This document shows positions 1 through 64,000 of a DNA stretch of 64,000 bases, piece by piece; positions within the stretch are counted from its first letter, which is position 1, and the number at the start of each line of letters is the position of its first letter. The position numbers were made by a program, and so were the translations under genes. Below the pieces are notes generated by a model. The model was not told the origin of the DNA. It was given only the letters and a program-made list of their open reading frames with translations, and did no database searches. Source of the stretch: Acinetobacter phage phiAB441; the sequence record PV420835.1, one strand, 5' to 3'.

Positions 1-30
1 AGAAGTCTATGTTTCTTAATAGGAGTAATT

Positions 31-1176
31 ATGTTTGATATAAACACTTCTCCTGTTAAAGTAGATATTAACATTGAAAAAGATGTACTAACTACAGATG
101 GGTTCTACCAAGTAGGTTTTATCACAGAGAATGATGTTGCACCAAGAACTTTAATTGTAGAAAGATTGAAAGACCTTTTAGATAACGGCTATGACAGAGC
201 TTCTAAGGCTTATAACTTTTGTTTAGGTGTATTTGCACAGAATCAAATGAAACGTGTTGTAGTGCGAGCTAAACGATCTTCTGAGACGTATTTTGAAGCA
301 TATTCAGCAGATGATAACTCAGAGTATTATTATGTTGTTATAGAATCAAAAGATATTAATGATATTGTGACATTCAACACAGCAATTCAAGATGAGTTAA
401 AGTTACAGTATTTTTCATCTTCAGAGAATGCATCTGATCAAGTTTACGGTAGAAAATTAGTTTATTACTATCAACCATATTTCGGTAATGGTTGGTTGTT
501 ATATGATTCTTCAAACATCGTTGAGACAGATGAAGGTAAATGGTTTTATATTGGTGAACTTGGTAACTATTCAGACGGTAAAGGTAGTTGGTCTTTCGAT
601 GACAACTCTATTACCGATTGGGACACTTCGGATAATGTTCTTTTAGAATACCAAGATTTAACAGAAGAACAAGCACAAAGTAAATCTTTAGAATATCCTG
701 AAGGTGCATGGATTGGATACTGTGGTTGGTTTTTCCCAAGTCAAGTTCAGTGGTTATATAAAAACTTAACACGAGTTGACTACTTCAATTTAAAGCAAAT
801 ACCAAATTATTCAAATACTACAATTATGCTGTACTTTGACAGCAAGTCTACTGTCGGTACAGGTAAAACTTGTCAAGAGGTAGAAATTAATGAGCATATT
901 TCTCTTGACTGGTTGAAGTATGCTTTACAAAGAAAACTGTGGAAATCTCTTTATACAAATAAGAAGATAAACGCAACAGTTTATGGACTACAATCTTTAG
1001 AAAATCAAATAAAAGAAATATTAGATGTTTCTGTAGAGCAAGGTATTTTCTCAAGCTATATCATAACAGACAGAAAACTTGATCGAATAAATAATAAAGC
1101 ATCTTTTAAATTTTCAGCAACTTTAACTCATTCTATCTTAGGGGTAGATAAAGTTGAAGGGACTATTTATCAATAA
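31..1176 (+). CDS. virion structural protein (tail/neck module, function unassigned)
   Basis: 381-aa ORF with AGGAG RBS, first gene of a tightly packed +strand structural operon; no recognisable catalytic motifs. Confidence 0.5.
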   Translation: MFDINTSPVKVDINIEKDVLTTDGFYQVGFITENDVAPRTLIVERLKDLLDNGYDRASKAYNFCLGVFAQNQMKRVVVRAKRSSETYFEAYSADDNSEYYYVVIESKDINDIVTFNTAIQDELKLQYFSSSENASDQVYGRKLVYYYQPYFGNGWLLYDSSNIVETDEGKWFYIGELGNYSDGKGSWSFDDNSITDWDTSDNVLLEYQDLTEEQAQSKSLEYPEGAWIGYCGWFFPSQVQWLYKNLTRVDYFNLKQIPNYSNTTIMLYFDSKSTVGTGKTCQEVEINEHISLDWLKYALQRKLWKSLYTNKKINATVYGLQSLENQIKEILDVSVEQGIFSSYIITDRKLDRINNKASFKFSATLTHSILGVDKVEGTIYQ

Positions 1177-1188
1177 AAAGGAAAAATA

Positions 1189-2232
1189 ATGTTAACAATT
1201 GATCAAATTGTTCGTGTTGTAATTCGCAGAGAAACATCAACAAAAACTGTTCGTGATCTTCAAAAGATTGCTATTCTCTCAGAACACACACGTTTTGCAG
1301 AAACTTTCAGACGCTATCAATCTACAACTGCTATGTTAGCTGATGGATTTTTAACTTCTGACTTTGCATATATTGCAGCAAATCGAATCTTCTCTCAAGA
1401 CCCTCAAGTAAAAGAAATCATTGTTGGTAAGGTAGTTGATGGTGGTACAGGTGTTGACTATGTATCAGAGATTACTAAGTTACAATCTGAAGCTGCTGAC
1501 TGGTTCTTCTTGATTACAGATGCTACTGATGATGCAGATAAACTAGCTATTGCTAACTACATTGAAACACAAACTGCTATCTACGTATTCAGTGATCACA
1601 ATACAGCAACTATCACTAACGCTACAACTGACATCTTCTCAACAATGAAAGAGCAATCTTTAATGCGCTCTATTGGTATCCACGTTAAAGATGCAGCAGT
1701 AGTTGCAGCAGAAGCAGCGCTTGTTGGTAAGTTTGCAGTTGATGTAATTGGTAGTAATTTATGGTTGCATAAAACTCTTACAACTCTAAGTGCTGAAAAC
1801 TTTAGTGCTACCGAAGTTGGTTATTTAAATAGCAAGAATGCTCTTTATTACACTAAAGTTGGTGCTGATTCAGTTGTTGAAGGTATGGCTAACGTAGTTG
1901 GTGGCGAGAAGATTCATGTCATCTTAGGAGCTATCTGGTTAGAAGTTCGTATTGGTGAAGCATTCTGGAATTTACTATACACCAAGAATCGAATTCTTTA
2001 TACAAATGGTGGTATTGATCAGTTCAAAGCTGTTCTTGTTACTATCTTAAATCAAGCTGTTGATAATAACATTTTAACAGATGATACACCTTTCCAAATC
2101 ACTGTACCAGATGCTAATAAACTTACTTCTGCTGAACGTGCTAGTGGTGTTCTTTCTAAGATCACATTCCGCGCTCGTCTTGCTGGAGCTATTATCTTTG
2201 TTGATGCTGTTGAAGGCACTGTTTACGCTTAA
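1189..2232 (+). CDS. putative tail sheath protein
   Basis: 347 aa, position immediately upstream of tube-like ORF and chaperone/TMP; N-terminus resembles small sheath-family proteins; assignment by synteny. Confidence 0.4.
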   Translation: MLTIDQIVRVVIRRETSTKTVRDLQKIAILSEHTRFAETFRRYQSTTAMLADGFLTSDFAYIAANRIFSQDPQVKEIIVGKVVDGGTGVDYVSEITKLQSEAADWFFLITDATDDADKLAIANYIETQTAIYVFSDHNTATITNATTDIFSTMKEQSLMRSIGIHVKDAAVVAAEAALVGKFAVDVIGSNLWLHKTLTTLSAENFSATEVGYLNSKNALYYTKVGADSVVEGMANVVGGEKIHVILGAIWLEVRIGEAFWNLLYTKNRILYTNGGIDQFKAVLVTILNQAVDNNILTDDTPFQITVPDANKLTSAERASGVLSKITFRARLAGAIIFVDAVEGTVYA

Positions 2233-2250
2233 TAAAAGGAAAATAAAAAC

Positions 2251-2787
2251 ATGGCAAATACAATTACTTCATACATTCCATCAGCGTTAACAATTGTTAT
2301 CAACCATCCAGCAACTAACACAACACACGTTATTGGTGGTTATTCACAAGATTCAGTTGTTTCAATTGAGTTTCCTGATGAGACGTGGACAGAAACAGAA
2401 AGTATTGATGGTATTACAACTCGTACACATCGTAAAACAACTACATATCGTGCAACTATTAGCTTAGACCAAACATCTCGTAGTAATGATGTTCTTTCAG
2501 CAATTTCACGGTACGATGAACAAGATTTGACAGGTATTCAAGGAATTTTCACCTGCACTATTACTGATAAATCGGGTCGCTCATATATTTATTCAAGTCA
2601 ATCATTTGTTAAGAAACCACAAACACAAGAATTTGGTAGTTCAACTTCTACTCGTGAGTGGATGATTGTCTTAGCAGCTAGTGATGCTTGGGTTGGTGGC
2701 TCTGGATTAATTGACCAAGAAACACAAGATGTTTTATCTGCATTTGGTGTTGTTGTTGATGATCAATGGAAAGCAATGACAGCTTAA
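2251..2787 (+). CDS. putative tail tube protein
   Basis: 178 aa, Thr/Ser-rich, follows sheath-like ORF; synteny only. Confidence 0.4.
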   Translation: MANTITSYIPSALTIVINHPATNTTHVIGGYSQDSVVSIEFPDETWTETESIDGITTRTHRKTTTYRATISLDQTSRSNDVLSAISRYDEQDLTGIQGIFTCTITDKSGRSYIYSSQSFVKKPQTQEFGSSTSTREWMIVLAASDAWVGGSGLIDQETQDVLSAFGVVVDDQWKAMTA

Positions 2788-2795
2788 GGTGATAT

Positions 2796-3371
2796 ATGTC
2801 TTTATTACATAGTTATGTTCCTAGCGCAACTAGAGTTAAACTTTTCGGTATTAATGTTGAGGGATTTGGTACAACAAACTTATTTGAGATTGAACGTGAT
2901 GCTCCAGCAACAACATTCCGAAAAGCAATGGATGGTAGTCACACAGCATTCGTTGATAAATATGGAAGCTATAGAATTAATGTCTATGTAATGCAATCAA
3001 GTGAAGCTAACACATGGCTTCATTTGATTTTTAAAGCTTATCAGAAGTTTGGTGCTGACTTAAAGATTCCTTTAGAGATTGAAGATAAGAGTGGAAAATT
3101 ACACTTCACTTCAATGGATTGTTTCTTTGAGACTGAACCAACAGTTACTAGAGGTTCAGAATTAGGTGAAGTTGTTTGGACATTTGTTTGTCACAATGGA
3201 GCTTATAATATTGCTGGTAACGGTAGTGTTGATGATCTTTATGATAAGTTAGCTTCAATCATTCGACTAATTGAAATTGGTGGATTAATTGGAATTGACT
3301 TTAGTGACTTCACTGACAAGATTATGGAGTCTGCTGATACAGCAATGACAAGATTAAGAACTTTAGTTTAA
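2796..3371 (+). CDS. tail-associated structural protein
   Basis: 191-aa ORF in structural operon. Confidence 0.4.
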   Translation: MSLLHSYVPSATRVKLFGINVEGFGTTNLFEIERDAPATTFRKAMDGSHTAFVDKYGSYRINVYVMQSSEANTWLHLIFKAYQKFGADLKIPLEIEDKSGKLHFTSMDCFFETEPTVTRGSELGEVVWTFVCHNGAYNIAGNGSVDDLYDKLASIIRLIEIGGLIGIDFSDFTDKIMESADTAMTRLRTLV

Positions 3372-3385
3372 TAGGAGCTTTACAA

Positions 3386-3913
3386 ATGGGTATTCTAAAT
3401 GAGATTGCTTCTAAAGCTAAAGATTTAATTCAAGGAAATAATTTACTTAATCGAAGAACACGTTCTTATGATGCAAGTAAGAATAGAATTGTTGTTGCTG
3501 GTTTTGAGTTAGATGGTGTTGTTGAAGCGACACTTTCCGCTAAAACAGTAGCTAAGTCAGATCAAGGTGTCAGTAAGTATTACTACACTTATTATGAAGT
3601 ACATGAACCATTAACTTTAAACATAACCGTATTACCAACAGCTAAGTGTAATGAGATTCTACAATTACTAGCATATACTCAGAATAAGAAAAAAGGATGG
3701 TTTACAACATACATTGTTGAGAATGGAGTTCCTGTTGATGTTTATAAATCAGTATTCTTAAACTTATCTGAAATTGGTATGCAAGCTGAAGGGCAAAATA
3801 GAACATACATTTTAGGCATCTGTGATGCAAACAACAATGCTGTAGAACAAACAGAAAGTGTTATTGGAGAAGAGACTTCTTTAGACACTCCTGTGGCAAT
3901 TGTTCCAGAATAA
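3386..3913 (+). CDS. tail-associated structural protein
   Basis: 175-aa ORF in structural operon, GGAG RBS. Confidence 0.4.
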   Translation: MGILNEIASKAKDLIQGNNLLNRRTRSYDASKNRIVVAGFELDGVVEATLSAKTVAKSDQGVSKYYYTYYEVHEPLTLNITVLPTAKCNEILQLLAYTQNKKKGWFTTYIVENGVPVDVYKSVFLNLSEIGMQAEGQNRTYILGICDANNNAVEQTESVIGEETSLDTPVAIVPE

Positions 3914-3936
3914 GAATAAATTTTAGGAGAAATTAA

Positions 3937-4332
3937 ATGTCTACTAAGACAAAACAAGTTATTAAAACAATTAATGATCGCGCATATGTGATTAACGCCT
4001 TTCGTGGAGAGAAGGGTTGGGAATTTCTTCCTCGTGTAGCCAAATACATTTTCCCATTCATCGGATTACTTGGTGGTGGAGAAGAAATGACAGAAGAAGA
4101 AGCTGGTAAGAATCTTATGCTTTTACTGGAAGGTGAAAACGCTAAAGAGTTATCAGCTTTGATCAAAGAATTGGTTGCTGACATTGAAGTTGGCGGTATG
4201 CGTATTAACTTCAATGAAGAGTTTGAAGAAAACTATGATGCATTATTAATTCTAACAATTGAAGTTATTAAATTAAATTACGCTAAATCTTTTCAAAGAC
4301 TCGTTACGAATTTACAAAGCGTTCTAGCGTAA
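3937..4332 (+). CDS. tail assembly chaperone (G-like)
   Basis: 131-aa acidic protein directly upstream of the tape measure gene; canonical position of the gpG/gpE chaperone. Confidence 0.5.
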   Translation: MSTKTKQVIKTINDRAYVINAFRGEKGWEFLPRVAKYIFPFIGLLGGGEEMTEEEAGKNLMLLLEGENAKELSALIKELVADIEVGGMRINFNEEFEENYDALLILTIEVIKLNYAKSFQRLVTNLQSVLA

Positions 4333-4391
4333 GTGAATCGTCAACGAGGGTAAATAAAGCAGAAATAGAGAAGATTGAAAAGACCTTCTCT

Positions 4392-4577
4392 ATGCCTTTA
4401 GCTTGGATTTCCATTCTTGATAATGCAGAAACAGATTATGTATCTACATTACAAAAGCTCAAGTATGAATTAACCGTTGATGATGTTTACGATCTTTTAG
4501 AATATCTTGAGTACAAGAAGTGGAAAAATCACGAAGAAATGTTAGCACAGCAAGAACAACATAATAATAAAAGGTAG
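4392..4577 (+). CDS. tail assembly chaperone second frame (GT/E'-like extension)
   Basis: reading frame is open from 4287, overlapping the 3' end of 3937..4332 in the -1 frame; classic G/GT arrangement before the TMP. Confidence 0.35.
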   Translation: MPLAWISILDNAETDYVSTLQKLKYELTVDDVYDLLEYLEYKKWKNHEEMLAQQEQHNNKR

Positions 4578-4582
4578 ATAGA

Positions 4583-6631
4583 ATGCAGATAGCAAGTTTA
4601 TTCGCATCATTAGGGTTTAAAGTAGACACTAAAGGGTTAGATGCATTCCAATCTAAGCTTCGTGAAGTTCGTGGTGATACAGCACTATTTGCGCGTAATG
4701 CTAGGGCTTTAGCTGCTAACCTACGTAGTATGTCATCTGGATTAGACGGTGTTACTACTCGACTTGATAAGCTTTCATTGAAAAGAGCAAATGCTAATAT
4801 TTCTGAAAGTTATACTGAAGTTGCAAAATCTGTTGCTCGTGTACATAATGCTTTAAATGGAATTGCAAACAATCAGAAACGAATTACATTAAGTTTAGGG
4901 AAAATTCATTCATCAGTTAAAGCTGGTGAACCTATTTGGGACAAATACAAACAGTCTGTTCTAGAAACTAAAGCTGCATTACTTCAAGTTAATGGTCAGA
5001 TGCAACAGCTTAGAAAAAACTCTAGTGTTGGTGTAAGAACAAGTGGAACGGGTGGTGGCAGTGGAGGAGGTTCTACAGGTGGAAGACCACGATCTTCATT
5101 CGGGATGTCTTTAGGTGGTAGTGAAGGATTATTAGCTGGTGGTGGTTTCTTTAGAGCCATGCTCCCTGCTGTAGCTACTGCTGGTGGTTTACCTACTCTT
5201 GGTTATGCTGTAGCTAAAGTTGTTGAACAAGGACGAGAAGTTCAGAAGATGGACATCGTTCTTAAAATGGCTTCATCAAGTGCAGAAGAGTTTGGTAGAA
5301 ACTTAGAGTTTGTTAGAAAGACAGCACAAGAAGTTGGTGTTGATGTAACAGAGTTTGGTCAAGCATACGCTAAGATGCTTCAAGCAACCAAAGATGTTAA
5401 AGGTCTTGGTCTTGAAGATAAAGAGAAAATGTTTAGAGACTTATCAATTTACATGCGTACAATTGGTAGTTCTGCTGATGATCAGCAAGGTATCTTCCGT
5501 GCATTAACACAAATGTTCACTAAAGGTAAAGTTCAAGCTGAAGAACTTTTACAGATGGCAGAACGTGGTGTCCCTGCTGCTATTGAGATTAAGAAAGCTG
5601 CAATCGAAGGTCTGAAAATGACTGAGAAGCAGTTTGAATTAGCTCAGAAGAAAGGTGAGCTTGATCCAGCAAAACTTCTCCCTATTATGTCTGCTAATTT
5701 AGCTAAGTTAGCTCAAGATAGTGGTGCATATGAGAAAGCACTACAAACATCTGCAACAGCACAACAACGCTTTAAGAATGAATTAAAACTTCTATCTGAT
5801 GAAATCTTACAAGGTGGTTTAGATCAAGGTCTTAAAAACTTATTTGAAAACTTAACCGATTTAATCAAAGTTACCAAAGAAGGTATTCAGTGGTTAAAAG
5901 GATTTAAGAAAGGTTTAGATGAAGTTAGTGGTGGTAATTCAGGGTTAATTCTTAGTCTTGCTGCACTTTCATTAGTTTTATTAAGATTCAGAAAACCAAT
6001 CATGATTCTTTGGCAATCATTCAAGCTTGTTAGAGTAATGGGCGGTGGTTTATCAACATTCTTTAGTGGGACATTTATTAAGAGTATTCTTAGACTTGGT
6101 GGTAAGTTATTCTGGTTAGTTACAGCATTTGAAGCTGTTATAGCCATTGGTAACGCTTTAAATAAAGAAGCCGAAGGAACTCCAACATGGATTAGTTGGT
6201 GGATTCTTAACTTAGAGACACTTTATGTAAACGTTGTTTATTATATTGCTAAGATGCGATATGAGTGGGCTAAGTTCACTAATGATATGAGCAATAATGC
6301 TAAGTTATCTTTCTTTGGTGGTGAGTTGGAATCTGATAGGATTTTAAATAAAGCCTATAACAAGGGCAACAAACAAATACCTTCTGGCTCTCCAGATACT
6401 TCAGATAAAGTTCAAGGCGGTGCATATGCTTTACTTGAAGCCCTCAAGTATTTAAGAAATGAAGTAACTAGTGGTCGTTTAGGCAGAATTAGTTATGAGC
6501 CTTCTCAAATGAGCAATCAAGGAAGATTAGGTTACATTGAGATCATGCAAGATGGTAAGAGTGTTGGAAGATTGGATTTAGATTCTGCTGGTAATAACCA
6601 CGCTAAAATAACATCGGGGACATACTTTTGA
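4583..6631 (+). CDS. tail tape measure protein
   Basis: 682 aa, long coiled-coil N-half, Gly-rich GTGGGSGGGSTGG linker, hydrophobic C-terminal segments; position after chaperone pair. Confidence 0.85.
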   Translation: MQIASLFASLGFKVDTKGLDAFQSKLREVRGDTALFARNARALAANLRSMSSGLDGVTTRLDKLSLKRANANISESYTEVAKSVARVHNALNGIANNQKRITLSLGKIHSSVKAGEPIWDKYKQSVLETKAALLQVNGQMQQLRKNSSVGVRTSGTGGGSGGGSTGGRPRSSFGMSLGGSEGLLAGGGFFRAMLPAVATAGGLPTLGYAVAKVVEQGREVQKMDIVLKMASSSAEEFGRNLEFVRKTAQEVGVDVTEFGQAYAKMLQATKDVKGLGLEDKEKMFRDLSIYMRTIGSSADDQQGIFRALTQMFTKGKVQAEELLQMAERGVPAAIEIKKAAIEGLKMTEKQFELAQKKGELDPAKLLPIMSANLAKLAQDSGAYEKALQTSATAQQRFKNELKLLSDEILQGGLDQGLKNLFENLTDLIKVTKEGIQWLKGFKKGLDEVSGGNSGLILSLAALSLVLLRFRKPIMILWQSFKLVRVMGGGLSTFFSGTFIKSILRLGGKLFWLVTAFEAVIAIGNALNKEAEGTPTWISWWILNLETLYVNVVYYIAKMRYEWAKFTNDMSNNAKLSFFGGELESDRILNKAYNKGNKQIPSGSPDTSDKVQGGAYALLEALKYLRNEVTSGRLGRISYEPSQMSNQGRLGYIEIMQDGKSVGRLDLDSAGNNHAKITSGTYF

Positions 6632-7482
6632 TATACACATTAATCATTAAAAACTCAGATGGACAAACCTCTTCGGTTATTTCATTTAGCTCTGTTCGAT
6701 CTTTCTCTGAATCATTAGGTGCTACTACAACAGATAATGTTGTTGAATATGGATTCCCTGTTTCTGATCACATGTTAGTTAGTAATATTACATTTGACTT
6801 GGATGTGATTGTTACAGGTTTTTCAGTGTTTGATGAAAATCTAGAATTATTTTGGAATGGTTCTGATTTTACAACAAATTCACTAGATCAACTGACCACA
6901 CAGAATGCACACTTATTAATGAGAAAACAATTAAAGGATTTGATTCTTAATCGTATTGTTTTCTCATTACTTATCACAGAAGATAATTCTTTTGTTCAAG
7001 ATATTAATACCAAAGAAGCACAATTACGTAAGAGTATTGTTGATGAGTATGTAAACTGTGTTTGTACAAATTTAACATTATCTGAGTCTGAAGCGACAAC
7101 TGGTGCTATATTTGCTAAATTGAATATTAAGCAAATTAGATCAGCATTGGTTAAAACAAGAGAATTAGAGCAAGGTGAAAGAGTAAGACAAATTGATCGT
7201 ATTGCTCCAACACCAACAGTATCTTCACAGAATTCTTCTGATGTAAGTAAAGGTGTTGATTCAGATGGTAATGCTGACCTATCTAAAGAAACTAAAGGTA
7301 TCTTAGATGGTGAGAAGCAAGGTAAATTACCTAAGTCTGCTGAAACAGGGTTATCTCAAGCTGAGATTAACAGAAGACAAGTTGAGTCTAATGCTATTGC
7401 TACAGGACATATTCAAAACAAACAAAGGTTAGCCGAAGCAGCTAGATTGGATGCAAAAAGAGAAGCTGGAGATTTTAGATGA
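6628..7482 (+). CDS. tail/baseplate assembly protein (Mu gp43 / P2 gpU position)
   Basis: 284 aa, ATGA overlap with TMP stop; synteny. Confidence 0.4.
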   Translation: MIYTLIIKNSDGQTSSVISFSSVRSFSESLGATTTDNVVEYGFPVSDHMLVSNITFDLDVIVTGFSVFDENLELFWNGSDFTTNSLDQLTTQNAHLLMRKQLKDLILNRIVFSLLITEDNSFVQDINTKEAQLRKSIVDEYVNCVCTNLTLSESEATTGAIFAKLNIKQIRSALVKTRELEQGERVRQIDRIAPTPTVSSQNSSDVSKGVDSDGNADLSKETKGILDGEKQGKLPKSAETGLSQAEINRRQVESNAIATGHIQNKQRLAEAARLDAKREAGDFR

Positions 7483-7871
7483 TTACAGACAATACTGATA
7501 TTTGGTACATCATTAAACTCTCCTTATTTAATAATACTAATTACTATAATGACATCATAATTGATGGTATCTCTTGTCGATTTACTTTTGAATATAATGA
7601 AAGATTAGGGACTCGATACCTATCTATTGTTACTGCTTCTGGAACTGTGCTTTTAAGTAAAACACCTCTATTTGAAGATAACGAAATATATTTAGATAAT
7701 AATGCTGATCTTATTGGTATTCATGATTGTTTCCTTAAATTAGTTAAACTTGATCAAATGATTGAGAGTGACTTATTAAACTGGCAAGACAATTACATTA
7801 TTTTTATTAAAGGTGTTTATGATGACATCTACAATGACTATATGAATTTTACTAAATCATTAGTCGTTTAA
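7479..7871 (+). CDS. tail protein
   Basis: 130 aa, overlaps upstream stop; synteny. Confidence 0.4.
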   Translation: MITDNTDIWYIIKLSLFNNTNYYNDIIIDGISCRFTFEYNERLGTRYLSIVTASGTVLLSKTPLFEDNEIYLDNNADLIGIHDCFLKLVKLDQMIESDLLNWQDNYIIFIKGVYDDIYNDYMNFTKSLVV

Positions 7872-7880
7872 GGAGGGAAT

Positions 7881-9194
7881 GTGGCAGACATTAAGGGCTT
7901 TCAAATCGGAAGATTGCTTGAAGTCAATATTTATAATTATAATAGTAATGAGGTTGTCACATTCTCAGGTTTTGATATTGAATGTGAATTCTATAAAACA
8001 GATGATGCTGTAAATGAAGCTTCGATTGGTAAAGTTGCAATTTACAACATGACAGATGAAACATTCAATAAAATTAACATCACAGGATGTGAGTTAGAAG
8101 TTAAATTCGGTTATGAAGCTACAGAAGCTAAAGCTCAAAGATTATTCTTAGCTTTTGTAACTGCTGTTGATAGACATATTGATGGTAGTAACGTTATTAC
8201 AGTATTTCAAGTATCTCTTAATTTTAAGGAATATAACTTCACACCAATTACAGTTTCAAAAAAAGAAAAAACTATAGGTTCAATCATCACACAAGTTGGT
8301 GAATTCTACGATGCTGTTTTTAAGATTGATTTAGGAAATATTCCAAAAGAGCAACAAAGTAAGGTTACAGAATATATTACAACTGGTTTAATTCCAAAGT
8401 TCACATTCAATGGAACATTAGATGAATTCTTAAAAAGAATTAATAATGATTTCGGTTTAACAAATCATAATGTAAGTGAAGATATTAAAGGAAGTAAAAA
8501 TAAATTAGTTAAAGAATTAATTTTTACATTCAGAGATAATTACGTTCCTATTATTATCAATAAAGTTAACAAACCTTTTGCAAAAATCAAAGAACAACAA
8601 GAATTAGATATCTTGTTCCAAAGAGATACTTCGGATGTTGTTACAATATTGAATCACGATACAGGGTTATTAGGAACACCACAAGTTGAATATAAAATTC
8701 AGCGTGTTTCTGAATATTGGAATTTTGCTGAAACTGATCAACAGACATTTGAATCTCAGGTAAGGCAACAAGACAGGAATATTCGAGAAGCACAAGCTTC
8801 TATAAAAAGAGCCGAACGAGAAGCTAAAGCTAGAGAAAAAGGTAAAACACTAAAGCCTAGAAAACCTAGAAAAGCTGGAACAATTTCTGTAAGAAGAAAA
8901 TACTTAAAAGCTAGGGCTTTACCAAATCCAGCAGTAAGACCTTTAAGTATCATTGAAATACAATCTAAAATTAAAGAAAATAGTGGATTGTATCGTGTAC
9001 GAGGTGTTCATTTTAGTGTTAACAACTTTAAGCAAGATGTCTATATGGAAATGACATTAGAAAGTGTTGATACAGAAGATAAAGTTGTTTATGTTGATCC
9101 AACAACAGAAAATGATTTCGAAATGAATGGTAGCTTAGGTTATGACATCTCTGTTGGTAGTGAAAGTGATATCGAAACAGGAGGTATCGAATAA
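7881..9194 (+). CDS. baseplate hub protein (Mu gp44 / P2 gpD-like)
   Basis: 437 aa in hub position preceding spike/gp25/J/I set; contains an unusual Lys/Arg-rich internal segment (aa ~295-350). Confidence 0.5.
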   Translation: MADIKGFQIGRLLEVNIYNYNSNEVVTFSGFDIECEFYKTDDAVNEASIGKVAIYNMTDETFNKINITGCELEVKFGYEATEAKAQRLFLAFVTAVDRHIDGSNVITVFQVSLNFKEYNFTPITVSKKEKTIGSIITQVGEFYDAVFKIDLGNIPKEQQSKVTEYITTGLIPKFTFNGTLDEFLKRINNDFGLTNHNVSEDIKGSKNKLVKELIFTFRDNYVPIIINKVNKPFAKIKEQQELDILFQRDTSDVVTILNHDTGLLGTPQVEYKIQRVSEYWNFAETDQQTFESQVRQQDRNIREAQASIKRAEREAKAREKGKTLKPRKPRKAGTISVRRKYLKARALPNPAVRPLSIIEIQSKIKENSGLYRVRGVHFSVNNFKQDVYMEMTLESVDTEDKVVYVDPTTENDFEMNGSLGYDISVGSESDIETGGIE

Positions 9195-9916
9195 TGAGAG
9201 ATTTAGCTCCTATTATTAAAAATATTTCAATGAATGAAATGAAGTCTCTTAATTTTTGTATGCCTGCTGTAGTGATTGGTATTGATCGAATAAAAGATGG
9301 ATTAATTGATGTTGCTCCAGTTATCGATAAGTTCACTTCAACACTAGGTTACACTGAGTATGAACCAATACATGATGTCCCAATCATCACTCCTAATACG
9401 TCTACAACGTCCATACAGGTTCCTATCAATCAAGGTGATGGTGTACTACTACTTTTCACTCAAAGTGACCCTAGTGAGTTTATACAGGGTTTAAAAGATG
9501 CTCATGAGCCTAACACAAACTCATTTCTTTCTTTAGACAATGCTGTTGCTTTAGTTGGGTTTAATCCATACCAAGAATCTGTTTACAACAATAACAATTA
9601 TAAAAACGAATTAGACAACACAGCTTTAAATATTGTTCACAATAAAAATACAGAAAATGAAGTTATGATGTCATTTAAGTCAGATGGAACTATGAGTCTC
9701 ATTTGTAATAAAGTGAATGTATCATGTCAGCAAGCTGATGTAAAAGCAGAGACAGTTAACGTTGATTCAAGTCTTATTGATGCCAAAAACTCATTAATTA
9801 AAACGGATAATGATGTATCTATTAAAGGTAAATCTGTTTACACATTTATGACAACACATACACATGGTGGTGTTATGAGTGGTGGAAGTAACACAGCACC
9901 CCCTAATCCACTATAA
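9194..9916 (+). CDS. baseplate spike/assembly protein (gpV / Mu gp45-like)
   Basis: 240 aa, ATGA overlap with hub gene; position and size. Confidence 0.5.
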   Translation: MRDLAPIIKNISMNEMKSLNFCMPAVVIGIDRIKDGLIDVAPVIDKFTSTLGYTEYEPIHDVPIITPNTSTTSIQVPINQGDGVLLLFTQSDPSEFIQGLKDAHEPNTNSFLSLDNAVALVGFNPYQESVYNNNNYKNELDNTALNIVHNKNTENEVMMSFKSDGTMSLICNKVNVSCQQADVKAETVNVDSSLIDAKNSLIKTDNDVSIKGKSVYTFMTTHTHGGVMSGGSNTAPPNPL

Positions 9917-9928
9917 CAAGGAAATAAT

Positions 9929-10345
9929 ATGGACTTCTTCTTAGATCAAAACACAAAAGACCTTGTTTTAGTAGATGGTGATTTTAAAATTATTACAACA
10001 CAGCAAGAACAGTTAATGCAACGCTTATTCATTAGATTAAAAACGTTTGCGAGAGATTTGTTCTGGAATCCTTCTTACGGTATTGATTACTTAAACAAGG
10101 TTTATGGCTTAAATAGAAATAAAAATACAGTTGATGCTTTACTGTTAAGTGAAATTCAAAAAGAAGAAATGGTTGAGTCAGTGACTTCTTTTGAATCTGA
10201 AATACAGAATTACAAATATGGATGTAAGTTTTCAGTTAGATTACTTTCTGTTGATATTCCAATAATTTTCTACACTTTGGTTACTGAAAACGGATTAACA
10301 CTCACAGATGAGAACGGAAATATTCTCACTGCTCAATTAGCTTAG
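9929..10345 (+). CDS. baseplate wedge protein gpW/gp25-like
   Basis: 138 aa, size and position typical of gp25/GPW family. Confidence 0.55.
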   Translation: MDFFLDQNTKDLVLVDGDFKIITTQQEQLMQRLFIRLKTFARDLFWNPSYGIDYLNKVYGLNRNKNTVDALLLSEIQKEEMVESVTSFESEIQNYKYGCKFSVRLLSVDIPIIFYTLVTENGLTLTDENGNILTAQLA

Positions 10346-10353
10346 GAGAAATA

Positions 10354-11808
10354 ATGACTATATCGTTTAGTGAGACAGGGATTGTTGTCGACACACAAGA
10401 ACAAATCAGAAACCAGATGGCAGAAAATGCCAAAACAAACTTAGCACCATTTCTAGGGCAAACAGAATTAAAAACAGATGATTCTAGTGTTATTGGTAGG
10501 CACTTAGCAACTGTAGCAAGACCAGCAGCACAGAACGCTGAATTACTACAACCAATATTAGATCAATTCGATCTTAATAAAGCACAAGGTGTTCAGTTAG
10601 ATAATATTTTGTGGAGAATTCATCGCATAAAACGGAAAGGACTATCCCAAGCAGAAGGCTTATTAATATTGTTTGGTGATCTTGGTACAGTTGTTGCAGA
10701 AGGTAGTGAAGTATCTAATAGTAAAACAGGTGATGTATATTCTATAAATAATGATGTCACTTTTAATGAAAATGATTGTAACGGTATTGAGATTGTAATT
10801 AGTTCTGTTGGTGGAACATACACAATAAATTATTCTGTAAATGGTTACTTATCAGAATCACCAAGTGTTGTCGTAACTACAGGCGTTAATGATACTACAA
10901 TCCAACAAATTGCAGATCGTATTGTAGATGCTGTTAATTCACAAACATCGTATTTAACTGCTTCTAGAAATAATGATAACAGTGTAAAAATTATTATTAC
11001 AGATCAGAACAACACAGGTGATTTCTCAGTAACAGGAAGTATGTCAATCGTAAGAGCCTACAAACCTGTTTATGCAACTTCACAAACATACCAAGCTGCT
11101 GAGAGTAACATTGGTGATGTGTCTATTGTGAGAACAACTGTTCTAGGTTGGAGAGGTGTTACCAATCCTTTTGTTATTGCAGCATCACAGGGTGTTGAAG
11201 AAGACCCCGATTATCGTTACAGAGGGAATCTGATTAAAGGTAATACTAACACATCTTCTCGTAATTCTCTACTTGCAAGAATTGAAGCTGTTCGTGGGGT
11301 AAGTTTTTTAAGTATTCAAGCTAACAACACCCCAAATCCAACAGGATCGGGAATCATCAATAATGGATTAGCAATCACTGTTCAAGGTGGTAATGAAGAT
11401 GATATTGCAATAGCCATTGCTGATGCTATCGCAGATGGAATTGAAACGTCTGGAACAATTACAAAAATCACTAAAGATAAAAATGGTGGTGACAAGATTG
11501 TTCGCTTTTCAAGACCACAGACTGTTCCGTTGAAGATTTCAATGTCTATTACTATTGCTCCAAACTTCCCTACAAATGGTAAGAATTTAATTAAACAAGC
11601 TATTGTGGATTGGTTTAATGAATTGAATGTTGGTGATGATGTTTACTATTCTCGTTTATATGAGCCAATCAACTCAATTTCTGGATTTAGTGTTCGTAAT
11701 TTAAAGATTGGTAAATTAGACGGTAGTTATGTGACAGACGATATTGTTCTTGGACACAATGAAGTAGCAACTATTAGTGCAGAGAATATATTCATTGGTG
11801 GTAGTTAA
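10354..11808 (+). CDS. baseplate J-like protein
   Basis: 484 aa following gp25-like gene; canonical W-J-I order. Confidence 0.55.
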   Translation: MTISFSETGIVVDTQEQIRNQMAENAKTNLAPFLGQTELKTDDSSVIGRHLATVARPAAQNAELLQPILDQFDLNKAQGVQLDNILWRIHRIKRKGLSQAEGLLILFGDLGTVVAEGSEVSNSKTGDVYSINNDVTFNENDCNGIEIVISSVGGTYTINYSVNGYLSESPSVVVTTGVNDTTIQQIADRIVDAVNSQTSYLTASRNNDNSVKIIITDQNNTGDFSVTGSMSIVRAYKPVYATSQTYQAAESNIGDVSIVRTTVLGWRGVTNPFVIAASQGVEEDPDYRYRGNLIKGNTNTSSRNSLLARIEAVRGVSFLSIQANNTPNPTGSGIINNGLAITVQGGNEDDIAIAIADAIADGIETSGTITKITKDKNGGDKIVRFSRPQTVPLKISMSITIAPNFPTNGKNLIKQAIVDWFNELNVGDDVYYSRLYEPINSISGFSVRNLKIGKLDGSYVTDDIVLGHNEVATISAENIFIGGS

Positions 11809-11818
11809 GGATTAACTT

Positions 11819-12442
11819 ATGACTATATTAAACAAAGATTATGTTACTGAAGCAAGAGAAGGTAGCTCTTCTCTTCTTAATCAGAGTCCGATATATCAAG
11901 CATTCTTATCTGCAATTATTGAATATTATGATGAACAGGAAAAGGATTTAATTTGGTTATCTGAAAATCTATTAAACGAAGATGTTGCAGAAAAGTGGCA
12001 TTTAGATTTTATTGGGATGATTGTTGGACAACCAAGATTACTTGTTTCATTTAATACAGAACCTTACTTCGGATTCGAAGGAAGCTATCAATCAGAGACT
12101 TTCTCAACAGCTTCTAATCCTGAACTTGGTGGTTATTGGAACGGGATGGATACTTTCAACACAGCATCAGCTAGACGATTGAATGATGAAGAATATCGAA
12201 GAGTTATAAAAGCAAGGGTTATTTTCAACAATAGTTTTTGTACGAGAAATGACTTGTTAAATGTAATTAATTTATTAACAGGTAATACATCTGCATCAAT
12301 TACACAACCTAGTCATGGTTTATTAAAGATCAGAGCTATAGACACACAAGGATTGTTATCTTATTTCATGTCAAGAATAGATTTAGATGACAACATCCTA
12401 CCTATTGCTCTAGGTGTTAGAGCAGAACAAGTGGAGGTATAA
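11819..12442 (+). CDS. baseplate / tail fibre attachment protein (gpI-like)
   Basis: 207 aa after J-like gene. Confidence 0.45.
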   Translation: MTILNKDYVTEAREGSSSLLNQSPIYQAFLSAIIEYYDEQEKDLIWLSENLLNEDVAEKWHLDFIGMIVGQPRLLVSFNTEPYFGFEGSYQSETFSTASNPELGGYWNGMDTFNTASARRLNDEEYRRVIKARVIFNNSFCTRNDLLNVINLLTGNTSASITQPSHGLLKIRAIDTQGLLSYFMSRIDLDDNILPIALGVRAEQVEV

Positions 12443-12443
12443 A

Positions 12444-13607
12444 ATGTCTGTAGTTAGCAGACCAGATTATTCAGTTGGTGTATGGGCATCAAATGGTAAT
12501 ATTGCAGCACCAACATCTGAAAAAATTGAGATTGGACACATTGTAGAAAAACCTCTCAAAGAGGTGATGAATTGGATTCAAAACAGACAAGATCGCGGTA
12601 TTGTCTATTTAATGCAACAAGGTATTTCTGATTGGGTTTCAACAGAAACTTATCCTTTAAACGGTTACGTAAAAAGAAATGGTGTTATTTACAAAGCATT
12701 ATCTCAAAATGAAGATCGTGACCCACTAACAAATACTGACATTTGGCGACAAGCCTTTGATACTTTTGGAAGTGCTGCAACTGTTCAATTAGAAGTAGAT
12801 AACATTAAGAATGAAGATGGATATTTATCTTTCTATATACAAAAGTCAAACCCATCAGCAACCGTTAGGTTTGATGGTGTAGCTTATTCTGCATCACAAG
12901 GTTTCCCAAACTCTACTTCTGATGAATATGGGTATGTATTTAAGAATGCAGAAACATCTGGTTTATTCTACACAACATCACCAGTTATTGCACATGAAGG
13001 TCAAGAGATTGTTAAGTTTGAAAAACCAGAAAACTTGGCAGACAAATCAAACAAAGCTGCTACAACTGAATGGGTTCAAAATCTCCTAGCTCAGATGATG
13101 GATTCTATTGTTCCTGTTGGAGCAATTATTGAGTACACTAATGAAGTAGTTCCAAGCGATAACTTCATGTATGCACACGGACAGGCTGTTAGTCGTACAT
13201 TATATCCTACATTATTTGCCAGAATTGGAACACGATATGGTGCTGGTGACGGAAGTACAACATTTAATTTACCAGATAAACGAGGGTTGTTCACTCGCGA
13301 ATGGGATAACGGTAAAGGTATTGATGCTGGTCGTGTATTAGGTACAGTTCAACAAGACACTGTTGAAAAACACAAACATATCCAATCACTAGGTGAAGCA
13401 TACGATACTGCTGGTATTTTCGGAAAATCAACAGCAAAAGGTTATCAAGGAAGTCAGGGTGGTTTAGATAACGACAACTATCTTTGGTATACGAATGATG
13501 GTGGAGTTTATCAAGGAACAGACCCAAATTCAGAAAATCCTAATGTAATGGGTAATGAAACAAGACCCAAAAACATTGCAATGGTTTCTTTAATTCGTGT
13601 TAAATAG
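12444..13607 (+). CDS. tail fibre protein with C-terminal phage tail-collar domain
   Basis: NLPDKRGLFTREWDNGKGIDAGRVLGTVQQD matches tail-collar (PF07484) signature; start moved to ATG 12444 (GGAGG RBS, directly after upstream stop). Confidence 0.7.
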   Translation: MSVVSRPDYSVGVWASNGNIAAPTSEKIEIGHIVEKPLKEVMNWIQNRQDRGIVYLMQQGISDWVSTETYPLNGYVKRNGVIYKALSQNEDRDPLTNTDIWRQAFDTFGSAATVQLEVDNIKNEDGYLSFYIQKSNPSATVRFDGVAYSASQGFPNSTSDEYGYVFKNAETSGLFYTTSPVIAHEGQEIVKFEKPENLADKSNKAATTEWVQNLLAQMMDSIVPVGAIIEYTNEVVPSDNFMYAHGQAVSRTLYPTLFARIGTRYGAGDGSTTFNLPDKRGLFTREWDNGKGIDAGRVLGTVQQDTVEKHKHIQSLGEAYDTAGIFGKSTAKGYQGSQGGLDNDNYLWYTNDGGVYQGTDPNSENPNVMGNETRPKNIAMVSLIRVK

Positions 13608-13617
13608 GGGAAGATAA

Positions 13618-14016
13618 GTGGAAGGCACAAGCACCACATCTATTATAGGTCTACTAAAGTTTTTGTACCCTTCCTTAATCGGAAGTGCTTTAGCAGTATG
13701 GTATAAAAGAAATGATGTAAAATGGAAGGAGAAAACTTTAGGTGAGAAAATATTTTATAGTGTAGTAGGTATTGGTGCAATTGTTGTTGGTGTCTCTATC
13801 GGCTTAGCACTTGGAAATGCTCTTATTATCTACTTTGGACTTGTTGAATATTGGTACTGCTTTGGTGTTTATATGTTCTCAAGTCTATCATCACTAAAAC
13901 TATTAGATGCTGTTGTAAAAAATAGTGATGAAATACTATCAACTGTTTTTTCTGGTGTCAAGGATGTCGTAAAAACCTTCTTTGATACCTTGACATCTAG
14001 GTGGAAAAATAAATGA
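13618..14016 (+). CDS. putative holin (multi-TM membrane protein)
   Basis: 132 aa, 3 predicted TM segments, immediately upstream of endolysin. Confidence 0.5.
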   Translation: MEGTSTTSIIGLLKFLYPSLIGSALAVWYKRNDVKWKEKTLGEKIFYSVVGIGAIVVGVSIGLALGNALIIYFGLVEYWYCFGVYMFSSLSSLKLLDAVVKNSDEILSTVFSGVKDVVKTFFDTLTSRWKNK

Positions 14017-14324
14017 TTATTTATATCGCTCTAATACAACTACTCCTTTTAATTAATACAATTATAATTTTCATATGTGAACATAGTCCACTTTGGGCTA
14101 ACACATGGAAAAGTATACTCATTCGATTCATTGTAGCAATCATCCTTTTAGTAATTGGTAACTATGTTCCATTACTTACCTTGTTACCTTATTGGATTAC
14201 ATTTGCTGCTTTCTTCTTATCAATTGTAACCACTGCAATGCTTATCAAATATGTAATGGTTGAATACTTTGAACGTGTAAGAAGAGTTTCAAGATTAAGG
14301 AGAAGAAAAAGAAATGAAGATTAA
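14013..14324 (+). CDS. lysis-cassette membrane protein (second holin/antiholin-like)
   Basis: 103 aa, 3 hydrophobic helices, highly basic C-tail RVRRVSRLRRRKRNED; overlaps both neighbours. Confidence 0.45.
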   Translation: MIIYIALIQLLLLINTIIIFICEHSPLWANTWKSILIRFIVAIILLVIGNYVPLLTLLPYWITFAAFFLSIVTTAMLIKYVMVEYFERVRRVSRLRRRKRNED

Positions 14325-14910
14325 TTTTGACAAAATTAGAAATTCACTATTTGGTGGAAAATTAAAACAAACACAAGTTGATGGTATCAACTCCATTCTA
14401 GAATCAATAAATAAACATGGTATTTCGAAAGAACAGGCTGCATATGTTTTTGCTACTGTTTATCACGAAACAGCTAGAACCATGCAACCAATTGAAGAAT
14501 ACGGTAAAGGTAAAGGTAGACCATACGGCACTTGGTATAAGAATTCTAAAGGTGAGTTATTTTCTTGGAAAAATGGCAATAAGAATACAGCTTACTTATA
14601 CAAAGATTATCCACACCTTTACTATGGACGCTCATTTCCACAATTAACATGGTTTGATAACTACGAAAAAGCTGGAAAGATTCTTGGTGTTGATTTTCTA
14701 AGAAATCCTTCATTAGTTATGGATTTAAAATACGCATCTGAAATCCTAGTTGTAGGGATGATGGATGGATGGTTTACACACAAGAAATTATCAGATTATA
14801 TTAATCATTCTAAAAAAGATTATTACAACGCAAGAAGAATTATAAACTCAACAGATAGAGCAGCATTGATTGCTGAGTATGCTTCTGAGTTTGAAGACGC
14901 ATTATTTTAA
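14314..14910 (+). CDS. endolysin, glycoside hydrolase family 19 (LysAB2-like)
   Basis: FGGKLKQTQVDGIN...AAYVFATVYHETARTMQPIEEYGKG...YYGRSFPQLTWFDNYEKAGKILGVDF...YYNARRIINSTDRAALIAEYASEFEDAL closely parallels Acinetobacter phage GH19 lysins. Confidence 0.85.
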   Translation: MKINFDKIRNSLFGGKLKQTQVDGINSILESINKHGISKEQAAYVFATVYHETARTMQPIEEYGKGKGRPYGTWYKNSKGELFSWKNGNKNTAYLYKDYPHLYYGRSFPQLTWFDNYEKAGKILGVDFLRNPSLVMDLKYASEILVVGMMDGWFTHKKLSDYINHSKKDYYNARRIINSTDRAALIAEYASEFEDALF

Positions 14911-14919
14911 GAGGGAAAA

Positions 14920-15222
14920 ATGGCTAGTACAAAAATACAAAATCTTCCACTAAAAGCTCCTATTGGAGCAATGAAGATTCCTACTGGTGGCTTTGGTGAC
15001 TACAGTATTACAGTTAGTAGTATTGGAGATTTTATTATTGATGAATTTAATCTAGCCACTAAAGATTATGTAGATGATCTAAAAGGTCTTTCTGGAACAA
15101 CAACAGATAGACTGGTTTTGGAAAATGTATTAACAGGATTTTACTTTTGGGATTCAGACTTAAATAAACCTGTTTGGTATAACGGTGAAAATTGGACTGA
15201 TGCTAACGGAACAATTGTTTAA
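14920..15222 (+). CDS. small protein carrying tailspike N-terminal anchor module
   Basis: 100 aa; N-terminus (PLKAPIGAMKIPTGGFGDYSITVSSIGDF) is paralogous to N-terminus of the downstream 895-aa tailspike. Confidence 0.5.
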   Translation: MASTKIQNLPLKAPIGAMKIPTGGFGDYSITVSSIGDFIIDEFNLATKDYVDDLKGLSGTTTDRLVLENVLTGFYFWDSDLNKPVWYNGENWTDANGTIV

Positions 15223-15231
15223 GGAATAATA

Positions 15232-17919
15232 ATGGCAGATTTAAGAATTGCTGATGCTCCAGAAATAGCATTAGAAAACATAACAGGAAATGAAAAAATT
15301 CCTACTGGTGGTTACGGAAATTCAGCGATCACCATCAATAACTTAGGGCAGTTTGCAAAAACTGCTTTATCTTTAGCGACAGAACAATATGTAAGCAATG
15401 CTATTGGTCAAAAAGAAAATAAGATAACATTGACAGGTGTGAATTTGACACCAAATTCTACTTATTCAGAAATTCCACAAACAAATAATATAGTTCTTAA
15501 TATAATTCATCAAGACTTATTGAATCGCATGGAGTGGATTAAGGATAATAGTTTTGGAGTTACTGATCATCAAGAATTAACTGGAAGAAGCTCTGTTAAC
15601 TCTCACCCAAGTACCTCAATTAGTCATCAAGGTTCATCTACTGTTTTCAACGAGATTGAAAATCTTAAAAATAGCATCTTAACAATAAATACAGAAACTA
15701 TCCCCGAATTAAACAATGCGATTATTGGAAAACAAGATGTAATTGTTAATGATGTTAATTTAACACCAACTTCTGTTTTAAGTCCTGTACCATCAACTAA
15801 TAACTCATCTTTAAATTCATCTCTCCAAGCTTTAATGAATAGGGATGAATTTAGAAGTATTCACAATAATTTAGCTGGAAGAGACGCAACAAATGCTCAT
15901 CCTGCCAGTTCTATCGACCTTAACGGGACTCCGTTAAATAACAAAATTTCAGAAATTGAATCTGAATTATTTGATCTAAAAGAAAAAACAGGTAACTCTT
16001 TAAACATTGATCAATTTAAAACAGATACAAATACCGACACTGAAGCATTAAATTTAATGATTGCTTACGCTAAGCTAAATAATGTAAAAAATTTAAACAT
16101 CACAAGAAATATATCCATATCGGAAAGAATTCAGTTGAATCAAGACAGTACAGGTTGGTTAAATGACGTAACAATTAATGCGAACAACATAAACATACAC
16201 TACACGGGTGCTGGTGCAGATTCTCTTTATTTTGCAGTATTACATGTAAATGGAACTTTAAGTCAAACTACAACAACAGTTACAACCGATTATCCTGAAT
16301 ATACAAACGAATTAACGCTTGCTTCAACAACAGGTTTTTCAGTTGGTGATTATATTCTAATAAGAAGTACTTCAACAACAAGTCCTGATGTATATTTAAA
16401 CCATATAACACGAATTGAAAGTATTTCAGGTAATGTTATAAAAACAGATTTAACCAGAAGATTAGCTGTTCGACCATCTATTGCTCAAGTTAATGTGACT
16501 AAAGTCAACACTGTTAATAATTTTAAATTGGTAGGTAATCCAAAAATAACAGCAAATAACCAGACAACAAGAAGTAATGGTATTGGCGGGGTAATTTTAA
16601 CACAATGTTCCAACTCTTCAGCAGAATGTAACAGCAGTGGTTTGTGGTTTAAAACATTAGTATTGAACAACTGTTACAAGTGTTTTGGTAAAGCAACTAA
16701 TAAAGATGCTGTTGCAAAAGGTGGTGGTGAAGGTTATTGTCTTCAACTTCTATACAGTACATTCTGTTCTGGTACAGCACAAGGAGATAATTTAAGACAT
16801 ACAACGGATGCAACAGCATCTTGGTATTGTAATTTTTACGATTGTATTGACTACGGAGCATCTTCTGGTTCATTTATTCACCATTGTGCGTTTGAACATG
16901 AAATAAAATACTACAACTGTAAAAGTTTCAACTCTCTTACAAACGGGTTCTCGCTAGGTACGATAACAGGCACATTTGGTGACACTGTTAGTAAGATTGA
17001 ATTACTGTCTTGTTCTGTTTTAAATAGTGCGCTTGATTGTGTTGTTTACGCAAACAAAGGTTCTGGTGTTCGTATATTAGGTGGAGAATACACAAGCACT
17101 AATGGTTATTCTTTAAATACATCTAATAACGGAACTTATGTTTCTGATACAAATTTACTTTCTGGTATTTTAATATCAACTTCTGCTGATATGAATACGA
17201 GCGGTGAAACAGATATTTACAACTCTATTGTGTTGATGGGAACCAATAGTCGTGCATTGAATCTGACAGCAAATCGGAAGATTCGTTTATTTAATTCACA
17301 ATTAAAAGGTAGATGGAATTTAGCTGATAGTACGCAAGTTACATGTTTTAATAGTTCAATTGAATACCCAACAAGTGCACAATTACTAACTATAACAGGC
17401 TCAAATCAGAGAGTTGATTTCATTAATGGTGATCTGACTTATCCTGTTGGCGCAACAACCTCACAAACTTTCACAGTCGGCAGGTTTTCAGCTAATGGTG
17501 TTTTATTTAATTCAAACCAAACAACATTTGTGACAAATTTTACAAACACGAATGATATTTCTATTGCGAACTGTAAGGGTGATATTTCTACTCTAATTAC
17601 ATCAGGCGCTTTAGTAAACTATAACAACAACATGTTAAACGCTGTAGGTATAAACCTCGTATTTAACATTACAGGATTTACAGGACAACTCTTAGCATCA
17701 AATAATACTTTAACGTCTAGCGCTACTGTTAGTTTTAGTATTCATACTTCTTGTTTAATATCAAAAAGTAGAGTTTCAGGCAATACTGTTTCAGGAAGAA
17801 TAAGTGTTCCAGATGCCTCAGCAACTTCTGGAATTTATGCTAATAATATTTGTGCAACAGCTTCAGTATTTCCAACTAACGATAGTTCAAGATATGTTTC
17901 TGGAAATATATTAGTTTAA
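15232..17919 (+). CDS. tailspike protein with parallel beta-helix (putative capsule depolymerase)
   Basis: 895 aa; N-terminal particle-anchor module (KIPTGGYGNSAITINNLGQFA), Cys/Asn/Gly-rich repetitive central region typical of pectate-lyase-like beta-helix. Confidence 0.7.
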   Translation: MADLRIADAPEIALENITGNEKIPTGGYGNSAITINNLGQFAKTALSLATEQYVSNAIGQKENKITLTGVNLTPNSTYSEIPQTNNIVLNIIHQDLLNRMEWIKDNSFGVTDHQELTGRSSVNSHPSTSISHQGSSTVFNEIENLKNSILTINTETIPELNNAIIGKQDVIVNDVNLTPTSVLSPVPSTNNSSLNSSLQALMNRDEFRSIHNNLAGRDATNAHPASSIDLNGTPLNNKISEIESELFDLKEKTGNSLNIDQFKTDTNTDTEALNLMIAYAKLNNVKNLNITRNISISERIQLNQDSTGWLNDVTINANNINIHYTGAGADSLYFAVLHVNGTLSQTTTTVTTDYPEYTNELTLASTTGFSVGDYILIRSTSTTSPDVYLNHITRIESISGNVIKTDLTRRLAVRPSIAQVNVTKVNTVNNFKLVGNPKITANNQTTRSNGIGGVILTQCSNSSAECNSSGLWFKTLVLNNCYKCFGKATNKDAVAKGGGEGYCLQLLYSTFCSGTAQGDNLRHTTDATASWYCNFYDCIDYGASSGSFIHHCAFEHEIKYYNCKSFNSLTNGFSLGTITGTFGDTVSKIELLSCSVLNSALDCVVYANKGSGVRILGGEYTSTNGYSLNTSNNGTYVSDTNLLSGILISTSADMNTSGETDIYNSIVLMGTNSRALNLTANRKIRLFNSQLKGRWNLADSTQVTCFNSSIEYPTSAQLLTITGSNQRVDFINGDLTYPVGATTSQTFTVGRFSANGVLFNSNQTTFVTNFTNTNDISIANCKGDISTLITSGALVNYNNNMLNAVGINLVFNITGFTGQLLASNNTLTSSATVSFSIHTSCLISKSRVSGNTVSGRISVPDASATSGIYANNICATASVFPTNDSSRYVSGNILV

Positions 17920-17924
17920 TTATT

Positions 17925-17952
17925 ATCCCTGCCTTCGGGTGGGGATTTTTTA
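17925..17952 (+). terminator. rho-independent terminator of late operon
   Basis: ATCCCTGCC-UUCG-GGTGGGGAT hairpin (9 bp incl. 2 G.U, UUCG tetraloop) followed by TTTTTT. Confidence 0.8.
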
Positions 17953-18103
17953 CGCCTATTGTTTTTACTCATATTTCGATTTCGTAATAGGCATAATTCA
18001 ATATCAAAATATCAATATCACGATAATGAAAAATCAATATTTCACAATTGAAAAATGTCTAATAGGAAAAGAATAGTTTTTAAATATTTCTTTTATAGGA
18101 GAA

Positions 18104-18132
18104 TTGACAAACAAAAAACACAAGATTAAACT
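18104..18132 (+). promoter_or_regulatory. sigma70-like promoter
   Basis: TTGACA-17 nt-TAAACT, about 30 nt upstream of 18164 ATG. Confidence 0.55.
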
Positions 18133-18163
18133 TCACACCTGTTGTTCGTTGTAGGGAAAGATA

Positions 18164-19042
18164 ATGATTAAAATTTTAAATCCAGCAGTAGTTAAGATCG
18201 TTGGTAGCATTGCAAGTGTTCTTTTACGTCACTTAAAGTATTGGAAAGATTCATCAGGTAAGGAAGTTGTGTATCGTACAAACACACAACTTGTAGACGA
18301 CTTAGAAGGGATGTTTTCAGCATCTCAGATTCAACGTGCTAAAAAGAAACTTATTGAAAATGGATTAATTGAAATCACTTATGGGAAAGGGCATGACAGA
18401 ACAACACACTACTCACTTACAAAAAAAGCTTTAGACTTGTTAGATAGCTCTAAAACTTCATCAGAAGCCCATAGTGATAAGAAAGAGGGAAAAGGTAGTG
18501 ATGTACCACACACTCCTAAAACATCGACACAACGTGCTAAAACAATTGTTAAAAAGGGTGCTATTGTACACTCATATGGAAATGTTAAATCAATGAAAGA
18601 ATGTTTTGAAGAAGGAAGTGATAATAAGAATGCAGATCGTTCTTTAACTCTATCTGAACGACTAGCTCTTATGAAAGGGGAAAAGATTGATTTAAACAAG
18701 CATAATGAATCTTTAGAGCAATGTTTAGATGAAAGTGGTACAAACGTACCAGACAATACTAAAACTGTCTATACGGAGCTTACAGACGACTTAAATGAGA
18801 TGTGTAATGGTAACGAAGAAGATGAATACTTAAACACTCTATCACAACATGATTACGATGAATGTGATCTTGCTATGTTGAATGCTTTGAATAGAAAACA
18901 AGAACATTTGACGGATGATAAGTTGACAGTTGGTCAATTATTAGGTAGTCTAGGTTCTGTATATAAATCAGGTGTGTCAGAAGCTAGAGAGAAAATCTAT
19001 AGAATGTCACAACTACAAAATGGTTATGTGGAGGATTATTGA
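18164..19042 (+). CDS. early protein, putative DNA-binding (N-terminal winged-helix-like), acidic C-half
   Basis: 292 aa first gene after promoter; N-terminal basic segment, Asp/Glu-rich C-terminus. Confidence 0.4.
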   Translation: MIKILNPAVVKIVGSIASVLLRHLKYWKDSSGKEVVYRTNTQLVDDLEGMFSASQIQRAKKKLIENGLIEITYGKGHDRTTHYSLTKKALDLLDSSKTSSEAHSDKKEGKGSDVPHTPKTSTQRAKTIVKKGAIVHSYGNVKSMKECFEEGSDNKNADRSLTLSERLALMKGEKIDLNKHNESLEQCLDESGTNVPDNTKTVYTELTDDLNEMCNGNEEDEYLNTLSQHDYDECDLAMLNALNRKQEHLTDDKLTVGQLLGSLGSVYKSGVSEAREKIYRMSQLQNGYVEDY

Positions 19043-19266
19043 TGAACATTGAAATAGTTAAACACATATATGAAAAAGTATGTATAGCTAGATTTGAAGG
19101 ATATAATTTTGTTTTGGTAAATCTAAATAAATCATTAGGTGAAATATACACCGAAGATAATATTTTAGCTTCCGTGATGTATTTAAAGGGTATTTATCCA
19201 AACACAAGGCTTGTTAAGTCGGATATTGGTTTATTTGATAATTATCAAGTTATGATTGGATGGTGA
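19039..19266 (+). CDS. hypothetical early protein
   Basis: 75 aa, ATGA overlap coupling. Confidence 0.45.
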   Translation: MMNIEIVKHIYEKVCIARFEGYNFVLVNLNKSLGEIYTEDNILASVMYLKGIYPNTRLVKSDIGLFDNYQVMIGW

Positions 19267-19480
19267 TGTATGCTATGACATCGATATTGAAGATGGAAAA
19301 CCTTTTATTTTCTGTAAAACAGATAATTGGTCAATTGCGTTAACACGAATTAAAGGTGAATTGTTTTTTGAGTGTTACTACAGAGATTCAGAAACATACG
19401 ATTATAGCAGTATTTCTATAGAAGATGTTTTAGAATATATTAATAGTATACACGGTGATGAAGAGTTAGTTTTTTATTAG
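19256..19480 (+). CDS. hypothetical early protein
   Basis: 74 aa, acidic; TTG start inferred. Confidence 0.35.
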   Translation: MDGDVCYDIDIEDGKPFIFCKTDNWSIALTRIKGELFFECYYRDSETYDYSSISIEDVLEYINSIHGDEELVFY

Positions 19481-19492
19481 TTTGGAGGATTA

Positions 19493-19711
19493 TTGATGTT
19501 ACCAATACATTGGGATATTGATGATATAGGAGAATTCATTATTGAGGAATTGGTTTTAAACCATTTTAATTATGATTCATTTTTATCAGAAGTTGTTCTT
19601 GCTGATGTTTACCAAGAGTCAAGATCAGCTTACATCTTAACATTGTTAGCTAATGAGATAGGTAAAGAAAGTAAGTCTATTAGAATTAGAGTTGAAGTTG
19701 AGGATTATTAA
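19493..19711 (+). CDS. hypothetical early protein
   Basis: 72 aa acidic, GGAGG RBS. Confidence 0.45.
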   Translation: MMLPIHWDIDDIGEFIIEELVLNHFNYDSFLSEVVLADVYQESRSAYILTLLANEIGKESKSIRIRVEVEDY

Positions 19712-19893
19712 TGAGAGAATATACAGAAGTTTCAATTGGTGCTGGATTGTATTACAGAGAAATGGTTGTACCGAAAGATGAAGTTCGTAAATTTATTAAA
19801 CAGGGTTGGAAAATTACACGCTTTGCTAAAGTACAACCAAGTAAAGTTTATGATAAATGGAAAAACGCAATCGATGACATGGAGTCTGAATGA
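19711..19893 (+). CDS. hypothetical early protein
   Basis: 60 aa, basic, coupled start. Confidence 0.45.
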   Translation: MREYTEVSIGAGLYYREMVVPKDEVRKFIKQGWKITRFAKVQPSKVYDKWKNAIDDMESE

Positions 19894-20090
19894 TGCAAGG
19901 TTTAGAATTTTCCTTACTTCGATGTAAAGGTAAGTGTAAAGAGTGTAATGTAGAACTTCCTGTTGGTACAAAGACAGTGATTATTGGTTCATTCAGTAAT
20001 AAATATAGATATTGTTTAGATTGTTTTTCTTTTGAGATTGATAAAAACTGTGATATAAGTATGGATGGTATGGCTTTAATTTTGGAGTAA
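19890..20090 (+). CDS. zinc-ribbon protein
   Basis: 66 aa with two CxxC pairs (CKGKCKEC...CLDC). Confidence 0.45.
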   Translation: MMQGLEFSLLRCKGKCKECNVELPVGTKTVIIGSFSNKYRYCLDCFSFEIDKNCDISMDGMALILE

Positions 20091-20093
20091 GTT

Positions 20094-20369
20094 ATGAGTG
20101 ATTGGATTGATGAAATAGATGATATTGATGCTTTTTTAGATCAATTAATTGAAGTTAATGAGAACTGTACATCAGCACCATCCTTAGATGCTTTTTGTTC
20201 AAGTTTTTCATTAGATACAGCGAATGGAATGTATGACGATATTTATAAGAAGTTTCTTGATTGGAATGCATTCGGTGAAGAGTGTCCGTCTGAGTGTAAT
20301 TATATGCAAGATTTGAAATGTGTGATTGAATCTTTAGAGTTAGCACTAAAGGAGATTAAAAAAGAATAG
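20094..20369 (+). CDS. small highly acidic protein (DNA-mimic candidate)
   Basis: 91 aa, about 30% Asp/Glu. Confidence 0.5.
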   Translation: MSDWIDEIDDIDAFLDQLIEVNENCTSAPSLDAFCSSFSLDTANGMYDDIYKKFLDWNAFGEECPSECNYMQDLKCVIESLELALKEIKKE

Positions 20370-20406
20370 TATAATGTAGTATGGTGAATTTATTTTGGAG
20401 TGAACT

Positions 20407-20598
20407 ATGAACAACATTCTACATGAAAATACAAGATATATTGTTACATCTGAAATATTATGGGATGATAAAGAATGGTTTTACATTCAGATGAAATTTG
20501 ATACAATGTCACCACTAACTGTTGATGTTAGAGAAACATTAGAAGAAGCAATTTATTACACTGATATTATGGAGAGGTTTTATAATGAGCAATATTAA
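20407..20598 (+). CDS. hypothetical early protein
   Basis: 63 aa, GGAG RBS. Confidence 0.45.
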   Translation: MNNILHENTRYIVTSEILWDDKEWFYIQMKFDTMSPLTVDVRETLEEAIYYTDIMERFYNEQY

Positions 20599-21172
20599 AC
20601 ATATTGATATTTGTGAAGTTAAGAAAGATGTAGCTGATAAGCTATTAGAAGCTGTAGATATTGTTGATACAGCAGAGGAAGAGAGACAAAGAGGGTTATA
20701 TGATGATTTAGTTGCTAATTACGATAGTATTGAAGCTGTATTGTTTACACTAAATCGTTGTGTTGATACATCATCATTAGGGTTTTACTTTGGTAATAAG
20801 AGAAAGATGAATGTACGACACTTATTAGATAGTGTGAACAAATACAATGAATTAAAAGGATTGGACTTACCTATGTTATACTATGAACACGATAAACATA
20901 AGGATTTCTTATACATCATTAATTTTATTACATCTGACATCTTTGGTGAAGAGTATGTTTATGAATTTCATTGGGATGATTGGGATAAGTGTTTGTTATG
21001 GAAAGATGATACAATTGGAGAGTATTTAAAGTATCAATATTATCCTAATTTAAAGTATTTTGCTTTACCAGCTATTATGTTCTTTCCTTTTACTATCTTA
21101 TTCTTTGTTATTATGATTATTTGTTTAATGACATGTAAGAAGATTAGTTTAAAGACAAGGAGCTTAATGTGA
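20585..21172 (+). CDS. membrane-anchored early protein
   Basis: 195 aa, acidic soluble domain plus C-terminal TM helix. Confidence 0.5.
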   Translation: MSNIKHIDICEVKKDVADKLLEAVDIVDTAEEERQRGLYDDLVANYDSIEAVLFTLNRCVDTSSLGFYFGNKRKMNVRHLLDSVNKYNELKGLDLPMLYYEHDKHKDFLYIINFITSDIFGEEYVYEFHWDDWDKCLLWKDDTIGEYLKYQYYPNLKYFALPAIMFFPFTILFFVIMIICLMTCKKISLKTRSLM

Positions 21173-21456
21173 TGTTTGATATGATATTTAATATATTATT
21201 CTTATATCCCATAACATTCATTGTATTCATGTTATGTAGCAATCTAAAGATTGACATTAAGGAATTATTATTTCGTTTCACTCATAATAACATATTCACC
21301 CCTTGACCCCTTGAAACATAATATCATGTCAAGACGAGGAGTCAAGCTTTTTTACAATAATATAACAAATATATTTAATTATTGTTTGTTAATTGTAAAA
21401 TATATAGACTATAAATTATACTTGGTTTATAGTCTTATTAAATTTAAGGAGGTTTT

Positions 21457-21708
21457 ATGTTAGTATCGATTACTATCCTAATGGATAATAATGTTCAGGC
21501 ATGTTATGTTCGTGAAGTGCGTGATTTTGATTTCAAAGACTTAGATCAAGTTTTTGATTACTTCGAGTTATTCTTTGATATTGATGGTGTTAAAGATAAA
21601 TGTGGTGAAATTAAATATTCACAATTTGGTCGATGGTGTATTTTTCATTATGATCCAGATGGTGTTGATCAAGAAGTTTTGATTACATGGGAGAATATTG
21701 AGTTATGA
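21457..21708 (+). CDS. small acidic protein
   Basis: 83 aa, AAGGAGG RBS, preceded by 280-bp ORF-free regulatory region. Confidence 0.5.
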   Translation: MLVSITILMDNNVQACYVREVRDFDFKDLDQVFDYFELFFDIDGVKDKCGEIKYSQFGRWCIFHYDPDGVDQEVLITWENIEL

Positions 21709-22016
21709 ATTTTATACCAGAAGATCATCTAGATCAGATTGAAACAATGTTAATGAATGGTGACGAACATGACGTTGTATTACTTGGTCATGGAAGAATG
21801 GCTCCAATTAATCTAGTAGTTTTTCAGTGTGTTGATATTGTTAACATCGATTATGATTTTAATTATGATGAAGAATACACATATTACGCTGCTGAAATTG
21901 AAAGTTGGAATTGGGATGGTGATTGTCCAGAGGAAATTTACATTGAAGATATTAAAGATGATCTTTACAGAGTTGAGAAAGTTCCAGTGACTAAATATGA
22001 ATGGAGAAAAGTATGA
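21705..22016 (+). CDS. small acidic protein
   Basis: 103 aa, very acidic. Confidence 0.5.
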   Translation: MNFIPEDHLDQIETMLMNGDEHDVVLLGHGRMAPINLVVFQCVDIVNIDYDFNYDEEYTYYAAEIESWNWDGDCPEEIYIEDIKDDLYRVEKVPVTKYEWRKV

Positions 22017-22264
22017 CACAGGAAATTGAAAGACAAGCTATAAAGTCATTTACAGAAGCTTTGTTAGCCATTAATGGGGCTTTGTTGAAGTCTGGCAGTA
22101 ATAAGGATGAAGCTGTTATAATGTTGCCGAAAGAGGACTTTAACTACTTTTTTACAGTGTTGCAATATCCAAATTCACCAGCAAGTAAGTTTTTTAAATA
22201 TGATCCACAAGATTTAAATGAGTTTACTTTAGCTGGAATTAAAGTTAGGAGTTTTGGTAAATGA
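22001..22264 (+). CDS. hypothetical protein
   Basis: 87 aa. Confidence 0.45.
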   Translation: MEKSMTQEIERQAIKSFTEALLAINGALLKSGSNKDEAVIMLPKEDFNYFFTVLQYPNSPASKFFKYDPQDLNEFTLAGIKVRSFGK

Positions 22265-22497
22265 GTGATTGGAATATGGTTGCAGATTGTGATGGTCTGT
22301 TTATTTTTGATAGTTCATATAGTGACTTTTTTGAAATACATCATGGTGGTGTATACGTAAATAAAACATGTTCAAAATTTAAAGAGGATCATAAACATAA
22401 AAGTTATCAAGAAATTAAAGAATGGACTGAAAAGACATTTCGTTCTTTAAGTGATAAATCAACATGGTTAATGTGTTATTTTGGAGAGTGTAAATGA
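22261..22497 (+). CDS. hypothetical protein
   Basis: 78 aa, ATGA coupling. Confidence 0.45.
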   Translation: MSDWNMVADCDGLFIFDSSYSDFFEIHHGGVYVNKTCSKFKEDHKHKSYQEIKEWTEKTFRSLSDKSTWLMCYFGECK

Positions 22498-22784
22498 TTA
22501 AACGAATACCAAGTGAAGAAATACAGAAGTTAAAAAGAACTAATGTCTGGTTGTGTCGAGACCGTACACTTACAAAAAAGATTATGCGAGAAAAGTCAGA
22601 TGCTATTGTTGAAATAAACAAACAAATGAGTTCAATGACTTATTCAAAATTAAAGGAGTATACAAAGAAAAGAAATAAGTTACTTGATGAACATGACTTA
22701 CTCATAGACCTGTACATTAGAATAAATCAAGACATTTATCAAAATGGTAAAGAGATTATGAAACTTAGAGGATGTAAACGATGA
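22494..22784 (+). CDS. basic hypothetical protein
   Basis: 96 aa, Lys/Arg-rich. Confidence 0.45.
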   Translation: MIKRIPSEEIQKLKRTNVWLCRDRTLTKKIMREKSDAIVEINKQMSSMTYSKLKEYTKKRNKLLDEHDLLIDLYIRINQDIYQNGKEIMKLRGCKR

Positions 22785-22984
22785 ATTTAGGTTTGTATGA
22801 AATAATGGATCGTGTTTCTGTTATACAATCTTCTCTTGAGGATAATGTTAGACATCACCAAGAAGCTGATTCAAGAGTTGTTGAATTAGTTGATGAAGCA
22901 CAAGAAGTATTGAATATGCTTTATCAATATGCTGCTAGTGAATTTTATGATAGTTATGGAGATTGTGAGAGTCATGGGTCTTAA
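22781..22984 (+). CDS. hypothetical protein
   Basis: 67 aa acidic. Confidence 0.4.
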   Translation: MNLGLYEIMDRVSVIQSSLEDNVRHHQEADSRVVELVDEAQEVLNMLYQYAASEFYDSYGDCESHGS

Positions 22985-23390
22985 ATATAAACATAAGAAG
23001 GCATATATGAAGTGTTGTGACGCATTTGCGGAATGTTCAGATGATACAAGATTGTCGGTAGGTTCTGTAATTGTTAAGAACAACAGAATCATCTCTTGTG
23101 GGTATAATGCACACACTGAGCATATTACAGCTCCAAATCAATTACCTAGTGGTGAAACAGATGCTAGAGTACGCCATTCAGAGAAAAATGCTTTAATGGG
23201 GTTGATTAGAAGCAATGAAAGTGCTGTAGGGGCTATTATGTTTTGCACACATGCTTGTTGTTATTTCTGTGCTATAGATATTGTAGATGCAGGTATAGCA
23301 CACTTTGTATATCGAGATGGTTATAGAAGTGAAGATGGGCTAAATCACCTAAAACAACATGGTGTTATTGTTGAGCAATTTGTTGAGTAG
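22929..23390 (+). CDS. dCMP (deoxycytidylate) deaminase
   Basis: HSEKNAL (H[AS]E) and CCYFCAIDIVDAGI (PCxxC-like) zinc-binding cytidine/dCMP deaminase motifs. Confidence 0.75.
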   Translation: MLLVNFMIVMEIVRVMGLKYKHKKAYMKCCDAFAECSDDTRLSVGSVIVKNNRIISCGYNAHTEHITAPNQLPSGETDARVRHSEKNALMGLIRSNESAVGAIMFCTHACCYFCAIDIVDAGIAHFVYRDGYRSEDGLNHLKQHGVIVEQFVE

Positions 23391-23418
23391 AGAGATTAAT
23401 ATAGATCAACAAAAGGTA

Positions 23419-23446
23419 TTGACATATTGAGAGAGTGTGGTATAGT
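23419..23446 (+). promoter_or_regulatory. sigma70-like promoter
   Basis: TTGACA-16 nt-TATAGT. Confidence 0.55.
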
Positions 23447-23472
23447 TGTTGAAAAGTTTAATGGAGGATTGT

Positions 23473-23643
23473 AATGAATTTTACAGAATATTTAAATTTA
23501 ATTAAAGAGATTTTAAATGATAATGGTGTTGTGTTATCAACAATGGAAGAACATCATCAGGAAGAGTTGATTAAGAAGTTTAAGAAATGTTTTAAAGATG
23601 GTGAGGATGTTGATGAGGCAATAGACAGAGTTATGGGGTGGTG
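23473..23643 (+). CDS. small hypothetical protein (below ORF-track cutoff)
   Basis: 56-aa ORF with GGAGG RBS immediately downstream of promoter. Confidence 0.35.
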
Positions 23644-24435
23644 AATGTGAAGTATATAAACAAAATTGAATATAAAAACTGTATAGGTAAAGTTTTTGCT
23701 TCAAAATACTATGGCTTATTTAAGGTTATTAGCTATCATAATAGGTCTAAGGTTGAAATTGAGTTTATTGAAACTGGTTATAGGAAATTTTGCGGATTAT
23801 CAAATATAAGAGTTGGTGAAATAAGAGACCCTTACTTTAAATCACTTTGTGGTGTTGGTGTTGTGGGTGTAAAGTATGACACGCGTTACAAAAATGAGAG
23901 CGGTAAGAATGCAATGGTTAAGCAATATAATATTTGGAGTCATATGATAAAAAGATGTTACTCTGAGAAAAGCGAAGACAAGGATAAAACATACAAAGAC
24001 TGCACTGTTTCAGAAAACTTTAAACACTACGAATACTTTTATGAATGGTGCAATAGACAGATTGGTTTTAATAACGAAGGTTGGCAACTTGATAAAGATT
24101 TATTAGTGAAAGGTAACAAGATTTATTCTGAGGACACTTGTGTATTTCTACCGCAAGAATTGAATAACTTGTTAACTAAAAGGTCTAATAATAGAGGTGA
24201 ATTTCCAATTGGTGTATGTTATAGAAAACGAGAAGGTAAATATTCATCAGCGTTAAGTTTAAACAAAGGAAACCCTACCACACTAGGATATTACAACACA
24301 CCTGAAGAAGCCTTCTATGCTTACAAGAAAGCTAAAGAATCATTTATCAAAGAACAGGCTTACAAATGGAAAGATAAAATCGATCCTAGAGCTTTTGAAG
24401 CTTTGATGAATTATAGAGTTGAAATTACAGATTGA
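23638..24435 (+). CDS. AP2-domain, degenerate-HNH homing-endonuclease-like protein (copy 1)
   Basis: C-terminal IGVCYRKREGKYSSALSL...LGYYNTPEEAFYAYKKAKE = AP2 DNA-binding fold; LDKDLLVKGNKIYSEDTCVF resembles HNH_3 core lacking the catalytic His; paralogue of 54045..54833. Confidence 0.7.
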   Translation: MVNVKYINKIEYKNCIGKVFASKYYGLFKVISYHNRSKVEIEFIETGYRKFCGLSNIRVGEIRDPYFKSLCGVGVVGVKYDTRYKNESGKNAMVKQYNIWSHMIKRCYSEKSEDKDKTYKDCTVSENFKHYEYFYEWCNRQIGFNNEGWQLDKDLLVKGNKIYSEDTCVFLPQELNNLLTKRSNNRGEFPIGVCYRKREGKYSSALSLNKGNPTTLGYYNTPEEAFYAYKKAKESFIKEQAYKWKDKIDPRAFEALMNYRVEITD

Positions 24436-26288
24436 TTATTCAGGAGAATACGTTTGTATTTCTCCTTTTTGTATTGGAGGGAAAGTTGGGAATCTGTGTT
24501 GGAAAAGAACAATGTCCGAAATGTAGTGAGGAAGGTAGAGATAGGCATGGAGACAATTTAGCCATATATGACGATGGGAGTAAATATTGTTTTTCATGTG
24601 GTCACACTGAAAGTGGTAATAGTGATTTAGGAGTTAAGGAGAGAAAATTAGTGAATTTGGAAAAAGAGTGGGAAAAGTTATTAAGTAAGAAGTTAAGTAA
24701 AGAAGAATTAGAACAAATTGGTAAAGAGGTTGGAACTGATCCTAAAGGTTGGAGAGGTTTAAAATCACAATATTTAAATGGTTTAGGTATTCGATTTAAA
24801 TATGATGAACAAGACAATCCTTGTGAAATGTTAACAGCAACAACTGTGACAATGAATAATAAAACGGAATTTGTTGGTTTTAAGTCTCGTAAGTTCCCAA
24901 AAGATTTTTCAAGTCCTAAAGGTTATGTTGGTAATTTATGTGACTTAATTGGTTATCATAAATTTAAAGGTAGTAAGCGAACATTAGTTATTGTTGAGGG
25001 TGAAGTTGACTATGCTTCAGCATTCCAAATGTACCAAATGGATATGCAATCTCGTGGTAAGAAATATGAACTCCCTGCTGTAGTTTCTGTAGTAAATGGT
25101 ATTAGTTCTATTGTTAAAGTATTTAAAGAGAATGATACAAACTTTAAGTTCTTCAAACAATTTGAACGTGTTGTCATTGCGGTTGACAATGATGATGTTT
25201 CTAATAAATTTGTTGATGAATTTATTGCAGCAATGCCACGAGAGACATTATATAGAGCTACATTACGATATAAGGATGCTAATAAATACTTGGAAGCTGG
25301 TGCTATTAGTGAATGGGTTAATGATACATATTGGAACCCTACACCGTGTTCTGTTGCGAGTATTACAGGTAGTTCTGATTGGTTATCAGATGCTAAAGAA
25401 GAATTAACAACTCCACGTTTATTGTTGCCTGACTTTGTACAGGGAATTAACAATGCAACTCGTGGTGGTTTACCTATGGGTCGTTATGTTATCTTTGCTG
25501 GTGCTTCTTCAATTGGTAAGACTGTATTTGTCAATTCAATGATTTATGATTGGATTATTCAGGACACACATCGTATTGGTGTTGTTAGTTTAGAATTATC
25601 TAGAGGTCAATATTATGTTGAGATGTTATCGCGTCATATCGGTTTAAACATTGATGATATTGATGATAATGAAGAACGTGCCACTTTGCTTGATGATTTA
25701 ACAATTGTTGAGAAAGGTAACGAATTATTCATGCGTGAAGATGGTACAAGTCGTTTCCACGTTGTTGATGATCGTGACAGTAGTATTGCTAAGATTCAAG
25801 AGTTATGTGAAGAGTTGGTAATTAAGCATAATGTTGAAGTTTTAATTCTTGATCCTATTTCTGATTTAACACAAAGACTTGACAATCAAGAACAAGTAGT
25901 ATTTAATAGCTGGATTAAATCATTTATTAAGAAACATAATGTTTTAGTCGTTGGTATCAGTCATGTTAAGAAAGGTGATAAGAACTATGACAATGGTGAT
26001 ATTCCAGATGAAGGTGATTTGATTGGTAGTTATTCTGGAGCTTCTTCTGCTGCTGCTATCTTTTTCTTGAGTCGTAATAAGATGAGTGATGACCTTGTAG
26101 AAAGAAACACAACACTCGTTACAACACCGAAGATTAGATGGACAGGTAGAACGGGTGTAGTTGATCGTGTTTTCTTTGATCATAAGACACGAAAACTTAT
26201 TAACTATTCAGATTATTTAAAGGGAAATATTTCAAGTGCTTTAGATGAGCCTAAAGACACTGAAGTTAAAGTTGATTGTGATTTTTGA
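24432..26288 (+). CDS. DNA primase-helicase (T7 gp4-like)
   Basis: N-terminal Cys4 zinc ribbon (CPKCSEEG...CFSCGH), TOPRIM (VIVEGEVD, VIAVDNDD), DnaB-like Walker A GASSIGKT and Walker B ILDPISD. Confidence 0.85.
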   Translation: MIIQENTFVFLLFVLEGKLGICVGKEQCPKCSEEGRDRHGDNLAIYDDGSKYCFSCGHTESGNSDLGVKERKLVNLEKEWEKLLSKKLSKEELEQIGKEVGTDPKGWRGLKSQYLNGLGIRFKYDEQDNPCEMLTATTVTMNNKTEFVGFKSRKFPKDFSSPKGYVGNLCDLIGYHKFKGSKRTLVIVEGEVDYASAFQMYQMDMQSRGKKYELPAVVSVVNGISSIVKVFKENDTNFKFFKQFERVVIAVDNDDVSNKFVDEFIAAMPRETLYRATLRYKDANKYLEAGAISEWVNDTYWNPTPCSVASITGSSDWLSDAKEELTTPRLLLPDFVQGINNATRGGLPMGRYVIFAGASSIGKTVFVNSMIYDWIIQDTHRIGVVSLELSRGQYYVEMLSRHIGLNIDDIDDNEERATLLDDLTIVEKGNELFMREDGTSRFHVVDDRDSSIAKIQELCEELVIKHNVEVLILDPISDLTQRLDNQEQVVFNSWIKSFIKKHNVLVVGISHVKKGDKNYDNGDIPDEGDLIGSYSGASSAAAIFFLSRNKMSDDLVERNTTLVTTPKIRWTGRTGVVDRVFFDHKTRKLINYSDYLKGNISSALDEPKDTEVKVDCDF

Positions 26289-26319
26289 GGTGATTTTTCA
26301 CCTCTTTTAATTTGGAGGA

Positions 26320-27411
26320 ATGTGTAGAAAAATGACTAATGAAGTTAAATATTTTGAAGGTGATTGGATATGGGATATTGAGACTTTCCCAAATATAGTC
26401 ACTTTTGCATTTCTTAAAGCAGATAAATCTGAGAGAAAGTTATTTGAAATATCTAAACGTACTAATGATTTGGATTTATTTTTAGATTTTTGTCGTGAAT
26501 CTAAAATAAATGATTATAGATTTGTAGGTTTTAACTCTATCTCTTTTGACTATGTTGTGTTACATTGGATTTTAAAAAGAGCAATGGATGCTAAAGCTAA
26601 GAGAGAGAAGTTAAAGCTCACTGCTAATCAAATCTACAAATATGCAATGAAAGTTATTGAGAGCAAGAAAGATGGTCAGTTTGGTATTAATGTAAAAGTT
26701 GAAGATCACATTATTCGTCAACTAGATTTATTTAAAATTAATCATTATGACAACAAAGCTAAGATGACTTCTTTGAAGTTGTTGGAGTTTAATATGCGAT
26801 TGGACAACATTAGTGATTTACCTTTTCCTGTTGGTAAAACTTTATCAAGTGAAGAGATGGATACTTTAATTGAATATAACTTTACAGACGTTGGTGCTAC
26901 ACATGACTTCTATCAATTGAATTATGATTCTATTAAATTCCGTGCTGAACTTACGCAAAAATATGGATTTGATTGTACAAACTTAAATGATTCGAATATT
27001 GGTGAGCAATTCTTTATCCGTAAGATTGAAGCAAAACAACCAGATGCTTTTTATACATATGATGTTGTATCAGGTAAAAAGAAACTAAAGAAAACACCAC
27101 GACCATTTGTTAAAATTGCTGATTGTTTATTTGATTATTTAAATTTTAAAACACCTGAAATGCAAGCTTTACATAATTGGTTTAAGAAGCAAGTAATTAC
27201 AGAAACAAAGGGTGTGTTTAGTGATATTGAAGAACATAATTTAGGTGATTTAGCGAAGTATTGTGAACTTGTTCAAAAGGAAGTTAAGTTTAAAGACAAT
27301 CCTTCTGAGAAAGAGAAGCAGGATTTTTTGAAAGAACACCCTTTGGGTTGGTTTGAGGTTAGAGAGTTAAAGACACTTGAAACATTAAAAGATAAGATGG
27401 TAACTCTGTAA
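26320..27411 (+). CDS. DNA polymerase family B, N-terminal 3'-5' exonuclease portion
   Basis: Exo I DIETFPN, Exo II FVGFNSISFDYVVL; terminates at 27411 while the downstream polymerase frame is already open from 27396 (-1 frame). Confidence 0.75.
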   Translation: MCRKMTNEVKYFEGDWIWDIETFPNIVTFAFLKADKSERKLFEISKRTNDLDLFLDFCRESKINDYRFVGFNSISFDYVVLHWILKRAMDAKAKREKLKLTANQIYKYAMKVIESKKDGQFGINVKVEDHIIRQLDLFKINHYDNKAKMTSLKLLEFNMRLDNISDLPFPVGKTLSSEEMDTLIEYNFTDVGATHDFYQLNYDSIKFRAELTQKYGFDCTNLNDSNIGEQFFIRKIEAKQPDAFYTYDVVSGKKKLKKTPRPFVKIADCLFDYLNFKTPEMQALHNWFKKQVITETKGVFSDIEEHNLGDLAKYCELVQKEVKFKDNPSEKEKQDFLKEHPLGWFEVRELKTLETLKDKMVTL

Positions 27412-27527
27412 AAGAGAATTTCATTGATGATAAAGGTAGAGTTAAACAAAGAGTAGTAAAGGTTCCAAAGAAGGCTTATTATGGTTGCTACAAGATCGCT
27501 GAGACACTTAATGTTATTATTGGTGGT

Positions 27528-28085
27528 ATGAGGGTGGATTATGGTGTTGGTGGTCTACACGGTGCTGTACAGGGACATCATAAGAAATCTGATGACAAGT
27601 CAATTTTGTCTTGGGATGTTGCGAGTATGTATCCTAACATTGCTATTGCTAACCGTGTTTATCCTGAACATTTGAATGAAAGTTTTTGTGATAGTTATGA
27701 GGAATTTTATAATGAACGTAAAAAGTATCCTAAAGGTACAGGTGAGAACTTGGCGATTAAGCTGGGTTTGAACTGTGTCTACGGAAAATCCAACAGTGAG
27801 TTTAGTTGTTTCTATGACTCTGCGTATACTATGAAGATTACAGTAAATGGACAATTGACATTATCAATGTTACTTGAACGACTTGTTTTGGATTGTCAAG
27901 TTAAACCGTTGATGGTTAACACAGATGGCTTTGAAGTTATTATTGATAACGATAAGATTGATAAAGCAAATGATATTGTAAGTCGTTGGGAGAAATATGT
28001 TGGTCTACAAATGGAAGGTGTTGAATATTCTGACATGTTTATTGCCGATGTAAATAATTATTTTGCTATTTATGTGGAGGATTGA
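27528..28085 (+). CDS. DNA polymerase family B, palm portion (motifs A, B, C)
   Basis: motif A DVASMYPNIAIA, motif B KLGLNCVYGKSN, motif C MVNTDGFEVI; frame open upstream to 27396 with no ATG. Confidence 0.7.
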   Translation: MRVDYGVGGLHGAVQGHHKKSDDKSILSWDVASMYPNIAIANRVYPEHLNESFCDSYEEFYNERKKYPKGTGENLAIKLGLNCVYGKSNSEFSCFYDSAYTMKITVNGQLTLSMLLERLVLDCQVKPLMVNTDGFEVIIDNDKIDKANDIVSRWEKYVGLQMEGVEYSDMFIADVNNYFAIYVED

Positions 28086-28738
28086 TGCAGTATATTGGAT
28101 TTAGAACAAAACAAACTGGAATATATAAGATTACTAATACGATTAATGGTAAAATTTATATTGGAAGGACTTCAAATTTTAATCGAAGATATGTACAATA
28201 TTTGTATGATTTTGAAAATCAGAGGTCTAGGTCAGTTAATCAACATTTTTTAAATTCTGTTAATAAATATGGTTTAGATAATTTTGAGTTTGAGGAACTT
28301 TACTATTGTTTTACTGAAGATGAATCTTTAGTTTTAGAAATTGAATTTATGAATATGTATAAATCTACGAATAGTGAATTTGGTTATAATAAAAGACAAG
28401 ATTCAGAAGGTGGTATGATTGTATCTAATGAAACTTCTTTGAAAATATCTAACAGGTTGAAAAAAGAGTGGAGGTTAGGAGTTAGAGATGGGTATTCAGA
28501 AAAGCTAAAGGCTTCTTGGAAAAGTAGAGATAGAGTTAAGCAAAGTGAATTGTTTTCAAAGTCGTTAACAAAATGGTATTATGTTGTTAATGAAAATTAT
28601 GATAATAAACTATTTTATAAAGACCTTGTTGACATGGGTTTGAAAAATTCAATAGGTAAATTTTCTGAAAAGAAATCAAATAAAGTTGTGTTTAAGGATT
28701 TTATTATAGAGAGATTTGAGTATGAAGACGAAAGCTAA
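28082..28738 (+). CDS. GIY-YIG homing endonuclease inserted in DNA polymerase gene
   Basis: GIYKITNTINGKIYIGRTSNFNRRYVQY ... NKYGLDNFEFEEL; ATGA overlap with upstream pol fragment, overlaps downstream pol fragment. Confidence 0.85.
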   Translation: MMQYIGFRTKQTGIYKITNTINGKIYIGRTSNFNRRYVQYLYDFENQRSRSVNQHFLNSVNKYGLDNFEFEELYYCFTEDESLVLEIEFMNMYKSTNSEFGYNKRQDSEGGMIVSNETSLKISNRLKKEWRLGVRDGYSEKLKASWKSRDRVKQSELFSKSLTKWYYVVNENYDNKLFYKDLVDMGLKNSIGKFSEKKSNKVVFKDFIIERFEYEDES

Positions 28739-29174
28739 AGGTAGATATGCTTATAAAGAAATGAAGGAAATGGATTTGGCTTTCATGCACAAGAATCACT
28801 CAGCATTAGTTGTACCTATGGCAGTTGAACATGAGTTGTTAGGTCGTGGTTATGCTGAAGATTTTATTCGTAGTCATAAAGATAAGTTTGATTTCATGCT
28901 TAGAACTAAAGTTCCGCGTGGTTCAAGACTGGTTCTTGAAATGGATGGTGAGGATATTGAGCAACAAAACATTTGTCGTTATTACGTTTCTGAAGATGGT
29001 GGGTATTTAACAAAGATTATGCCACCACTTAAAGAAGGTGATGAAGATAGACGTATGAGTATTGAAAGTGGTATTAAAGTAAAAACGTGTAATGATATTA
29101 ATGATTTCTCTTGGGATATTAATTATGATTACTATGTTGAGCAAGCAGATAAATTGCTTGAATTTTTTCGTTAA
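28716..29174 (+). CDS. DNA polymerase family B, C-terminal (KxY/thumb) portion
   Basis: KAKGRYAYK resembles KKRY(A) KxY motif that follows motif C in family B enzymes; position directly after the HEG. Confidence 0.5.
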   Translation: MSMKTKAKGRYAYKEMKEMDLAFMHKNHSALVVPMAVEHELLGRGYAEDFIRSHKDKFDFMLRTKVPRGSRLVLEMDGEDIEQQNICRYYVSEDGGYLTKIMPPLKEGDEDRRMSIESGIKVKTCNDINDFSWDINYDYYVEQADKLLEFFR

Positions 29175-29187
29175 TTAGGAGATGTAA

Positions 29188-30261
29188 ATGTTAAAATTTA
29201 AAAAAGGTGATGAAGTTGTCGTTACTGGTTTTATTAATGCACTTGCTGAAGAGTATGGAACTCTAGGTGAGGTTGGTGTTGTTGAAGTTGTGGATGGTTC
29301 AGAGATTCCATATTTTGTAAAACTAAAATCTGTTACAGGAGGTTCTGGTGGATTATGGTTTAAGGAGGAGAATTTAAAATCAGCTAAAGAATTTGAGAAA
29401 CACAATCCTGAACTTAAAATCGGTGATGAGGTTGTTATTTTAGAGCATCCTGTTTTAAAAGGAGGTAAAGGAATTAGTTATCCTGAATCAATGCAGAAAG
29501 AAATTGGATCAAAACAAACTATTGTTGAGATTCATGAGCATGGTTATAGATTGTCGAATCATTGGAGTTATGAAGCGAAGTATTTGCAGAAAGTTACTAA
29601 TGATATTGATAAATCACAACTTCTTAAACGAGAAATTGAGGTGGGAGATTTAGTTACAGTAATTTCTCTTGAAGAAACAAGACAAGAGTATGGTATTGTT
29701 AGTCCAATGAAAAAAGTTGGAGATTCTTTTATTGTAAAAGGTGTTCATAAAGATAACGAAGATGATTTAATTGAGATTTTTGATGAAGGTAATTGGTCAT
29801 ACGATTCTCGTGATTTAGTAATTTTACAGAAAGCTTCAGATATGAAAGAGCGTAAATTAACTCCTATTGATTTGAAATTACCTGTTCATTGTTCATGGGA
29901 TTTAGCTGCTACTGATGAGGGTAAGTCAGTAAGTATCGTGTTAGATGATACAATTCCTACTATCCAACCTATTGAGTCAAATGGTGGAAGTAGTGATTAT
30001 TATTTTACTAAATTACCGAAATGGTTGATTGATCGAATTGTAGAAACTGGTGGTATTGAAGTTAAAGACATTGTTCAATTTGTATTTGATAATGATGCTC
30101 ATGCAAAAGATATCATCAAGGCACAGAAACGTATTATTGAGCAGCGTAAAGGTGGTGGTAAAGCTGGATTAAAACCACTATACGATTACAATAAGATTGT
30201 TTTCTTTGCTGAAGATCAGTTACGAGTTGCTAAGAATAATCTTGACGAGAAATCTGAATAA
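29188..30261 (+). CDS. hypothetical protein with three KOW/SH3-like GDEVV repeats
   Basis: 357 aa; internal repeats KKGDEVVVTG / KIGDEVVILE / EVGDLVTVIS. Confidence 0.5.
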   Translation: MLKFKKGDEVVVTGFINALAEEYGTLGEVGVVEVVDGSEIPYFVKLKSVTGGSGGLWFKEENLKSAKEFEKHNPELKIGDEVVILEHPVLKGGKGISYPESMQKEIGSKQTIVEIHEHGYRLSNHWSYEAKYLQKVTNDIDKSQLLKREIEVGDLVTVISLEETRQEYGIVSPMKKVGDSFIVKGVHKDNEDDLIEIFDEGNWSYDSRDLVILQKASDMKERKLTPIDLKLPVHCSWDLAATDEGKSVSIVLDDTIPTIQPIESNGGSSDYYFTKLPKWLIDRIVETGGIEVKDIVQFVFDNDAHAKDIIKAQKRIIEQRKGGGKAGLKPLYDYNKIVFFAEDQLRVAKNNLDEKSE

Positions 30262-30287
30262 CTTTACATTTAATTACAGTATTATTG

Positions 30288-30316
30288 TTGACATTGATTT
30301 ATAAGTTTGCAATAAT
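30288..30316 (+). promoter_or_regulatory. sigma70-like promoter
   Basis: TTGACA-17 nt-AATAAT. Confidence 0.45.
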
Positions 30317-30503
30317 ACTCACCTACTCTGATGAATATCCATATATTACTTCGGAGTTATAAAAAGCGTTAAACACTCAAAACATTTTAGATTTCTTTAA
30401 ATGGAATTTCTAATTATGTTTTGATTTGTTTGTATTTAAAAATTTAATTAAGCATGTGTCAATAGGCACATTATACAATAAGCATATACAATAGGAGATA
30501 CAA

Positions 30504-31136
30504 ATGTCAATTAAGACTAATATTAATTTTGAATCAGGAATTATTGAAAACGCAGTATTGTTTTACACTAAGTTAAAGAATCCACCATTAAAATACGGTT
30601 CTCAAACTGAACGTGAATACACTGTAGATGTAGTTGTTGATAAAGCTTCAACTAAAGCATGGAATAAACAATTTTCCAAGCAAAAAGCTAAAGAAATTGA
30701 CAATGCAGACTTCACAGAACAATTTAAAACTGATCCAGTGTTTGCAGATCAAGATGAACAGTTTGTGATTAAACTTAAAAAACCAGCTCAGTTTCGAGAC
30801 AAGGCAACAGGTGAATTAGTTCCTTTGAATGAAAAATACATTCCTCGTGTTTTCATTAAGAATGATGAAGGTGTTTTAGAAGATATTACATTTACAACAA
30901 ACGTTGGTAACGGTAGTGTTGGTGTTGTTCAGTTTGATGTTAATACCAATGACTTCGGTACGTTTGCGAAACTTGGTGCAATTCGTGTTGACAGTCTTGT
31001 AGCTGTTGAGCATAAAGGTGGTGCAAACTACGATGTTCTTGGAACAGTTAAAACTCTTGCTGAAATCCCAACAGCAGCTAAGAAAGAACCAGAATCAACA
31101 CAGGGTGTAGATGAAGAGGAAAATCTACCGTTTTAA
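30504..31136 (+). CDS. ssb: single-stranded DNA-binding protein
   Basis: 210 aa, acidic C-terminal tail ending DEEENLPF (SSB DxxIPF-type tail); preceded by AGGAG RBS. Confidence 0.7.
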   Translation: MSIKTNINFESGIIENAVLFYTKLKNPPLKYGSQTEREYTVDVVVDKASTKAWNKQFSKQKAKEIDNADFTEQFKTDPVFADQDEQFVIKLKKPAQFRDKATGELVPLNEKYIPRVFIKNDEGVLEDITFTTNVGNGSVGVVQFDVNTNDFGTFAKLGAIRVDSLVAVEHKGGANYDVLGTVKTLAEIPTAAKKEPESTQGVDEEENLPF

Positions 31137-31146
31137 TCTAATGTGT

Positions 31147-31180
31147 AAGGAAGGACAATTTGTCCTTCCTTTATAATTTA
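31147..31180 (+). terminator. rho-independent terminator
   Basis: perfect 11-bp inverted repeat AAGGAAGGACA/TGTCCTTCCTT followed by T-rich run. Confidence 0.6.
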
Positions 31181-31197
31181 TGTTTAGGAGAAAATAA

Positions 31198-31353
31198 ATG
31201 ACAAAGAAAATTAAAATTGGTGTTCTAGAATTGGATATGGGCAATCTTTCAGACACAATTTATGTTAATACAAAGAACCAACAACAATTAGCTACAGCAC
31301 TTCAGTTTGCAACATATCAAGCAATCTTTGAAAAGAAAAGAGGTGTTAAGTGA
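31198..31353 (+). CDS. small hypothetical protein (51 aa)
   Basis: AGGAG RBS 8 nt upstream; not in ORF track (below 60 aa). Confidence 0.35.
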   Translation: MTKKIKIGVLELDMGNLSDTIYVNTKNQQQLATALQFATYQAIFEKKRGVK

Positions 31354-31529
31354 GTGATTTAGGTGAGTTATTGCAAAAAACAATTATTTTGGATAAGGTT
31401 CATGACAACGTTCTTGCTCGATTAAGTGGTATTGATAATTCTGGAGGTAATAGTGAAAATCAAACTGAACTTTTAAAACTAGAGAAATTAATTCTAAAGA
31501 AATACAAAGAGATTATTTCTGAATTATAA
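31350..31529 (+). CDS. small hypothetical protein (59 aa, GTG start)
   Basis: overlaps upstream stop (GTGA), followed by RBS of next gene. Confidence 0.3.
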   Translation: MSDLGELLQKTIILDKVHDNVLARLSGIDNSGGNSENQTELLKLEKLILKKYKEIISEL

Positions 31530-31543
31530 TTTGGAGAGTATTC

Positions 31544-31897
31544 ATGAGTGTTGATATTGATGAAGCTCAAATCGATTACGATGAAGAAGATTATGATGAT
31601 CTGAATGAGCAAGAAAAATCAGCATATCAATTAGCTAAAGAAAGAAAAGACTTCATTAAATACAGACGCTTTAGCGTGACACTTCATCCCAAACAAATCT
31701 ACCGATCTTTCCGTAAAACAATTAAGAAAGATTTGGATGTGTTCACTGAAGAAGAGTTGATGACAATATATCGAGTTCTTTGTGATGCTATGAACATGAA
31801 GAATGAAGACTTGAATCTACAAATGTATAAATATATTAGGGCTAGGGTTGAACGAAGTTACAATCGTCAACGTCAAAAATTAGGAAGGAATAAATGA
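31544..31897 (+). CDS. hypothetical protein
   Basis: 117 aa, GGAG RBS. Confidence 0.5.
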   Translation: MSVDIDEAQIDYDEEDYDDLNEQEKSAYQLAKERKDFIKYRRFSVTLHPKQIYRSFRKTIKKDLDVFTEEELMTIYRVLCDAMNMKNEDLNLQMYKYIRARVERSYNRQRQKLGRNK

Positions 31898-32097
31898 CAA
31901 CGAAAACAGAAGTTAAAAATTACGGAATTGGTTTATTACCAGTTCTAGGTATTGTATTTATCATACTAAAGCTGACAAATGTTATTAATTGGTCTTGGTG
32001 GTTGGTATTGTTACCATTTATTATCCAAGCTGGACTTCTAATATTAGCTTTAGCTATTCTTGGAATTGCGGTTTATATTAAATATAAAAAATCATGA
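31894..32097 (+). CDS. small membrane protein (2 TM)
   Basis: 67 aa, two hydrophobic helices. Confidence 0.5.
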   Translation: MTTKTEVKNYGIGLLPVLGIVFIILKLTNVINWSWWLVLLPFIIQAGLLILALAILGIAVYIKYKKS

Positions 32098-32155
32098 TAA
32101 TATTTGTAGTTCCAATATTATTTCTATTTTTATATTATTTGTATATTGATTTATT

Positions 32156-33379
32156 TTGTTAATCAAGAGGGAGGATGTTTTGGATGTAAGTAAATTGTTT
32201 GATGGTTCTAGAAAGATTGAAGTCAAACAAGAGAAACTTGGTGATGAGTATTTCTTAATGGAACCACATAACGAAAAACCTAACAGTTGTCCTCATTCTG
32301 TTTTTGATGTATCTGATTACAATGAAAATGATGTTGTTGCTTTAATTGATGGAGATTGGTTGACATTCTCTGCAACATCAAATGAAATGGAAAGGTTCAT
32401 CACTTGTGAGATTGATGGTGAAGTTCATGAGTTTTCAGGATATGAAAAATTAAAGGATTATCTAATTAGTCAAGGAAGATTAGATGAATATAAGGATATT
32501 GAAACCAAGAAGGGACAAAGAAACAAAGAACTTTACGTTTCTTTAGGTAATGTTAAAAAGAAAGTATCTTCAATTGTAAAAGAAATTGGTGCTAACAAAG
32601 TTATTATTGCTTTAGGGAGTACGGGTAACAAACGTCTTGATTTACCACTACCTAAGTATCATGGAAGGTATAAGGGTAATCGTGATGATGGTTGGATTCC
32701 TGAAACATTACCAGCATGTAAAGAATGGACACGTAAGAAATGGAAAACTTGGTGGTCTGTTGATAAAGAAACTGATGATGATGTTACTATTATTTTTCAC
32801 ATGTTATTAAACAAAGGTGTTAAAGTCTATGTCTGTGGGATAGACAAAGATTACAATCAGGAACATTGGGGTGGTTTATACTTAATTGGACACCATAAAC
32901 AACCAACTTGGTACGATAACACAGAAGAAAATGCTTTAGGTTATCTAGAGATTGTTGAACGAGAGGTTAAGGATCGTAAAACAAAGAAAGGAACTGGAAG
33001 GTTTACATCTGATGTTAAAGGTCATGGTGATATGTTCTTAGCTTACCAAATCCTTTCTGAAGACAAGGCAGATAATTACTCAGGTAAAAGTTTCTTAAAG
33101 GAATTTGGAACTAAGAAGAAGTTTGGTGATAAAGAAGTTGTTAAATTATTATCTAAGTGTAAATCTAGAAAAGAACTTTGGCAGACTGTTTACAGTGTAT
33201 TTAAAAAGTATTTACCAAAAGAATTTGAATATGTTGCTTGGAATGATGAGGTAATTAAATCATCTCCTTTACATGCCTGTGATTTATTTTATAAGTGTGC
33301 ATGTATGATGAAGTATCAAGGATTTGAAGCTAATATTACAGACTTGTTTGATGAATTAGGAGTTGATTATGACACCTGA
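32156..33379 (+). CDS. 5'-3' exonuclease / flap endonuclease (RNase H-like)
   Basis: VALIDGDWLTF (FEN N-domain Asp cluster), YKGNRD, GIDKDY. Confidence 0.6.
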   Translation: MLIKREDVLDVSKLFDGSRKIEVKQEKLGDEYFLMEPHNEKPNSCPHSVFDVSDYNENDVVALIDGDWLTFSATSNEMERFITCEIDGEVHEFSGYEKLKDYLISQGRLDEYKDIETKKGQRNKELYVSLGNVKKKVSSIVKEIGANKVIIALGSTGNKRLDLPLPKYHGRYKGNRDDGWIPETLPACKEWTRKKWKTWWSVDKETDDDVTIIFHMLLNKGVKVYVCGIDKDYNQEHWGGLYLIGHHKQPTWYDNTEENALGYLEIVEREVKDRKTKKGTGRFTSDVKGHGDMFLAYQILSEDKADNYSGKSFLKEFGTKKKFGDKEVVKLLSKCKSRKELWQTVYSVFKKYLPKEFEYVAWNDEVIKSSPLHACDLFYKCACMMKYQGFEANITDLFDELGVDYDT

Positions 33380-33941
33380 TGAAAAAATAGATGAAATAAT
33401 CGAAAGATACCCTGAATTCTGGAAAACAAAATCAAGTTACATGTCTTACATTCGTGGTGGTGTGAGACAGGGTTTGTGGAACAAAAACAAGATCAAGATC
33501 TTAAAGATTAAGAACAATCGTGTACAAATCCCTAATCCAAATCCAAAAGGGAAGAAGGAGACAGTGTGGGGTGGTGAGTGTGAAGTTTGTAAAAATCTTT
33601 TCCCTACAGCTTCGTTACAAGTAGATCATATTCGAGATAAAGGAAGTAGCTTAAAGAATTTTTCTGATGTATCTAAATTCATTGAGGATATGATTCTTAT
33701 CACAGAAGATGATTTACGTATTGTTTGTAAGAATTGTCATGAAATTATCAGTCACGCACAGAAGAAAGGTTGTTCTTTTGAAGAAGCAAGAGTTCAAAAA
33801 GAATTTATTGAGATAAAAAAACAGAAGAAAGTGCTTGACAAACTTGTTAGCTTGGGGGTAAACTCAATACCTAAGCTAAAGAAAGATCAAGAATCTTTGT
33901 TATTAGAGTTGTTGTTAGGAGAAGTTAATGAAAATCAGTAA
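33363..33941 (+). CDS. HNH endonuclease
   Basis: CEVC...VDHIRDKGSS...N...CKNCH arrangement (Zn-finger plus HNH). Confidence 0.6.
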   Translation: MIMTPDEKIDEIIERYPEFWKTKSSYMSYIRGGVRQGLWNKNKIKILKIKNNRVQIPNPNPKGKKETVWGGECEVCKNLFPTASLQVDHIRDKGSSLKNFSDVSKFIEDMILITEDDLRIVCKNCHEIISHAQKKGCSFEEARVQKEFIEIKKQKKVLDKLVSLGVNSIPKLKKDQESLLLELLLGEVNENQ

Positions 33942-34167
33942 AGAAATTTATGACTTGATTGTGACTAGGGATTCAATACTTAATCAAATTTCAAGTGAAT
34001 ACCAAGATAACCAAAGTATGAATGTGATTTATGGATGCGATTGTGGTTGTGGTGGTGATTCTTCGATGGATTATTTAGATTCATTAGAACAAAATTTAAT
34101 TGATGTTGAAGATGAACTTCGTAATTTAGGTGTTGTTTTAGATTTTGAGGATGAAGTTGATGAGTGA
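33928..34167 (+). CDS. hypothetical protein
   Basis: 79 aa, CDCGCGG cluster. Confidence 0.4.
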   Translation: MKISKEIYDLIVTRDSILNQISSEYQDNQSMNVIYGCDCGCGGDSSMDYLDSLEQNLIDVEDELRNLGVVLDFEDEVDE

Positions 34168-34468
34168 ATTATTTGTAAATCTTGAAGAGTTTGAAGAAGT
34201 GTCTGAGGCTTCAAATAAACCAAGTGAAGGAGATACTTGGAAAATGATTGAAGAAGGTGATTGGATTTCTGAAGGAAAATGGGAACATCAAGAATGTGTT
34301 GTTCAGAATATTGAAACAGGTAAGTATTATGCTTATGGTTTGAGTCGTTCTGGAAGTTATTATTCTGATTGGTATTATCCTCATCGTGAAGATGATAAGG
34401 GTGTAACATTACAGGAAGTAAAACCTGTTGAGAAGACGGTTGTAATTACTGAATGGAAACTAGTTTAA
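34145..34468 (+). CDS. hypothetical protein
   Basis: 107 aa. Confidence 0.45.
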   Translation: MRMKLMSELFVNLEEFEEVSEASNKPSEGDTWKMIEEGDWISEGKWEHQECVVQNIETGKYYAYGLSRSGSYYSDWYYPHREDDKGVTLQEVKPVEKTVVITEWKLV

Positions 34469-34493
34469 TTAATTAAATATTTAGGAGAGAAAA

Positions 34494-34808
34494 ATGATTG
34501 ATGTTAAATTTTTAGAGCAAAACGCAGAAAAGACTTTTGATGAGATTATTGCTAAACCAGATAACCGAAAAGTGTTTGTTGAGCAGATTGGTAAATTAGC
34601 ATCACAGAAAGCCACTATTGCTCAACAGCAGGAGGTTTTAAAGGATGATGTATCAATCGTAGCTGACGCTTTTAAGCTTAGCAAGACAGAGGTTAATAAA
34701 CTTGTAGAAGCTCGGTTGAAGGATGATATCGAAGGAAGTGTTGAGAAACTAGAATCGTTGATTGATAAATATCAAATTCTATTAGGTGAAGCTGAAGACG
34801 ATGAATAA
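34494..34808 (+). CDS. hypothetical coiled-coil protein
   Basis: 104 aa, GGAG RBS. Confidence 0.45.
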   Translation: MIDVKFLEQNAEKTFDEIIAKPDNRKVFVEQIGKLASQKATIAQQQEVLKDDVSIVADAFKLSKTEVNKLVEARLKDDIEGSVEKLESLIDKYQILLGEAEDDE

Positions 34809-35061
34809 TATTTTGAATGTTACGCTTTCTGACTTCTTACCAACAACAGAAGAGCTTGATAAGTTTTATGTTGTATATAAGAATCAGGAAGACATTCTAA
34901 GTGTTGACATTAAGGAGGGGGACGAAAGTCTCCTTTCTGAATACGATGCTTGGTTTGAAGATAAAGATTTAGATGCCGAGACACTCTTCAATAGTTTATT
35001 CATGTCTAAAGTTTTTTACGAAGCAATTAATAATGTAGAGATTGTTGAGGAGCAAAAATGA
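34786..35061 (+). CDS. hypothetical protein
   Basis: 91 aa acidic. Confidence 0.45.
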   Translation: MKLKTMNNILNVTLSDFLPTTEELDKFYVVYKNQEDILSVDIKEGDESLLSEYDAWFEDKDLDAETLFNSLFMSKVFYEAINNVEIVEEQK

Positions 35062-36044
35062 AGAAGTGGCAACAAACAGCTTTAGAATACAGAAAGCAAG
35101 GATTATCATCTCGTAAGATTTGTGATAAATTAGGATGGAGTCGAACTCGTAAAAGTACGATTAATTATTTCTTCGAACGTCATGATCGTGAACAACAAGC
35201 TGTAGATGCTTTGTTTAAATCAGCACAAGAAGAACCTAGCGTTAAGATTCTTTATTTAGATTTGGAATACACATTCTCTTTCTCAGGACATTTCCAGAAT
35301 TGGGGTGTTAACATTCCCCAAGAAGCTAAGATTCGTGAGAGTCATTTATTATCTTATGCATATGCTTGGAATAATGGTGAGATTAAAGGTGAAGTGTTAA
35401 AAGCAGAAGCTATTCAAAATGATCTACTACGCTCTATTGTTCAGAATGATGTCAAAACAGAGATTGATTTTGACATGACATTAAAGCTTTGGCACTTGTT
35501 AGATCAATGTGATATCGTTGTGGCTCACAATTGCCGAGGTTACGACATTAAGCAATTACATTCATTATTTTTGAAATATGGTTTGTGTTTACCTTCTCCG
35601 TATAAAGTTGTTGACACTTTAGCAATTGCTAAGAAGATGTTTAAGCTTCCGTTTAAGAGTTTGAAATATTTAGCTCAATATTTAAATGTCACACAAAAGA
35701 TTGATAATGGTGGTAATGAGTTTTGGCGTTTGGCTTCAATTGGTTATTCGGATGAAGTTTTAAATGAAATGCTCACTTACAACAAAGGTGACATTGAAAC
35801 GTTACGTGAAGTTTATTTGAAATTAAGGATGTATAATAATGATGGGGTTAATGTTGCTGCATTTAATGGTGGTGATGAGGTACGATGTCCTACTTGCTCT
35901 TCTAGTGACTTATCTAAGTTAAACAAACAGGCTACAACTACACGACATCAGTATGACGTTTATCGTTGTAATCATTGTCAAGCTTTAAGTCGTTCAGCGA
36001 ATGTTAAAGGTGAAGCTAAATATTTGGTTCATGTGAGTGGTTAA
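35058..36044 (+). CDS. DnaQ-like 3'-5' exonuclease with N-terminal HTH and C-terminal zinc ribbon
   Basis: Exo I YLDLEYT, Exo II VVAHNCRGYDIKQL, Exo III YNKGD; C-terminal CPTC...CNHC. Confidence 0.6.
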   Translation: MKKWQQTALEYRKQGLSSRKICDKLGWSRTRKSTINYFFERHDREQQAVDALFKSAQEEPSVKILYLDLEYTFSFSGHFQNWGVNIPQEAKIRESHLLSYAYAWNNGEIKGEVLKAEAIQNDLLRSIVQNDVKTEIDFDMTLKLWHLLDQCDIVVAHNCRGYDIKQLHSLFLKYGLCLPSPYKVVDTLAIAKKMFKLPFKSLKYLAQYLNVTQKIDNGGNEFWRLASIGYSDEVLNEMLTYNKGDIETLREVYLKLRMYNNDGVNVAAFNGGDEVRCPTCSSSDLSKLNKQATTTRHQYDVYRCNHCQALSRSANVKGEAKYLVHVSG

Positions 36045-36282
36045 TATGTTAAGTTATCAAGAAGAGAGAGAGCTTTGGCAGCTTATTAAAAAGTTTTCAA
36101 AATCTAAAGAGTTTAGACATACGGTTTCTGGTAGTATTTTATTAACAGAGTATTATCTGGATGGTGATGTCTTATCTATAGAGGAAATTGATAATCTTGT
36201 TTCGGTTTCTTTAAATGATCGTGAAATTTACGGATACATTGATGTGAAAAGTGCTTTGGAGAATCCACCTGATGAAAATTGA
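36037..36282 (+). CDS. hypothetical protein
   Basis: 81 aa, ATGA-type overlap. Confidence 0.4.
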   Translation: MVNMLSYQEERELWQLIKKFSKSKEFRHTVSGSILLTEYYLDGDVLSIEEIDNLVSVSLNDREIYGYIDVKSALENPPDEN

Positions 36283-36340
36283 TGTTAAAGAAAATTTGGT
36301 TTAATAATTGACCAAACAGTTTGAAATTTGAAAATATTGA

Positions 36341-36369
36341 TTGACATACTTTTCGGAGTGTGTCATTAT
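36341..36369 (+). promoter_or_regulatory. sigma70-like promoter
   Basis: TTGACA-17 nt-CATTAT; predicted start about 36377, just before the tRNA-like structure. Confidence 0.5.
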
Positions 36370-36382
36370 TGTTTTATTAAAT

Positions 36383-36470
36383 ATCCCGTGTCCCCTCAAG
36401 AGTCTTCTAAACTCTCGACATTAAATAGAGGGATGGTAGTCAAGGAGATCGTTACTTCCACGGGATGCCA
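36383..36470 (+). ncRNA. tRNA-like structured RNA element (non-canonical)
   Basis: 7-8 bp acceptor-like stem ATCCCGT(G)/(C)ACGGGAT followed by G-CCA; internal hairpin AGAGT-CTTCTAA-ACTCT resembling an anticodon arm (U33, UCU, A37); T-arm-like GGAG-ATCGTTA-CTTCC; no D-arm. Confidence 0.3.
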
Positions 36471-36487
36471 ATATTATAGGAGATTAT

Positions 36488-37021
36488 GTGACTGAAGAGT
36501 GGAGAGATGTTGTTGGATACGAAGAATATTTTATGATAAGTTCTTTTGGTAATGTATTTTCAAAAAGAACAAATAAGATATTAAAACAGAATACAACAGA
36601 CAGAGGTTATAAGACAGTAGCAACAAAAATTGGTGGAAGAAGTGGAAAAAATTTGTGCTTTAAAATTCACAGATTAGTTGCGGAAGCGTTTATAGAAAAT
36701 TTTGAAAATAAGCCTTATGTTAATCACATTAATTCAAAAAGAAATGATAACCGTGTTGAAAACTTGGAGTGGTGTACCGCAAAAGAGAACTTTGATCATG
36801 GTCTTTCATTTGGAAACATTAAAAACAACCAACTTTCAAAAAGTAGTTTCGTTGGAAGGAAGTTAAAAGATGATGATGTTATTAACATTCGAAATAATTA
36901 TGTGAAAGGTTGTCATAAAAACGGACTAAGAGCTTTAGCTAGAAAATACGGTGTTAATAAAAATACCATAAAAGCAGTTGTTAGCAGTGAGACATATAAA
37001 GATATAGGAGAAAGAGAGTGA
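36488..37021 (+). CDS. HNH homing endonuclease (HNH_3 with N-terminal NUMOD4-like module)
   Basis: WRDVVGYEEYFMISSFGNV ... VNHINSKRNDNRVENLEWCTAKEN; GTG start with TAGGAG RBS. Confidence 0.8.
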   Translation: MTEEWRDVVGYEEYFMISSFGNVFSKRTNKILKQNTTDRGYKTVATKIGGRSGKNLCFKIHRLVAEAFIENFENKPYVNHINSKRNDNRVENLEWCTAKENFDHGLSFGNIKNNQLSKSSFVGRKLKDDDVINIRNNYVKGCHKNGLRALARKYGVNKNTIKAVVSSETYKDIGERE

Positions 37022-37209
37022 CAGAAAAATTTTCAGAGATGACAGAAACAAGTAATGTAGAATTAACACCACAACAACAATATAAAAACATTTTAGAAAA
37101 AGCACTTCAATCAGCAATTTTATTAAACAAAATCATTCGTGGTAAATCTGTTGAAGAGTATTCAGATGAAGAATTATCTGAAGCAATTTTACACAATCTA
37201 ATGTTGTAA
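37018..37209 (+). CDS. hypothetical protein
   Basis: 63 aa. Confidence 0.4.
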   Translation: MTEKFSEMTETSNVELTPQQQYKNILEKALQSAILLNKIIRGKSVEEYSDEELSEAILHNLML

Positions 37210-37265
37210 CTAAAGAAGAAATTATTGAATGGATTTCTAATTACGGATTAGACACTATTGAGGAA

Positions 37266-37706
37266 TTGGATGGTCAAGTAGATGTAATCTATACACTCTC
37301 GTATTTACATTACTTAATTGAAGAAGCTAAACGTAGAGATTTTGTTGAAATTAACTATAAGCACACCAACTTAATTTTAATGTTAGGTAATGTTGTATTG
37401 TCAAATCTGTCTACCGATGACGATGGGTATTATGACACATTAGAGGAAGCTGTTGATCGAATTATTGAAAACAATATGTCTAAAGTGACAACTGATGTTG
37501 AATATTTTAAAACATGGGAATCACCAAAAGGTGAAAACTTAATTCCTAAGTCAACAGTTGTTGATGGAACACGTTATTATTTATTAGTTAATGCTGAAGG
37601 AAAGTGTCGTAAACCAGAACATTTTGTTGGTGTTGATTTAACAGATTTAGCAGAACGTTTAGATAAACAATGGAATGGGGTTACAAATGGCAAAGAAGAA
37701 AACTAA
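37266..37706 (+). CDS. putative MazG-like nucleotide pyrophosphohydrolase
   Basis: LIEEAKRR and TLEEAVDRIIEN resemble EExx(E/D) metal-binding helices of all-alpha NTP-PPases; weak. Confidence 0.35.
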   Translation: MDGQVDVIYTLSYLHYLIEEAKRRDFVEINYKHTNLILMLGNVVLSNLSTDDDGYYDTLEEAVDRIIENNMSKVTTDVEYFKTWESPKGENLIPKSTVVDGTRYYLLVNAEGKCRKPEHFVGVDLTDLAERLDKQWNGVTNGKEEN

Positions 37707-38118
37707 AGGGAAGCAGAGTGATTATATTCAACATCGTGTTGGTGTTTATGCAACAGAATCAGATTTGAAAGATGACACAGTTATTTTTCTAGCTGTTCAA
37801 TGTGGGATATTAACACCAAACGATTATGATATTGTTGATGCTGTTGTTGGCGACAAGAGACCAGAAAAGAAGATTGTTGTTAAAGAATATTCTGAAAAAG
37901 CTATTCAAGCTATTTTAAAGAATCTATTTGGTTTTAGGGATGGTTGGTATGAGGTTGAAGTTGTAGAGAAACAACGCACACGATTTGGTAACAAAGTTGT
38001 ATACAATGAAAAGCGTTACACTGGTTTAGAGAGAGAAGATAAAGATTGGACATCATCATCAATGTGCAGTGATGAAATGAAGAGTTGCTTAATCTTCGGC
38101 TCGAAAGGAGAGGTCTAA
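37675..38118 (+). CDS. hypothetical protein
   Basis: 147 aa. Confidence 0.45.
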   Translation: MGLQMAKKKTKGKQSDYIQHRVGVYATESDLKDDTVIFLAVQCGILTPNDYDIVDAVVGDKRPEKKIVVKEYSEKAIQAILKNLFGFRDGWYEVEVVEKQRTRFGNKVVYNEKRYTGLEREDKDWTSSSMCSDEMKSCLIFGSKGEV

Positions 38119-38375
38119 TGCTTTATTTTGTTGTTACTTATATTTTAATTGGAATTGTATTAACTACATTACTTTGTAAGATGGTTAATGATAATTTAGA
38201 TGAGTTTAAATTGTATGTTGGTGTGGAAGACTTCGATGTATATGCTAAGTATCAATGGTTGATATTTTCAGCTTTGGTTTTTATTACTCCTACATATTAT
38301 TCATATCAATTTACTGTTTGGTTTATTAAGTATTTATTTGGTTTAACGTTGAAATTATTTGGTGGTAAGAAGTGA
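38085..38375 (+). CDS. small membrane protein
   Basis: 96 aa, 3 hydrophobic segments. Confidence 0.45.
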   Translation: MLNLRLERRGLMLYFVVTYILIGIVLTTLLCKMVNDNLDEFKLYVGVEDFDVYAKYQWLIFSALVFITPTYYSYQFTVWFIKYLFGLTLKLFGGKK

Positions 38376-40561
38376 TTCATTCTGTTGTAAAGCGTGATGG
38401 TACAGTTGAAAAATTTGATTTAGAGAAACTTTCAAAGTGGGCAAAGTACGCTACTAAGGTTGGTGGTGATTGGTCGGAGTTAGCAATTGATACTTTTTCC
38501 AAATTACCTGATGTCGTTGAGTCAAAAGATATTCATCAAACTATGATTGATGTTTGTTATTCTAAGAATGATTTGGTCTATAGTCGAATTGCTGCTCGAC
38601 TAGAGATGGCACAAATCAAAAAGAATATTGAACAGAAGTTTGGTTTGATTGATTTTACATTCAAAGAAATTCGCGATGAATTGATTACTTTTGGTGTTTG
38701 GTGTAAAGATACTATTCCAGATTATTCTGAAGCTCAAGAGAAATTATACGAAGAGCTTAAATCAGTAACTTTAGAGTCTTGGCAGATTTCACAATTTTAT
38801 GACAAGTATGCTTTAAAGTTAAATGATATGGTTGTCGAAACACCTGCTGTTGCTGCTATTGGTATCGGTTTGGGTTTACATGGCGATACTCAGGACGCTT
38901 ATGATTTATCTGCTGATATTATTTATGGTAGAACTAATTTACCAACACCTGTCTCTAATGGTGTTCGTAATGGTGACTTTAATGGTGTATCGTGTTGTGT
39001 TATTAGCGCTGGAGATAGTGTTGAGAGTATTGAGGTTGCACAGCATTTAGCTGTTCGAATGACAGCTAAGAAAGCTGGTATTGGTATTGAGTTTACTACA
39101 CGATCTAAAATGGCAGCAGTGAAAGGTGGTCGTATTAAGCACCTTGGTAAACATCCTATTTATGCTCATGTGGATACTGGTGTTAAGGAATTTACACAAG
39201 AGACTCGTGGCGGTAGTGCTACAGTCGGATTCACATGTATTGATCCTGAAGTTTATAATATTGCTTTGTGGAAATCACAGCGTATTGATATTGATCAACG
39301 CTTAGATAAATTAGACTTCAGTTTCATTTTTAATGATGCGTTTCTTGACGCCGTAGTGAGTCGTAGTGATTGGTATTTATTTGACCTTACTGATGCACCA
39401 GAAATTCATAAACTCTTCTATACGGCTTCTGTAAGCGATTATAATGAAGCAGTTAATCGTGAACTTGAGAAAGGAACAAAACACACTAAAGTTTCTGCAT
39501 TGGATTTACTAAAACATGTTTTGATCATTCGTCAAGAAACAGGTCGTATGTATGCATTCAATGTCAGTAGAGCAAACAGTCACACACCATTCTTTGATGT
39601 AATTAGATTATCAAATTTATGCCAAGAGATTTGCTTACCAACTGAAGCTTATACAGATATGGGAGCTTTATATAACGATGATGAGTGGAAGTCTGGTGAA
39701 ACCGCATTTTGTTCTCTAGGTGCTATTGTTCCTGTTAATATTAAATCTGATGAAGAGTATAAACGTGTTGCTTACACTTTGGTTAAGACGATTTCTAAAT
39801 TGATTTACAAGTGTCCTAAGATGACTAAAAACCATCAAAGAACTATGTTGGAGAGAATGTCATTAGGGATTGGGATTACTGGTTTGGCTAATTATCTGTA
39901 TCAACAAGGTTACGACTATGATGGTTCGGATGAGAGTTTAGAGTTTGTTTTTGACTTAGCTGAAAAGCATATGTTCTACTTATATCAGGCATCTATTAAA
40001 TTAGCTGAAGAGTTCGACCATGTTGCAAAAGGTGTTGACTTTAACTGGTTGCCTATTGATACCAAAGTTAATAAGTTTAAACCGAAACAGGATTGGGAAA
40101 GTATTCGAGGTTTACCTAGATTGGATGCAGTATTAGTCGCCCATATGCCAACTGAATCGAGTGCTGTTTATTCAGGTGTTTGTAATGGTTTATATCCACC
40201 ACGTAAACGTATTATCAACAAGAAATCTCGTAAAGGTGTTATTCAATTTATTTGTAAAGAATTTATTGAGGGGAAACATAAATATGCTTGGGATATTGAT
40301 AATATCACCATGAGTAAGTATTACTCTGTTGTTCAAGATTGGACAGATCAAGGTATTAGTGCTGATGACTATTTTGATCCTCGTAAATTCGAAGGTGGTA
40401 AAAAACCTGTCAGTAAGTTGATTAAGGATTTTATCGCACACTTTAAGCTTGGTAATAAAAGTATGTATTACACAAACACTTATGATGATGACGAAGTGTC
40501 GTTGTTTGATTTAATGCAAACCCAACCTGATGAAGTTGATTGTGAAGGTTGTAAATTGTAA
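38372..40561 (+). CDS. nrdA: ribonucleotide reductase class I alpha subunit
   Basis: N-terminal ATP-cone (VVKRDGTVEKFDLEKL), active-site SNLCQEI, C-terminal Cys pair. Confidence 0.9.
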   Translation: MIHSVVKRDGTVEKFDLEKLSKWAKYATKVGGDWSELAIDTFSKLPDVVESKDIHQTMIDVCYSKNDLVYSRIAARLEMAQIKKNIEQKFGLIDFTFKEIRDELITFGVWCKDTIPDYSEAQEKLYEELKSVTLESWQISQFYDKYALKLNDMVVETPAVAAIGIGLGLHGDTQDAYDLSADIIYGRTNLPTPVSNGVRNGDFNGVSCCVISAGDSVESIEVAQHLAVRMTAKKAGIGIEFTTRSKMAAVKGGRIKHLGKHPIYAHVDTGVKEFTQETRGGSATVGFTCIDPEVYNIALWKSQRIDIDQRLDKLDFSFIFNDAFLDAVVSRSDWYLFDLTDAPEIHKLFYTASVSDYNEAVNRELEKGTKHTKVSALDLLKHVLIIRQETGRMYAFNVSRANSHTPFFDVIRLSNLCQEICLPTEAYTDMGALYNDDEWKSGETAFCSLGAIVPVNIKSDEEYKRVAYTLVKTISKLIYKCPKMTKNHQRTMLERMSLGIGITGLANYLYQQGYDYDGSDESLEFVFDLAEKHMFYLYQASIKLAEEFDHVAKGVDFNWLPIDTKVNKFKPKQDWESIRGLPRLDAVLVAHMPTESSAVYSGVCNGLYPPRKRIINKKSRKGVIQFICKEFIEGKHKYAWDIDNITMSKYYSVVQDWTDQGISADDYFDPRKFEGGKKPVSKLIKDFIAHFKLGNKSMYYTNTYDDDEVSLFDLMQTQPDEVDCEGCKL

Positions 40562-40625
40562 ATAATTACACTATAATTGCTCAACACTTTATGGTGTTGG
40601 GCTTTTTGTTTTATGGAGAATTTAA

Positions 40626-41705
40626 TTGAGAACAGTTTTTAATGAACACAATACAGGTCATATTACTAAGAGTTATCCGATCTTCTTTGGTGAAAGTCTT
40701 GGTCTATTAGATACTGTAAATATTGTCAATGAAGACATTGAAAGTCTAAAAGAGAAGCAGCGTGGTGGTAAGTGGTATCCGACTGAGATCGGTATGTCAC
40801 AAGATCGTCAAGATATGAAAGATGCACCAAGTGGTGTTGTCGATCTAATGAATAAGACAATCTCTTGGCAACATACGACAGATAGTGTTGCTGGGAGAAG
40901 TATTGGAGCAATGTTCTTACCTCATGTTACCAACCCTCAAGCCGAAGTAATGATTAGTGAGTGGAGTAATATCGAGTTTGTACATGGAGAAGCGTATAGT
41001 CATATTGTAAAACAAACTCGTTTAAACCCTGATGAAGCTATCAAGGAGACGTATGCTAATATTAAAATTTTAAACCGAAGTAAGAAAATCATTGAAGTGT
41101 TTAATGATTTGTATAATATGGATCATAAGCTTGATTTACACTCTAAGAAAAAGATTATGGCTAAAGTTTTATGTACAACTATGGCTATGGAGTGTATTAG
41201 TTTTATGTCATCATTCGCTGTGACATTCGCTATTGCAGAGAAGGGTTGGTTTCAAGGAATTGCAGAAACAGTATCTTTAATTTGTCGTGATGAGTTATAT
41301 CACACTCGAATGTCTTACGAATTAATTAAGGCAACAAGAGATGTGGATGGTTGGCAAGATGTCTATAAAGAGATTGAAGAAGACATTGTAGAAATTATTG
41401 TCTCTATTGTGAATAGTGAACATGTGTGGTCAGATTATGTTATGTCTGAAGGTCGTGGTGTTCAAGGGTTAACTAAAGAAATGTTAATTGACACTAACTT
41501 GTATTTTACAAATGCGGTGTTTACAATGTTGCGTATTGAAAATCCTTTACGTGTTGTTAAAGAAAATCCTTGCACGTTTATGGAGAAGTATGTGGATCGT
41601 TCTTTACTTCAATTTGCACCACAAGAGATTCAACATGGCAGCTATCGTCAAGGTAGTGTGATTGATGATTTAGATGAAGATATGGATTTAGATTTTACTT
41701 TTTAA
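40626..41705 (+). CDS. nrdB: ribonucleotide reductase class I beta subunit
   Basis: di-iron ferritin-like E..H motifs (EAYSHIV, DELYHTRM); TTG start with GGAG RBS. Confidence 0.85.
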   Translation: MRTVFNEHNTGHITKSYPIFFGESLGLLDTVNIVNEDIESLKEKQRGGKWYPTEIGMSQDRQDMKDAPSGVVDLMNKTISWQHTTDSVAGRSIGAMFLPHVTNPQAEVMISEWSNIEFVHGEAYSHIVKQTRLNPDEAIKETYANIKILNRSKKIIEVFNDLYNMDHKLDLHSKKKIMAKVLCTTMAMECISFMSSFAVTFAIAEKGWFQGIAETVSLICRDELYHTRMSYELIKATRDVDGWQDVYKEIEEDIVEIIVSIVNSEHVWSDYVMSEGRGVQGLTKEMLIDTNLYFTNAVFTMLRIENPLRVVKENPCTFMEKYVDRSLLQFAPQEIQHGSYRQGSVIDDLDEDMDLDFTF

Positions 41706-41714
41706 GGATATATA

Positions 41715-41933
41715 ATGTATACAATTTATTCAAAAGATAAGTGTCAACAGTGTGATGCTGCAAAAATGTTATTAGTGATTAAGGGTATTGATCACGAAGT
41801 TCTGAAATTGGATGTAGATTTCACTAGAGAAGAATTTATTGAATTGTTCCCGAAAGCTCGAACATTCCCAATGATCACTAAAGATGGTGAATGTGTTGGT
41901 GGATTACAAGACCTAAAAGAAATATTAAAATAA
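41715..41933 (+). CDS. glutaredoxin/NrdH-like redoxin
   Basis: 72 aa with CQQC active-site pair near N-terminus, directly after nrdB. Confidence 0.65.
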   Translation: MYTIYSKDKCQQCDAAKMLLVIKGIDHEVLKLDVDFTREEFIELFPKARTFPMITKDGECVGGLQDLKEILK

Positions 41934-41937
41934 TTTT

Positions 41938-41976
41938 AACGGAATGTTGACTTAATGGTTGACATTCCGTTTTTTA
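41938..41976 (+). terminator. rho-independent terminator (conserved-loop type)
   Basis: 14-bp stem AACGGAATGTTGAC/GTTGACATTCCGTT, loop TTAATG, TTTTTT. Confidence 0.75.
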
Positions 41977-42022
41977 TTGTCTAAAATTCAATTATCAAAA
42001 CACATATTAAGGAATGTTTTAG

Positions 42023-42190
42023 ATGTTATCATTTTATATTATTGTTTCAACTTTACTACTTGGATTTACTGGAGCTTCATGGAGTCAAGTAGGTTACTTA
42101 AATGTGTTTATTAAATTAACTTTATTGTTGACATGTTTTATTGGTGTGTGTATTATGCTTCATAACTTTAATCTATCTTGGAACGTTTAG
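42023..42190 (+). CDS. possible small hydrophobic peptide (55 aa)
   Basis: AAGGA RBS; overlaps promoter 42128..42156 so may be non-coding. Confidence 0.2.
   Translation: MLSFYIIVSTLLLGFTGASWSQVGYLNVFIKLTLLLTCFIGVCIMLHNFNLSWNV
42128..42156 (+). promoter_or_regulatory. sigma70-like promoter
   Basis: TTGACA-17 nt-TATTAT. Confidence 0.55.
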
Positions 42191-42191
42191 T

Positions 42192-42437
42192 ATGAGAATT
42201 AACAACTGGAAGATTAATGGTAATAACCTTGAGATTGGTGAATATAAAGTTCATTACATTAAAGGTGGTGAGATTGTTGTATTGTACAAAGGACAACATC
42301 TCTATACAGACAATGAAAATACTCTTGAAGATGTCTTGGTAACAGTAGAATTTCTTCGTGAACAAGATGACGAGTATAAGAATTGGAAATTATTTGAAGA
42401 CACCTTGACTAAGATTTTGGAGAAGACAAAGGTTTAA
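42192..42437 (+). CDS. hypothetical protein, tandem paralogue A
   Basis: start moved to ATG 42192 (ORF-track start 42141 lies inside the promoter); similar to 42439..42657. Confidence 0.45.
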   Translation: MRINNWKINGNNLEIGEYKVHYIKGGEIVVLYKGQHLYTDNENTLEDVLVTVEFLREQDDEYKNWKLFEDTLTKILEKTKV

Positions 42438-42438
42438 G

Positions 42439-42657
42439 ATGAAGATTGGTGAATTTGAAATAAAAGAAAATACCTTTAGTATTGGGAACAATCATGTTAT
42501 CATATACGATGATGGTAAGATTGGTGTAGTTGCTAAAGGTGTTCATTGTTTTGTACATGACTTTGCAACACTAGAGAACATTTTATGTCTTGTTCGAAGT
42601 TATCATGAAAAAGAAGTTCAGGAAAATTTTAGGAAGTGGATTCATGAAGTTAAATAA
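42439..42657 (+). CDS. hypothetical protein, tandem paralogue B
   Basis: 72 aa; shares I..IG...GG.I.V..KG.H....TLE..L pattern with upstream ORF. Confidence 0.5.
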   Translation: MKIGEFEIKENTFSIGNNHVIIYDDGKIGVVAKGVHCFVHDFATLENILCLVRSYHEKEVQENFRKWIHEVK

Positions 42658-42817
42658 CATTGTTTTAAAGCGTAATAAAGAAAATTTCTACGATGAGGAA
42701 GTTTCGAAAAAGAAATTTAAAAAATTATCTAAAGAGTTTCGAAAGAATCGTAAAAACAAGCACGATGTATTTCGATTAAACACAGAACACACACTTGAGG
42801 ATTTTTATTATGAGTGA
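42644..42817 (+). CDS. small Lys-rich basic protein
   Basis: 57 aa from internal ATG with AGGAAG RBS; ORF-track version 42590..42817 overlaps upstream gene extensively. Confidence 0.35.
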   Translation: MKLNNIVLKRNKENFYDEEVSKKKFKKLSKEFRKNRKNKHDVFRLNTEHTLEDFYYE

Positions 42818-43061
42818 GAACAAATCAACACCATTAAGTGAATTAAAGTTAACATTATCTACCAACGTAGATGAAGATGCTTTGAATCAATATATTGACG
42901 ATCTTGTTCAAAAGTGTGAAGACAAATGGAGTGATGTAAGTATTGATTACAATTCATTTGAAGATTATGTTTTAGATGAATTTGATGTTGACTATTTACT
43001 TAAATCTGGTATTATTAAAGTTGAAACTGAATTTTTAAAGGTCAATGCAAATGCAAAATAA
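42810..43061 (+). CDS. hypothetical acidic protein
   Basis: 83 aa, GAGGA RBS; start trimmed from 42795. Confidence 0.45.
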   Translation: MSENKSTPLSELKLTLSTNVDEDALNQYIDDLVQKCEDKWSDVSIDYNSFEDYVLDEFDVDYLLKSGIIKVETEFLKVNANAK

Positions 43062-43218
43062 TATTACTGAAGAACGTTGGAATGAGATTATTGAAAATCT
43101 TGAACTTGACTTAGTAACTGCAAATAAACAATATTGGAACAAACCTAATCGTTATGTAATTACTAAAGAAGAGATTGAGAAGATCATCTCTGTTCTTAAA
43201 AATAATGTTCCTTATTAA
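43045..43218 (+). CDS. small hypothetical protein (57 aa)
   Basis: fills gap between annotated ORFs; below ORF-track cutoff. Confidence 0.35.
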   Translation: MQMQNNITEERWNEIIENLELDLVTANKQYWNKPNRYVITKEEIEKIISVLKNNVPY

Positions 43219-43230
43219 TTGGAGAATAGA

Positions 43231-43608
43231 ATGAACGTATTAAGCAAAATGAGTCCTGATGACACAGTTGAAATTACTCTAAATAACCAGAAGTTTTTAG
43301 TTGACGTTGTTTCAATTGTTAAGGGTTTTTATATTCTAGCACATTCGAATGGAGGTAATGATGAGCTTTATAATTCTTTAAAAATAGCTTATTCTTTCCC
43401 TAGTAGATTGGATGATTTACCTGAAATTGATGTTGATTACCATCATGTGCGTGATGATATTCAAAAATACTTTCTTTCTGATTATTATAACAATCAAGCT
43501 CGCAAAAAACAGATTAAATATGAAATTGAAGAAAAGAGTAAAGAGTTATTGGAACTTAAATCAGAATACTTTGAATTAACAGGTAAGGAATATGGAAATG
43601 ATTGTTAA
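43231..43608 (+). CDS. hypothetical protein
   Basis: GGAG RBS 8 nt upstream of ATG 43231 (track start 43219 is TTG). Confidence 0.5.
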   Translation: MNVLSKMSPDDTVEITLNNQKFLVDVVSIVKGFYILAHSNGGNDELYNSLKIAYSFPSRLDDLPEIDVDYHHVRDDIQKYFLSDYYNNQARKKQIKYEIEEKSKELLELKSEYFELTGKEYGNDC

Positions 43609-43937
43609 GAAGGACAATACTAATGTTAATTATTAAACAACCTGTACAATTAGATGAAGAGAATGTTGATCATGGTTATGCCTTGACAACGGACGAATAT
43701 AACATTATCCTATACAAACTTGGTATTTATCTTAAAGGTAAGAATCAAGGTGAACTATCTAAAACACCAGTAGGGTATTTCTCAACGCTTGAGCAAGCTT
43801 TACAGCGCATTAAAGACTTAGAAGTACGTTTACGTGGTCTAGAAGATTTAGAGGGTCTGGTGGAGCGTATACGCGCTGTAATGGACGAAGTTTCTAACAA
43901 TTTGAAGAATGTTAAGATCACTAAGGAGATGTGTTGA
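43602..43937 (+). CDS. hypothetical protein
   Basis: 111 aa. Confidence 0.45.
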   Translation: MLRRTILMLIIKQPVQLDEENVDHGYALTTDEYNIILYKLGIYLKGKNQGELSKTPVGYFSTLEQALQRIKDLEVRLRGLEDLEGLVERIRAVMDEVSNNLKNVKITKEMC

Positions 43938-44160
43938 AATGAGTAAAGATTTTGAGGATTTGGTTATCAACTTGTCACTTGGTTGTGGTCTTGTACATCG
44001 TATGGAAGAATCAGAACCATTATCAGATTACTGGACAGATGCTTGGAATGAATTATCTGAGGAGGAAAGAGAAAGTTGGTTACATGATTTCTGGTTAGAA
44101 TGGAAATGTAATTATGAAGATGGTGGAGCTACGTGGAGTAATGAGTATGAAATACTTTAA
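43909..44160 (+). CDS. hypothetical acidic protein
   Basis: 83 aa, Trp-rich. Confidence 0.45.
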   Translation: MLRSLRRCVEMSKDFEDLVINLSLGCGLVHRMEESEPLSDYWTDAWNELSEEERESWLHDFWLEWKCNYEDGGATWSNEYEIL

Positions 44161-44356
44161 AATATGGTCTGAGTATGATATTGGTGATGAGGATTTACCA
44201 AATATTCTTTATGTTAAAGCTGATAGTGTTGATAAACTTCATAACTATTTAGAAAGTTATTGTGAGTCTTGTGGTTTAAATTACCATGAAGAATTAGGTG
44301 ATGGAATGTTTGGAATTGAAGAAATTGAATTAAGTGATGTATTTGTGGAGCTTTAA
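44147..44356 (+). CDS. hypothetical protein
   Basis: GGAG RBS 9 nt before ATG 44147. Confidence 0.45.
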   Translation: MKYFKIWSEYDIGDEDLPNILYVKADSVDKLHNYLESYCESCGLNYHEELGDGMFGIEEIELSDVFVEL

Positions 44357-44534
44357 TTATGCAAAAATATACCTTGTTGAACGTTTAGTCGTTGAATATC
44401 AATACATTGCTGCTGATTCTGAAGAAGAAGCTATTGAAGATGCTTTAGATTGTGGTGAATGGGATAGAGAAACAATTAGTCAGGGTGATGAATTGTTCTA
44501 TGGTGTTCGTGCAGAATTTAAAGGAGAAACGTAA
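44337..44534 (+). CDS. hypothetical acidic protein
   Basis: 65 aa, no clear RBS. Confidence 0.3.
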   Translation: MYLWSFNYAKIYLVERLVVEYQYIAADSEEEAIEDALDCGEWDRETISQGDELFYGVRAEFKGET

Positions 44535-44717
44535 ATGAGTCGTAAATATATTGATTTAGATGAATATGAAACGATTTATTCGGAAGCACAACAATTATTC
44601 TGTGATTACTTGAATGATAAATTAGGTGTTAATGTTAAACCTAGAGACTTTGGTGATCATTGGTATAAGATGGAAAATGTTGTTTCTTATGATTTAACTT
44701 TTGAGAAGGAAGATTAA
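44535..44717 (+). CDS. hypothetical protein
   Basis: 60 aa, AGGAG RBS. Confidence 0.4.
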   Translation: MSRKYIDLDEYETIYSEAQQLFCDYLNDKLGVNVKPRDFGDHWYKMENVVSYDLTFEKED

Positions 44718-44718
44718 A

Positions 44719-44973
44719 GTGATTGAAAAAATTGAGTTGATGTCAACAAAAGGATTTAAATTATATTATGTTCGAGAAGTTTTTGATGTAGATGATGTAA
44801 CATATAAATTACAATATGAGATTAATGGTAAAATTGGAAGTGAATATCATAAACAATTAAATTGTGATATATATGTTCCAATTGAAAAGGCTGTAAGTAA
44901 TTTGGTCTTTAATGCAGCGGTGGATGGTTGGTTAACAGTTGATATTATGAATCAAGGAGATTGTAATGACTGA
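44719..44973 (+). CDS. hypothetical protein
   Basis: GTG start with AGGAAG RBS right after upstream stop. Confidence 0.4.
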   Translation: MIEKIELMSTKGFKLYYVREVFDVDDVTYKLQYEINGKIGSEYHKQLNCDIYVPIEKAVSNLVFNAAVDGWLTVDIMNQGDCND

Positions 44974-45151
44974 TTTAATAAAAGTGTTAGATGGTGGAGA
45001 TTTTCGTGATCGTTGGGAGGGGTTGTGTATCACCCTTGAAGATTATGAAAGTATTAATTGTAATAATTATGAAGATGAATTGCATCATATTTTTGAATAT
45101 CATTCATTTGAATTTGATGAAACTAAACATGAATATTGGGAGATTGAATGA
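44966..45151 (+). CDS. hypothetical acidic protein
   Basis: 61 aa. Confidence 0.4.
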   Translation: MTDLIKVLDGGDFRDRWEGLCITLEDYESINCNNYEDELHHIFEYHSFEFDETKHEYWEIE

Positions 45152-45717
45152 GTTTACAAATTAATCTGGTTGAGTTCTTCCCTGTAAAAGAATCTGATGA
45201 TTATGTTATAAACAAAGATGGTGTGATTTACAGATTGAGTAATAATAGATTTATTACAGGTAAAATTGTTAAAGGTCGATATCCGAGAGTTAATTTTGTT
45301 CTAGATGGAAAGCGAGTAACTAGAGCAATTCATAGGTTGTTGGCTGAAGTTTTTATCGAACAACCACAAGGTAAGGACTACGTTAATCATATCGATGGAG
45401 ATAAAACAAATTATAATTTAGATAACTTAGAGTGGGTGACTCGAAGTGAAAATATGAAACACTCAATACATGTGCTGGGCAATCCAAAACCGCCAAGTCA
45501 TTTAGGTAAGACTGGAAAATTATCAAAGTTATCAAAACCAGTTAAAGCTACTCACTGTAAAACAGGTGAGGTTATTATCTATGAAGGTATTTGTGATGCT
45601 GTAAGGCAGTCTGGTAATTTATTTCATAAGTTTGGTATACAACAAAGTATTAATGGTAAGTACAAACATCATCAAGGATATGTTTGGGAATTTTTAAAAG
45701 GAGAAGAGAGTGTTTGA
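45148..45717 (+). CDS. HNH homing endonuclease (HNH_3 + NUMOD4-like)
   Basis: DDYVINKDGVIYRL ... VNHIDGDKTNYNLDNLEWVTRSENM; overlaps start of thyX. Confidence 0.8.
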   Translation: MSLQINLVEFFPVKESDDYVINKDGVIYRLSNNRFITGKIVKGRYPRVNFVLDGKRVTRAIHRLLAEVFIEQPQGKDYVNHIDGDKTNYNLDNLEWVTRSENMKHSIHVLGNPKPPSHLGKTGKLSKLSKPVKATHCKTGEVIIYEGICDAVRQSGNLFHKFGIQQSINGKYKHHQGYVWEFLKGEESV

Positions 45718-46393
45718 TTTTAATAAAGTAGAAGTGATTGGTGTAACAACACCAACTGTTGATTATATTCCAGATAGTGAGGGGATTTTGAGTTATGCTG
45801 CACGTGTATCTAATCCAAGTAATCAAACAAGTTTTGATACAGCAGCTAAGTTGTTATCATACTGCGTAAAACATAAACATTATTCTGTTTTTGAAACAGT
45901 GAATGTTGTTATGGAGATTGAAACACCACGTGACATTGCTCGTCAAATCTTGCGTCACCGTTCATTCTCTTTCCAAGAGTTTAGTCAACGTTATGCACAA
46001 TCAACGAACTTCATTACCCGTGAATGTCGTTTACAAGATGAAAAGAATCGTCAGAATAGTATTGATGTGTCAGCAACAGAAGGTGAGACCCAGGCAGGTT
46101 TAATTAACGATTGGTATTTGATGCAACAAGAAGTCTTAGAGGTTGTTCAAGCTAACTATCAAGCTGCTTTAGGTATGGGCATTGCAAAAGAAGTTGCTCG
46201 TACTATTCTTCCAGAAGGTTTGACAATGAGTCGTATGTATATGAATGGTACAGTGCGCTCATGGTTACACTTCATTAATGTTCGAGATGATGAAGGTGTT
46301 GCTCAGAAGGAAGTTGTTGATGTTGCTCGTAAGGCTAAGAAAGAAATCTTAAAACACTTCCCATTTTTAGAAGAAGTTATTGGAGTTGTTTAA
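45710..46393 (+). CDS. thyX: flavin-dependent thymidylate synthase
   Basis: exact ThyX signature RHRSFSFQEFSQR (RHRxxSxxxxSxR). Confidence 0.9.
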   Translation: MFDFNKVEVIGVTTPTVDYIPDSEGILSYAARVSNPSNQTSFDTAAKLLSYCVKHKHYSVFETVNVVMEIETPRDIARQILRHRSFSFQEFSQRYAQSTNFITRECRLQDEKNRQNSIDVSATEGETQAGLINDWYLMQQEVLEVVQANYQAALGMGIAKEVARTILPEGLTMSRMYMNGTVRSWLHFINVRDDEGVAQKEVVDVARKAKKEILKHFPFLEEVIGVV

Positions 46394-46675
46394 ATGAACA
46401 TCTACTTAGTAAGTCAAAATAAAAATAATGGCTATGATACATATGATAGTTTTATATGTTATGCAGAAACAGAAGATGAAGCTCGTGTAATGTCTCCTAG
46501 TGAACATTATATCTGGAAGAATGACACTTGGAACTTTGTGTATCTAGATGGTTCTTATAAACCCTCACGATTTAATGCGTGGTGTCACCCTAAGTATGTT
46601 GAAGTAAAACTGCTTGGAAATACAAATGAAGATGTTGGGGTTGGTGTGATTTTAGCTTCTTTCAATGCTGGGTAA
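46394..46675 (+). CDS. hypothetical protein
   Basis: 93 aa, ATG abuts thyX stop. Confidence 0.5.
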   Translation: MNIYLVSQNKNNGYDTYDSFICYAETEDEARVMSPSEHYIWKNDTWNFVYLDGSYKPSRFNAWCHPKYVEVKLLGNTNEDVGVGVILASFNAG

Positions 46676-46691
46676 TAATTGAAATCACCTG

Positions 46692-46720
46692 TTGACAACT
46701 AAATCTAAATCAATTACTAT
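46692..46720 (+). promoter_or_regulatory. sigma70-like promoter
   Basis: TTGACA-17 nt-TACTAT. Confidence 0.5.
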
Positions 46721-46764
46721 AAGGACATGAGTTAATACTTGTGTCTTTTTTTTGGAGATTTAAA

Positions 46765-47202
46765 ATGATTACAGCTAAAGAAGTTTATGCATTACCGTAT
46801 GAATCAGAAACAAATGAGTTATGGTCTTTGAAGGGTTTTTATTATGATTTCTTACCTGAAATAGATGATTCTCTTTACTCAGTTCCCTTAGATAAAAATA
46901 CTCGATTGAAGATTCGTGTATTAAAAGAATTCGACTTTGATGGTCGTAGATTCTGGAGATTACAGACATTGTGGTTTGATGATCAACCTGTTATGATTAT
47001 GCAGAATGCTGGTCGTGAAGGCGATGATCATCGTGAACGCTTTATTACAAATAAGGAATTGTATAAAGAAGTGGTAAACTACGTTCGTGAACTAATTGGT
47101 GATAACTCAAATATGTTTGATGATTTTGTAGATGAAAACGAACCTAGAAATTATTTAGAATTTTATGGTAATCATCTAAATGGTTATTTCGAGCGTTATT
47201 AA
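46765..47202 (+). CDS. hypothetical protein
   Basis: GGAGATTTAAAATG context (same RBS context as next gene); track start 46741 is GTG inside T-run. Confidence 0.5.
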   Translation: MITAKEVYALPYESETNELWSLKGFYYDFLPEIDDSLYSVPLDKNTRLKIRVLKEFDFDGRRFWRLQTLWFDDQPVMIMQNAGREGDDHRERFITNKELYKEVVNYVRELIGDNSNMFDDFVDENEPRNYLEFYGNHLNGYFERY

Positions 47203-47213
47203 GGAGATTTAAA

Positions 47214-47525
47214 ATGTTAAATGCTAAATATGCTAAAAGTTGGGCAGAATCCCATAATAAGCGTAAAAAAGAAATTGATAAACTATTAGAGCAAATTGAG
47301 AATGATATTGAAATTGCAGCAAGAAGTGGTGGCTATGCTATTCATTTGAGAGATGGATTATTTGCTTGCAAGGATAATTATTTGGATGGAACAAGTACAA
47401 CAGAAGATTCGGTTGTTGTAATATCTGTTCTTCAGGAAATTGGTGAAGCTGGATATGAAGTTAAACCTGTATTGAATGCTGATAATCCTTACACTATTAT
47501 TTCTTGGTCACATGTGACATTATAG
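47214..47525 (+). CDS. hypothetical protein
   Basis: 103 aa, AAGGAGATTTAAAATG. Confidence 0.5.
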   Translation: MLNAKYAKSWAESHNKRKKEIDKLLEQIENDIEIAARSGGYAIHLRDGLFACKDNYLDGTSTTEDSVVVISVLQEIGEAGYEVKPVLNADNPYTIISWSHVTL

Positions 47526-47726
47526 TTGGAATGTCACTATGGATTTAGTAAGATTTATTATAAACTTAGGATTAGTTATTATATATCTTACTAATCCTAT
47601 TGTTTGATCATGCTGGTTTTGTATGGTGGATTCTTATATTGTTTAGTATTGGATACCTTTTGATATTCATATGGACAAACATATTCCTAGATGTAATTGA
47701 TAGTAAAATTAATTAAGGAGAGTTTG

Positions 47727-48005
47727 ATGGTAATGTTTTTCTTTAGCATATGTATTGCATTTGTTTTTTATAGTACAGTTGCTAATATTATTTGCAATTT
47801 TAACAAATGGTTGTCAGATATCCGAAAGTATGATGGCGACTTATACTGGTTTGTTTTAGTCATGTCTTCTTTATTTTGGATTGTTAGTTTACCGCTTTAT
47901 TTAACATTGTTTATAATGTTTTTATTAAAGTTGTTGACAGATAAAATTTCACAAGGTATTATTGGTTTAATTAATTCACGTAAGGTTAAAAAAGAGGAAA
48001 AGTAA
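47727..48005 (+). CDS. small membrane protein
   Basis: 92 aa, 3 TM; AAGGAG RBS before ATG 47727. Confidence 0.45.
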   Translation: MVMFFFSICIAFVFYSTVANIICNFNKWLSDIRKYDGDLYWFVLVMSSLFWIVSLPLYLTLFIMFLLKLLTDKISQGIIGLINSRKVKKEEK

Positions 48006-48806
48006 ATGTTAAAGAAATTATTAGTTTTAGGTTTAGTTGGTTTAACACTTGGTGGTTGTACTCGTGTAATGGATAGCGAGGTTGCCATTCGTGAGACATT
48101 CACTGGTGAGATTGAAGAGAAAGTATTAACTCAAGGTTTACATCAAACTGTTGTTGGGAATGTCATTAAGGTTTCTAAACGTAATCTTGTCTTGACAGTT
48201 AAAGGAACACCTATTGTTCAAGAAAAAATTGCTATGCGTAATTTTGAAATGAAAGTAAATTATGGTATTGTTCCTGATAACGCTGCTATTGCATACAAGA
48301 CTGAGAAAGCACAAAACATGACAACAGAAGATGGTGATGTTTATTTACTTGGTTACTATGTTGAGTATGTTGCTAAGTCTGCATTAAATGATGTGGTGTC
48401 TCGATACAAAGCATTGGAAGTTAATGATAATCGAACTAAGATTGAATCAGAGATTAAAGATTCTATCAACAAAAAGTTAGAGCAACAAGGTAAGAGTAAG
48501 TTTGTAAAAGTGAATGAGATTAATATTCTCAATGTTACACCTCCAACACAAATTACTGAATCGTCTGCTGCTATTCTGAAAAGTGAACAAGATTTGAAAA
48601 CTCGTAAGAATGAACTAGAAGTTGCTAAAGTTGAGCAAGAGAAAATGAAAGTGTTAGCACAACAAGCTGACCAACAATATGTCAATCTATTGAATGCTCA
48701 AGCTAATGCGACAACAGCAGAAGCTTTAAAGATTGCAGCATCAAAAGGAACATTAACAACAATCATTGTTCCTAAGGATTTTAATAGTCTTGGTAAATTA
48801 AACTAA
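48006..48806 (+). CDS. lipoprotein with SPFH/band-7-like domain
   Basis: signal peptide plus lipobox LTLGG-C; central and C-terminal region resembles prohibitin/band-7 fold with coiled-coil tail. Confidence 0.55.
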   Translation: MLKKLLVLGLVGLTLGGCTRVMDSEVAIRETFTGEIEEKVLTQGLHQTVVGNVIKVSKRNLVLTVKGTPIVQEKIAMRNFEMKVNYGIVPDNAAIAYKTEKAQNMTTEDGDVYLLGYYVEYVAKSALNDVVSRYKALEVNDNRTKIESEIKDSINKKLEQQGKSKFVKVNEINILNVTPPTQITESSAAILKSEQDLKTRKNELEVAKVEQEKMKVLAQQADQQYVNLLNAQANATTAEALKIAASKGTLTTIIVPKDFNSLGKLN

Positions 48807-48815
48807 TAAATATTC

Positions 48816-48850
48816 AAGAAGATGGGTTCTTTACTTGTCTTCTTTTTTAT
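48816..48850 (+). terminator. rho-independent terminator
   Basis: AAGAAGAT/GTCTTCTT stem, 13-nt loop, TTTTTT. Confidence 0.6.
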
Positions 48851-48891
48851 TATCTGTTATACTACATATGTGATTTAAAACAGAGTGTGTT

Positions 48892-49305
48892 ATGATGAAT
48901 TACGGAAAAGATGTATTTTACAATGAAGTCTATTGCAGACTTCTTGACAACAACCTCATATTAATTAAAGATTTTGCAACAAACAAAGAAGCTATATTGT
49001 TTTGTATTAATCAATTAGGAATACCTAACGATTATTTATATTGGAGTGAAGAAGATAATCATTTTAAACATGATCCAAAATTTTTATCTATTAAAAACAT
49101 TTTCATGGTTGGTTATAAGATAACTTTGAAAAATGGAAGTGACGGTTTCTGTAGTAATGTAATACAGACAAAACATATGATTAATAGTGCTTGGGAAGAT
49201 GATGTAGAACTCGGAATGGATGCAACAAAAGCAATTGATAAACACTCATTTGTGCGATTGAGTTTATTTATCACTTCTGAACAATATAAGCGCTTTATGA
49301 TGTGA
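48892..49305 (+). CDS. hypothetical protein
   Basis: 137 aa. Confidence 0.45.
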   Translation: MMNYGKDVFYNEVYCRLLDNNLILIKDFATNKEAILFCINQLGIPNDYLYWSEEDNHFKHDPKFLSIKNIFMVGYKITLKNGSDGFCSNVIQTKHMINSAWEDDVELGMDATKAIDKHSFVRLSLFITSEQYKRFMM

Positions 49306-49344
49306 GGGTATTATGTACGATATGATTATTGAGGAGTTGGAGTT

Positions 49345-49641
49345 ATGAGAATCTATGTAGATTGGATTGATGATCATTATATTAACAAACGTGTCGAAGT
49401 AGAAGATTTTACTGTTGCTTTGATATCTGGATTTGAAGCAATGGAAATATTATTTGATCAGTGTGTGGATAAGAATATGATGAATTGTTCTTATGTTGTC
49501 ATATTCTATCGAAAAGACTTAGGTGACATGCTTCCACAAACTGCACATCATTCTTTTTCTGTGGATTGTTTTGCATCACGGAACTTTGTATGGGCTAAAA
49601 TTGATCGTAAATATTTAGAGAAATTGATTGGAGACAACTAA
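49345..49641 (+). CDS. hypothetical protein
   Basis: 98 aa, GGAG RBS. Confidence 0.45.
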   Translation: MRIYVDWIDDHYINKRVEVEDFTVALISGFEAMEILFDQCVDKNMMNCSYVVIFYRKDLGDMLPQTAHHSFSVDCFASRNFVWAKIDRKYLEKLIGDN

Positions 49642-49838
49642 TGTACGACATGTTTGAAAATGATAAACTAGAAGGTACAACAGCTTTTGTTAATCAAGTG
49701 TTGGTAACTGTTAACTATGGACACTACATGCTAGAAACAGGGCTAATTAAGGAGTTATATGAAGCTCATGGAGAGCGTTGGTATTACGTTGTTCCAATTA
49801 ACATGTGGTTTCGTGAGGATACATTAGATGAAACTTAA
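49641..49838 (+). CDS. hypothetical protein
   Basis: 65 aa, ATGA-style coupling. Confidence 0.45.
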   Translation: MYDMFENDKLEGTTAFVNQVLVTVNYGHYMLETGLIKELYEAHGERWYYVVPINMWFREDTLDET

Positions 49839-49846
49839 ATTAATTG

Positions 49847-49875
49847 TTGACATTAGTTTTCTTGTCGATTAATAT
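49847..49875 (+). promoter_or_regulatory. sigma70-like promoter
   Basis: TTGACA-17 nt-TAATAT. Confidence 0.55.
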
Positions 49876-49909
49876 TTATTTATCAACTAACATAAACAAG
49901 GTAAATGTT

Positions 49910-50191
49910 ATGAACACAAATGAATTAAAATCTACAATCTTATCAACACATGCTAGATTGTTTAAAGTTGTATTTAAAAAGTCAGATGGTACAATTCGTA
50001 CTTTGTATGGTAAGGTGGGTGTTGAACGTTTCAAATCTAAGAAACCAAACAAACGTAAAGTTAGTAAATCAAATGAAAACATAATTCGTGTGTTTGATGT
50101 TGAGAAGAAAGAATATCGAGCATTCAATTTGTCAAGTGTCATTGAGTTCTCATGTAATAATAAACAATTTAAATTAGGAGAAGTTAAATAA
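49910..50191 (+). CDS. small basic (Lys-rich) protein, possible nucleic-acid binding
   Basis: start trimmed to ATG 49910 because track start 49844 lies inside the promoter; KSKKPNKRKVSKS stretch. Confidence 0.45.
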   Translation: MNTNELKSTILSTHARLFKVVFKKSDGTIRTLYGKVGVERFKSKKPNKRKVSKSNENIIRVFDVEKKEYRAFNLSSVIEFSCNNKQFKLGEVK

Positions 50192-50601
50192 TGGAATTAG
50201 CATTGTTAATTTGGTTTGCAAGTGTGTCAACTGGTATTGCAAAGCTATTTGGAACATTAGCTTTTATTATGATTTTACTGGTGATAGTTATTGTGTTCTT
50301 TAGTGCAATGTACTATCTTATAGAAGAAGAAGTTTTAAAAATAGTTGAGTATAAAAAATCTATTATTGGAGTTTTTATAGTCGGTTTGATTTTTGCTATA
50401 ATTTCTGTACTAATTCCAGATGAACGAACAGTTTACCTAATGGCTGGTGGATATGCTGGACAGAAAATTGTAGAGTCAGATAAGTTTCAGAAGAGTACAA
50501 ATGATGTTTATGAAATTGTTAACATGAAACTTGAACAAATTAAACGTGATATGCAAGAAGATTTAAATGGTGAACAGACACCAGAAGGAGAAAAGAAATG
50601 A
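50191..50601 (+). CDS. membrane protein (2-3 TM)
   Basis: 136 aa, ATG overlaps upstream stop. Confidence 0.5.
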   Translation: MELALLIWFASVSTGIAKLFGTLAFIMILLVIVIVFFSAMYYLIEEEVLKIVEYKKSIIGVFIVGLIFAIISVLIPDERTVYLMAGGYAGQKIVESDKFQKSTNDVYEIVNMKLEQIKRDMQEDLNGEQTPEGEKK

Positions 50602-50990
50602 GTGTAACAGTATATGAGCAACTAATTGGTAAAACATTTGATAAAGTTTACCAAAATGATGATGTAATTTACTTTGAAAAAGATGGAGAAGTTTTATATA
50701 AACTAGCTCATAGTCAAGACTGTTGTGAACATGTTTATATTGAAAGTATTGTTGGTGATCTTAATGATCTAACAGGACAACCTTTGTATATTGCTGAAGT
50801 TGTTTATCAAGATGCTTCGGATGAAGAAGACAGTGATGGTTATATTCCTGACTCAGCTACATGGTCATTCTTTAAGTTTGCAACAATTAAGGGTTATGTA
50901 GATATTCGTTTTCACGGTTCTAGTAACGGTTATTACTCTGAGACCGCTGAATTATTTGAAAAAGGTTCTTGGGGTTTCAATTATGTTTAA
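50598..50990 (+). CDS. hypothetical protein
   Basis: 130 aa. Confidence 0.5.
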   Translation: MSVTVYEQLIGKTFDKVYQNDDVIYFEKDGEVLYKLAHSQDCCEHVYIESIVGDLNDLTGQPLYIAEVVYQDASDEEDSDGYIPDSATWSFFKFATIKGYVDIRFHGSSNGYYSETAELFEKGSWGFNYV

Positions 50991-51351
50991 GTCTTTTGTT
51001 GTTACAACACTTGTTTTATTATGTACAGCTTGTTCATTAAGCCCTAAACCTACATTAACTAAGCGTATTGAACTGTCTAATGGTATGTACTATTCATATA
51101 CATGTAAAGAAAATGGTCAATATTCGTGTAATGCAGATGATTTTGTAGCTGAACGATCTATTGGTGAAGATACACAATATTTCTGTGATCTTGGTGGTGA
51201 TTTCTATATTATTAAATCTCGATATAAAGGTGGCAGTTCAGCCATTCTTCAACAAGGGATTAGTTGTAAATTCTTTGTAGAAAGAACGAAGAAGATCAAA
51301 ATGGTAGATGGAAAAGAAAAGATTGAAACAGAAACTTTATCTTACCAATAA
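50956..51351 (+). CDS. secreted or lipoprotein, Cys-rich
   Basis: N-terminal signal peptide (LVLLCTAC), multiple Cys. Confidence 0.5.
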   Translation: MKKVLGVSIMFKSFVVTTLVLLCTACSLSPKPTLTKRIELSNGMYYSYTCKENGQYSCNADDFVAERSIGEDTQYFCDLGGDFYIIKSRYKGGSSAILQQGISCKFFVERTKKIKMVDGKEKIETETLSYQ

Positions 51352-51369
51352 ACTAGTAAATTAATTTTA

Positions 51370-51405
51370 AAGAGACGTTGACTTAATGTTGACATCTCTT
51401 TTTAT
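51370..51405 (+). terminator. rho-independent terminator (conserved-loop type)
   Basis: AGAGACGTTGAC-TTAATG-TTGACATCTCT stem-loop followed by TTTTTATTT; upper stem and loop almost identical to terminator at 41938. Confidence 0.7.
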
Positions 51406-51432
51406 TTGTCTACAATAAAGACATAGACAAAC

Positions 51433-51747
51433 ATGTTGGAGATTAATATGGAACATATTGAGCTTTGTAAAACTTATAGCAATCAAAATGAAATTCAATT
51501 TAATTATAGTTTAGACAATACAAACTATTTAATTATTGTCGATGTTGAATATTGGACTGTTAAGCAAGACAGCTACGGTGTACACAGCAGTTCTTGGACG
51601 GAAGTTGATGCTGAGAGTTTTGAATTTACTTATCAAGTATTCGATATTGAGTCAGATGATTTAACTTTCAATGATGCAATATCAGAAGATGAATTAAAAT
51701 TCATTGAGCAAGAATGTATTAATTATTTAAATGATGAGTATGTGTGA
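51433..51747 (+). CDS. hypothetical acidic protein
   Basis: 104 aa. Confidence 0.5.
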   Translation: MLEINMEHIELCKTYSNQNEIQFNYSLDNTNYLIIVDVEYWTVKQDSYGVHSSSWTEVDAESFEFTYQVFDIESDDLTFNDAISEDELKFIEQECINYLNDEYV

Positions 51748-51757
51748 GGATATAGTA

Positions 51758-51892
51758 TGAATGAGTTTGTTTTAAATGATTATGATGAGTATGAAGATTT
51801 ATTAGAGTACTATCTAAATAAAGGTTATACTTATCAAGAAGCAAGAGCAATCACAGAAAGTATTTTATATGGTGATTTGGATATTGAGTAAT
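51758..51892 (+). CDS. small acidic hypothetical protein (44 aa)
   Basis: fills gap; below ORF-track cutoff. Confidence 0.3.
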
Positions 51893-51897
51893 AATAA

Positions 51898-52125
51898 ATG
51901 ATAAATAAAAAGCAATTGACACTGTTAAGAGAATGGTCATTATTGAGGGTGGGTGATGTGTTTAAATCTTACCATTCAGGAAGTACCTACATTGTCACAG
52001 ATGTCACTGAACATTATGTACAATTTAAGTATGTGAGTAATCCTATTAAATATTTATTTGTTATACCTCTCAATATCAGATCATTTGAGGGGTTTCGTTT
52101 TGAGAAGTTAAATAAGGAGAATTAA
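51898..52125 (+). CDS. hypothetical protein
   Basis: 75 aa. Confidence 0.45.
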   Translation: MINKKQLTLLREWSLLRVGDVFKSYHSGSTYIVTDVTEHYVQFKYVSNPIKYLFVIPLNIRSFEGFRFEKLNKEN

Positions 52126-52413
52126 GTGCAGCACATTATTTACACGATATATGGTATTGAGGATTCATCACCTTATTCTGATAAGAAAGATTTAATTGTG
52201 TGTTCTCACAACAAAGAAAAGATTGATTTGATTTATAATTATCTATTGAACTTACTCTTTATCGAAGATATAGCTTACTTTGGTAATTACAGTTCAATTG
52301 AAGCCTACTCGTTTGTTAGAGATTATTTGATTGAGATTTATAATATGACAGGATTAAAGAATATATCAGGGTACACTAGTTTTAGACTTGAAGAGTATCA
52401 TCTTTATAAATGA
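52126..52413 (+). CDS. hypothetical protein
   Basis: 95 aa, GTG start with AAGGAG RBS; last +strand gene. Confidence 0.45.
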   Translation: MQHIIYTIYGIEDSSPYSDKKDLIVCSHNKEKIDLIYNYLLNLLFIEDIAYFGNYSSIEAYSFVRDYLIEIYNMTGLKNISGYTSFRLEEYHLYK

Positions 52414-52417
52414 ATAA

Positions 52418-52440
52418 AAACCCGCTTAGCGCGGGTTTCT
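52418..52440. terminator. bidirectional rho-independent terminator between convergent gene blocks
   Basis: AAACCCGC-TTAGC-GCGGGTTT with T-runs on both strands. Confidence 0.75.
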
Positions 52441-52451
52441 TTATGTTTAAA

Positions 52452-53192
52452 TTAAAGTAATTCAATAAACTTACTTAACACTCTTTTTAATTCTGTATTA
52501 CTTAATTCACGAGTTTTCTCCTTACTTTCCAACAATTCATTCTTTAAACCATTAACGTAACTAGAGCACGCAACAACATTAGACGGTTCGTAACCTTTCT
52601 TATCATCAATACGATCTAATGATAAAGAATGTTTACCTTCCATAGTTAACGTAATACCAGAATAGTAACACTTCTTACGAGATAATAATCGTTTCATATC
52701 AGCAAACGATAATGAAAATTCAATACCACGTTTAGCGCATTGCACTTGCTTGTGAAGCATCTTTAAACTCACATATGTATCAAATGGTACTTTGTTTAAT
52801 GGAGTCATTAATGTTTCAAAAGCTTCGTTAGTATTTCGTAAATCAATTGTATAATCTATATCATAACCTTTACGATTGAATATGGTTAATGTCTTATCTT
52901 CGCACAGAAGTATGAACGGGTCATTAATATTAAGAATAGTTTTAATACCATTCTCATTCGTACTGTCAGATAGTTTAATCACATCATTTAAACATAGCGA
53001 CATTAGAATACTATTATACTCTTCTACAAATGCTACTTTAAAGTTCACTGCATTGCGATTAGAGCAATAGTTCATGATGAGATAGTCTAACGTATAGGCT
53101 AAGCATTTAGATGCCTTAGTGGTGAATTTAGGCACGTCTGTGAAAGCACATAATTCAGAGACAGTAGATTGTTTATTAAAATCGAATGACAT
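52452..53192 (-). CDS. HNH-like nuclease domain protein
   Basis: C-terminal HSLSLDRIDDKKGYEPSNVVACSSYVN resembles HNH core. Confidence 0.45.
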   Translation of the reverse strand: MSFDFNKQSTVSELCAFTDVPKFTTKASKCLAYTLDYLIMNYCSNRNAVNFKVAFVEEYNSILMSLCLNDVIKLSDSTNENGIKTILNINDPFILLCEDKTLTIFNRKGYDIDYTIDLRNTNEAFETLMTPLNKVPFDTYVSLKMLHKQVQCAKRGIEFSLSFADMKRLLSRKKCYYSGITLTMEGKHSLSLDRIDDKKGYEPSNVVACSSYVNGLKNELLESKEKTRELSNTELKRVLSKFIELL

Positions 53193-53289
53193 ATCAAATT
53201 CCTTGTGTAATAAAAAGAGAGCTATAAATTTCTTTACGCTCTCTTGGTATATTAAGGAATTAGATGTGGTGTGTCAATATTATCAACCA

Positions 53290-53508
53290 TTAAGATAGAA
53301 AAATTTTAAAAATGAAGTAGTCAAAAGTATACGCAATAAAGAACATCATAAACAACAACTGCATCACAATAGAACCAATGATCTTTTTTAATGTGAGTGA
53401 TTGTTCAACATCTTCTTTCGTTAAATTATTACGTACAACACCTAATGCAACTAGAGAAGGGAATGCTGATACAATAAATAAACCAATTACAAAAATAATT
53501 ATTTCCAT
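53290..53508 (-). CDS. small membrane protein (2 TM)
   Basis: 72 aa hydrophobic. Confidence 0.45.
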   Translation of the reverse strand: MEIIIFVIGLFIVSAFPSLVALGVVRNNLTKEDVEQSLTLKKIIGSIVMQLLFMMFFIAYTFDYFIFKIFLS

Positions 53509-53798
53509 TAGTTATCTCCACATCTAACAATTTGACTTATAATGCCTCTATCTTTTTGTTCGGTGAAGTTTTCGTTGTAAACATTAATCACAACATCGAA
53601 ACCATTAGCTTTGATACTACCCGAAACTAAACCACAAGCTGTATCTAAATCTTGTTTTAAAATTTCTACTAAATCTATGATCTGCGGTAGATCAACCAGT
53701 TCAGAATTAATACCAGATTCAAAAAGTGTATGGTATTGTCCAGAATAATATTTCCCACTCTTCTTATAAGCAGAAAAACTTACAACATAATTCGACAT
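53508..53798 (-). CDS. hypothetical protein
   Basis: 96 aa. Confidence 0.45.
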   Translation of the reverse strand: MSNYVVSFSAYKKSGKYYSGQYHTLFESGINSELVDLPQIIDLVEILKQDLDTACGLVSGSIKANGFDVVINVYNENFTEQKDRGIISQIVRCGDN

Positions 53799-53811
53799 AT
53801 TAACATTCTCC

Positions 53812-54042
53812 TTATTCAGAACAAATTAATAAAATTTTATTGTATGCAACTACACTGTTAACTTCATAGTAGACATACTGACACATCTCTTCAGATAGAT
53901 GGTGTTGTAGAACAGAATTTGATAAAACATATTGACCAAATCGTTGTGTTCTATCACCACTATTCCACTTTAAGTATAACTTATTAAGCTCTTTGATTGT
54001 CATGGTAATGAATCCTGTGTTTGTATGATTAAATAGTATCAT
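53812..54042 (-). CDS. hypothetical protein
   Basis: 76 aa. Confidence 0.4.
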   Translation of the reverse strand: MILFNHTNTGFITMTIKELNKLYLKWNSGDRTQRFGQYVLSNSVLQHHLSEEMCQYVYYEVNSVVAYNKILLICSE

Positions 54043-54044
54043 TA

Positions 54045-54833
54045 CTAATCATTGATGTCAACTTGATAATTCATTAAAGCTTGAAAAGCTCTTGGATCAA
54101 TCTTGTCTTTCCATTTTAAAGCTTGTTCTTTAATAAAATCTTCCTTAGCTTTCTTATAAGCATAGAAAGCTTCTTCAGGTGTGTTGAAAAAACCAACAGT
54201 CATGACTGTACTATTACCTCTTCCGCAAGTTGCTGTAAATTTTTTGTTTGTTTTATGATAGGACACACCAATTGGGTACTGACCTCTGGATTTATTATTC
54301 TTAACCAAAAGATTATTCAATTCTTGTGGTAAGAAAACACAAGTGTCTTCGCTGTAAATTTTATTACCTTTTATTAGTAAATCCTTATCTAAAGCCCAGC
54401 CTGTATTTCCAAATCCAATTTGATTATTACACCACTCATAAAAATATTCATAGTGCTTAAAATTTTCTGATACATAACAACTTTCATATGTTGGATATTT
54501 TTCTCTTGAACTTTCATTATAACAACGATTCAGTAAACCTCTCCAAATACTATACTCTGGTCTAATTTTTCTGTTACCAAATACATCTTTATATGTTGGT
54601 GAATATTTATCTCCAGTAATTCCAACACCATAAACTGAAGGTATTTGATAGTCTTTAACCTTACCTGTTCTAATATCACTCATTCCGCAAACAGTTTTAT
54701 AACCAGTTATTAAAAATTCAATTTCAACTGTATATTTATCAGTATAATTTTTAATAACAAAACGCCCACTGTTAGTTGACTTGAAAATCTTACCGACACA
54801 GTTTTTGTAATCAACATCATTTAAATATTTCAT
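54045..54833 (-). CDS. AP2-domain, degenerate-HNH homing-endonuclease-like protein (copy 2)
   Basis: C-terminal 150 aa about 80% identical to 23638..24435 product (SENFKHYEYFYEWCN...NTPEEAFYAYKKAKE...KWKDKIDPRAF). Confidence 0.7.
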   Translation of the reverse strand: MKYLNDVDYKNCVGKIFKSTNSGRFVIKNYTDKYTVEIEFLITGYKTVCGMSDIRTGKVKDYQIPSVYGVGITGDKYSPTYKDVFGNRKIRPEYSIWRGLLNRCYNESSREKYPTYESCYVSENFKHYEYFYEWCNNQIGFGNTGWALDKDLLIKGNKIYSEDTCVFLPQELNNLLVKNNKSRGQYPIGVSYHKTNKKFTATCGRGNSTVMTVGFFNTPEEAFYAYKKAKEDFIKEQALKWKDKIDPRAFQALMNYQVDIND

Positions 54834-54844
54834 CTACTTACTCT

Positions 54845-55339
54845 TCATCTTAATCTATCAACAAAAGACAATCTTATCATCACTCTCGTACACTCCTTTG
54901 TCATTATAGGTGACTTGTGATGAATTCTACCATATTTATAAATAGAATTAGGTTCTGTTTCTCCAATCAATTTATACTCACCATCAACTAAATCAAAGAA
55001 CTTGGTAAGACCTGTATTTGTGTATAACAAGTGTGTCTCTTGCTTATTAGGATGATTAATGTCCTTAACATAATCGGTGTGTATCTGATTCAAGTGATCA
55101 CCACTATCACCTTCTTTGAGGTTGCGTACTTTAACATCAAGATAACATAATTCGTATTGATTGAATAAAGTTCTAGAGTTGTCTAACATAACTAAAATAA
55201 TACTTTGAATTTGCTCATCGAAAAAGTCTGATATAAATCTTAATAGATGCAAACCATTATTAATTCTTTTGTACTTGACTTCATGTAAAGGTGTGTTTGT
55301 GAAATCAAAACTACCTTCAAATGTTTTAATCTTTTGCAT
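54845..55339 (-). CDS. hypothetical protein
   Basis: 164 aa. Confidence 0.5.
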   Translation of the reverse strand: MQKIKTFEGSFDFTNTPLHEVKYKRINNGLHLLRFISDFFDEQIQSIILVMLDNSRTLFNQYELCYLDVKVRNLKEGDSGDHLNQIHTDYVKDINHPNKQETHLLYTNTGLTKFFDLVDGEYKLIGETEPNSIYKYGRIHHKSPIMTKECTRVMIRLSFVDRLR

Positions 55340-55406
55340 ATATAATTCCTAGATATAAAAGAAGGACACTCAACTAAGAATGTCCTTTGTGTTAATGTTT
55401 TATTGA

Positions 55407-55898
55407 TCAATATCCACAATCATAATGGTCATAATCAAAAGTTACTTCCTCACCTTTCACTTTGATTTTAACTTCATAGTTTGTAGTGTAAATCTCATCA
55501 ATCAATTCTGATAATGCTCGCATATCACTAGAGAATGTAGGGTTGTCTGCATGTTGTGAATTAATTGATGTCATATTCACTGTATCAATTTCCAATAACT
55601 CTGCATAATCTTCGTATTCATCTGCATACAATTCATCATTATAAAAATATTGACAACCACTTTCACTAGAAAATGCTCCATTACAAATAGAATAATCATA
55701 ATGATGTGAAACCTCATCTCCATCATTCCATGTTGGTGTATAACCACGCACAACAATTGCAAAGTCACCATACTTAACTTTCAATTCTTGAATAACTTGT
55801 TTAATAAAGTCATCATTCAATGTTTTCATATAAGCAACATATTCTTCACGAATTGTTTTGAATTTCTCAAAAGTGTTTTGGTTGATAATGTTTGTCAT
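55407..55898 (-). CDS. hypothetical acidic protein
   Basis: 163 aa, Tyr/Asp/Glu-rich. Confidence 0.5.
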   Translation of the reverse strand: MTNIINQNTFEKFKTIREEYVAYMKTLNDDFIKQVIQELKVKYGDFAIVVRGYTPTWNDGDEVSHHYDYSICNGAFSSESGCQYFYNDELYADEYEDYAELLEIDTVNMTSINSQHADNPTFSSDMRALSELIDEIYTTNYEVKIKVKGEEVTFDYDHYDCGY

Positions 55899-55925
55899 TT
55901 GTTTCTCCTTAATTAAAAATAAATA

Positions 55926-56315
55926 TTACTTTAAACGTTTCATTTCTTTTTTACAGAAATCATAAATCTCTAAAGCTAATTCCTCAATCGGAACATAACC
56001 GTATACTGTATCAAGAGGATTCTGTTTATCTTCAGCGTACTTATTAATAAAGTTATCGCTAAATTTAAAGCTAGGAAACCCAACTTCCACATGTGTATAT
56101 TCAGAACAATTCTTACGTGGTGTACAGTAATGAAAATCACTCGCTTGAATTGAAGCTTGATATTTATGAATTTCTACACCATCAACAAGGATATTGAAAG
56201 TAAATGGTGGAACACGTTGTAACTGAAATAACTGTTCATAACCATGCATATTATTAAAGTCTCGACCATTTACAGTTGCTTTAACATGCTCTAAAATTTC
56301 TTCATATGTAAACAT
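55926..56315 (-). CDS. hypothetical protein
   Basis: 129 aa, AGGAG RBS; minus-strand TTGACT-17-TAATAT promoter at 56345..56373. Confidence 0.5.
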   Translation of the reverse strand: MFTYEEILEHVKATVNGRDFNNMHGYEQLFQLQRVPPFTFNILVDGVEIHKYQASIQASDFHYCTPRKNCSEYTHVEVGFPSFKFSDNFINKYAEDKQNPLDTVYGYVPIEELALEIYDFCKKEMKRLK

Positions 56316-56409
56316 TAATATCTCCTAGTTAATTTACATTTTTAATATTACTTCAAACTTGTATTTAAGTCAACACTATTTTTCCATTGATCATAAGTTA
56401 TTTGTTTCT

Positions 56410-56640
56410 CTACCACTCGTGAGTATTTATCGTACCATTATTTATCTCCAACTGACTTTTAAGTTCTTCAGCCACTAAATATTGATGATTGTAACCCAGC
56501 ACAAAGAAATGTTTTGCTAGCTGTTTATCGTAACCATTACCAAAATTTTCACAAAAATCATCCCATAATTTATCGAAAAGTTCAGTTCGTTCTTTTAACT
56601 TTTGCTTTTGATCAATCATTATTTGTCTCCAACAACACAC
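56410..56640 (-). CDS. hypothetical protein
   Basis: 76 aa. Confidence 0.4.
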   Translation of the reverse strand: MCCWRQIMIDQKQKLKERTELFDKLWDDFCENFGNGYDKQLAKHFFVLGYNHQYLVAEELKSQLEINNGTINTHEW

Positions 56641-56819
56641 GGATAAAAGTGTAATTCATTTGTATGAAGTAAAGCATGAACAGGTAATATTGTCAACTTC
56701 TCATCTGGCAAAATACCCTTAATCTTCTGTACATGTGTTAAATAATCACCATGTTTAGTTACACGAAAGAAAGTTTTAGTTTTCTCATGATAACACATTT
56801 GATTAATACGTTTTTCCAT
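56619..56819 (-). CDS. hypothetical protein
   Basis: 66 aa, GGAG RBS; preceded on minus strand by a terminator hairpin (AGATGA/TCATCT plus T7) at 56836..56866. Confidence 0.4.
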   Translation of the reverse strand: MEKRINQMCYHEKTKTFFRVTKHGDYLTHVQKIKGILPDEKLTILPVHALLHTNELHFYPCVVGDK

Positions 56820-56989
56820 TTTATCAAATCTCCAATAAAAAAGATGACTATCTTTGTTAAGACAATCATCTCAAAATTAAAACTAGATGTCAACTAATTT
56901 CTTTAATTTTTCAAAAACTAATTGGTACATATCATTCACTTGATATTGTTTAGGTTCATTATATGAACTATGCTTAATTGGATGACATG

Positions 56990-57268
56990 TCATATTAAGT
57001 CCTTAATAGAATAACCTTCTTGTACTACTGTTGCTGGAAATGCACCTCTTGTTTCTTTTGTACATTGAGTATACCAAGCAATATACCCATCTCTAGGTGT
57101 TGCTTTGAAATAAGTGTGGTAGGCATCTTCAAAGAAATTGCCCCACTCTTCATACTCTTTGCTGACTTCTTTTTTGAATTCATCAAGGTCGTGATGACCT
57201 CGACTTATAATTAAGTATTCGTCTTCACCCCAATTTTCTAATATTAAAGGGTGGTTTTTAGCTGTCAT
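56990..57268 (-). CDS. hypothetical protein
   Basis: 92 aa. Confidence 0.45.
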   Translation of the reverse strand: MTAKNHPLILENWGEDEYLIISRGHHDLDEFKKEVSKEYEEWGNFFEDAYHTYFKATPRDGYIAWYTQCTKETRGAFPATVVQEGYSIKDLI

Positions 57269-57471
57269 AACAATTCCTCTCGATTAAACACTGTCTTAAA
57301 TTTGTCATCAGTTACTATTGTAACATTTCCAATAGAATAAGGGTTCTCTTTACATTTGTCAAAGAATTTTAAAGCTTCTTCTTTAGATAATGTTCTAGCA
57401 TGATAATTCGAATAACCATAACCATCAACAGACTCACCATCAAATAATAAATACCAATCTTCTTTAATCAT
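57265..57471 (-). CDS. hypothetical protein
   Basis: 68 aa, ATGA coupling. Confidence 0.45.
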   Translation of the reverse strand: MIKEDWYLLFDGESVDGYGYSNYHARTLSKEEALKFFDKCKENPYSIGNVTIVTDDKFKTVFNREELL

Positions 57472-57516
57472 TAATTACTTTCCTCATTTAATGTAAACTC
57501 GTATTTTGTTATTAAA

Positions 57517-57843
57517 TCAAGGTTCTGTAAAGAACACTACTCGTTCTTTACGTTGATCAAACTGAGTAAGGACAATTGTGTTTATAGTACTTCCAAAATC
57601 ATCTGTTTGAATAACATATATTTCATCTGGAACTTCAATTTGTTGATTTAAACATGTAAAAACATTTCTAGCATATTCATTATCAACAAACACTCCTTTG
57701 TAGAAGTTTTCTAAACTTTCATACTTTCCATCTTTAAATTCACAACCTTTTACCAAGATGTAAGCTTTAACTTTAAAATTTGGTACATTGAAGTCTAAAA
57801 CATTAACTCCAACCTTTTCACTAATTTCCATACTCAATCCCAC
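57517..57843 (-). CDS. hypothetical protein
   Basis: 108 aa. Confidence 0.45.
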   Translation of the reverse strand: MGLSMEISEKVGVNVLDFNVPNFKVKAYILVKGCEFKDGKYESLENFYKGVFVDNEYARNVFTCLNQQIEVPDEIYVIQTDDFGSTINTIVLTQFDQRKERVVFFTEP

Positions 57844-58349
57844 AAGTTATCAAAATACTTAATAAACAACTCTCGCCCTTCATCAACCTTATGTTTAATC
57901 TCAGCATCATAAGCTCGACTACGTCCCCACCAAGAATCTACATCTTCTTGTGTTACACCTTCTTTAAGAATTTGTCTCCACTGAGTAACATTTCCAAAAA
58001 CAGGATGATCTTCCCAAACAACAGGAGGAAACTTCTCAGGATGTGTTAAATCATCATAATAGAAATCATAAGGTTCAATGTCAAAGTATGTTGGATGTTC
58101 TGTAAATGCAAAGATCATCTTATCTAACAACTCATTCCATTGTTCTTCACAATATTCACTAGAGTAATCAGAACAGGTTTCTCGTCCTGTTTCTGGATTG
58201 ATATCTTTGGTTACTAAATGTGGTGGAACAGTGTTCTTACGAAGTTCTTTAAATTGCTTCAACCCTTGAATAATAACTTTTGCAAGGTGCTTATCTAAAT
58301 TCCAAACTTCACGCTTGTTAAAGTGAAGCTTCCCTTTCTGAATACGCAT
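57834..58349 (-). CDS. hypothetical protein
   Basis: 171 aa. Confidence 0.5.
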   Translation of the reverse strand: MRIQKGKLHFNKREVWNLDKHLAKVIIQGLKQFKELRKNTVPPHLVTKDINPETGRETCSDYSSEYCEEQWNELLDKMIFAFTEHPTYFDIEPYDFYYDDLTHPEKFPPVVWEDHPVFGNVTQWRQILKEGVTQEDVDSWWGRSRAYDAEIKHKVDEGRELFIKYFDNLWD

Positions 58350-58358
58350 TTATTTCTC

Positions 58359-59066
58359 CTAAATATAATCCGAAAGTTTAACAATGCTTAAATCACAACG
58401 TTGATCTTGTTGTTTAAAAACACCACCAGTATCTAAGAACGTACAGTTACCAACATCCTTAATCTTTGGTAATACTGTGTGACCTAGAAAAACTCTGTGG
58501 ATATCTGCAACATTATAAGTATCAAAGTTTACAACTCTCCGACCCCAAAGGCAAGATTCTATAATGTTACGCTCTAATCTAAGATCATCATCATCGTTGA
58601 TCACCATTTCAACAAGTAGGCTCCAATCTTCAACGGGGACATCAGCATGAACAAACCCAAATCTCTTACCTTTAAAATCTACCTCAAGTAATGTTGGTAA
58701 GTTATTTACTCTATGTCCAACAACCTCTCTAGTGTCGTCAGGTAGTTCATAAAACCACTTACCACCATTGTTAGACATCTTGTGGTAGAACTCTACAGTT
58801 GAATCATATAGTCCCTTGTAGCAGAAGTCCTCGTGATTACCCTTAATTGCAGTAAACCAATGTTGATTAAGTAAACTAAAAACCTTTTCATTTTCATCTC
58901 CACGATCAACCAAATCACCCACTGAGATTAGTAAATCAGTGTTTATATTAAAACCAACTTCTTTAATTTTTTGCATCAGTAATGTATAACAACCATGAAT
59001 ATCCCCTACAACAAAAACTTCTCGGTATTCATTCGCATCCAAAAACTTATAATCTTTAATAGTCAT
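58359..59066 (-). CDS. serine/threonine protein phosphatase (calcineurin-like metallophosphoesterase)
   Basis: GDIHG, GDLVDRGDEN, GNHE motifs in canonical order. Confidence 0.8.
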   Translation of the reverse strand: MTIKDYKFLDANEYREVFVVGDIHGCYTLLMQKIKEVGFNINTDLLISVGDLVDRGDENEKVFSLLNQHWFTAIKGNHEDFCYKGLYDSTVEFYHKMSNNGGKWFYELPDDTREVVGHRVNNLPTLLEVDFKGKRFGFVHADVPVEDWSLLVEMVINDDDDLRLERNIIESCLWGRRVVNFDTYNVADIHRVFLGHTVLPKIKDVGNCTFLDTGGVFKQQDQRCDLSIVKLSDYI

Positions 59067-59381
59067 TTATTTCTCCCAAGATTTAAACAGTTCGTCCATT
59101 TCTTTATGAAACTCTACAACAGATGGATCATTCTCATATCGACTTACAGCTTTATCATAAAGATTATAACATTCTCTACCATGAATGCGCTCATCTAAAA
59201 TGTCACCCAAGACTGTAGCTAAATAATGTGATGTTCTCACAAAGGAACTATAAGGTAATCTGCTCTCATCCTCGTACCGAGAAGATGCTAATAAAAATCC
59301 AGCAACTTCTGTCAGAAACTCTTTATCAACTTCAACCTTTTCTTTAGGTTGTCTATTTGGATTTAAATACTCTATCATCAC
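59067..59381 (-). CDS. hypothetical protein
   Basis: 104 aa, abuts phosphatase start. Confidence 0.45.
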   Translation of the reverse strand: MMIEYLNPNRQPKEKVEVDKEFLTEVAGFLLASSRYEDESRLPYSSFVRTSHYLATVLGDILDERIHGRECYNLYDKAVSRYENDPSVVEFHKEMDELFKSWEK

Positions 59382-59671
59382 AAACTCTCCAAAATATTAT
59401 CTCTTGATCGTAACTCATAAACTAATTTGTATTCCTCTTCTGACACATCAATTGTTTCTCCTTCATGTAGTCTTAATTGTGAACACATTCTATTTAATTT
59501 ATCCCAATTACCAGAAGTTACGCATAAGAATAAATTCCTTTTAGAGAAGAAGTTAAAGTCATCCCACCAAGTTTTCTCTAAAGACATAGCATAACCTAAG
59601 TTACCATAATGTACAAGAGCATTCAGAGCTTGATTGTGGAAATCCTCCTTATTGACTGTTATGTTCATCAC
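59378..59671 (-). CDS. hypothetical protein
   Basis: 97 aa. Confidence 0.45.
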   Translation of the reverse strand: MMNITVNKEDFHNQALNALVHYGNLGYAMSLEKTWWDDFNFFSKRNLFLCVTSGNWDKLNRMCSQLRLHEGETIDVSEEEYKLVYELRSRDNILESL

Positions 59672-59928
59672 GCACCTTCCTTAAAATATGTATTAAGAAT
59701 AAACTTAACACGAGATTCAAATTGCATCTTACGAAACTCAAGCATGTCTAAACACTCTTGTTGATACTCTTTGGTTGTACATGAATATTCCCAACAATGT
59801 AATTCAACACTATCTTCTGCATCAATTAGAGCATCGATAGTGGCTTTCAATTGTTCGAGATTACCTTTCATATATTGTTTCATATTTATTTCCTCAACTA
59901 ATTTATAGATACAATAAATTATAGACAT
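59668..59928 (-). CDS. hypothetical protein
   Basis: 86 aa. Confidence 0.45.
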   Translation of the reverse strand: MSIIYCIYKLVEEINMKQYMKGNLEQLKATIDALIDAEDSVELHCWEYSCTTKEYQQECLDMLEFRKMQFESRVKFILNTYFKEGA

Positions 59929-59983
59929 AATAAAACAGACCTAACATTTCTGTCAAGTCTGTTTTGATGATTATTTTAGAAGA

Positions 59984-60205
59984 TTACCATTCTCCTAGTT
60001 TCTTTGATAAATCTTCCCAATAGTCATGACCTTGTGGTGTATTCTCCCAAGTAAAACATTCAATTATTTCAGAACAATCTTCATCAATCTCAGAACAATT
60101 ATCTTCTAAGAACTTAGCTGCATACCAATCAATTTCTCTTATACGTTCAATAAGTAATTGTAAGTTAGTTTTCATTTTATTTCTCCTCAATCGTCCCAAG
60201 CACAA
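59984..60205 (-). CDS. hypothetical acidic Cys-containing protein
   Basis: 73 aa. Confidence 0.45.
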   Translation of the reverse strand: MCLGRLRRNKMKTNLQLLIERIREIDWYAAKFLEDNCSEIDEDCSEIIECFTWENTPQGHDYWEDLSKKLGEW

Positions 60206-60360
60206 CTCAAATCCTTTCCGTTTTTCTCAAACACATACCTAATAACTGCAAGTGGATATAAAGCACCCATAGAGTTTGAATTTGCTAAATCTCTGTATGT
60301 CTCACAAATACTCTCCATAATTGAAGAAAACTTCTCCTTGTTCATAGTAATTACTAACAT
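60187..60360 (-). CDS. small hypothetical protein (57 aa)
   Basis: fills gap between minus-strand ORFs; below ORF-track cutoff. Confidence 0.3.
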   Translation of the reverse strand: MLVITMNKEKFSSIMESICETYRDLANSNSMGALYPLAVIRYVFEKNGKDLSCAWDD

Positions 60361-60668
60361 ATTAAATCTCCTAAAATTTCACTAAACAAGAGTTTTTCAC
60401 ATGCACTCTCACCTTCGTAACGATCAATGTCACAACCTTCGTAAATCATTTCAATACTATAAACATCTTTTTTAAAATGTTCAAGATTAATTTTGATTGC
60501 TCGTAAAGCATCTTCATAACCACGATTGTATTCTTCAATGTTGATACCCTTTCGTGTGTTTATAGTAATAACCTCATCACCTTTCTTCCAGTATTCGCAG
60601 TAAGATTTACTTCCAACTTTAATAAATCCTTGTGCAACTAAATCTTCTGCTGTAACTTCACGCACCAT
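60354..60668 (-). CDS. hypothetical protein
   Basis: start trimmed to internal ATG 60668 with GGAG RBS abutting upstream stop. Confidence 0.45.
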   Translation of the reverse strand: MVREVTAEDLVAQGFIKVGSKSYCEYWKKGDEVITINTRKGINIEEYNRGYEDALRAIKINLEHFKKDVYSIEMIYEGCDIDRYEGESACEKLLFSEILGDLIC

Positions 60669-60669
60669 T

Positions 60670-61005
60670 TTATTTCTCCAAATAATAAAGTCTACAATCA
60701 CCTTTAAACTTATCAAAAGGAACTTCAACTTCACCAAAAATTGTATCTAATACAACAAATAACCTAATTGAACTCCAGTGATAAGTATGTCCCATATCAT
60801 AATCACTACCACTGACTTCACCACTTACCACATTAGTTTTAAATAAACCTCTTTTGTTTTCAATATAGAAGTTGTATTTTTCAGGATTATTTACAACATC
60901 CCAATTACTCCATTGACCACCATTCCAAGCATCCTTAAATCTTAATAACTCTAATGAGTTCATTTCAACTTCAATATCACTGTTAACTGGTTTAATTAAA
61001 CTCAT
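60670..61005 (-). CDS. hypothetical protein
   Basis: start trimmed to ATG 61005 with AAGGAG RBS 7 nt upstream. Confidence 0.45.
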   Translation of the reverse strand: MSLIKPVNSDIEVEMNSLELLRFKDAWNGGQWSNWDVVNNPEKYNFYIENKRGLFKTNVVSGEVSGSDYDMGHTYHWSSIRLFVVLDTIFGEVEVPFDKFKGDCRLYYLEK

Positions 61006-61015
61006 ATTACTCTCC

Positions 61016-61765
61016 TTAATAAAAATCTTCTTTATACAAATCACTGATAATCTCATAGCCCTTACATCGACTACCAAACTCATCAGTCAACCAAGCATTT
61101 TTAACATTAAAATAATTCTTAATGTCTGTGCTAACTGGTTTCTTCTTAACGCCAGCTTTATCATAAGCCTTTTTAAGCTCCTCTAACACTCTCTTAACCG
61201 TGTAGCGATTACCAACACGTAATCCTTTTAAAGACTCCTTAATCAACTGGTTGCTCTGGTTAAACTTAACCTGTAAATTATAAGCGTTAGTAAGCTTAGT
61301 TTTATGGAAACCGATAGCTTTGATTCTAGCAATACCAAGTACCTCAACGTATCTTTTGTGTTCTTCTGAGTAGTTGGATATGTTTTCCACAGTTATAATA
61401 TCTCCTGTTTCAATAGCTTTTACGTATTTTTTCAAAAGTTTGCAAAAATCCACCTTGAACCCACATTTCAAATGCTCAAGTGTATTGACTTTGTTGAACG
61501 TTCTGTTAAACGGTGGAGAAAGTCTAGTGATACATGATTCTTCGTACTTCAATGATTCTTCTTTCGAGCTGAAATATTCTACAATTTCCACCGTAATACA
61601 ACCATCCTCTCCATTCTGAAAGAAATAGCGATTTAAAGCTTTATTAGAGCTAGTACCACATAAACAGTGTTTATATCTTTCACCAGAACCTTGTCCAATG
61701 TAAAGAATTTCACCAACTAATCCTCGTGCAAAGTAAACATAAAACTTTTTCAAACTTTTACTCAA
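61016..61765 (-). CDS. GIY-YIG domain endonuclease-like protein
   Basis: FYVYFARGLVGEILYIGQGSGERYKHC matches the GIY-x(9-11)-YIG ... R...H core; basic C-terminal half. Confidence 0.55.
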   Translation of the reverse strand: MSKSLKKFYVYFARGLVGEILYIGQGSGERYKHCLCGTSSNKALNRYFFQNGEDGCITVEIVEYFSSKEESLKYEESCITRLSPPFNRTFNKVNTLEHLKCGFKVDFCKLLKKYVKAIETGDIITVENISNYSEEHKRYVEVLGIARIKAIGFHKTKLTNAYNLQVKFNQSNQLIKESLKGLRVGNRYTVKRVLEELKKAYDKAGVKKKPVSTDIKNYFNVKNAWLTDEFGSRCKGYEIISDLYKEDFY

Positions 61766-61789
61766 TTAATAATCTCCAATAATTTTACA

Positions 61790-63088
61790 TTAAATGTTTT
61801 CTTCTTGTAGCCAATCTAAGAACAAGTCCTTCATTCTTTTAGACAAGATAGCAAGATTGATCGGTTTTCCATCTCGTATTGCAGACCTCCAAATAAATTG
61901 AAGCATTTCAGATAAAGCAAACACATCAGCATTTATTGGATATCCATAGTCTTGTAAATAACTAGCAACACTTTGATTCGGGTATCGGTCATAAGCATGA
62001 ATAACACAAGTTTTATGTCTATAAGCATTCGTTGCTCTTGTGTTTGATGCCAACCAACAAACATTCTCAGGACACTTTTGTATCTTTAACTCTGTATCTA
62101 CTAAACCGCTAGGTTTAATCTTAGCTGCTTTTGATTTAACATCCAGATTACTTCTATTCTTTGGGAATGTATAAAGTAAATCGTAACTAGAAGCTCTCCA
62201 TGATCGAGCAATAGAGAGGATATAACCTTCTATGTGTTTAATGTCTTGTGTAGACATCTTTGAATAAGCAGACACAGATAATTTTAAATCTTTCTTCCAC
62301 TTTTGATTAGTTGGTGAATAAAGATTAATTAGTTTAGCTATCTCTTTCTTGCTTGGTACAATTGGAGTAATCTCATCAAATGTTTTATACGGAATACCCT
62401 TCAACTTTAGAAAACTACTCAAAATATTACCTTCAAACATGTATGTTAAAATAATAGCTCTCTTCGATGATGTAATCAATTTGACAGGAAGTTGTGTAAC
62501 AAACATATCATCTTTACGCTTACTAACATACAACATCTTGTTCTGCACATGTCTCTTAAACTTGCTATATTTATGTCTAAAGTCATCAAATGCTTTATCT
62601 AAGTTGCTATCAATATCTTGTCCACACCAAATTAACATTCCATCATTTTCTTGTACACTAATCACACCAAGCTCAATTAATGATGTAACATCTGGTGCTG
62701 AGTAGGCATGATAATCATCAATCATTGCAATCTCTTCATCTACAACCAACACATAATTGTGTTTCTCCATCTCACTAAAATGTTCATCCGTCATGTTTAA
62801 ATACAGATTATGTGTGCATGTAATGTTAGCACCAATCCTCAATAATTCTAACAAGTGACTACCTTTTGTGTCATGGTGGTTATCCTCATCATCTCTTTTA
62901 GTTTCTGGAGCAACAAATCTAGTTAACGGACAAGCTTGCTGAATACGACCACCATCTTTAACTTCTTCTAGGAGTGGTGAAATATAAAAGAATTTATATA
63001 TATGATTATTCTCTTCCATCCATTTACAAATCTTAGATGTTTTATGTGACCCCATCATGGCATCCACAATCTCTACGACATTACTCAT
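61790..63088 (-). CDS. P-loop NTPase of unknown function (first gene of leftward early block)
   Basis: degenerate Walker A VDAMMGSHKTS near N-terminus, Walker B VLVVDEE; 432 aa. Confidence 0.5.
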   Translation of the reverse strand: MSNVVEIVDAMMGSHKTSKICKWMEENNHIYKFFYISPLLEEVKDGGRIQQACPLTRFVAPETKRDDEDNHHDTKGSHLLELLRIGANITCTHNLYLNMTDEHFSEMEKHNYVLVVDEEIAMIDDYHAYSAPDVTSLIELGVISVQENDGMLIWCGQDIDSNLDKAFDDFRHKYSKFKRHVQNKMLYVSKRKDDMFVTQLPVKLITSSKRAIILTYMFEGNILSSFLKLKGIPYKTFDEITPIVPSKKEIAKLINLYSPTNQKWKKDLKLSVSAYSKMSTQDIKHIEGYILSIARSWRASSYDLLYTFPKNRSNLDVKSKAAKIKPSGLVDTELKIQKCPENVCWLASNTRATNAYRHKTCVIHAYDRYPNQSVASYLQDYGYPINADVFALSEMLQFIWRSAIRDGKPINLAILSKRMKDLFLDWLQEENI

Positions 63089-63141
63089 TTATATTATTTA
63101 CCTCATATTATTGAAATAATGAGTATGGTAACACACTACTA

Positions 63142-63170
63142 TTTATAAAACAACTATCGGACATAGTGAA
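63142..63170 (-). promoter_or_regulatory. candidate leftward promoter for minus-strand early block
   Basis: on minus strand TTCACT-17 nt-TATAAA about 50 nt upstream of ATG 63088. Confidence 0.3.
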
Positions 63171-63419
63171 ACACACAAATACAATATTAATTGATTAATA
63201 AATACACAATTTGTAACATTGGCGCAATATTCCTAAGGGGATAAGTAATTACCAGTGTATTTTGTGGTCTTAGTTTTTGGGAAGGTTTACTATAAGGAAA
63301 ATGAATGTAATATATTGATAAATAAAGAATAAAAAAGGAGTTTGTAAGGCACTACCTTACTGAGAATGTAAAACATATTAATTGTACACTTTATGTAACT
63401 AGAATATTAACATTAATAA

Positions 63420-63690
63420 TGACGTAGTATTGACCTAGTATATGAACGTAGTGGTATGACACCTTAAATCAAACACTTATAAAGGAGTAGTGTTATCTTA
63501 GTAAGTAATAGTGAACAAGTGTTTACTGAAAGTGTATTTGTAAATCATCAGTAGTGTACACCAGTAGGTTGTTATAAATACCATCAGTAGTGCATGAGTA
63601 GTGTATTTATAAGGGTTTTGGGAAAGTTGTAGTGTTATCTTTAGTGTATTAGAATATTATTGTAGTGTTGTTGTAGTGATAGTAAAAACT
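63420..63690. repeat. iteron array, about 10 copies of (A)GTAGTG(T)
   Basis: cgtagtgg, agtagtgtt, tagtgaac, cagtagtgtaca, cagtagtgcat, gagtagtgtat, gttgtagtgtt, ttgtagtgttgttgtagtgatag. Confidence 0.6.
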
Positions 63691-63833
63691 ATTTTTAGGT
63701 TAATCACCTTAGACAAATAAATACAACTACTTTAGTGTAAAATAATTTAATAAAACACAAAATAATTAAAATTAATTTAAATTAGTTACAATTACACAGA
63801 AATAAACTTAATTATTATGTTGTTTTGTTGTTG

Positions 63834-63860
63834 TGTTATAATGAACGAAGTGATATAATG
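63834..63860 (+). promoter_or_regulatory. two tandem extended -10 promoters directed rightward
   Basis: TGTTATAAT (63834..63842) and TGATATAAT (63851..63859), both perfect TGnTATAAT, 17 bp apart. Confidence 0.5.
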
Positions 63861-63884
63861 TTTGGTGTTGATGTGTTGTTGTTT

Positions 63885-64000
63885 GTAATTAAATTATCTT
63901 TATTTTCATGTGTTTATGATAATTTTTAGTATTATTTTAAAATTATTTATTTATTTTCATGTATTTATGATAATTTTTAGTATTATTTTAAAATTATTTA
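63885..64000. repeat. 51-bp tandem direct repeat, at least 2.3 units, truncated by window end
   Basis: tattttcatgtgtttatgataatttttagtattattttaaaattatttatt repeated from 63901 and 63952 with a single G-to-A difference. Confidence 0.8.

Follow-up and report, generated by a model that had tools for sequence, protein, structure and literature searches.

A family B DNA polymerase predicted to be encoded by two genes flanking a GIY-YIG homing endonuclease gene in Acinetobacter phage phiAB441

In the genome record of Acinetobacter phage phiAB441 (PV420835.1) a DNA polymerase is read from three open reading frames (ORFs), with a change of frame between the first two and a GIY-YIG homing endonuclease gene (HEG) between the last two. 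Is this a decayed gene, a gene rejoined during expression, or an enzyme that works in pieces? We studied the locus within a 64,000-nucleotide stretch of this record, hereafter the window, and its features are collected in Table 1. The coordinates and frames of the four ORFs, together with the −1 frame open from 27396 and the ATG at 27528, agree with those of a first-pass annotation made from the sequence alone, as does the overlap of the HEG with both flanking ORFs, seen at 28082/28085 and at 28716/28722-28738. In phage B9 a rho-independent terminator is annotated at the same intergenic position as the terminator-like hairpin of the window, after the primase/helicase gene.

Table 1. Features predicted at the polymerase locus of the window.
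Feature	Position	Strand	Description
Terminator-like hairpin	26287..26304	+	Between primase-helicase gene and polymerase gene
Alternative ORF1 starts	ATG 26320 or ATG 26332	+	GGAGGA at 26313-26318
ORF1	26320..27411	+	363 aa; predicted polymerase N-terminal subunit, first part; exonuclease domain up to Lys359 at 27396
One-base deletion site	27394..27397	+	AAGAT in the window, AAGGAT (Lys-Asp) in Ab3-TPeters and L006
ORF1 missense tail	past 27396	+	MVTL; frame as written runs to TAA 27409-27411
ORF2	27396..28085	+	Predicted N-terminal subunit, second part: beta-hairpin insertion, palm, short fingers
GIY-YIG HEG	28085 (ATG) or 28082 (TTG)..28738	+	Free-standing, 217 aa; I-TevI-like N-terminal domain
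ORF3	28722 (ATG) or 28716 (TTG)..29174	+	Predicted 150-aa C-terminal subunit: post-hairpin strand and C-terminal (thumb-position) domain

The three polymerase ORFs matched, in succession, positions 47-316, 315-508 and 512-650 of the PHROG 1252 'DNA polymerase' profile (663 positions), and they are consecutive pieces of one predicted, divergent family B DNA polymerase, just as the first-pass annotation had read them. The Pfam family PF00136 scored 13.6 bits, under its cutoff of 23, so the assignment rests on profile, fold and motif evidence. When a profile of the homologues was compared with the PDB it matched 27 archaeal PolB chains (best E 8.9e-8). The AF2 model of the 588-aa N-terminal subunit, with the deletion discussed below restored, reached a pLDDT of 90.3, and its top 50 Foldseek matches in the PDB were all family B polymerases (E about 1e-11, probability 1.00). 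The exonuclease motif patterns DxE (Exo I, D19/E21), NxxxFD (Exo II, N72/F76/D77) and YxxxD (Exo III, Y186/D190) are all present within ORF1; across 55 homologues E21, D77, Y186 and D190 never vary, and D19, N72 and F76 are kept in 90% or more. ORF2 holds motif A (DVASMYPN, canonical DxxSLYPS, with D433, S436, Y438 and P439 invariant in the 55 homologues) and motif B (KLGLNCVYG, K481..G489, canonical KxxxNSxYG, with K481, N485, Y488 and G489 invariant), both of which align with the same motifs in Thermococcus PolB. Its motif C is NTDG (N534 T535 D536 G537), likewise invariant, a variant of the canonical DTD in which the first Asp is replaced by Asn across the whole clade. By alignment to Thermococcus PolB, the equivalent of the KxY motif is a non-canonical NxY (N579, Y581) at the end of ORF2, and the 'KGRYAY' of ORF3 belongs to the strand that follows it. 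The placement of Exo I and Exo II in ORF1 and of motifs A, B and C in ORF2 was therefore correct in the first-pass annotation, but not that of KxY in ORF3. An AF2 model of the fused 737 aa, built from a mixed alignment, was of low confidence (pLDDT <50 over residues 384-502, affecting the palm) and was left out of our conclusions; the C-terminal piece is beta-rich in this model, and we call it a putative 'thumb' by position only. The best explanation for these observations is that the locus encodes the replicative family B DNA polymerase of the phage, a member of a divergent phage clade.

What breaks the N-terminal part of this enzyme at 27396? The window lacks one base that is present in both of its closest relatives, Ab3-TPeters and the Logan contig L006, and restoring this base yields a single N-terminal ORF. 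A single-base indel at about 27400 that restores one ORF was the very observation that the first-pass annotation had named as speaking against its reading; comparison with both relatives reveals one, as an artefact or a recent mutation. The break is thus a one-base deletion particular to the window, most likely introduced during sequencing or assembly or else by mutation in the very recent past. Exact-product look-ups of ORF1, of ORF3 with both starts and of the primase-helicase returned no record of an independent copy, and viral, genome and metagenome contigs gave no match to the junction, whether with the G or lacking it. A MazG-like gene is interrupted at about 37188 by a second isolated and similar loss of one base. 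Both deletions lie outside long homopolymers, i.e., outside the classic context of sequencing errors.

ORF1 and ORF2 could instead be joined by programmed −1 ribosomal frameshifting or by transcriptional slippage, and the ancestral ...KDKDGNSV... would be recreated exactly if the frame changed by −1 at the AAG codon or past it. However, a TAA at 27393-27395 closes the −1 frame just upstream, so that fusion is possible only within 27396-27411 (G ATG GTA ACT CTG TAA), and these 16 usable nucleotides contain neither an X XXY YYZ slippery pattern nor a homopolymer. The sole slippery-looking sequence, A AAA G, lies upstream of that stop and is hence unproductive, no stimulatory downstream RNA structure was found (101 nt around and downstream of the break, 27370-27470, MFE −7.5 kcal/mol, z = +1.38), and the feature is missing in Ab3-TPeters, L006, B9 and phiPMW. 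A programmed frameshift, one of the options offered by the first-pass annotation, is thus highly improbable.

The frame of ORF2 is open only from 27396, and its first ATG, GTG or TTG is at 27528. Compared with Ab3, the 44 codons of this start-less stretch (27396-27527) show 11 synonymous and 3 non-synonymous differences (dN/dS 0.055), which indicates strong purifying selection and translation of the stretch until very recently. This bears on the reading in which the deletion is real and the polymerase works in three pieces, namely one for the exonuclease (1-363), one for palm and fingers and one for the C-terminal part, with the middle one made by termination-reinitiation at ATT 27423, which lies 12 nt past the ORF1 stop and is preceded by AAGAG, or at ATG 27528. 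The break does fall within residues 356-364, a loop in a beta-hairpin insertion; phiPMW has no such insertion at all, and the match to many distant phage homologues begins only at about residue 395, near the Met404 encoded at 27528. However, 132 nt follow the break without an ATG, GTG or TTG, ATT is a very weak initiator codon, and a start at 27528 would drop the 44 conserved residues, which form strands 365-401 in the model. Moreover, the break is missing in both close relatives, and among the 120 best matches there was no N-terminal piece of such length on a long contig. We judge three functional pieces to be very unlikely; if they were real, a second split would have newly arisen in a polymerase clade already adapted to separate subunits.

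Somewhat less unlikely, but still improbable, is that the deletion is real and inactivating, which would make this polymerase allele a recently formed pseudogene of a genome that is defective or in the minority, e.g., a variant in a mixed population. The same kind of lesion in the conserved MazG-like gene and the absence of frameshift or reinitiation signals are in keeping with it. However, an unsystematic reading of the window noticed no other polymerase gene, and a genome without a replicative polymerase should not propagate alone; beyond the single base, no piece shows any further decay. As judged from these comparisons, the break at 27396 is neither programmed nor an old third split.

The interruption after motif C lies between 28083 and 28724. 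Ab3-TPeters encodes its polymerase as a single CDS of 737 aa, and the window (...YVED / (M)KTKAKGRYAY) aligns with it (...YIDG KIKQKGAYEY) residue for residue. No polymerase residue is lost, because the HEG falls exactly in the turn of a beta-hairpin. The TGA that follows ...YVED (28083-28085) overlaps the ATG of the HEG (TGATG), and the ATG of ORF3, which is kept in L006, lies 17 nt within the 3' end of the HEG. L006 (89% nucleotide identity) shows the same arrangement with identical junctions: an intact N580, a 215-aa GIY-YIG ORF and C150. Between the window and L006, dN/dS was 0.021 for ORF2, 0.079 for ORF3 and 0.197 for the HEG, with all polymerase segments in the range of 0.02-0.17. The sequences thus indicate that the split is real and under selection, and that both halves are intact, complete when compared with the unsplit homologue and under purifying selection.

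The intervening gene is predicted to encode a canonical free-standing GIY-YIG homing endonuclease. It scored 29.8 bits against Pfam GIY-YIG PF01541 (cutoff 22.6) and matched PHROG 314 (E 4e-27) and, over residues 10-102, the catalytic domain of I-TevI (1mk0, E 2.2e-6), with the GIY, YIG, Arg, Glu and Asn residues aligned. The proposal that such a gene sits between motif C and a KxY/thumb segment stands for its position after motif C, but not for its position before KxY, since NxY lies upstream of the HEG. The HEG is present in the window and in L006 and missing in Ab3-TPeters and B9, and about 20 flanking codons are common to the window and L006 and differ from those of Ab3 and B9. The endonuclease would cut HEG-less alleles near the split site, and its gene would spread along with about 20 codons of either flank; in the HEG-less allele of Ab3-TPeters, cleavage is predicted near ...GTAAATTCGTATGTTGCGTTATATATTGACGGTAAAATTAAAC..., and the HEG-containing allele of the window is expected to be resistant.

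Phage polymerase genes commonly carry introns with GIY-YIG HEGs, and inteins, so that a group I intron or an intein might also underlie this interruption, with one polypeptide regained by RNA or protein splicing. However, the inserted DNA, about 640 nt net, is almost wholly ORF and therefore leaves no room for an intron, and a search of Rfam at E<=1 over 26000-29500 gave 0 matches. The upstream piece ends in a stop codon, the downstream piece begins at a conserved ATG of its own, neither junction holds extra in-frame sequence, and in contig L007 the two cistrons are only 2 nt apart, with nothing spliceable between them. On the null Rfam result and the stop/start junctions we rejected a group I intron or other RNA family and an intein, an explanation with next to no probability.

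The best explanation for the polymerase of the phiAB441 lineage is a two-gene enzyme, with a 588-aa N-subunit (base restored) and a 150-aa C-subunit. The N-subunit would comprise the exonuclease, a palm that carries motifs A and C, short fingers that carry motif B, and the NxY strand, and the C-subunit would contribute the next beta-strand and the C-terminal domain. The three cistrons would share a transcript and be coupled in translation, and the two polymerase polypeptides would reassemble non-covalently, by analogy with gp43A/B of phage 25, NrdA of Aeh1 and PolB of M. thermautotrophicus. The suggestion that the phage builds its replicase from separate polypeptides is therefore retained in part: two halves are probably assembled, as this analogy suggests, but a functional third piece is not supported. 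As a whole, we consider it likely that phiAB441 has a two-gene PolB with an HEG between the genes, and that the break at 27396 is a deletion peculiar to this sequence, either an error or a very recent mutation. An annotation should accordingly present ORF2, the HEG and ORF3 not as a pseudogene but as a polymerase of two subunits whose genes flank a mobile HEG.

Is this site split in other phages? The polymerases of phiPMW, cr3_1, KpTRp1 and fEV-1 are 28-45% identical to that of phiAB441, and those of phiPMW (gp196/gp199), KpTRp1 and fEV-1 (g48c/g46c) are split at the same hairpin as in the window. In the Klebsiella Jedunavirus KpTRp1 and in Yersinia phage fEV-1 the same HEG family, at 34-42% identity, separates the polymerase pieces at the aligned site. 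It also lies between the two polymerase ORFs of the crAss-like phage cr3_1 (gp48/gp46), where the junction is too diverged for confident alignment. In phiPMW two small ORFs of 69 aa each take the place of the HEG, and in contig L008 the split site is occupied by an HNH_3 gene. The split polymerases of these four phages are annotated but undiscussed, and the phiPMW paper does not mention a split polymerase. An exhaustive search of the representatives of 50% identity clusters gave, among the best 150, about 35 stand-alone C-terminal pieces that start within a few residues of the ORF3 start. With a word-indexed homologue search all 114 matches were short (97-260 aa, most 143-260), but this search recovered neither a full-length polymerase nor the N580 of L006 and is unfit for a split-to-unsplit ratio. 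Finally, the window and B9 are about 50-77% identical up to a point near 28780 and 96-98% identical after it, a sharp recombination boundary at the split site.

Our data point to a recurrent, previously undiscussed hotspot for splits and insertions in this widespread clade of phage PolB enzymes, at the hairpin after the KxY-equivalent strand. In phages of Acinetobacter, Klebsiella, Yersinia and Pseudomonas and, less securely aligned, in crAss-like phages, this site carries a GIY-YIG gene, an HNH gene, small ORFs or no insert. These genomes offer a natural series in which to follow how HEGs fracture essential genes, by what means the pieces would remain functional, and how HEG-driven gene conversion makes one gene end uniform among diverged phages. 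The finding extends known biology and adds no new principle.

The closest parallels come from T4-related phages of Aeromonas and Acinetobacter. In phages 133, 44RR, 31, 25 and 65, gp43 is reported to be split (43A/43B) at the fingers tip (Petrov et al. 2006, 2010, as summarised in PMC2988022 and PMC3061061), and in phage 25, which carries the GIY-YIG-type HEG seg43(25), the gp43 halves co-purify and are active. Like phiAB441, these phages have a two-cistron family B replicase, with a seg-type HEG between the cistrons in some genomes and a short spacer in others. In contrast to the fingers-tip splits of gp43, the phiAB441 split lies in the hairpin downstream of the KxY-equivalent strand, about 45 residues past motif C, and the phiAB441 clade further differs in its PHROG 1252 profile, short fingers and NTDG motif C. 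The first-pass annotation had equated the site with that of the split gp43 of T4-like phages such as Aeh1, which does not agree with these sources: gp43 splits in the fingers, and the split gene of Aeh1 is nrdA (PMC3061061, PMC2988022). The Aeh1 gene, which encodes ribonucleotide reductase and is split by mobE, an HNH-family HEG (PMC3045599, PMC2988022), seems to be the case that was meant. Both the gene and the HEG family differ from those of phiAB441, but in both cases a free-standing HEG interrupts an essential gene at a conserved region and leaves a 'gene in pieces', whose products reassemble in Aeh1 and would do so in phiAB441. The PolB of Methanothermobacter thermautotrophicus is also a two-subunit enzyme. 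Its palm is reported to be split C-terminal to the fingers, about 83 residues after Pfu position 467 and near motif C, and its genes lie 85 kb apart with no HEG (Kelman et al. 1999, cited in PMC3061061). Unlike that split, the one in phiAB441 falls at about residue 600 by alignment to Thermococcus PolB, and the likeness between the two lies in a natural family B polymerase made of two subunits.

All the open reading frames listed by the first-pass annotation are present in the window, and its claim that the three polymerase pieces belong to one family B DNA polymerase was borne out. The pieces match consecutive stretches (47-316, 315-508 and 512-650 of 663) of one and the same PHROG 'DNA polymerase' profile, and phage Ab3-TPeters encodes the same protein from a single 737-aa CDS. 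This phage is the top nucleotide match (92%) of the window, which is related to Acinetobacter myophages; phages B9 and TaPaz match at nucleotide level only at the 3' end. The polymerase scored under the Pfam PF00136 threshold and PDB matches were weak with single-sequence queries. A profile of 40 homologues recovered PolB chains from archaea, 27 in all, with matches spanning motifs A-C and a best E of 8.9e-8, and when the AF2 model of the N-part (first plus second ORF with the missing base restored, 588 aa; mean pLDDT 90.3) was compared with the PDB using Foldseek, family B polymerases were 50 of the 50 best matches, at probability 1.00. Column conservation in 55 homologues, numbered on the restored protein, showed Exo I (D19/E21), Exo II (N72/F76/D77), Exo III (Y186/D190), motif A (D433/S436/Y438/P439), motif B (K481/N485/Y488/G489) and motif C (N534-T535-D536-G537) to be invariant or nearly so. 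The KxY-like motif previously assigned to the third ORF was off by one strand, since the KxY of Thermococcus PolB (KKKYAV) aligns with an NxY (N579, Y581) among the last residues of the second ORF, and the 'KGRYAY' of the third ORF is the strand that follows.

Coordinates of the polymerase pieces, endonuclease ORFs and the broken MazG-like gene in the window
Feature	Coordinates	Strand	Product or parts
First ORF, polymerase	26320-27411		363 aa
Second ORF, polymerase	27528-28085		185 aa
GIY-YIG ORF	28082/28085-28738		217-218 aa
Third ORF, polymerase	28716/28722-29174		150-152 aa
MazG-like gene, broken	37018-37706		ORFs 37018-37209 + 37266-37706
Further endonuclease-like ORF	23638-24435	+	
Further endonuclease-like ORF	33363-33941	+	
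Further endonuclease-like ORF	45148-45717	+	
Further endonuclease-like ORF	54045-54833	-	

The split between the second and third ORFs is genuine. Nucleotides 28066-28767 stand in place of 58 nt of Ab3-TPeters, and the second ORF end (...NNYFAIYVED) and third ORF start ((M)KTKAKGRYAY) align residue by residue with Ab3 ...NSYVALYIDG KIKQKGAYEY. As had been proposed, the intervening gene is a GIY-YIG homing endonuclease gene (HEG) overlapping both flanks: it scores above the Pfam GIY-YIG threshold and can be aligned to the I-TevI catalytic domain, its ATG overlaps the polymerase stop (TGATG), and the ATG of the C-piece (28722) lies 17 nt within its 3' end, preceded by a purine-rich stretch. The Logan contig L006 (89% nucleotide identity) shares this layout (N580, 215-aa HEG, C150) with identical junction residues, and between the two the HEG has a dN/dS of 0.20, as against 0.02-0.08 in the polymerase parts. 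By analogy with known split enzymes, the polymerase is probably functional as a two-subunit enzyme. No intron was found with Rfam in 26000-29500, and the junctions show no sign of an intein.

The frame of the second ORF is open from 27396, with no ATG, GTG or TTG until 27528. This break is a one-base deletion, the window reading AAAGATAAGATGG versus AAAGATAAGGATGG in Ab3-TPeters, and the independent contig L006 likewise encodes ...KDKDGNSVKEN... in a single frame. Over the 44 start-less codons (27396-27527) we counted 11 synonymous and 3 non-synonymous differences from Ab3; the dN/dS of 0.055 equals that of the flanking ORFs, which indicates that translation of the stretch in the second-ORF frame continued until very recently or still goes on. 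In the AF2 model the break falls in loop 356-364 of a beta-hairpin insertion absent from phage phiPMW, and a start at Met404 (27528) would remove strands 365-401. Because the -1 frame carries a TAA at 27393-27395, a -1 fusion would be possible within 27396-27411 alone (G ATG GTA ACT CTG TAA), where we found no slippery pattern; that TAA also makes the A AAA G immediately upstream unproductive. The 101 nt around and downstream of the break (27370-27470; -7.5 kcal/mol, z = +1.38) are less structured than shuffles. With neither slippery pattern nor structure, and a single frame in relatives, a programmed -1 frameshift is essentially excluded. An enzyme that works in three pieces is possible, though unlikely. 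Look-ups of the exact ORF products, and junction-pattern searches of viral, genome and metagenome contigs, returned no independent copy of the phiAB441 genome. The break is most likely artefactual, or else the result of a very recent mutation; the first-pass observation was largely correct, but its three-piece or frameshift interpretation is unsupported given the one-base deletion relative to Ab3-TPeters and L006.

A frame-break survey of the whole window against Ab3-TPeters (~44 kb alignable) showed that the frame of one other conserved gene, for a MazG-like nucleotide pyrophosphohydrolase, is broken by an isolated deletion. One base is missing at ~37188 (window GCAATTTTAC, Ab3 GCAATCTTTAC) and, as with the polymerase, no start codon follows for ~80 nt. 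The reverse occurs once: window 50191-50601 is one 136-aa ORF, and Ab3-TPeters 73058-73469 is annotated as two overlapping CDSs in different frames, so frame-breaking differences are present in both records. Two one-base lesions of matching pattern in ~44 kb point to errors in the sequence, or else to a genome in decay.

Mobile endonuclease genes are dense in the window. A NUMOD4 + HNH_3 homing endonuclease ORF (36488-37021), in a region without alignment to Ab3-TPeters, lies directly upstream of the MazG-like gene and overlaps its start. Both broken genes thus adjoin a HEG (~170 nt to the HNH gene, ~690 nt from the polymerase break to the GIY-YIG gene), which may reflect coincidence or error-prone repair. 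Of the four further endonuclease-like ORFs, two encode AP2-domain proteins that score under the Pfam cutoff; the other two gave an HNH and an HNH_3 hit, the HNH_3 ORF adjoining a ThyX gene (45710-46393). A T5orf172/DUF723-type (HEG-like) gene separates primase-helicase and polymerase in L006 (1619-2446), B9 (L002, 2089-3159) and the 98-kb ENA contig L007 (3094-4023); in the window, where the primase-helicase gene (DnaB_C, Toprim) ends at 26288, there is a mere 31-nt spacer with a terminator-like hairpin (26287-26304).

Around the HEG, ~20 codons on each side are common to the window and L006, unlike Ab3 and B9. Nucleotide identity to B9 is 50-77% over the N-part (N-terminal 1.7 kb) and 96-98% from ~28780 to the gene end (29174), the boundary lying at the insertion site. 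This pattern fits an exchange driven by the HEG, through repeated double-strand-break repair with co-conversion at the split site, without being proof of it. The match of Phab24 is confined to the last 42 codons (93%), where it has no annotated feature.

Members of the same HEG family occur in distant phages. They occupy the aligned site in KpTRp1 of Klebsiella (506 aa / 219 aa / 197 aa), whose HEG is 42% identical, and in fEV-1 of Yersinia (g48c / g47c / g46c); in the crAss-like phage cr3_1 one lies between gp48 and gp46, at a junction too diverged for confident alignment. An HNH_3 gene occupies the site in the NCBI contig L008 and two 69-aa ORFs do so in phiPMW; in L007 it is empty (stop, 2 nt, then ATG). 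Cluster representatives were searched exhaustively; among the best 150, our own count gives ~35 stand-alone proteins beginning within a few residues of the third ORF start and ~70 full-length ones. The stand-alone C-pieces of L008 (6186-6680) and phiPMW (L005 3596-4144) carry ~18 extra N-terminal residues (MNTVDIRQSLFDLAKSG, VEHKEVVDILRQMVKDG), missing from unsplit polymerases, which may serve as an extra segment for interaction, of the kind described for the split Aeh1 NrdA. Many distant phage homologues (PaMx10, Skure, slur01 and Vid5, for example), annotated as 'DNA polymerase B region' or 'subunit', align with residues ~395-733, the polymerase domain alone. Other phage groups may therefore have versions that lack the exonuclease or encode it separately. 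What deserves following up is the hotspot that recurs in several phage families.

We found no earlier description of this split site in the literature; it is apparently undescribed within a known type of system. Precedents exist both for split family B polymerases and for genes fractured by HEGs (PMC2988022, PMC3045599, PMC3061061), and both indels and selfish elements commonly fragment phage gene calls (PMC8351571). M. thermautotrophicus has a split PolB (PMC3061061), and the gp43A/B halves of phage 25, with seg43(25), co-purify and are active (PMC2988022, PMC3061061). The split had been placed at the same spot as in T4-like phages such as Aeh1, which is wrong because T4-like gp43 is split in the fingers tip (PMC3061061, PMC2988022) and the mobE-fractured gene of Aeh1 is nrdA (PMC2988022, PMC3045599), whereas here it is the polymerase that is split, after motif C.

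What the first reader, a model, noticed from the sequence alone, without database searches (positions are those of the whole stretch)
36341..36487. Promoter-proximal tRNA-like RNA structure ending in GCCA, sitting in the 5' leader of an HNH homing endonuclease gene
Immediately after a TTGACA-N17-CATTAT promoter, the transcript can fold into a tRNA-like shape:
- a 7-8 bp acceptor-like stem (ATCCCGTG ... CACGGGAT) closed by G-CCA at 36467..36470
- a 5-bp hairpin with a 7-nt loop CTTCTAA (U33-like U, UCU, A37-like A)
- a GGAG/CTTCC T-arm-like hairpin with loop ATCGTTA

There is no D-arm, so it is not a canonical tRNA.

It lies 17 nt upstream of the HNH ORF (36488). It could be an RNase P/RNase Z processing signal, a tRNA-mimic regulator, or a decayed tRNA whose gene was invaded by the HEG.
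Basis: seen in the sequence. Interest (0 to 1): 0.55.

Follow-up and report, generated by a model that had tools for sequence, protein, structure and literature searches.

The report
Rewired phage tRNA-Arg without a D-arm
The "tRNA-like leader" is a real, conserved 88-nt RNA gene: most likely a working arginine tRNA (anticodon UCU) whose D-arm is replaced by a pseudoknot, one of a widespread phage tRNA class that standard tRNA finders miss and that often travels with homing endonuclease genes.

Summary
It is not a decayed tRNA or a mere mRNA leader.

- **Locus.** The window is an Acinetobacter myophage. Sister phages TaPaz and Ab3 carry a canonical tRNA-Arg(UCU) at the same locus, behind the same promoter. 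Here and in MD-2021a, an 88-nt RNA (36383-36470) plus an HNH gene replaces it. Phage B9 has a third allele: a different sequence with the same fold, plus a different HNH.
- **Family.** Pattern scans and a covariance model found more than 80 loci (56 distinct sequences) in unrelated phages, often inside tRNA arrays.
- **Structure.** Five helices covary. They are an 8-bp acceptor stem, a 4-bp T stem, a 5-bp anticodon stem, a 5-bp helix between the D-region strand and the enlarged variable region, and a 3-4-bp crossing helix that makes a pseudoknot. 97.7% of cells are paired, and 22 of 25 pairs show changes on both sides.
- **tRNA role.** The anticodon loop is CUUCUAA. One member has CCU, and a sister group has GUA. 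Loci with this RNA never hold a canonical tRNA-Arg(UCU): 0/48 against 24/65. AGA is the phage's commonest Arg codon.
- **Detection.** ARAGORN and Rfam miss it, and I found no published description.

It most likely works as a non-canonical tRNA-Arg spread by homing endonucleases. Charging and decoding are untested.

The parts
36341..36369 (+). Sigma-70-type promoter: TTGACA, 17 nt, (TGt)CATTAT. The predicted start lies about 6-7 nt before the RNA's 5' end.
   Evidence: 10/12 match with a TG extension. It is 93-97% identical in TaPaz, Ab3, B9 and MD-2021a, always directly upstream of the tRNA or nc-tRNA. Function is inferred.
36342..36375 (+). Terminator-like hairpin (36342-36365) plus a T-rich tract, overlapping the promoter spacer.
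   Evidence: The same bases are annotated as a rho-independent terminator in the B9 record. The role is not resolved.
36383..36470 (+). 88-nt non-canonical tRNA gene (nc-tRNA-Arg, anticodon UCU).
   Evidence: Covariance model R1 gives 97.9 bits. ARAGORN and Rfam are negative.
36383..36390 (+). Acceptor stem, 5' strand (8 nt). Pairs with 36459-36466.
   Evidence: All 8 pairs covary; 99.3% paired.
36393..36397 (+). Helix X, 5' strand (CCCTC). It is continuous through A36398 with the anticodon stem, and plays the part of D-stem strand 22-25.
   Evidence: Pairs with 36428-36432. 97.8-98.6% paired, 3-4 covarying pairs. RNAalifold predicts it independently.
36399..36415 (+). Anticodon arm: 5-bp stem AGAGT/ACTCT and loop CTTCTAA (36404-36410). 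The anticodon TCT is at 36406-36408.
   Evidence: All 5 pairs covary. The loop is identical in 56/60 members.
36417..36419 (+). Helix V, 5' strand (GAC). This is the base of the enlarged variable region and pairs with 36439-36441 (GTC). It crosses helix X, making a pseudoknot.
   Evidence: 100% paired in A2 and 91% in A3. Pair types seen: GAC/GTC, GGC/GCC, AGC/GCT, CTC/GAG, GTC/GAC, ACGT/ACGT, CCTT/AAGG, CCGT/ACGG. This helix is not part of the model, so it was not fitted.
36428..36438 (+). Helix X, 3' strand (GAGGG, 36428-36432), followed by a D-loop-like A-T-G-G-T-A with GG at 36435-36436. Equivalent to tRNA positions 10-21, moved into the variable region.
   Evidence: G53 and G54 are invariant, and A51 is at least 90% conserved. 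An A follows GG in 49/54 Arg-type members. The mapping onto positions 10-21 is inference.
36439..36441 (+). Helix V, 3' strand (GTC).
   Evidence: See the entry for the helix V 5' strand.
36444..36458 (+). T arm: 4-bp stem GGAG/CTTC and loop ATCGTTA.
   Evidence: The stem covaries. The family loop consensus is TTCGATT or TTCAATT. The window's loop is unique among the 60 (A54/T58 in place of T54/A58).
36459..36470 (+). Acceptor stem 3' strand (36459-36466), discriminator G (36467), and encoded CCA (36468-36470).
   Evidence: CCA is encoded in 49/60 members. N73 is T 25, A 23, G 12, C 0.
36488..37021 (+). Free-standing homing-endonuclease-type gene (NUMOD4 + HNH_3, 177 aa). The RBS AGGAG is at 36478-36482.
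36376..37001 (+). Cassette (nc-tRNA + HNH). It replaces the 91-bp canonical tRNA-Arg segment of TaPaz and the alternative nc-tRNA + HNH segment of B9.
   Evidence: Flanks are 87-97% identical, and homology breaks at these coordinates.

Best explanation
36383-36470 encodes a functional, structurally non-canonical arginine tRNA (anticodon UCU, reading AGA).

**Expression.** It is transcribed from the promoter at 36341-36369 on the same transcript as the HNH gene. RNase P would cut it out at the 5' end, and the 3' end would be trimmed to the encoded CCA.

**Fold.** The usual 12-bp acceptor/T branch is kept, here as 8+4 bp, together with a normal anticodon arm. The D hairpin is absent. Instead, the strand after the acceptor (CCCTC) runs straight into the anticodon stem and pairs with GAGGG inside an enlarged variable region. 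That variable region is closed by a short helix (GAC/GTC), which makes a pseudoknot. GAGGG is followed by a D-loop-like A-N-G-G-(N)-A. In effect, tRNA positions 10-21 have been moved into the variable arm, and an L-shape with a GG/T-loop elbow remains possible.

**Function.** Host ArgRS would charge it through C35, U36, the A next to GG, and a tolerant N73. It would then supply the phage's most-used Arg codon.

**Spread.** The gene belongs to a widespread phage family that takes the tRNA-Arg(UCU) slot in phage tRNA sets. HNH homing endonuclease genes unusually often sit directly downstream. In this phage lineage they probably carried the cassette into the place of a canonical tRNA-Arg gene.

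**Shown:** the helices, the conservation, the allele replacement, the mutual exclusion with canonical tRNA-Arg(UCU), and the HNH association.
**Inferred:** transcription, processing, the 3D fold, arginylation, decoding and homing.
For: 1. **Same locus, three alleles.** TaPaz and Ab3 have a canonical 77-nt tRNA-Arg(TCT) behind the same promoter. The window and MD-2021a have the 88-nt RNA plus a NUMOD4-HNH gene. B9 has a different sequence with the same fold plus another HNH. Flanks are 87-97% identical and the breakpoints are sharp.
2. **Family and structure.** There are more than 80 loci and 56 distinct sequences.
   - MAFFT-only alignment A2: 99.4% of cells paired, 21/25 pairs changed on both sides, 0/500 shuffles as good.
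   - Alignment A3: 97.7% paired, 22/25 pairs changed on both sides, against 39-53% paired when partners are slid.
   - RNAalifold predicts the four nested helices on its own.
   - The pseudoknot helix was neither selected for nor modelled, and it still covaries.
3. **tRNA hallmarks.**
   - 8+4 bp in the main group and 7+5 bp in a subgroup, so always 12 bp.
   - T-loop TTCGATT or TTCAATT in 49/60, and encoded CCA in 49/60.
   - Loop CUUCUAA in 56/60. I recall this as the loop of E. coli argU and T4 tRNA-Arg; I did not check that here.
   - An anticodon-free scan gave UCU 37 times, CCU (also Arg) once and GUA twice.
4. **Slot complementarity.** 0/48 family loci have a canonical Arg(tct), against 24/65 other tRNA-bearing loci (p = 2e-7). 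With at least 8 tRNAs the figures are 0/11 against 17/39. AM24's 18-tRNA array has no Arg tRNA other than this RNA. Loci with the GUA version lack a canonical Tyr(gta), and L189 still keeps a canonical Arg(tct).
5. **Identity features** fit the bacterial ArgRS determinants (A20, C35, U/G36, A/G/U73; PMC9976931). C35 and U36 are invariant in the Arg-type members. An A follows GG in 49/54 Arg-type members but not in the Tyr type. N73 is U, A or G and never C. The Tyr-type members I read (L084, L175, L189/L207) all have A73.
6. **Demand.** AGA is 41% of Arg codons in the window's ORFs.
7. **HNH link.** An HNH ORF starts 1-21 nt after 9/37 distinct nc-tRNAs, against 2-6 of 790 canonical tRNAs in the same contigs. 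T4 SegB is a precedent for homing endonucleases that move tRNA regions (PMC2330249, PMC13096335).
Against: - There are no expression, processing, aminoacylation or decoding data of any kind.
- The single-sequence fold is no more stable than shuffled sequence.
- The window copy has an atypical T loop (ATCGTTA), unique among the 60 members, and T-then-A rather than A directly after GG. This particular copy could therefore be less active.
- Most members were found with patterns that contain CTTCTAA, so the loop's invariance is partly due to how they were found. Only one search was free of the anticodon.
- The control loci for the mutual-exclusion and HNH tests are a convenience sample. The HNH profile was also built from HNHs that sit next to family members.
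- If endonuclease cassettes simply overwrite canonical tRNA-Arg genes, mutual exclusion would arise even without functional equivalence.
- The 3D mapping onto tRNA positions 10-25 is inference.
Confidence: 0.68

Rival explanations
1. A tRNA mimic or decoy, or a nuclease-resistant tRNA, used against defence. The RNA presents a tRNA-Arg(UCU) anticodon loop and acceptor, but has a rebuilt D/variable core. That could let it soak up, or escape, a host tRNA-cleaving defence nuclease. Its main value would be anti-defence rather than codon supply. The 'resistant but still decoding' version is compatible with the best explanation.
For: Phage tRNAs are established counter-measures to tRNA-cleaving defences. 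[quoted passage not shown] The same rebuilt variable/D core occurs here in Tyr(GUA) versions. The fold is confined to phages in my scans, with no true hit in the genome-contig scan.
Against: No nuclease that targets tRNA-Arg(UCU) was identified here. The 12-bp acceptor/T branch, CCA, T loop and ArgRS identity features are all conserved, and a pure decoy would not need them. The anticodon-specific complementarity with canonical tRNAs points to decoding.
Confidence: 0.15
2. A cis-acting 5' leader of the HNH mRNA. On this view the tRNA-like fold is only an RNase P processing or stabilising signal, or a regulator of HNH expression.
For: It lies 17 nt upstream of the HNH start on the same predicted transcript. 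HNH ORFs start 1-21 nt after 9/37 distinct family members.
Against: About three quarters of members have no HNH downstream, and many are flanked within 2-10 nt by ordinary tRNA genes (L010, L013, L071, L084, L086, L126, L175). YMC13/03/R2096 has the RNA without the HNH that AM24 carries. The HNHs belong to unrelated subfamilies. 80 homologues of the window's HNH have no such RNA within 2.5 kb. A processing signal would not need an invariant Arg anticodon loop.
Confidence: 0.05
3. A tRNA with another amino-acid identity, for example one charged by SerRS or another class II-arm-recognising enzyme, so that AGA is recoded in these phages.
For: The 8/4 acceptor/T branch and the enlarged variable region recall tRNA-Sec and allo-tRNAs, some of which carry mismatched anticodons (PMC5389517). 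Other members give sub-threshold tRNA-Sec hits of 27-29 bits.
Against: The variable helix is only 3-4 bp and its loop is tied up in a pseudoknot. N73 varies among U, A and G, whereas (from my memory of the identity rules) SerRS, LeuRS and TyrRS depend on a fixed N73. The one anticodon switch within the Arg-type group is to CCU, which is also Arg. An A sits beside GG as in tRNA-Arg. This RNA replaces a bona fide tRNA-Arg in sister phages.
Confidence: 0.05
4. A decayed tRNA pseudogene left behind after a homing endonuclease gene invaded a tRNA-Arg gene.
For: ARAGORN and Rfam do not recognise it. The window copy has an odd T loop. Sister phages have an intact tRNA-Arg at this locus.
Against: The same architecture is kept by compensatory substitutions in 56 distinct sequences from unrelated phages, including jumbo phage contigs of 250-425 kb. 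The window copy scores 97.9 bits, among the best in the family.
Confidence: 0.02

Closest known systems
Canonical bacterial and phage tRNA-Arg(UCU) (E. coli argU, T4 tRNA-Arg, TaPaz tRNA-Arg)
   Same: Same genomic slot and promoter as the TaPaz and Ab3 tRNA-Arg. The same 7-nt anticodon loop CUUCUAA as argU and T4 (from memory). A 12-bp acceptor/T branch, discriminator plus CCA, a TΨC-type loop in most members, a GG motif, and an adjacent A.
   Different: There is no D hairpin. The partner strand of the D stem and the D-loop-like GG segment lie 3' of the anticodon arm, inside an enlarged variable region. The core is pseudoknotted. The branch is 8/4 rather than 7/5, and the RNA is 88 nt long. 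ARAGORN and the Rfam tRNA model do not detect it.
8/4 and 9/3 tRNAs (allo-tRNAs, tRNA-Sec-like, phage 8/4 tRNA-Ser and tRNA-His; Mukai et al. 2016, PMC5389517)
   Same: An 8-bp acceptor plus a 4-bp T stem (12 bp in all). An enlarged variable region. Found in phage tRNA clusters. Weak sub-threshold similarity to the Rfam tRNA-Sec model.
   Different: Those tRNAs keep a D arm with a long stem and a tetraloop, and have a true long variable hairpin. Here the D hairpin is gone, and the variable loop supplies one strand of the D-stem equivalent. The anticodons are Arg (UCU/CCU) and Tyr.
D-arm-lacking mitochondrial tRNA-Ser(AGY/AGN) of metazoa
   Same: No D hairpin. The anticodon reads AGN codons (UCU in nematodes, from memory).
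   Different: Those are miniaturised (about 55-65 nt) organellar tRNAs with a simple replacement loop and co-evolved factors (PMC4013460, PMC1636415; titles and abstracts). This RNA is longer than a normal tRNA, rebuilds the D stem in trans, and would have to work with an ordinary bacterial translation apparatus.
Homing-endonuclease-linked tRNA regions (T4/T6 SegB)
   Same: A free-standing endonuclease gene embedded among tRNA genes. Presence/absence alleles between sister phages. The flanking tRNA genes are co-inherited with the endonuclease gene (PMC2330249, PMC13096335).
   Different: SegB is a GIY-YIG enzyme; here the enzymes are HNH_3, HNH_2 and NUMOD4 types from several unrelated subfamilies. 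Cleavage sites are unknown. The linked tRNA is structurally non-canonical.

Membership tests
tRNA (canonical cloverleaf, Rfam RF00005 / ARAGORN definition) | Acceptor stem closed by discriminator + CCA | tested here: met
   8 bp + G + CCA at 36383-36390 / 36459-36470. All 8 pairs covary. It is 8 bp rather than 7.
tRNA (canonical cloverleaf, Rfam RF00005 / ARAGORN definition) | 5-bp anticodon stem with a 7-nt loop, U33 and purine 37 | tested here: met
   AGAGT-CTTCTAA-ACTCT.
tRNA (canonical cloverleaf, Rfam RF00005 / ARAGORN definition) | T arm with a T-Psi-C-R-A loop; 12-bp acceptor + T branch | tested here: met
   The family has TTCGATT or TTCAATT in 49/60, with an 8+4 or 7+5 bp branch. The window copy deviates in the loop (ATCGTTA) but keeps the 4-bp stem.
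tRNA (canonical cloverleaf, Rfam RF00005 / ARAGORN definition) | D arm: a hairpin between the acceptor and anticodon stems | tested here: not met
   Only 8 nt lie between the acceptor and anticodon stems. Their partner strand lies 3' of the anticodon arm.
tRNA (canonical cloverleaf, Rfam RF00005 / ARAGORN definition) | Recognised by tRNA gene finders or the covariance model | tested here: not met
   ARAGORN finds 0 genes in the window. Rfam gives no hit even at E <= 10. tRNAscan-SE left it unannotated in the KissB record.
tRNA (canonical cloverleaf, Rfam RF00005 / ARAGORN definition) | Aminoacylated and used by the ribosome | not testable with these tools
   Only indirect evidence: slot complementarity, identity features, and AGA usage.
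8/4 allo-tRNA / tRNA-Sec-like tRNAs (PMC5389517) | 8-bp acceptor + 4-bp T stem | tested here: met
8/4 allo-tRNA / tRNA-Sec-like tRNAs (PMC5389517) | Long D stem with a tetraloop, and a long variable hairpin | tested here: not met
   There is no D hairpin. The variable helix is only 3-4 bp and its loop is pseudoknotted. The Rfam tRNA-Sec model gives no hit for the window copy and 27-29 bits for other members, against a 47-bit threshold.
Free-standing homing endonuclease cassette (SegB-like behaviour) | An endonuclease gene present or absent between otherwise collinear sister genomes, with flanking markers co-replaced | tested here: met
   Window/MD-2021a, TaPaz/Ab3 and B9 carry three alleles with sharp borders. 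AM24 and YMC13/03/R2096 differ in the same way.
Free-standing homing endonuclease cassette (SegB-like behaviour) | Site-specific cleavage of the endonuclease-less allele, and biased inheritance in co-infection | not testable with these tools
   Needs enzyme assays and phage crosses.

The most novel reading that the evidence does not exclude
This is one member of a previously undescribed architectural class of working tRNAs. The D-stem 5' strand and the D loop (positions 10-21) have been transposed into the variable arm, giving a pseudoknotted core that still fits the bacterial RNase P, ArgRS (or TyrRS), EF-Tu and ribosome. The class is confined to phages, covers at least Arg(UCU/CCU) and Tyr(GUA), is invisible to every standard tRNA finder, and spreads between unrelated phages as cargo of HNH homing endonucleases. 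It may spread this way because the rearranged gene or RNA escapes a nuclease, either the endonuclease itself or a host tRNA-cleaving defence.
Probability: 0.45. Interest if true: 0.88.

Novelty: new variant of a known kind. Interest (0 to 1): 0.8.

Why it matters
If these RNAs decode, three things follow.

- **The cloverleaf is not obligatory.** Even in a bacterial cytoplasm, one strand of the D stem and the D loop could be supplied from the variable region. That gives a natural test case for what RNase P, the synthetases, EF-Tu and the ribosome really require of the tRNA core. It would also be a new scaffold for engineered orthogonal tRNAs.
- **Phage tRNA counts are too low.** Phages annotated as having no tRNA (B9, MD-2021a, this one), or no tRNA-Arg (AM24-like phages), in fact carry one. 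That affects studies of codon usage, host range and anti-defence.
- **The link to homing endonucleases is testable.** The tight association suggests how a radically rearranged essential-type gene can spread and replace its canonical counterpart.

Tried and rejected
- **ARAGORN, and Rfam at gathering and permissive thresholds, on the window:** nothing at the locus. I treated this as a limit of the models, not as evidence of absence.
- **Single-sequence folding:** z-scores near 0, so it is not informative. The pseudoknot cannot be predicted this way.
- **Intron-containing or permuted canonical tRNA:** rejected. Removing any one segment leaves too little sequence for both a D arm and an anticodon arm, and both crossing helices covary.
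- **The HNH and the RNA as a co-evolved pair (guide or partner RNA):** rejected. The HNHs next to different members are unrelated beyond the catalytic motif. In addition, 80 homologues of the window's HNH have no such RNA nearby.
- **Bacterial or prophage copies:** the genome-contig scan with the core pattern gave only 5 chance matches in coding sequence. That pattern was narrow, so absence from bacteria is not proven.
- **False positives from the pattern scans.**
  - The pattern mostly hit unrelated DNA: L034-L055 gave no model hits.
  - Many one search hits were canonical tRNA-Glu genes whose D arm contains CTTCTAA, or were coding sequence.
- **Self-immunity idea:** I asked whether HNH-linked copies share an altered T loop. 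There is no consistent pattern. Only the window/MD-2021a copy is unusual.
- **Literature:** 9 searches found no description of a phage tRNA with this core. The library is incomplete, so the claim of novelty is provisional.
Full report
**1. Observation.**

- TTGACA-N17-CATTAT lies at 36341-36369. It is the best promoter-like site in the region (10/12 with a TG extension).
- An 8-bp acceptor-like stem, ATCCCGTG/CACGGGAT, is followed by G-CCA ending at 36470.
- A 5-bp hairpin carries the loop CTTCTAA.
- A GGAG/CTTC hairpin carries the loop ATCGTTA.
- An ORF starts with GTG at 36488, 17 nt downstream. It encodes a NUMOD4 + HNH_3 protein.

ARAGORN finds no tRNA anywhere in the window. Rfam gives nothing at gathering thresholds and nothing relevant at E <= 10. 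Single-sequence folding recovers the acceptor stem, the anticodon hairpin and a further helix (CCCTC/GAGGG), but it is no more stable than shuffled sequence (z = +0.22 and -0.26). The sequence alone therefore cannot decide the question.

**2. The locus in relatives.**

The window is an Acinetobacter baumannii myophage of the TaPaz / B9 / Ab3 / MD-2021a group. The promoter block (window 36306-36375) is 93-97% identical in all of them, and homology resumes at 37002, at the RBS of the next gene. Three alleles lie between these borders.
- TaPaz and Ab3 have a canonical 77-nt tRNA-Arg(TCT) and no HNH.
- The window and MD-2021a have the 88-nt RNA plus the NUMOD4-HNH gene.
- B9 has a different 85-nt sequence plus a different HNH_3 gene.

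The B9 RNA shares almost no stem sequence with the window RNA, yet it has the same architecture and the same loop CTTCTAA. This was the first sign of compensatory evolution.

**3. A large family.**

The 50-nt core of the window RNA also matches AM24-like Acinetobacter phages and a marine Zobellviridae phage at 83-90% identity. In AM24 and KissB it sits inside the tRNA array. Pattern scans of viral and metagenome contigs and a covariance model (R1) then recovered more than 80 loci. They yield 56 distinct sequences among the best 60. Some lie on contigs of 250-425 kb. The one scan of bacterial genomes, made with a narrow pattern, gave only chance matches.

**4. Structure.**

I first used a sequence-only MAFFT alignment of 14 diverse members (A2). 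Its columns equal window positions 36383-36470. The five-helix model has 99.4% of cells paired and 21 of 25 pairs changed on both sides. None of 500 shuffles matched it, and slid controls gave 40-47%. RNAalifold independently predicts the four nested helices.

On 60 model-aligned sequences (A3), 97.7% of cells are paired and 22 of 25 pairs are changed on both sides. Slid controls gave 39-53%.

My parser had selected for intact acceptor, anticodon and T stems. It had not selected for helix X or helix V.
- Helix X (columns 11-15 with 46-50; window 36393-36397 with 36428-36432) is 98-99% paired and has 3-4 covarying pairs.
- Helix V (columns 35-37 with 57-59; window 36417-36419 with 36439-36441) is not in the model at all. 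It appears as GAC/GTC, GGC/GCC, AGC/GCT, CTC/GAG, GTC/GAC, ACGT/ACGT, CCTT/AAGG, CCGT/ACGG and CGAC/GTCG.

X and V cross, so the core is a pseudoknot.

**5. Reading the fold (inference).**

The 5' strand of X runs through one A directly into the 5' strand of the anticodon stem. In a normal tRNA, positions 22-25, 26 and 27-31 do the same. The 3' strand of X is followed by A-N-G-G-(N)-A, which looks like positions 10-13 followed by A14 ... G18 G19 A20/A21. The GG is invariant, and the A after X is at least 90% conserved.

The segment equivalent to tRNA positions 10-21 thus appears to have moved from its normal place into the loop of a short variable arm (helix V). The acceptor/T branch stays at 12 bp: 8+4 in the main group, and 7+5 in a subgroup whose helix X is 4 bp. 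An L-shape with a GG/T-loop elbow is geometrically plausible, but it is not shown.

**6. Is it a tRNA in function?**

- **Anticodon.** The loop is CTTCTAA in 56/60. A scan that did not constrain the anticodon returned UCU 37 times, CCU (also Arg) once and GUA (Tyr) twice.
- **Slot complementarity.** None of 48 tRNA-bearing family loci contains a canonical tRNA-Arg(tct), against 24 of 65 other loci (p = 2e-7). With at least 8 tRNAs the figures are 0/11 against 17/39 (p = 0.009). L084 (30 tRNAs) and L175 carry both the Arg and the Tyr versions of the fold and lack canonical Arg(tct) and Tyr(gta). L189 carries only the Tyr version, lacks canonical Tyr(gta), and keeps canonical Arg(tct). AM24's array of 18 annotated tRNAs has no Arg tRNA other than this RNA.
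- **Identity.** Bacterial ArgRS determinants are A20, C35, U/G36 and A/G/U73 (PMC9976931). The Arg-type members have invariant C35 and U36. An A follows GG directly in 49/54, and T-then-A in the Acinetobacter copies. N73 is U 25, A 23, G 12, C 0. The Tyr-type members I read (L084, L175, L189/L207) all have A73 and lack that A.
- **Demand.** AGA is the commonest Arg codon in the window's long ORFs (41%, 15.8 per 1000).

Together these points make a decoding tRNA-Arg the most economical reading. None of them is direct evidence of charging or decoding.

**7. The HNH connection.**

An HNH-family ORF starts 1-21 nt after the RNA in the window/MD-2021a, B9, AM24/KissB, L019/L018, L058, L063 and L138 (HNH_3) and in L086 (HNH_2). 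An endonuclease VII gene lies 328 nt downstream in L102.

Using a local HNH profile, 9 of 37 distinct family members have such an ORF, against 2 of 790 canonical tRNAs in the same contigs. At permissive thresholds, or with a generic motif, the canonical count is 4-6. The profile is biased towards the family's HNHs, but the contrast is large.

The HNHs are not close relatives of one another. Eighty viral homologues of the window's HNH have no such RNA within 2.5 kb. YMC13/03/R2096 has the RNA followed 2 nt later by tRNA-Thr, whereas AM24 has an HNH inserted between them.

So the RNA is not a dedicated leader or partner of the HNH. Instead, various free-standing endonuclease genes have repeatedly settled just downstream of it. 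In the TaPaz group, the RNA + HNH unit has replaced a canonical tRNA-Arg with sharp borders. This is the pattern expected from homing with co-conversion of flanking markers, as shown for T4/T6 SegB in tRNA clusters (PMC2330249, PMC13096335). I could not test whether the rearranged gene is favoured because it escapes cleavage by the endonuclease or by a host tRNA nuclease.

**8. Comparison with known kinds.**

It works like a tRNA-Arg(UCU) but fails the cloverleaf definition, because it has no D hairpin and is not recognised by any tRNA model. It shares the 8/4 branch with the phage and bacterial 8/4 tRNAs of Mukai et al., but those keep a D arm and a true long variable hairpin. Rfam's tRNA-Sec model gives only sub-threshold scores of 27-29 bits for other members and nothing for the window copy. 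D-armless mitochondrial tRNA-Ser molecules are miniaturised organellar RNAs that rely on co-evolved factors (abstracts). This RNA is larger than a normal tRNA and rebuilds the D stem in trans. Nine literature searches found no description of such a phage tRNA, but the library is incomplete.

**9. Verdict.**

It needs replacing with this: a conserved, probably functional, pseudoknotted non-canonical tRNA-Arg(UCU), belonging to a widespread phage class that annotation tools miss.

I rate it a new variant of a known kind. Interest is high because the fold is unexpected for a bacterial-type translation system and can be tested directly. The functional claim still rests only on comparative evidence.

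Noticed in passing
window 37018-37706: The MazG-like NTP pyrophosphohydrolase gene downstream of the HNH is frameshifted relative to TaPaz_108 and MD-2021a. A 1-nt deletion near 37187-37190 (GCAAT-TTT against GCAATCTTC) puts residues 1-58 and 58-228 in different frames. It could be a pseudogene, a sequencing error in a T run, or a programmed shift.
   Followed up: partly
window 36342-36375: The promoter spacer is also a 10-bp terminator-like hairpin followed by a T-rich tract. The same bases are annotated as a rho-independent terminator in phage B9. One element may both end the upstream operon and start the tRNA/HNH transcript.
   Followed up: partly
L084:3908-3997, L175:3991-4082(-), L189:8186-8275(-), L207:11050-11139: The same D-arm-less pseudoknotted fold occurs with anticodon GUA (Tyr) and A73. 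ARAGORN misses these copies, and they sit in arrays that lack a canonical tRNA-Tyr.
   Followed up: partly
L181:2627-2713(-): A family member with anticodon CCU (Arg, AGG) instead of UCU.
   Followed up: no
L133:235-317, L163:8277-8361, L141:3449-3540(-), L117:1052-1135(-), L118:7119-7206, L124:86-170(-): A second subgroup of UCU RNAs with a 7/5 acceptor/T branch and a 4-bp D-stem-equivalent helix. Model scores are lower (32-46 bits). It may be a separate lineage of the same architecture.
   Followed up: partly
L109:9789-9871; L056:511-593(-): Two further ARAGORN-negative tRNA-like genes lie in phage tRNA arrays. One has loop CTACGAA (ACG, Arg) and the other has UCU. Both have reduced D regions. 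I did not establish their structure.
   Followed up: no
L005:840-926 (phage KissB): An unannotated tRNA-like gene with loop CTTGAAA (UGA, Ser) and a long variable arm. It gives a sub-threshold tRNA-Sec hit (31 bits) and is missed by ARAGORN and by the record's tRNAscan-SE annotation. AM24 has an annotated tRNA-Ser(TGA) in its array.
   Followed up: no
window 36448-36454: The window/MD-2021a T loop is ATCGTTA, unique among 60 family members. Positions 54 and 58 are swapped (A54/T58 in place of T54/A58), which could keep the reverse-Hoogsteen pair. The reason is unknown.
   Followed up: partly
window 36037-36282: An 81-aa ORF with no Pfam match lies between the exonuclease gene and the promoter. 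The segment aligns to Ab3 but not to TaPaz or B9, so this stretch just upstream of the tRNA cassette is also variable.
   Followed up: no

Follow-up and report, generated by a model that had tools for sequence, protein, structure and literature searches.

The stretch of Acinetobacter phage phiAB441 DNA analyzed here (PV420835.1; 64,000 nt, hereafter the window) ends in ca. 910 bp packed with short repeats, and the question that this locus raises is what such a region does beside a block of leftward genes. An initial annotation had read it as a divergent control region with the architecture of a replication origin, a packaging or terminal-repeat boundary, or both. Its statements on coding content hold according to the open reading frame (ORF) list: no ORF between 63089 and 64000 reaches 60 aa, the sole one being a 34-aa TTG ORF (63825-63929), and the leftward genes do start at 63088, with a 432-aa ORF. 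A search of 62900-64000 against Rfam returned no RNA family at an E value of ≤1.

The last 9 kb of the window has 88 to 92% DNA identity, in the shared parts, to myophages of Acinetobacter baumannii in the B9/TaPaz/Ab5 group, and by this sequence similarity the window belongs to a B9/TaPaz/Ab5-like A. baumannii myophage. The non-coding region itself is 73 to 79% identical to its counterparts in Ab5/Ab7 (PP763257/8), B9 (MH133207), TaPaz, Ab3-TPeters (PP763256), and two MD-2021a contigs, in whose records it is unannotated, bar a few tiny hypothetical ORFs in Ab3-TPeters. The features referred to below are the following, where DTR stands for the terminal repeat and a slash marks its predicted boundary.

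61790-63088, minus strand: first gene of the leftward block, coding for a 432-aa protein related to SPbeta YonV (phrog_2467); a neighbor of the element and not part of it.
63089-63392, minus strand: leader upstream of the 432-aa gene, common only to Ab5 and B9.
63344-63360, minus strand: small hairpin, GTAAGG-loop-CCTTAC, followed on the minus strand by AAACTCC and a T-run.
63381-63410, minus strand: weak sigma-70-like match, TTAATA-18-TACAAT (9/12 positions; consensus match only).
63425-63684, plus strand: one-way short-repeat array of 14 TAGTR (10 TAGTG and 4 TAGTA), plus TAGGT at 63565.
63697-63818, plus strand: nearly invariant block, GTTAATCACCTTAG/ACAAATAAATAC...AACTTAATTATT, spanning the predicted DNA end.
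63713, plus strand: predicted first base of the DTR, or left genome end, by homology (63703 in the B9 style).
63713-63818, plus strand: A+T-rich leader at the predicted start of the DTR, 87% A+T, with one TAGTG at 63733.
63819-63886, plus strand: G+T-rich block; its two extended -10 elements, TGTTATAAT (63834-63842) and TGATATAAT (63851-63859), point rightward.
63887-64000, plus strand: tandem A+T-rich element in at least two copies, 63899-63949 and 63950-64000.

The protein encoded to the left matched phrog_2467 with an E value of 1.5e-73 and gave no match in a Pfam search; no identical protein was found in the collections searched. By tblastn it is 99% identical in Ab5 and B9, 62% in BS46, and 48% in AM24-like phages and TaPaz, with 28% identity to yonV of SPbeta, and a protein-based search for the locus in IMG/VR retrieved one distant contig carrying a 60% identical homolog. 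A different, rightward helicase module stands in place of the YonV-like gene in Ab3-TPeters and MD-2021a. When the leader of this gene is aligned between the window, Ab5, and B9 (alignment A2), column identity is 90%, and homology to TaPaz, Ab3, and MD-2021a begins only at ca. 63393 (alignment A1). The stem of the small hairpin is kept in the window, Ab5, and B9 while its loop varies (TAGTG, CATTA, and TGGTG, respectively); it is present in the minimum-free-energy fold, and the fold of the 101-nt region is unexceptional (z = -1.5).

The records of the relatives bear directly on the terminal-repeat reading. Exact duplications without a single mismatch are found at both record ends in Ab5 (3,864 bp), Ab3-TPeters (3,972 bp), and B9 (4,915 bp), and the gene tables of these three list the same small genes at both ends. 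Taking the boundaries as deposited, in records from two submitters, the left ones agree within 10 bp and correspond to 63712/63713 in the window. The duplication of Ab5 and Ab3 starts after ...GTAGTGTTAATCACCTTAG (also given as ...TTAATCACCTTAG), while that of B9 starts 10 bp earlier and, at the opposite boundary, extends 10 bp further. At this point the window reads ...GGTTAATCACCTTAG/ACAAATAAATACAACTACTTTAGTGTAAAATAA... (the junction is also written TCACCTTAG/ACAAAT) and equals Ab3 exactly from -13 to +70. Since the window is identical where the duplication of its relatives starts, the predicted first base of the DTR is 63713, or 63703 by the B9 convention. Only one copy of the repeat can lie within the window, in which the right-boundary sequence of the relatives does not occur. 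Unlike in the B9-like phages, the terminal duplication of phiAB441 is not visible within the window. The paper on TaPaz makes no mention of termini, and no paper cites the accessions of Ab3, Ab5, Ab7, or Ab15.

No other non-coding sequence of the region is as well conserved as that around this point. Across the six phages of alignment A1, 63697-63818 is 94% identical with 85% invariant columns, against 37 to 62% identity in its flanks and 37 to 80% in the region otherwise, and the sequence further right aligns poorly. In phiCbK, near-identical boundary sequences among relatives were used to transfer experimentally confirmed termini (PMC3556154), and by the same reasoning the conservation of the boundary block supports our assignment of the terminus. 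The single-stranded DNA of 63660-63780 folds no better than shuffled sequences (z = +0.27), and searches with the terminus block in IMG/VR, GTDB genomes, and JGI metagenomes gave no match. Of the options raised initially, the packaging or terminal-repeat boundary is therefore the one backed by the exact terminal duplications in Ab5, Ab3-TPeters, and B9, and the region is, judging from these comparisons, very probably a DTR boundary combined with an early promoter region. A boundary at 63712/63713 leaves the array just outside the DTR, and the A+T block, the promoters, and the 51-bp units inside.

The array on the unique side was apparent from the beginning, described as about 10 GTAGTG-type repeats at 63420-63690, a count that stands with eight exact GTAGTG (all on the plus strand, within 63448-63678) among 10 TAGTG and four TAGTA. 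One more plus-strand TAGTG lies beyond it at 63733, and the variant TAGGT occurs both within the array (63565) and just past it (63696), while the minus strand carries no copy between 63393 and 63972. With a background of 0.97 TAGTG per kb per strand in the window, 11 copies in 320 bp have a Poisson probability of ca. 5e-14, and shuffling 63400-63760 gave at most four copies (mononucleotide), or eight by first-order Markov resampling. The TAGTG array is thus far above chance. It is a short motif in many copies and a single orientation, abutting the repeat boundary, with its last copy ending 28 bp before it. Neighboring copies are mostly 10 to 13 bp apart, in an irregular series with a full range of 6 to 43 bp. 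The extended consensus derived from 89 copies is roughly yWK-TAGTG-TW. When all copies are taken together, phasing is weak: P is 0.04 for the window, and four of five relatives show no significance; helical phasing was consequently dropped, and binding to one face of the DNA is not claimed. Two other ideas were discarded: that TAGTG is a promoter or regulatory motif used genome-wide, given its background density elsewhere in the window, and that the oriented pentamers have a Chi-like or anti-nuclease role, which found no support for a 5-mer expected about once per kb by chance. The orientation of the pentamer would suit entry from the right end under the Chi-like idea.

The array is not peculiar to phiAB441. 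All five relatives carry 14 to 17 plus-strand TAGTR within 330 bp to the left of the boundary, and the minus strand there has few copies or none; B9, Ab5/Ab7, and Ab3-TPeters share the homologous boundary, the A+T leader, and the array with the window. The individual copies, however, turn over: 63481-63696 has 62% identity and only 30% invariant columns in the six-phage alignment. Three positions, -29, -18, and +20, hold a copy in 5/5 relatives, whereas the window keeps only the copy at +20 and has TAGGT at -18. This poor conservation of copy positions is what would be expected if the array had no sequence-specific function and were a fast-evolving, satellite-like tract tolerated beside the boundary. 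A comparable case is kayvirus 812, whose unit genome has tandem 35-bp repeats at its end, directly before the right LTR; their number varies within the 812 population, and the mutant 812h1 has no such array (PMC6445280), so that arrays of this kind can be dispensable. Nevertheless, the pentamer, the strand bias, and ca. 14 to 17 copies have been kept in six phages despite the turnover, and a second phage lineage has an array built on another motif in the equivalent position. The latter is Ab15 (AM24-like, with a YonV-like protein 47% identical), with an exact DTR of 5,018 bp and a 24-bp repeat (3.3 copies, GATAACCTCT-AGGTTTC type) that ends 22 bp before the left DTR boundary. We regard a functionless tract as very unlikely.

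An iteron-type origin has more to recommend it. An initiator would bind the TAGTG array and melt 63713-63818, with the boundary coincident with, or coupled to, initiation. Same-orientation repeats spaced by 10 to 13 bp adjoin a block of 87% A+T, the classic origin layout known from iteron origins such as lambda ori in gene O or plasmid oriV, and in the relatives there are repeats on both sides of the A+T block. The A+T block reported initially at 63700-63830 is indeed there (83% A+T, against 68% for the whole window). Typical iterons are 17 to 22 bp long, however, while the core here is much shorter, 5 to 6 bp, with the weak phasing described above, and the part that is invariant is the A+T block with the boundary and not the repeats. 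No DnaA box (TTATCCACA, up to one mismatch) occurs in 63089-64000, although not every phage origin has one. A protein of the window does match replication initiation O-like PHROG families weakly (E values of 1e-9 to 1e-4), but this sole O-like candidate (18164-19042) is encoded 45 kb away, and the gene adjacent to the array, in the place where an initiator might be sought, is YonV-like. The O-like gene, moreover, has its own cluster of CTAAAAC heptamers, a possible lambda-like alternative origin site, with four of the 10 plus-strand copies in the window (corrected P of ca. 6e-4) and the same gene positions in TaPaz and B9 (4/4) and in Ab5 (3/4). The heptamers double as coding sequence for a recurring (S/P/A/T)-K-T peptide, and a lambda-like origin inside the gene is for this reason a lead only. 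As for the cumulative GC skew, looking for a switch had been proposed as a check, and there is one near 63 to 64 kb; yet the skew is positive from 1 to 52 kb, where genes are on the plus strand, and negative from 52 to 63 kb, where they are on the minus strand, so that it follows gene orientation and carries no information on replication. The origin reading thus found no support in the DnaA boxes, the initiator-like gene, or the skew, and we consider it unlikely.

Within the predicted repeat, the features point to early transcription. Both perfect extended -10 elements that had been noted in the GTT-rich tract were found at 63834 and 63851, 17 bp apart, facing rightward, and they are two of only eight TGNTATAAT on both strands of the window. 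They lie 120 to 145 bp inside the predicted DTR. In alignment A1 the block GTGTTATAATGAACGAAGTGATAT(A/G)ATGTTTGGTGTTGATG recurs in Ab5, TaPaz, and MD-2021a, with the form ...GTTACAACGAACGAAGTGGTATAATG in B9. Four relatives have aligned sequence that reaches the block, and each of them retains at least one extended -10; in the relatives, rightward small genes follow. Conserved, oriented upstream of genes, and of the form TGnTATAAT, these elements fall in the host sigma-70 extended -10 class, with putative transcription starts near 63849 and 63866. The terminal repeats of Ab5 and B9 contain only small genes, mostly rightward, and that of Ab5 has strong promoter-like sites on the plus strand (11/12 and 10/12 matches) together with three terminator-like hairpins. 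Of the divergent promoters originally proposed, the rightward ones are borne out; on the leftward side there is only the weak TTAATA-18-TACAAT match at 63410-63381, part of which falls in a segment (63393-63480) conserved in all six phages (80% identical, 72% invariant in A1). Promoter-like matches over 62900-64000 are at chance level (10 found against 9.3 expected).

Promoters next to an array invite the idea that the TAGTG copies are operators for a phage regulator that times or shuts off the leftward promoter as well as the early ones within the repeat. The five relatives have a second, regular cluster inside the DTR (+130 to +190; five or six TAGTG spaced by 10 to 12 bp), which in Ab5 overlaps a promoter-like TTGACT-16-TATATT; because this inner cluster lies within the DTR, the repeats are not purely outside it and may act on transcription. 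In the relatives it both overlies and trails that promoter, and the outer array begins beside the conserved leftward TTAATA-18-TACAAT match. However, a segment of ca. 150 bp carrying the inner cluster and the TTGACT-16-TATATT promoter is missing from the window, and phiAB441 keeps the outer array all the same. The outer array ends ca. 150 bp upstream of the extended -10 elements with the predicted genome end between them, which means that at the left-end copy of the repeat it would be unlinked to these promoters. In addition, other promoters of the window show no enrichment of TAGTG around them. A role as operators therefore appears improbable.

The 51-bp tandem repeats, the last of the features listed at the outset, span 63899-64000 in 2.0 copies with a 98% match and run into the window end. 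We compared them with all fetched loci by short-word BLAST of 63860-64000 (alignment A3). The unit is present as a single copy, 90 to 98% identical, in the DTRs of TaPaz, B9, and Ab15 and in an IMG/VR contig (L009); a separate IMG/VR search with the 51-bp unit gave no match. It forms an invariant A+T-rich stretch in A3. In TaPaz, B9, and Ab15 it is followed directly by CTTGCAA-N17-TG(n)TATTAT, the -10 being diverged in L009, and in all four the conserved 5' leader of a gene (TCATACCAAGC...) comes after it. The repeats had been counted among the terminal or origin features; they exist as described, but not in that capacity, since in the relatives the unit is the element upstream of a promoter. 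By its sequence, the 51-bp repeat is a local duplication of a conserved element upstream of an early promoter. As the promoter of the relatives directly follows the unit, that of phiAB441 should lie just beyond 64000. The small gene or genes that come first in the repeat of the B9-like relatives are missing from phiAB441, which has this tandem duplication upstream of the promoter instead. The T-tracts suggest that the element may be UP-element-like, a bent-DNA activator, or a regulator site. It is worth recording that its conservation extends across genera with protein identities of only 47 to 60%.

How the array compares with known systems bears on what it may do. T7 has 11 one-way CCTAAAG-type heptamers with a spacing of ca. 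13 bp at 175-355, where they directly follow the left repeat of 160 bp; a looser set precedes the right one. Both phages have one-way arrays of short motifs abutting the terminal repeat on the unique side, and early promoters for the host polymerase within a few hundred bp of the left end. However, the repeat of T7 is 160 bp long against ca. 4 to 5 kb in the relatives of phiAB441, and its dense array comes after the left repeat, whereas that of phiAB441 comes before the repeat. T7 packages its DNA in a way bound up with the RNA polymerase that it encodes (PMC3276506), and phiAB441 is not known to encode one. The likeness to the kayviruses (K/812) is in the array at the end of the unique genome and in the early genes and host-type promoters within the repeat, the LTRs of 812 carrying host-takeover genes with sigma-70-type promoters (PMC6445280). 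Still, the kayvirus array is a true 35-bp tandem and that of phiAB441 a core of 5 to 6 bp with irregular spacing, and there is no sequence or protein kinship.

In the pac sites of SPP1 (pacL, pacC, and pacR) and the pac hexamers of P1, short repeats flank the terminase cut, and packaging is headful with permuted ends. The relatives of phiAB441 resemble them in that short repeats flank the predicted cut on either side, at -320 to -18 and at +130 to +190. The differences are that phiAB441 has repeats on one side only and that the ends of its relatives are exact terminal repeats and not permuted. A repeat array abutting the terminal repeat is thus a recurrent feature whose mechanism is still unexplained. 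The TAGTG array itself has not been described previously, and the overall layout is nothing unusual among phages with long terminal repeats.

Taken as a whole, the region is probably the junction of the unique genome with a DTR of ca. 4 to 5 kb, comprising a region for end formation and then the early promoter region. We propose that a packaging nuclease would cut replicating concatemers at ca. 63713 to produce the left genome end, the invariant block 63697-63818 holding the site of cutting or recognition. Just upstream of the cut, the ca. 14 one-way TAGTR may together act as a platform on which the end-forming machinery is loaded or positioned, read by a small terminase or another DNA-binding protein. 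By its position and by analogy with the systems above, the array possibly serves end formation or packaging, and we put this forward tentatively. The right DTR boundaries of Ab5 and B9 have no TAGTG array beside them. Once the DNA has been injected, the RNA polymerase of the host would initiate at the extended -10 elements and at later sigma-70-type promoters and transcribe the small rightward genes of the repeat, which would be the earliest (host-takeover) genes.

Next to the large terminase of Ab5 there is no recognizable small terminase, and the neighboring proteins have no PHROG match. Since no small terminase is identifiable in this phage group, one can imagine a packaging factor of unrecognized type for which the array and the 122-bp block would form a two-part end-formation site, or else an array that doubles as an origin, where initiation regenerates the repeat; both are speculative and rather improbable. 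The variant with an origin in the array would couple initiation to the duplication of the terminal repeat.

For phiAB441, the junction at the predicted terminus implies that the genome would best be opened at ca. 63713, with the 4 to 5 kb downstream as the terminal repeat containing the earliest genes. The correct opening point matters for annotation and for the dossiers of therapeutic phages, and exact terminal repeats argue against headful packaging and generalized transduction. The finding opens no new class of system. What it offers is an array and an invariant block that together would make a compact cis-element for studying how ends are found in phages with long repeats and no recognizable small terminase.

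The CTAAAAC heptamer occurs ten times on the + strand of the window, and four of these copies (18450, 18516, 18537, and 18759) fall inside a single gene:

18164-19042, + strand, protein of 292 aa that weakly matches O-like PHROG families for replication initiation

The exact 13-mer CAACGTGCTAAAA is also present twice in this gene. In TaPaz and B9, each of the four heptamers occupied the identical position within the gene; in Ab5, three did. This cluster may represent a lambda-like origin located within the gene, or it may be a mere by-product of a repeated x-K-T peptide.

Outside the terminal array, the sole other small cluster of GTAGTG in the whole window consists of three + strand copies within 155 bp (39213-39368; copies at 39213, 39353, and 39363), inside a 729-aa ORF (38372-40561).

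Regarding the ends of the terminal repeat, the one deposited for B9 exceeds its counterparts in Ab5 and Ab3 by exactly 10 bp at the left boundary and again at the right boundary, according to the following positions:

B9 loci: L002, 6632; L007, 4915
Ab5 loci: L001, 6649; L004, 3864

This offset could reflect a difference in method or a genuine difference in the cut positions. In the distant AM24-like phage Ab15, a tandem repeat stops 22 bp short of the left boundary of the 5,018-bp terminal repeat, and several more short tandem repeats appear within 600 bp upstream:

Ab15 (PP763259), locus L012, 4871-4963, 24-bp-period repeat of the GGAGATAACCTCTAGGTTTC type, 3.3 copies

Two further features of the window were recorded:

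61016-61765, - strand, 249-aa ORF with N-terminus FYVYFARGLVGEILYIGQGSGERY
63344-63360, hairpin GTAAGG-loop-CCTTAC, whose stem is kept and whose loop varies among the window, Ab5, and B9

On visual inspection, this N-terminus resembles a GIY-YIG nuclease motif; the 249-aa ORF had no Pfam match, and the PHROG search yielded no more than a marginal hit, to a family without known function. On the - strand, the conserved TTAATA-18-TACAAT match stands ca. 25 nt upstream of the hairpin, and a T-run comes after it; the hairpin could act as a short leader or attenuator, or as an insulating terminator.

The module directly left of the conserved terminal region differs between relatives (window 61790-63392 versus L005 3490-5990 and L010 3492-5990, from Ab3-TPeters and MD-2021a, and L003 3895-5800, from TaPaz). 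At this position, the window, Ab5, and B9 carry a YonV-like 432-aa gene, Ab3-TPeters and MD-2021a a DNA helicase gene that points rightward, together with a 269-aa gene, and TaPaz gp175/gp176. The point where homology returns is the same in all the compared phages (window ca. 63393). Since the modules are swapped while homology restarts at one shared point, this position is a putative hotspot for gene exchange.

Within the terminal region, an A+T-rich element of ca. 55 bp was located as follows:

phiAB441, window 63887-64000
TaPaz, L003 7595-7656
B9, L002 7837-7898
Ab15, L011 1459-1516
IMG/VR contig, L009 5888-5949

The element is followed by a CTTGCAA-N17-TGnTATTAT promoter and a 5' leader. 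Element, promoter, and leader share 90 to 98% identity across B9-like phages, AM24-like phages, and the IMG/VR contig, while the proteins of the same set share just 47 to 60%. This disparity suggests an early promoter cassette that is either under strong constraint or was exchanged recently.
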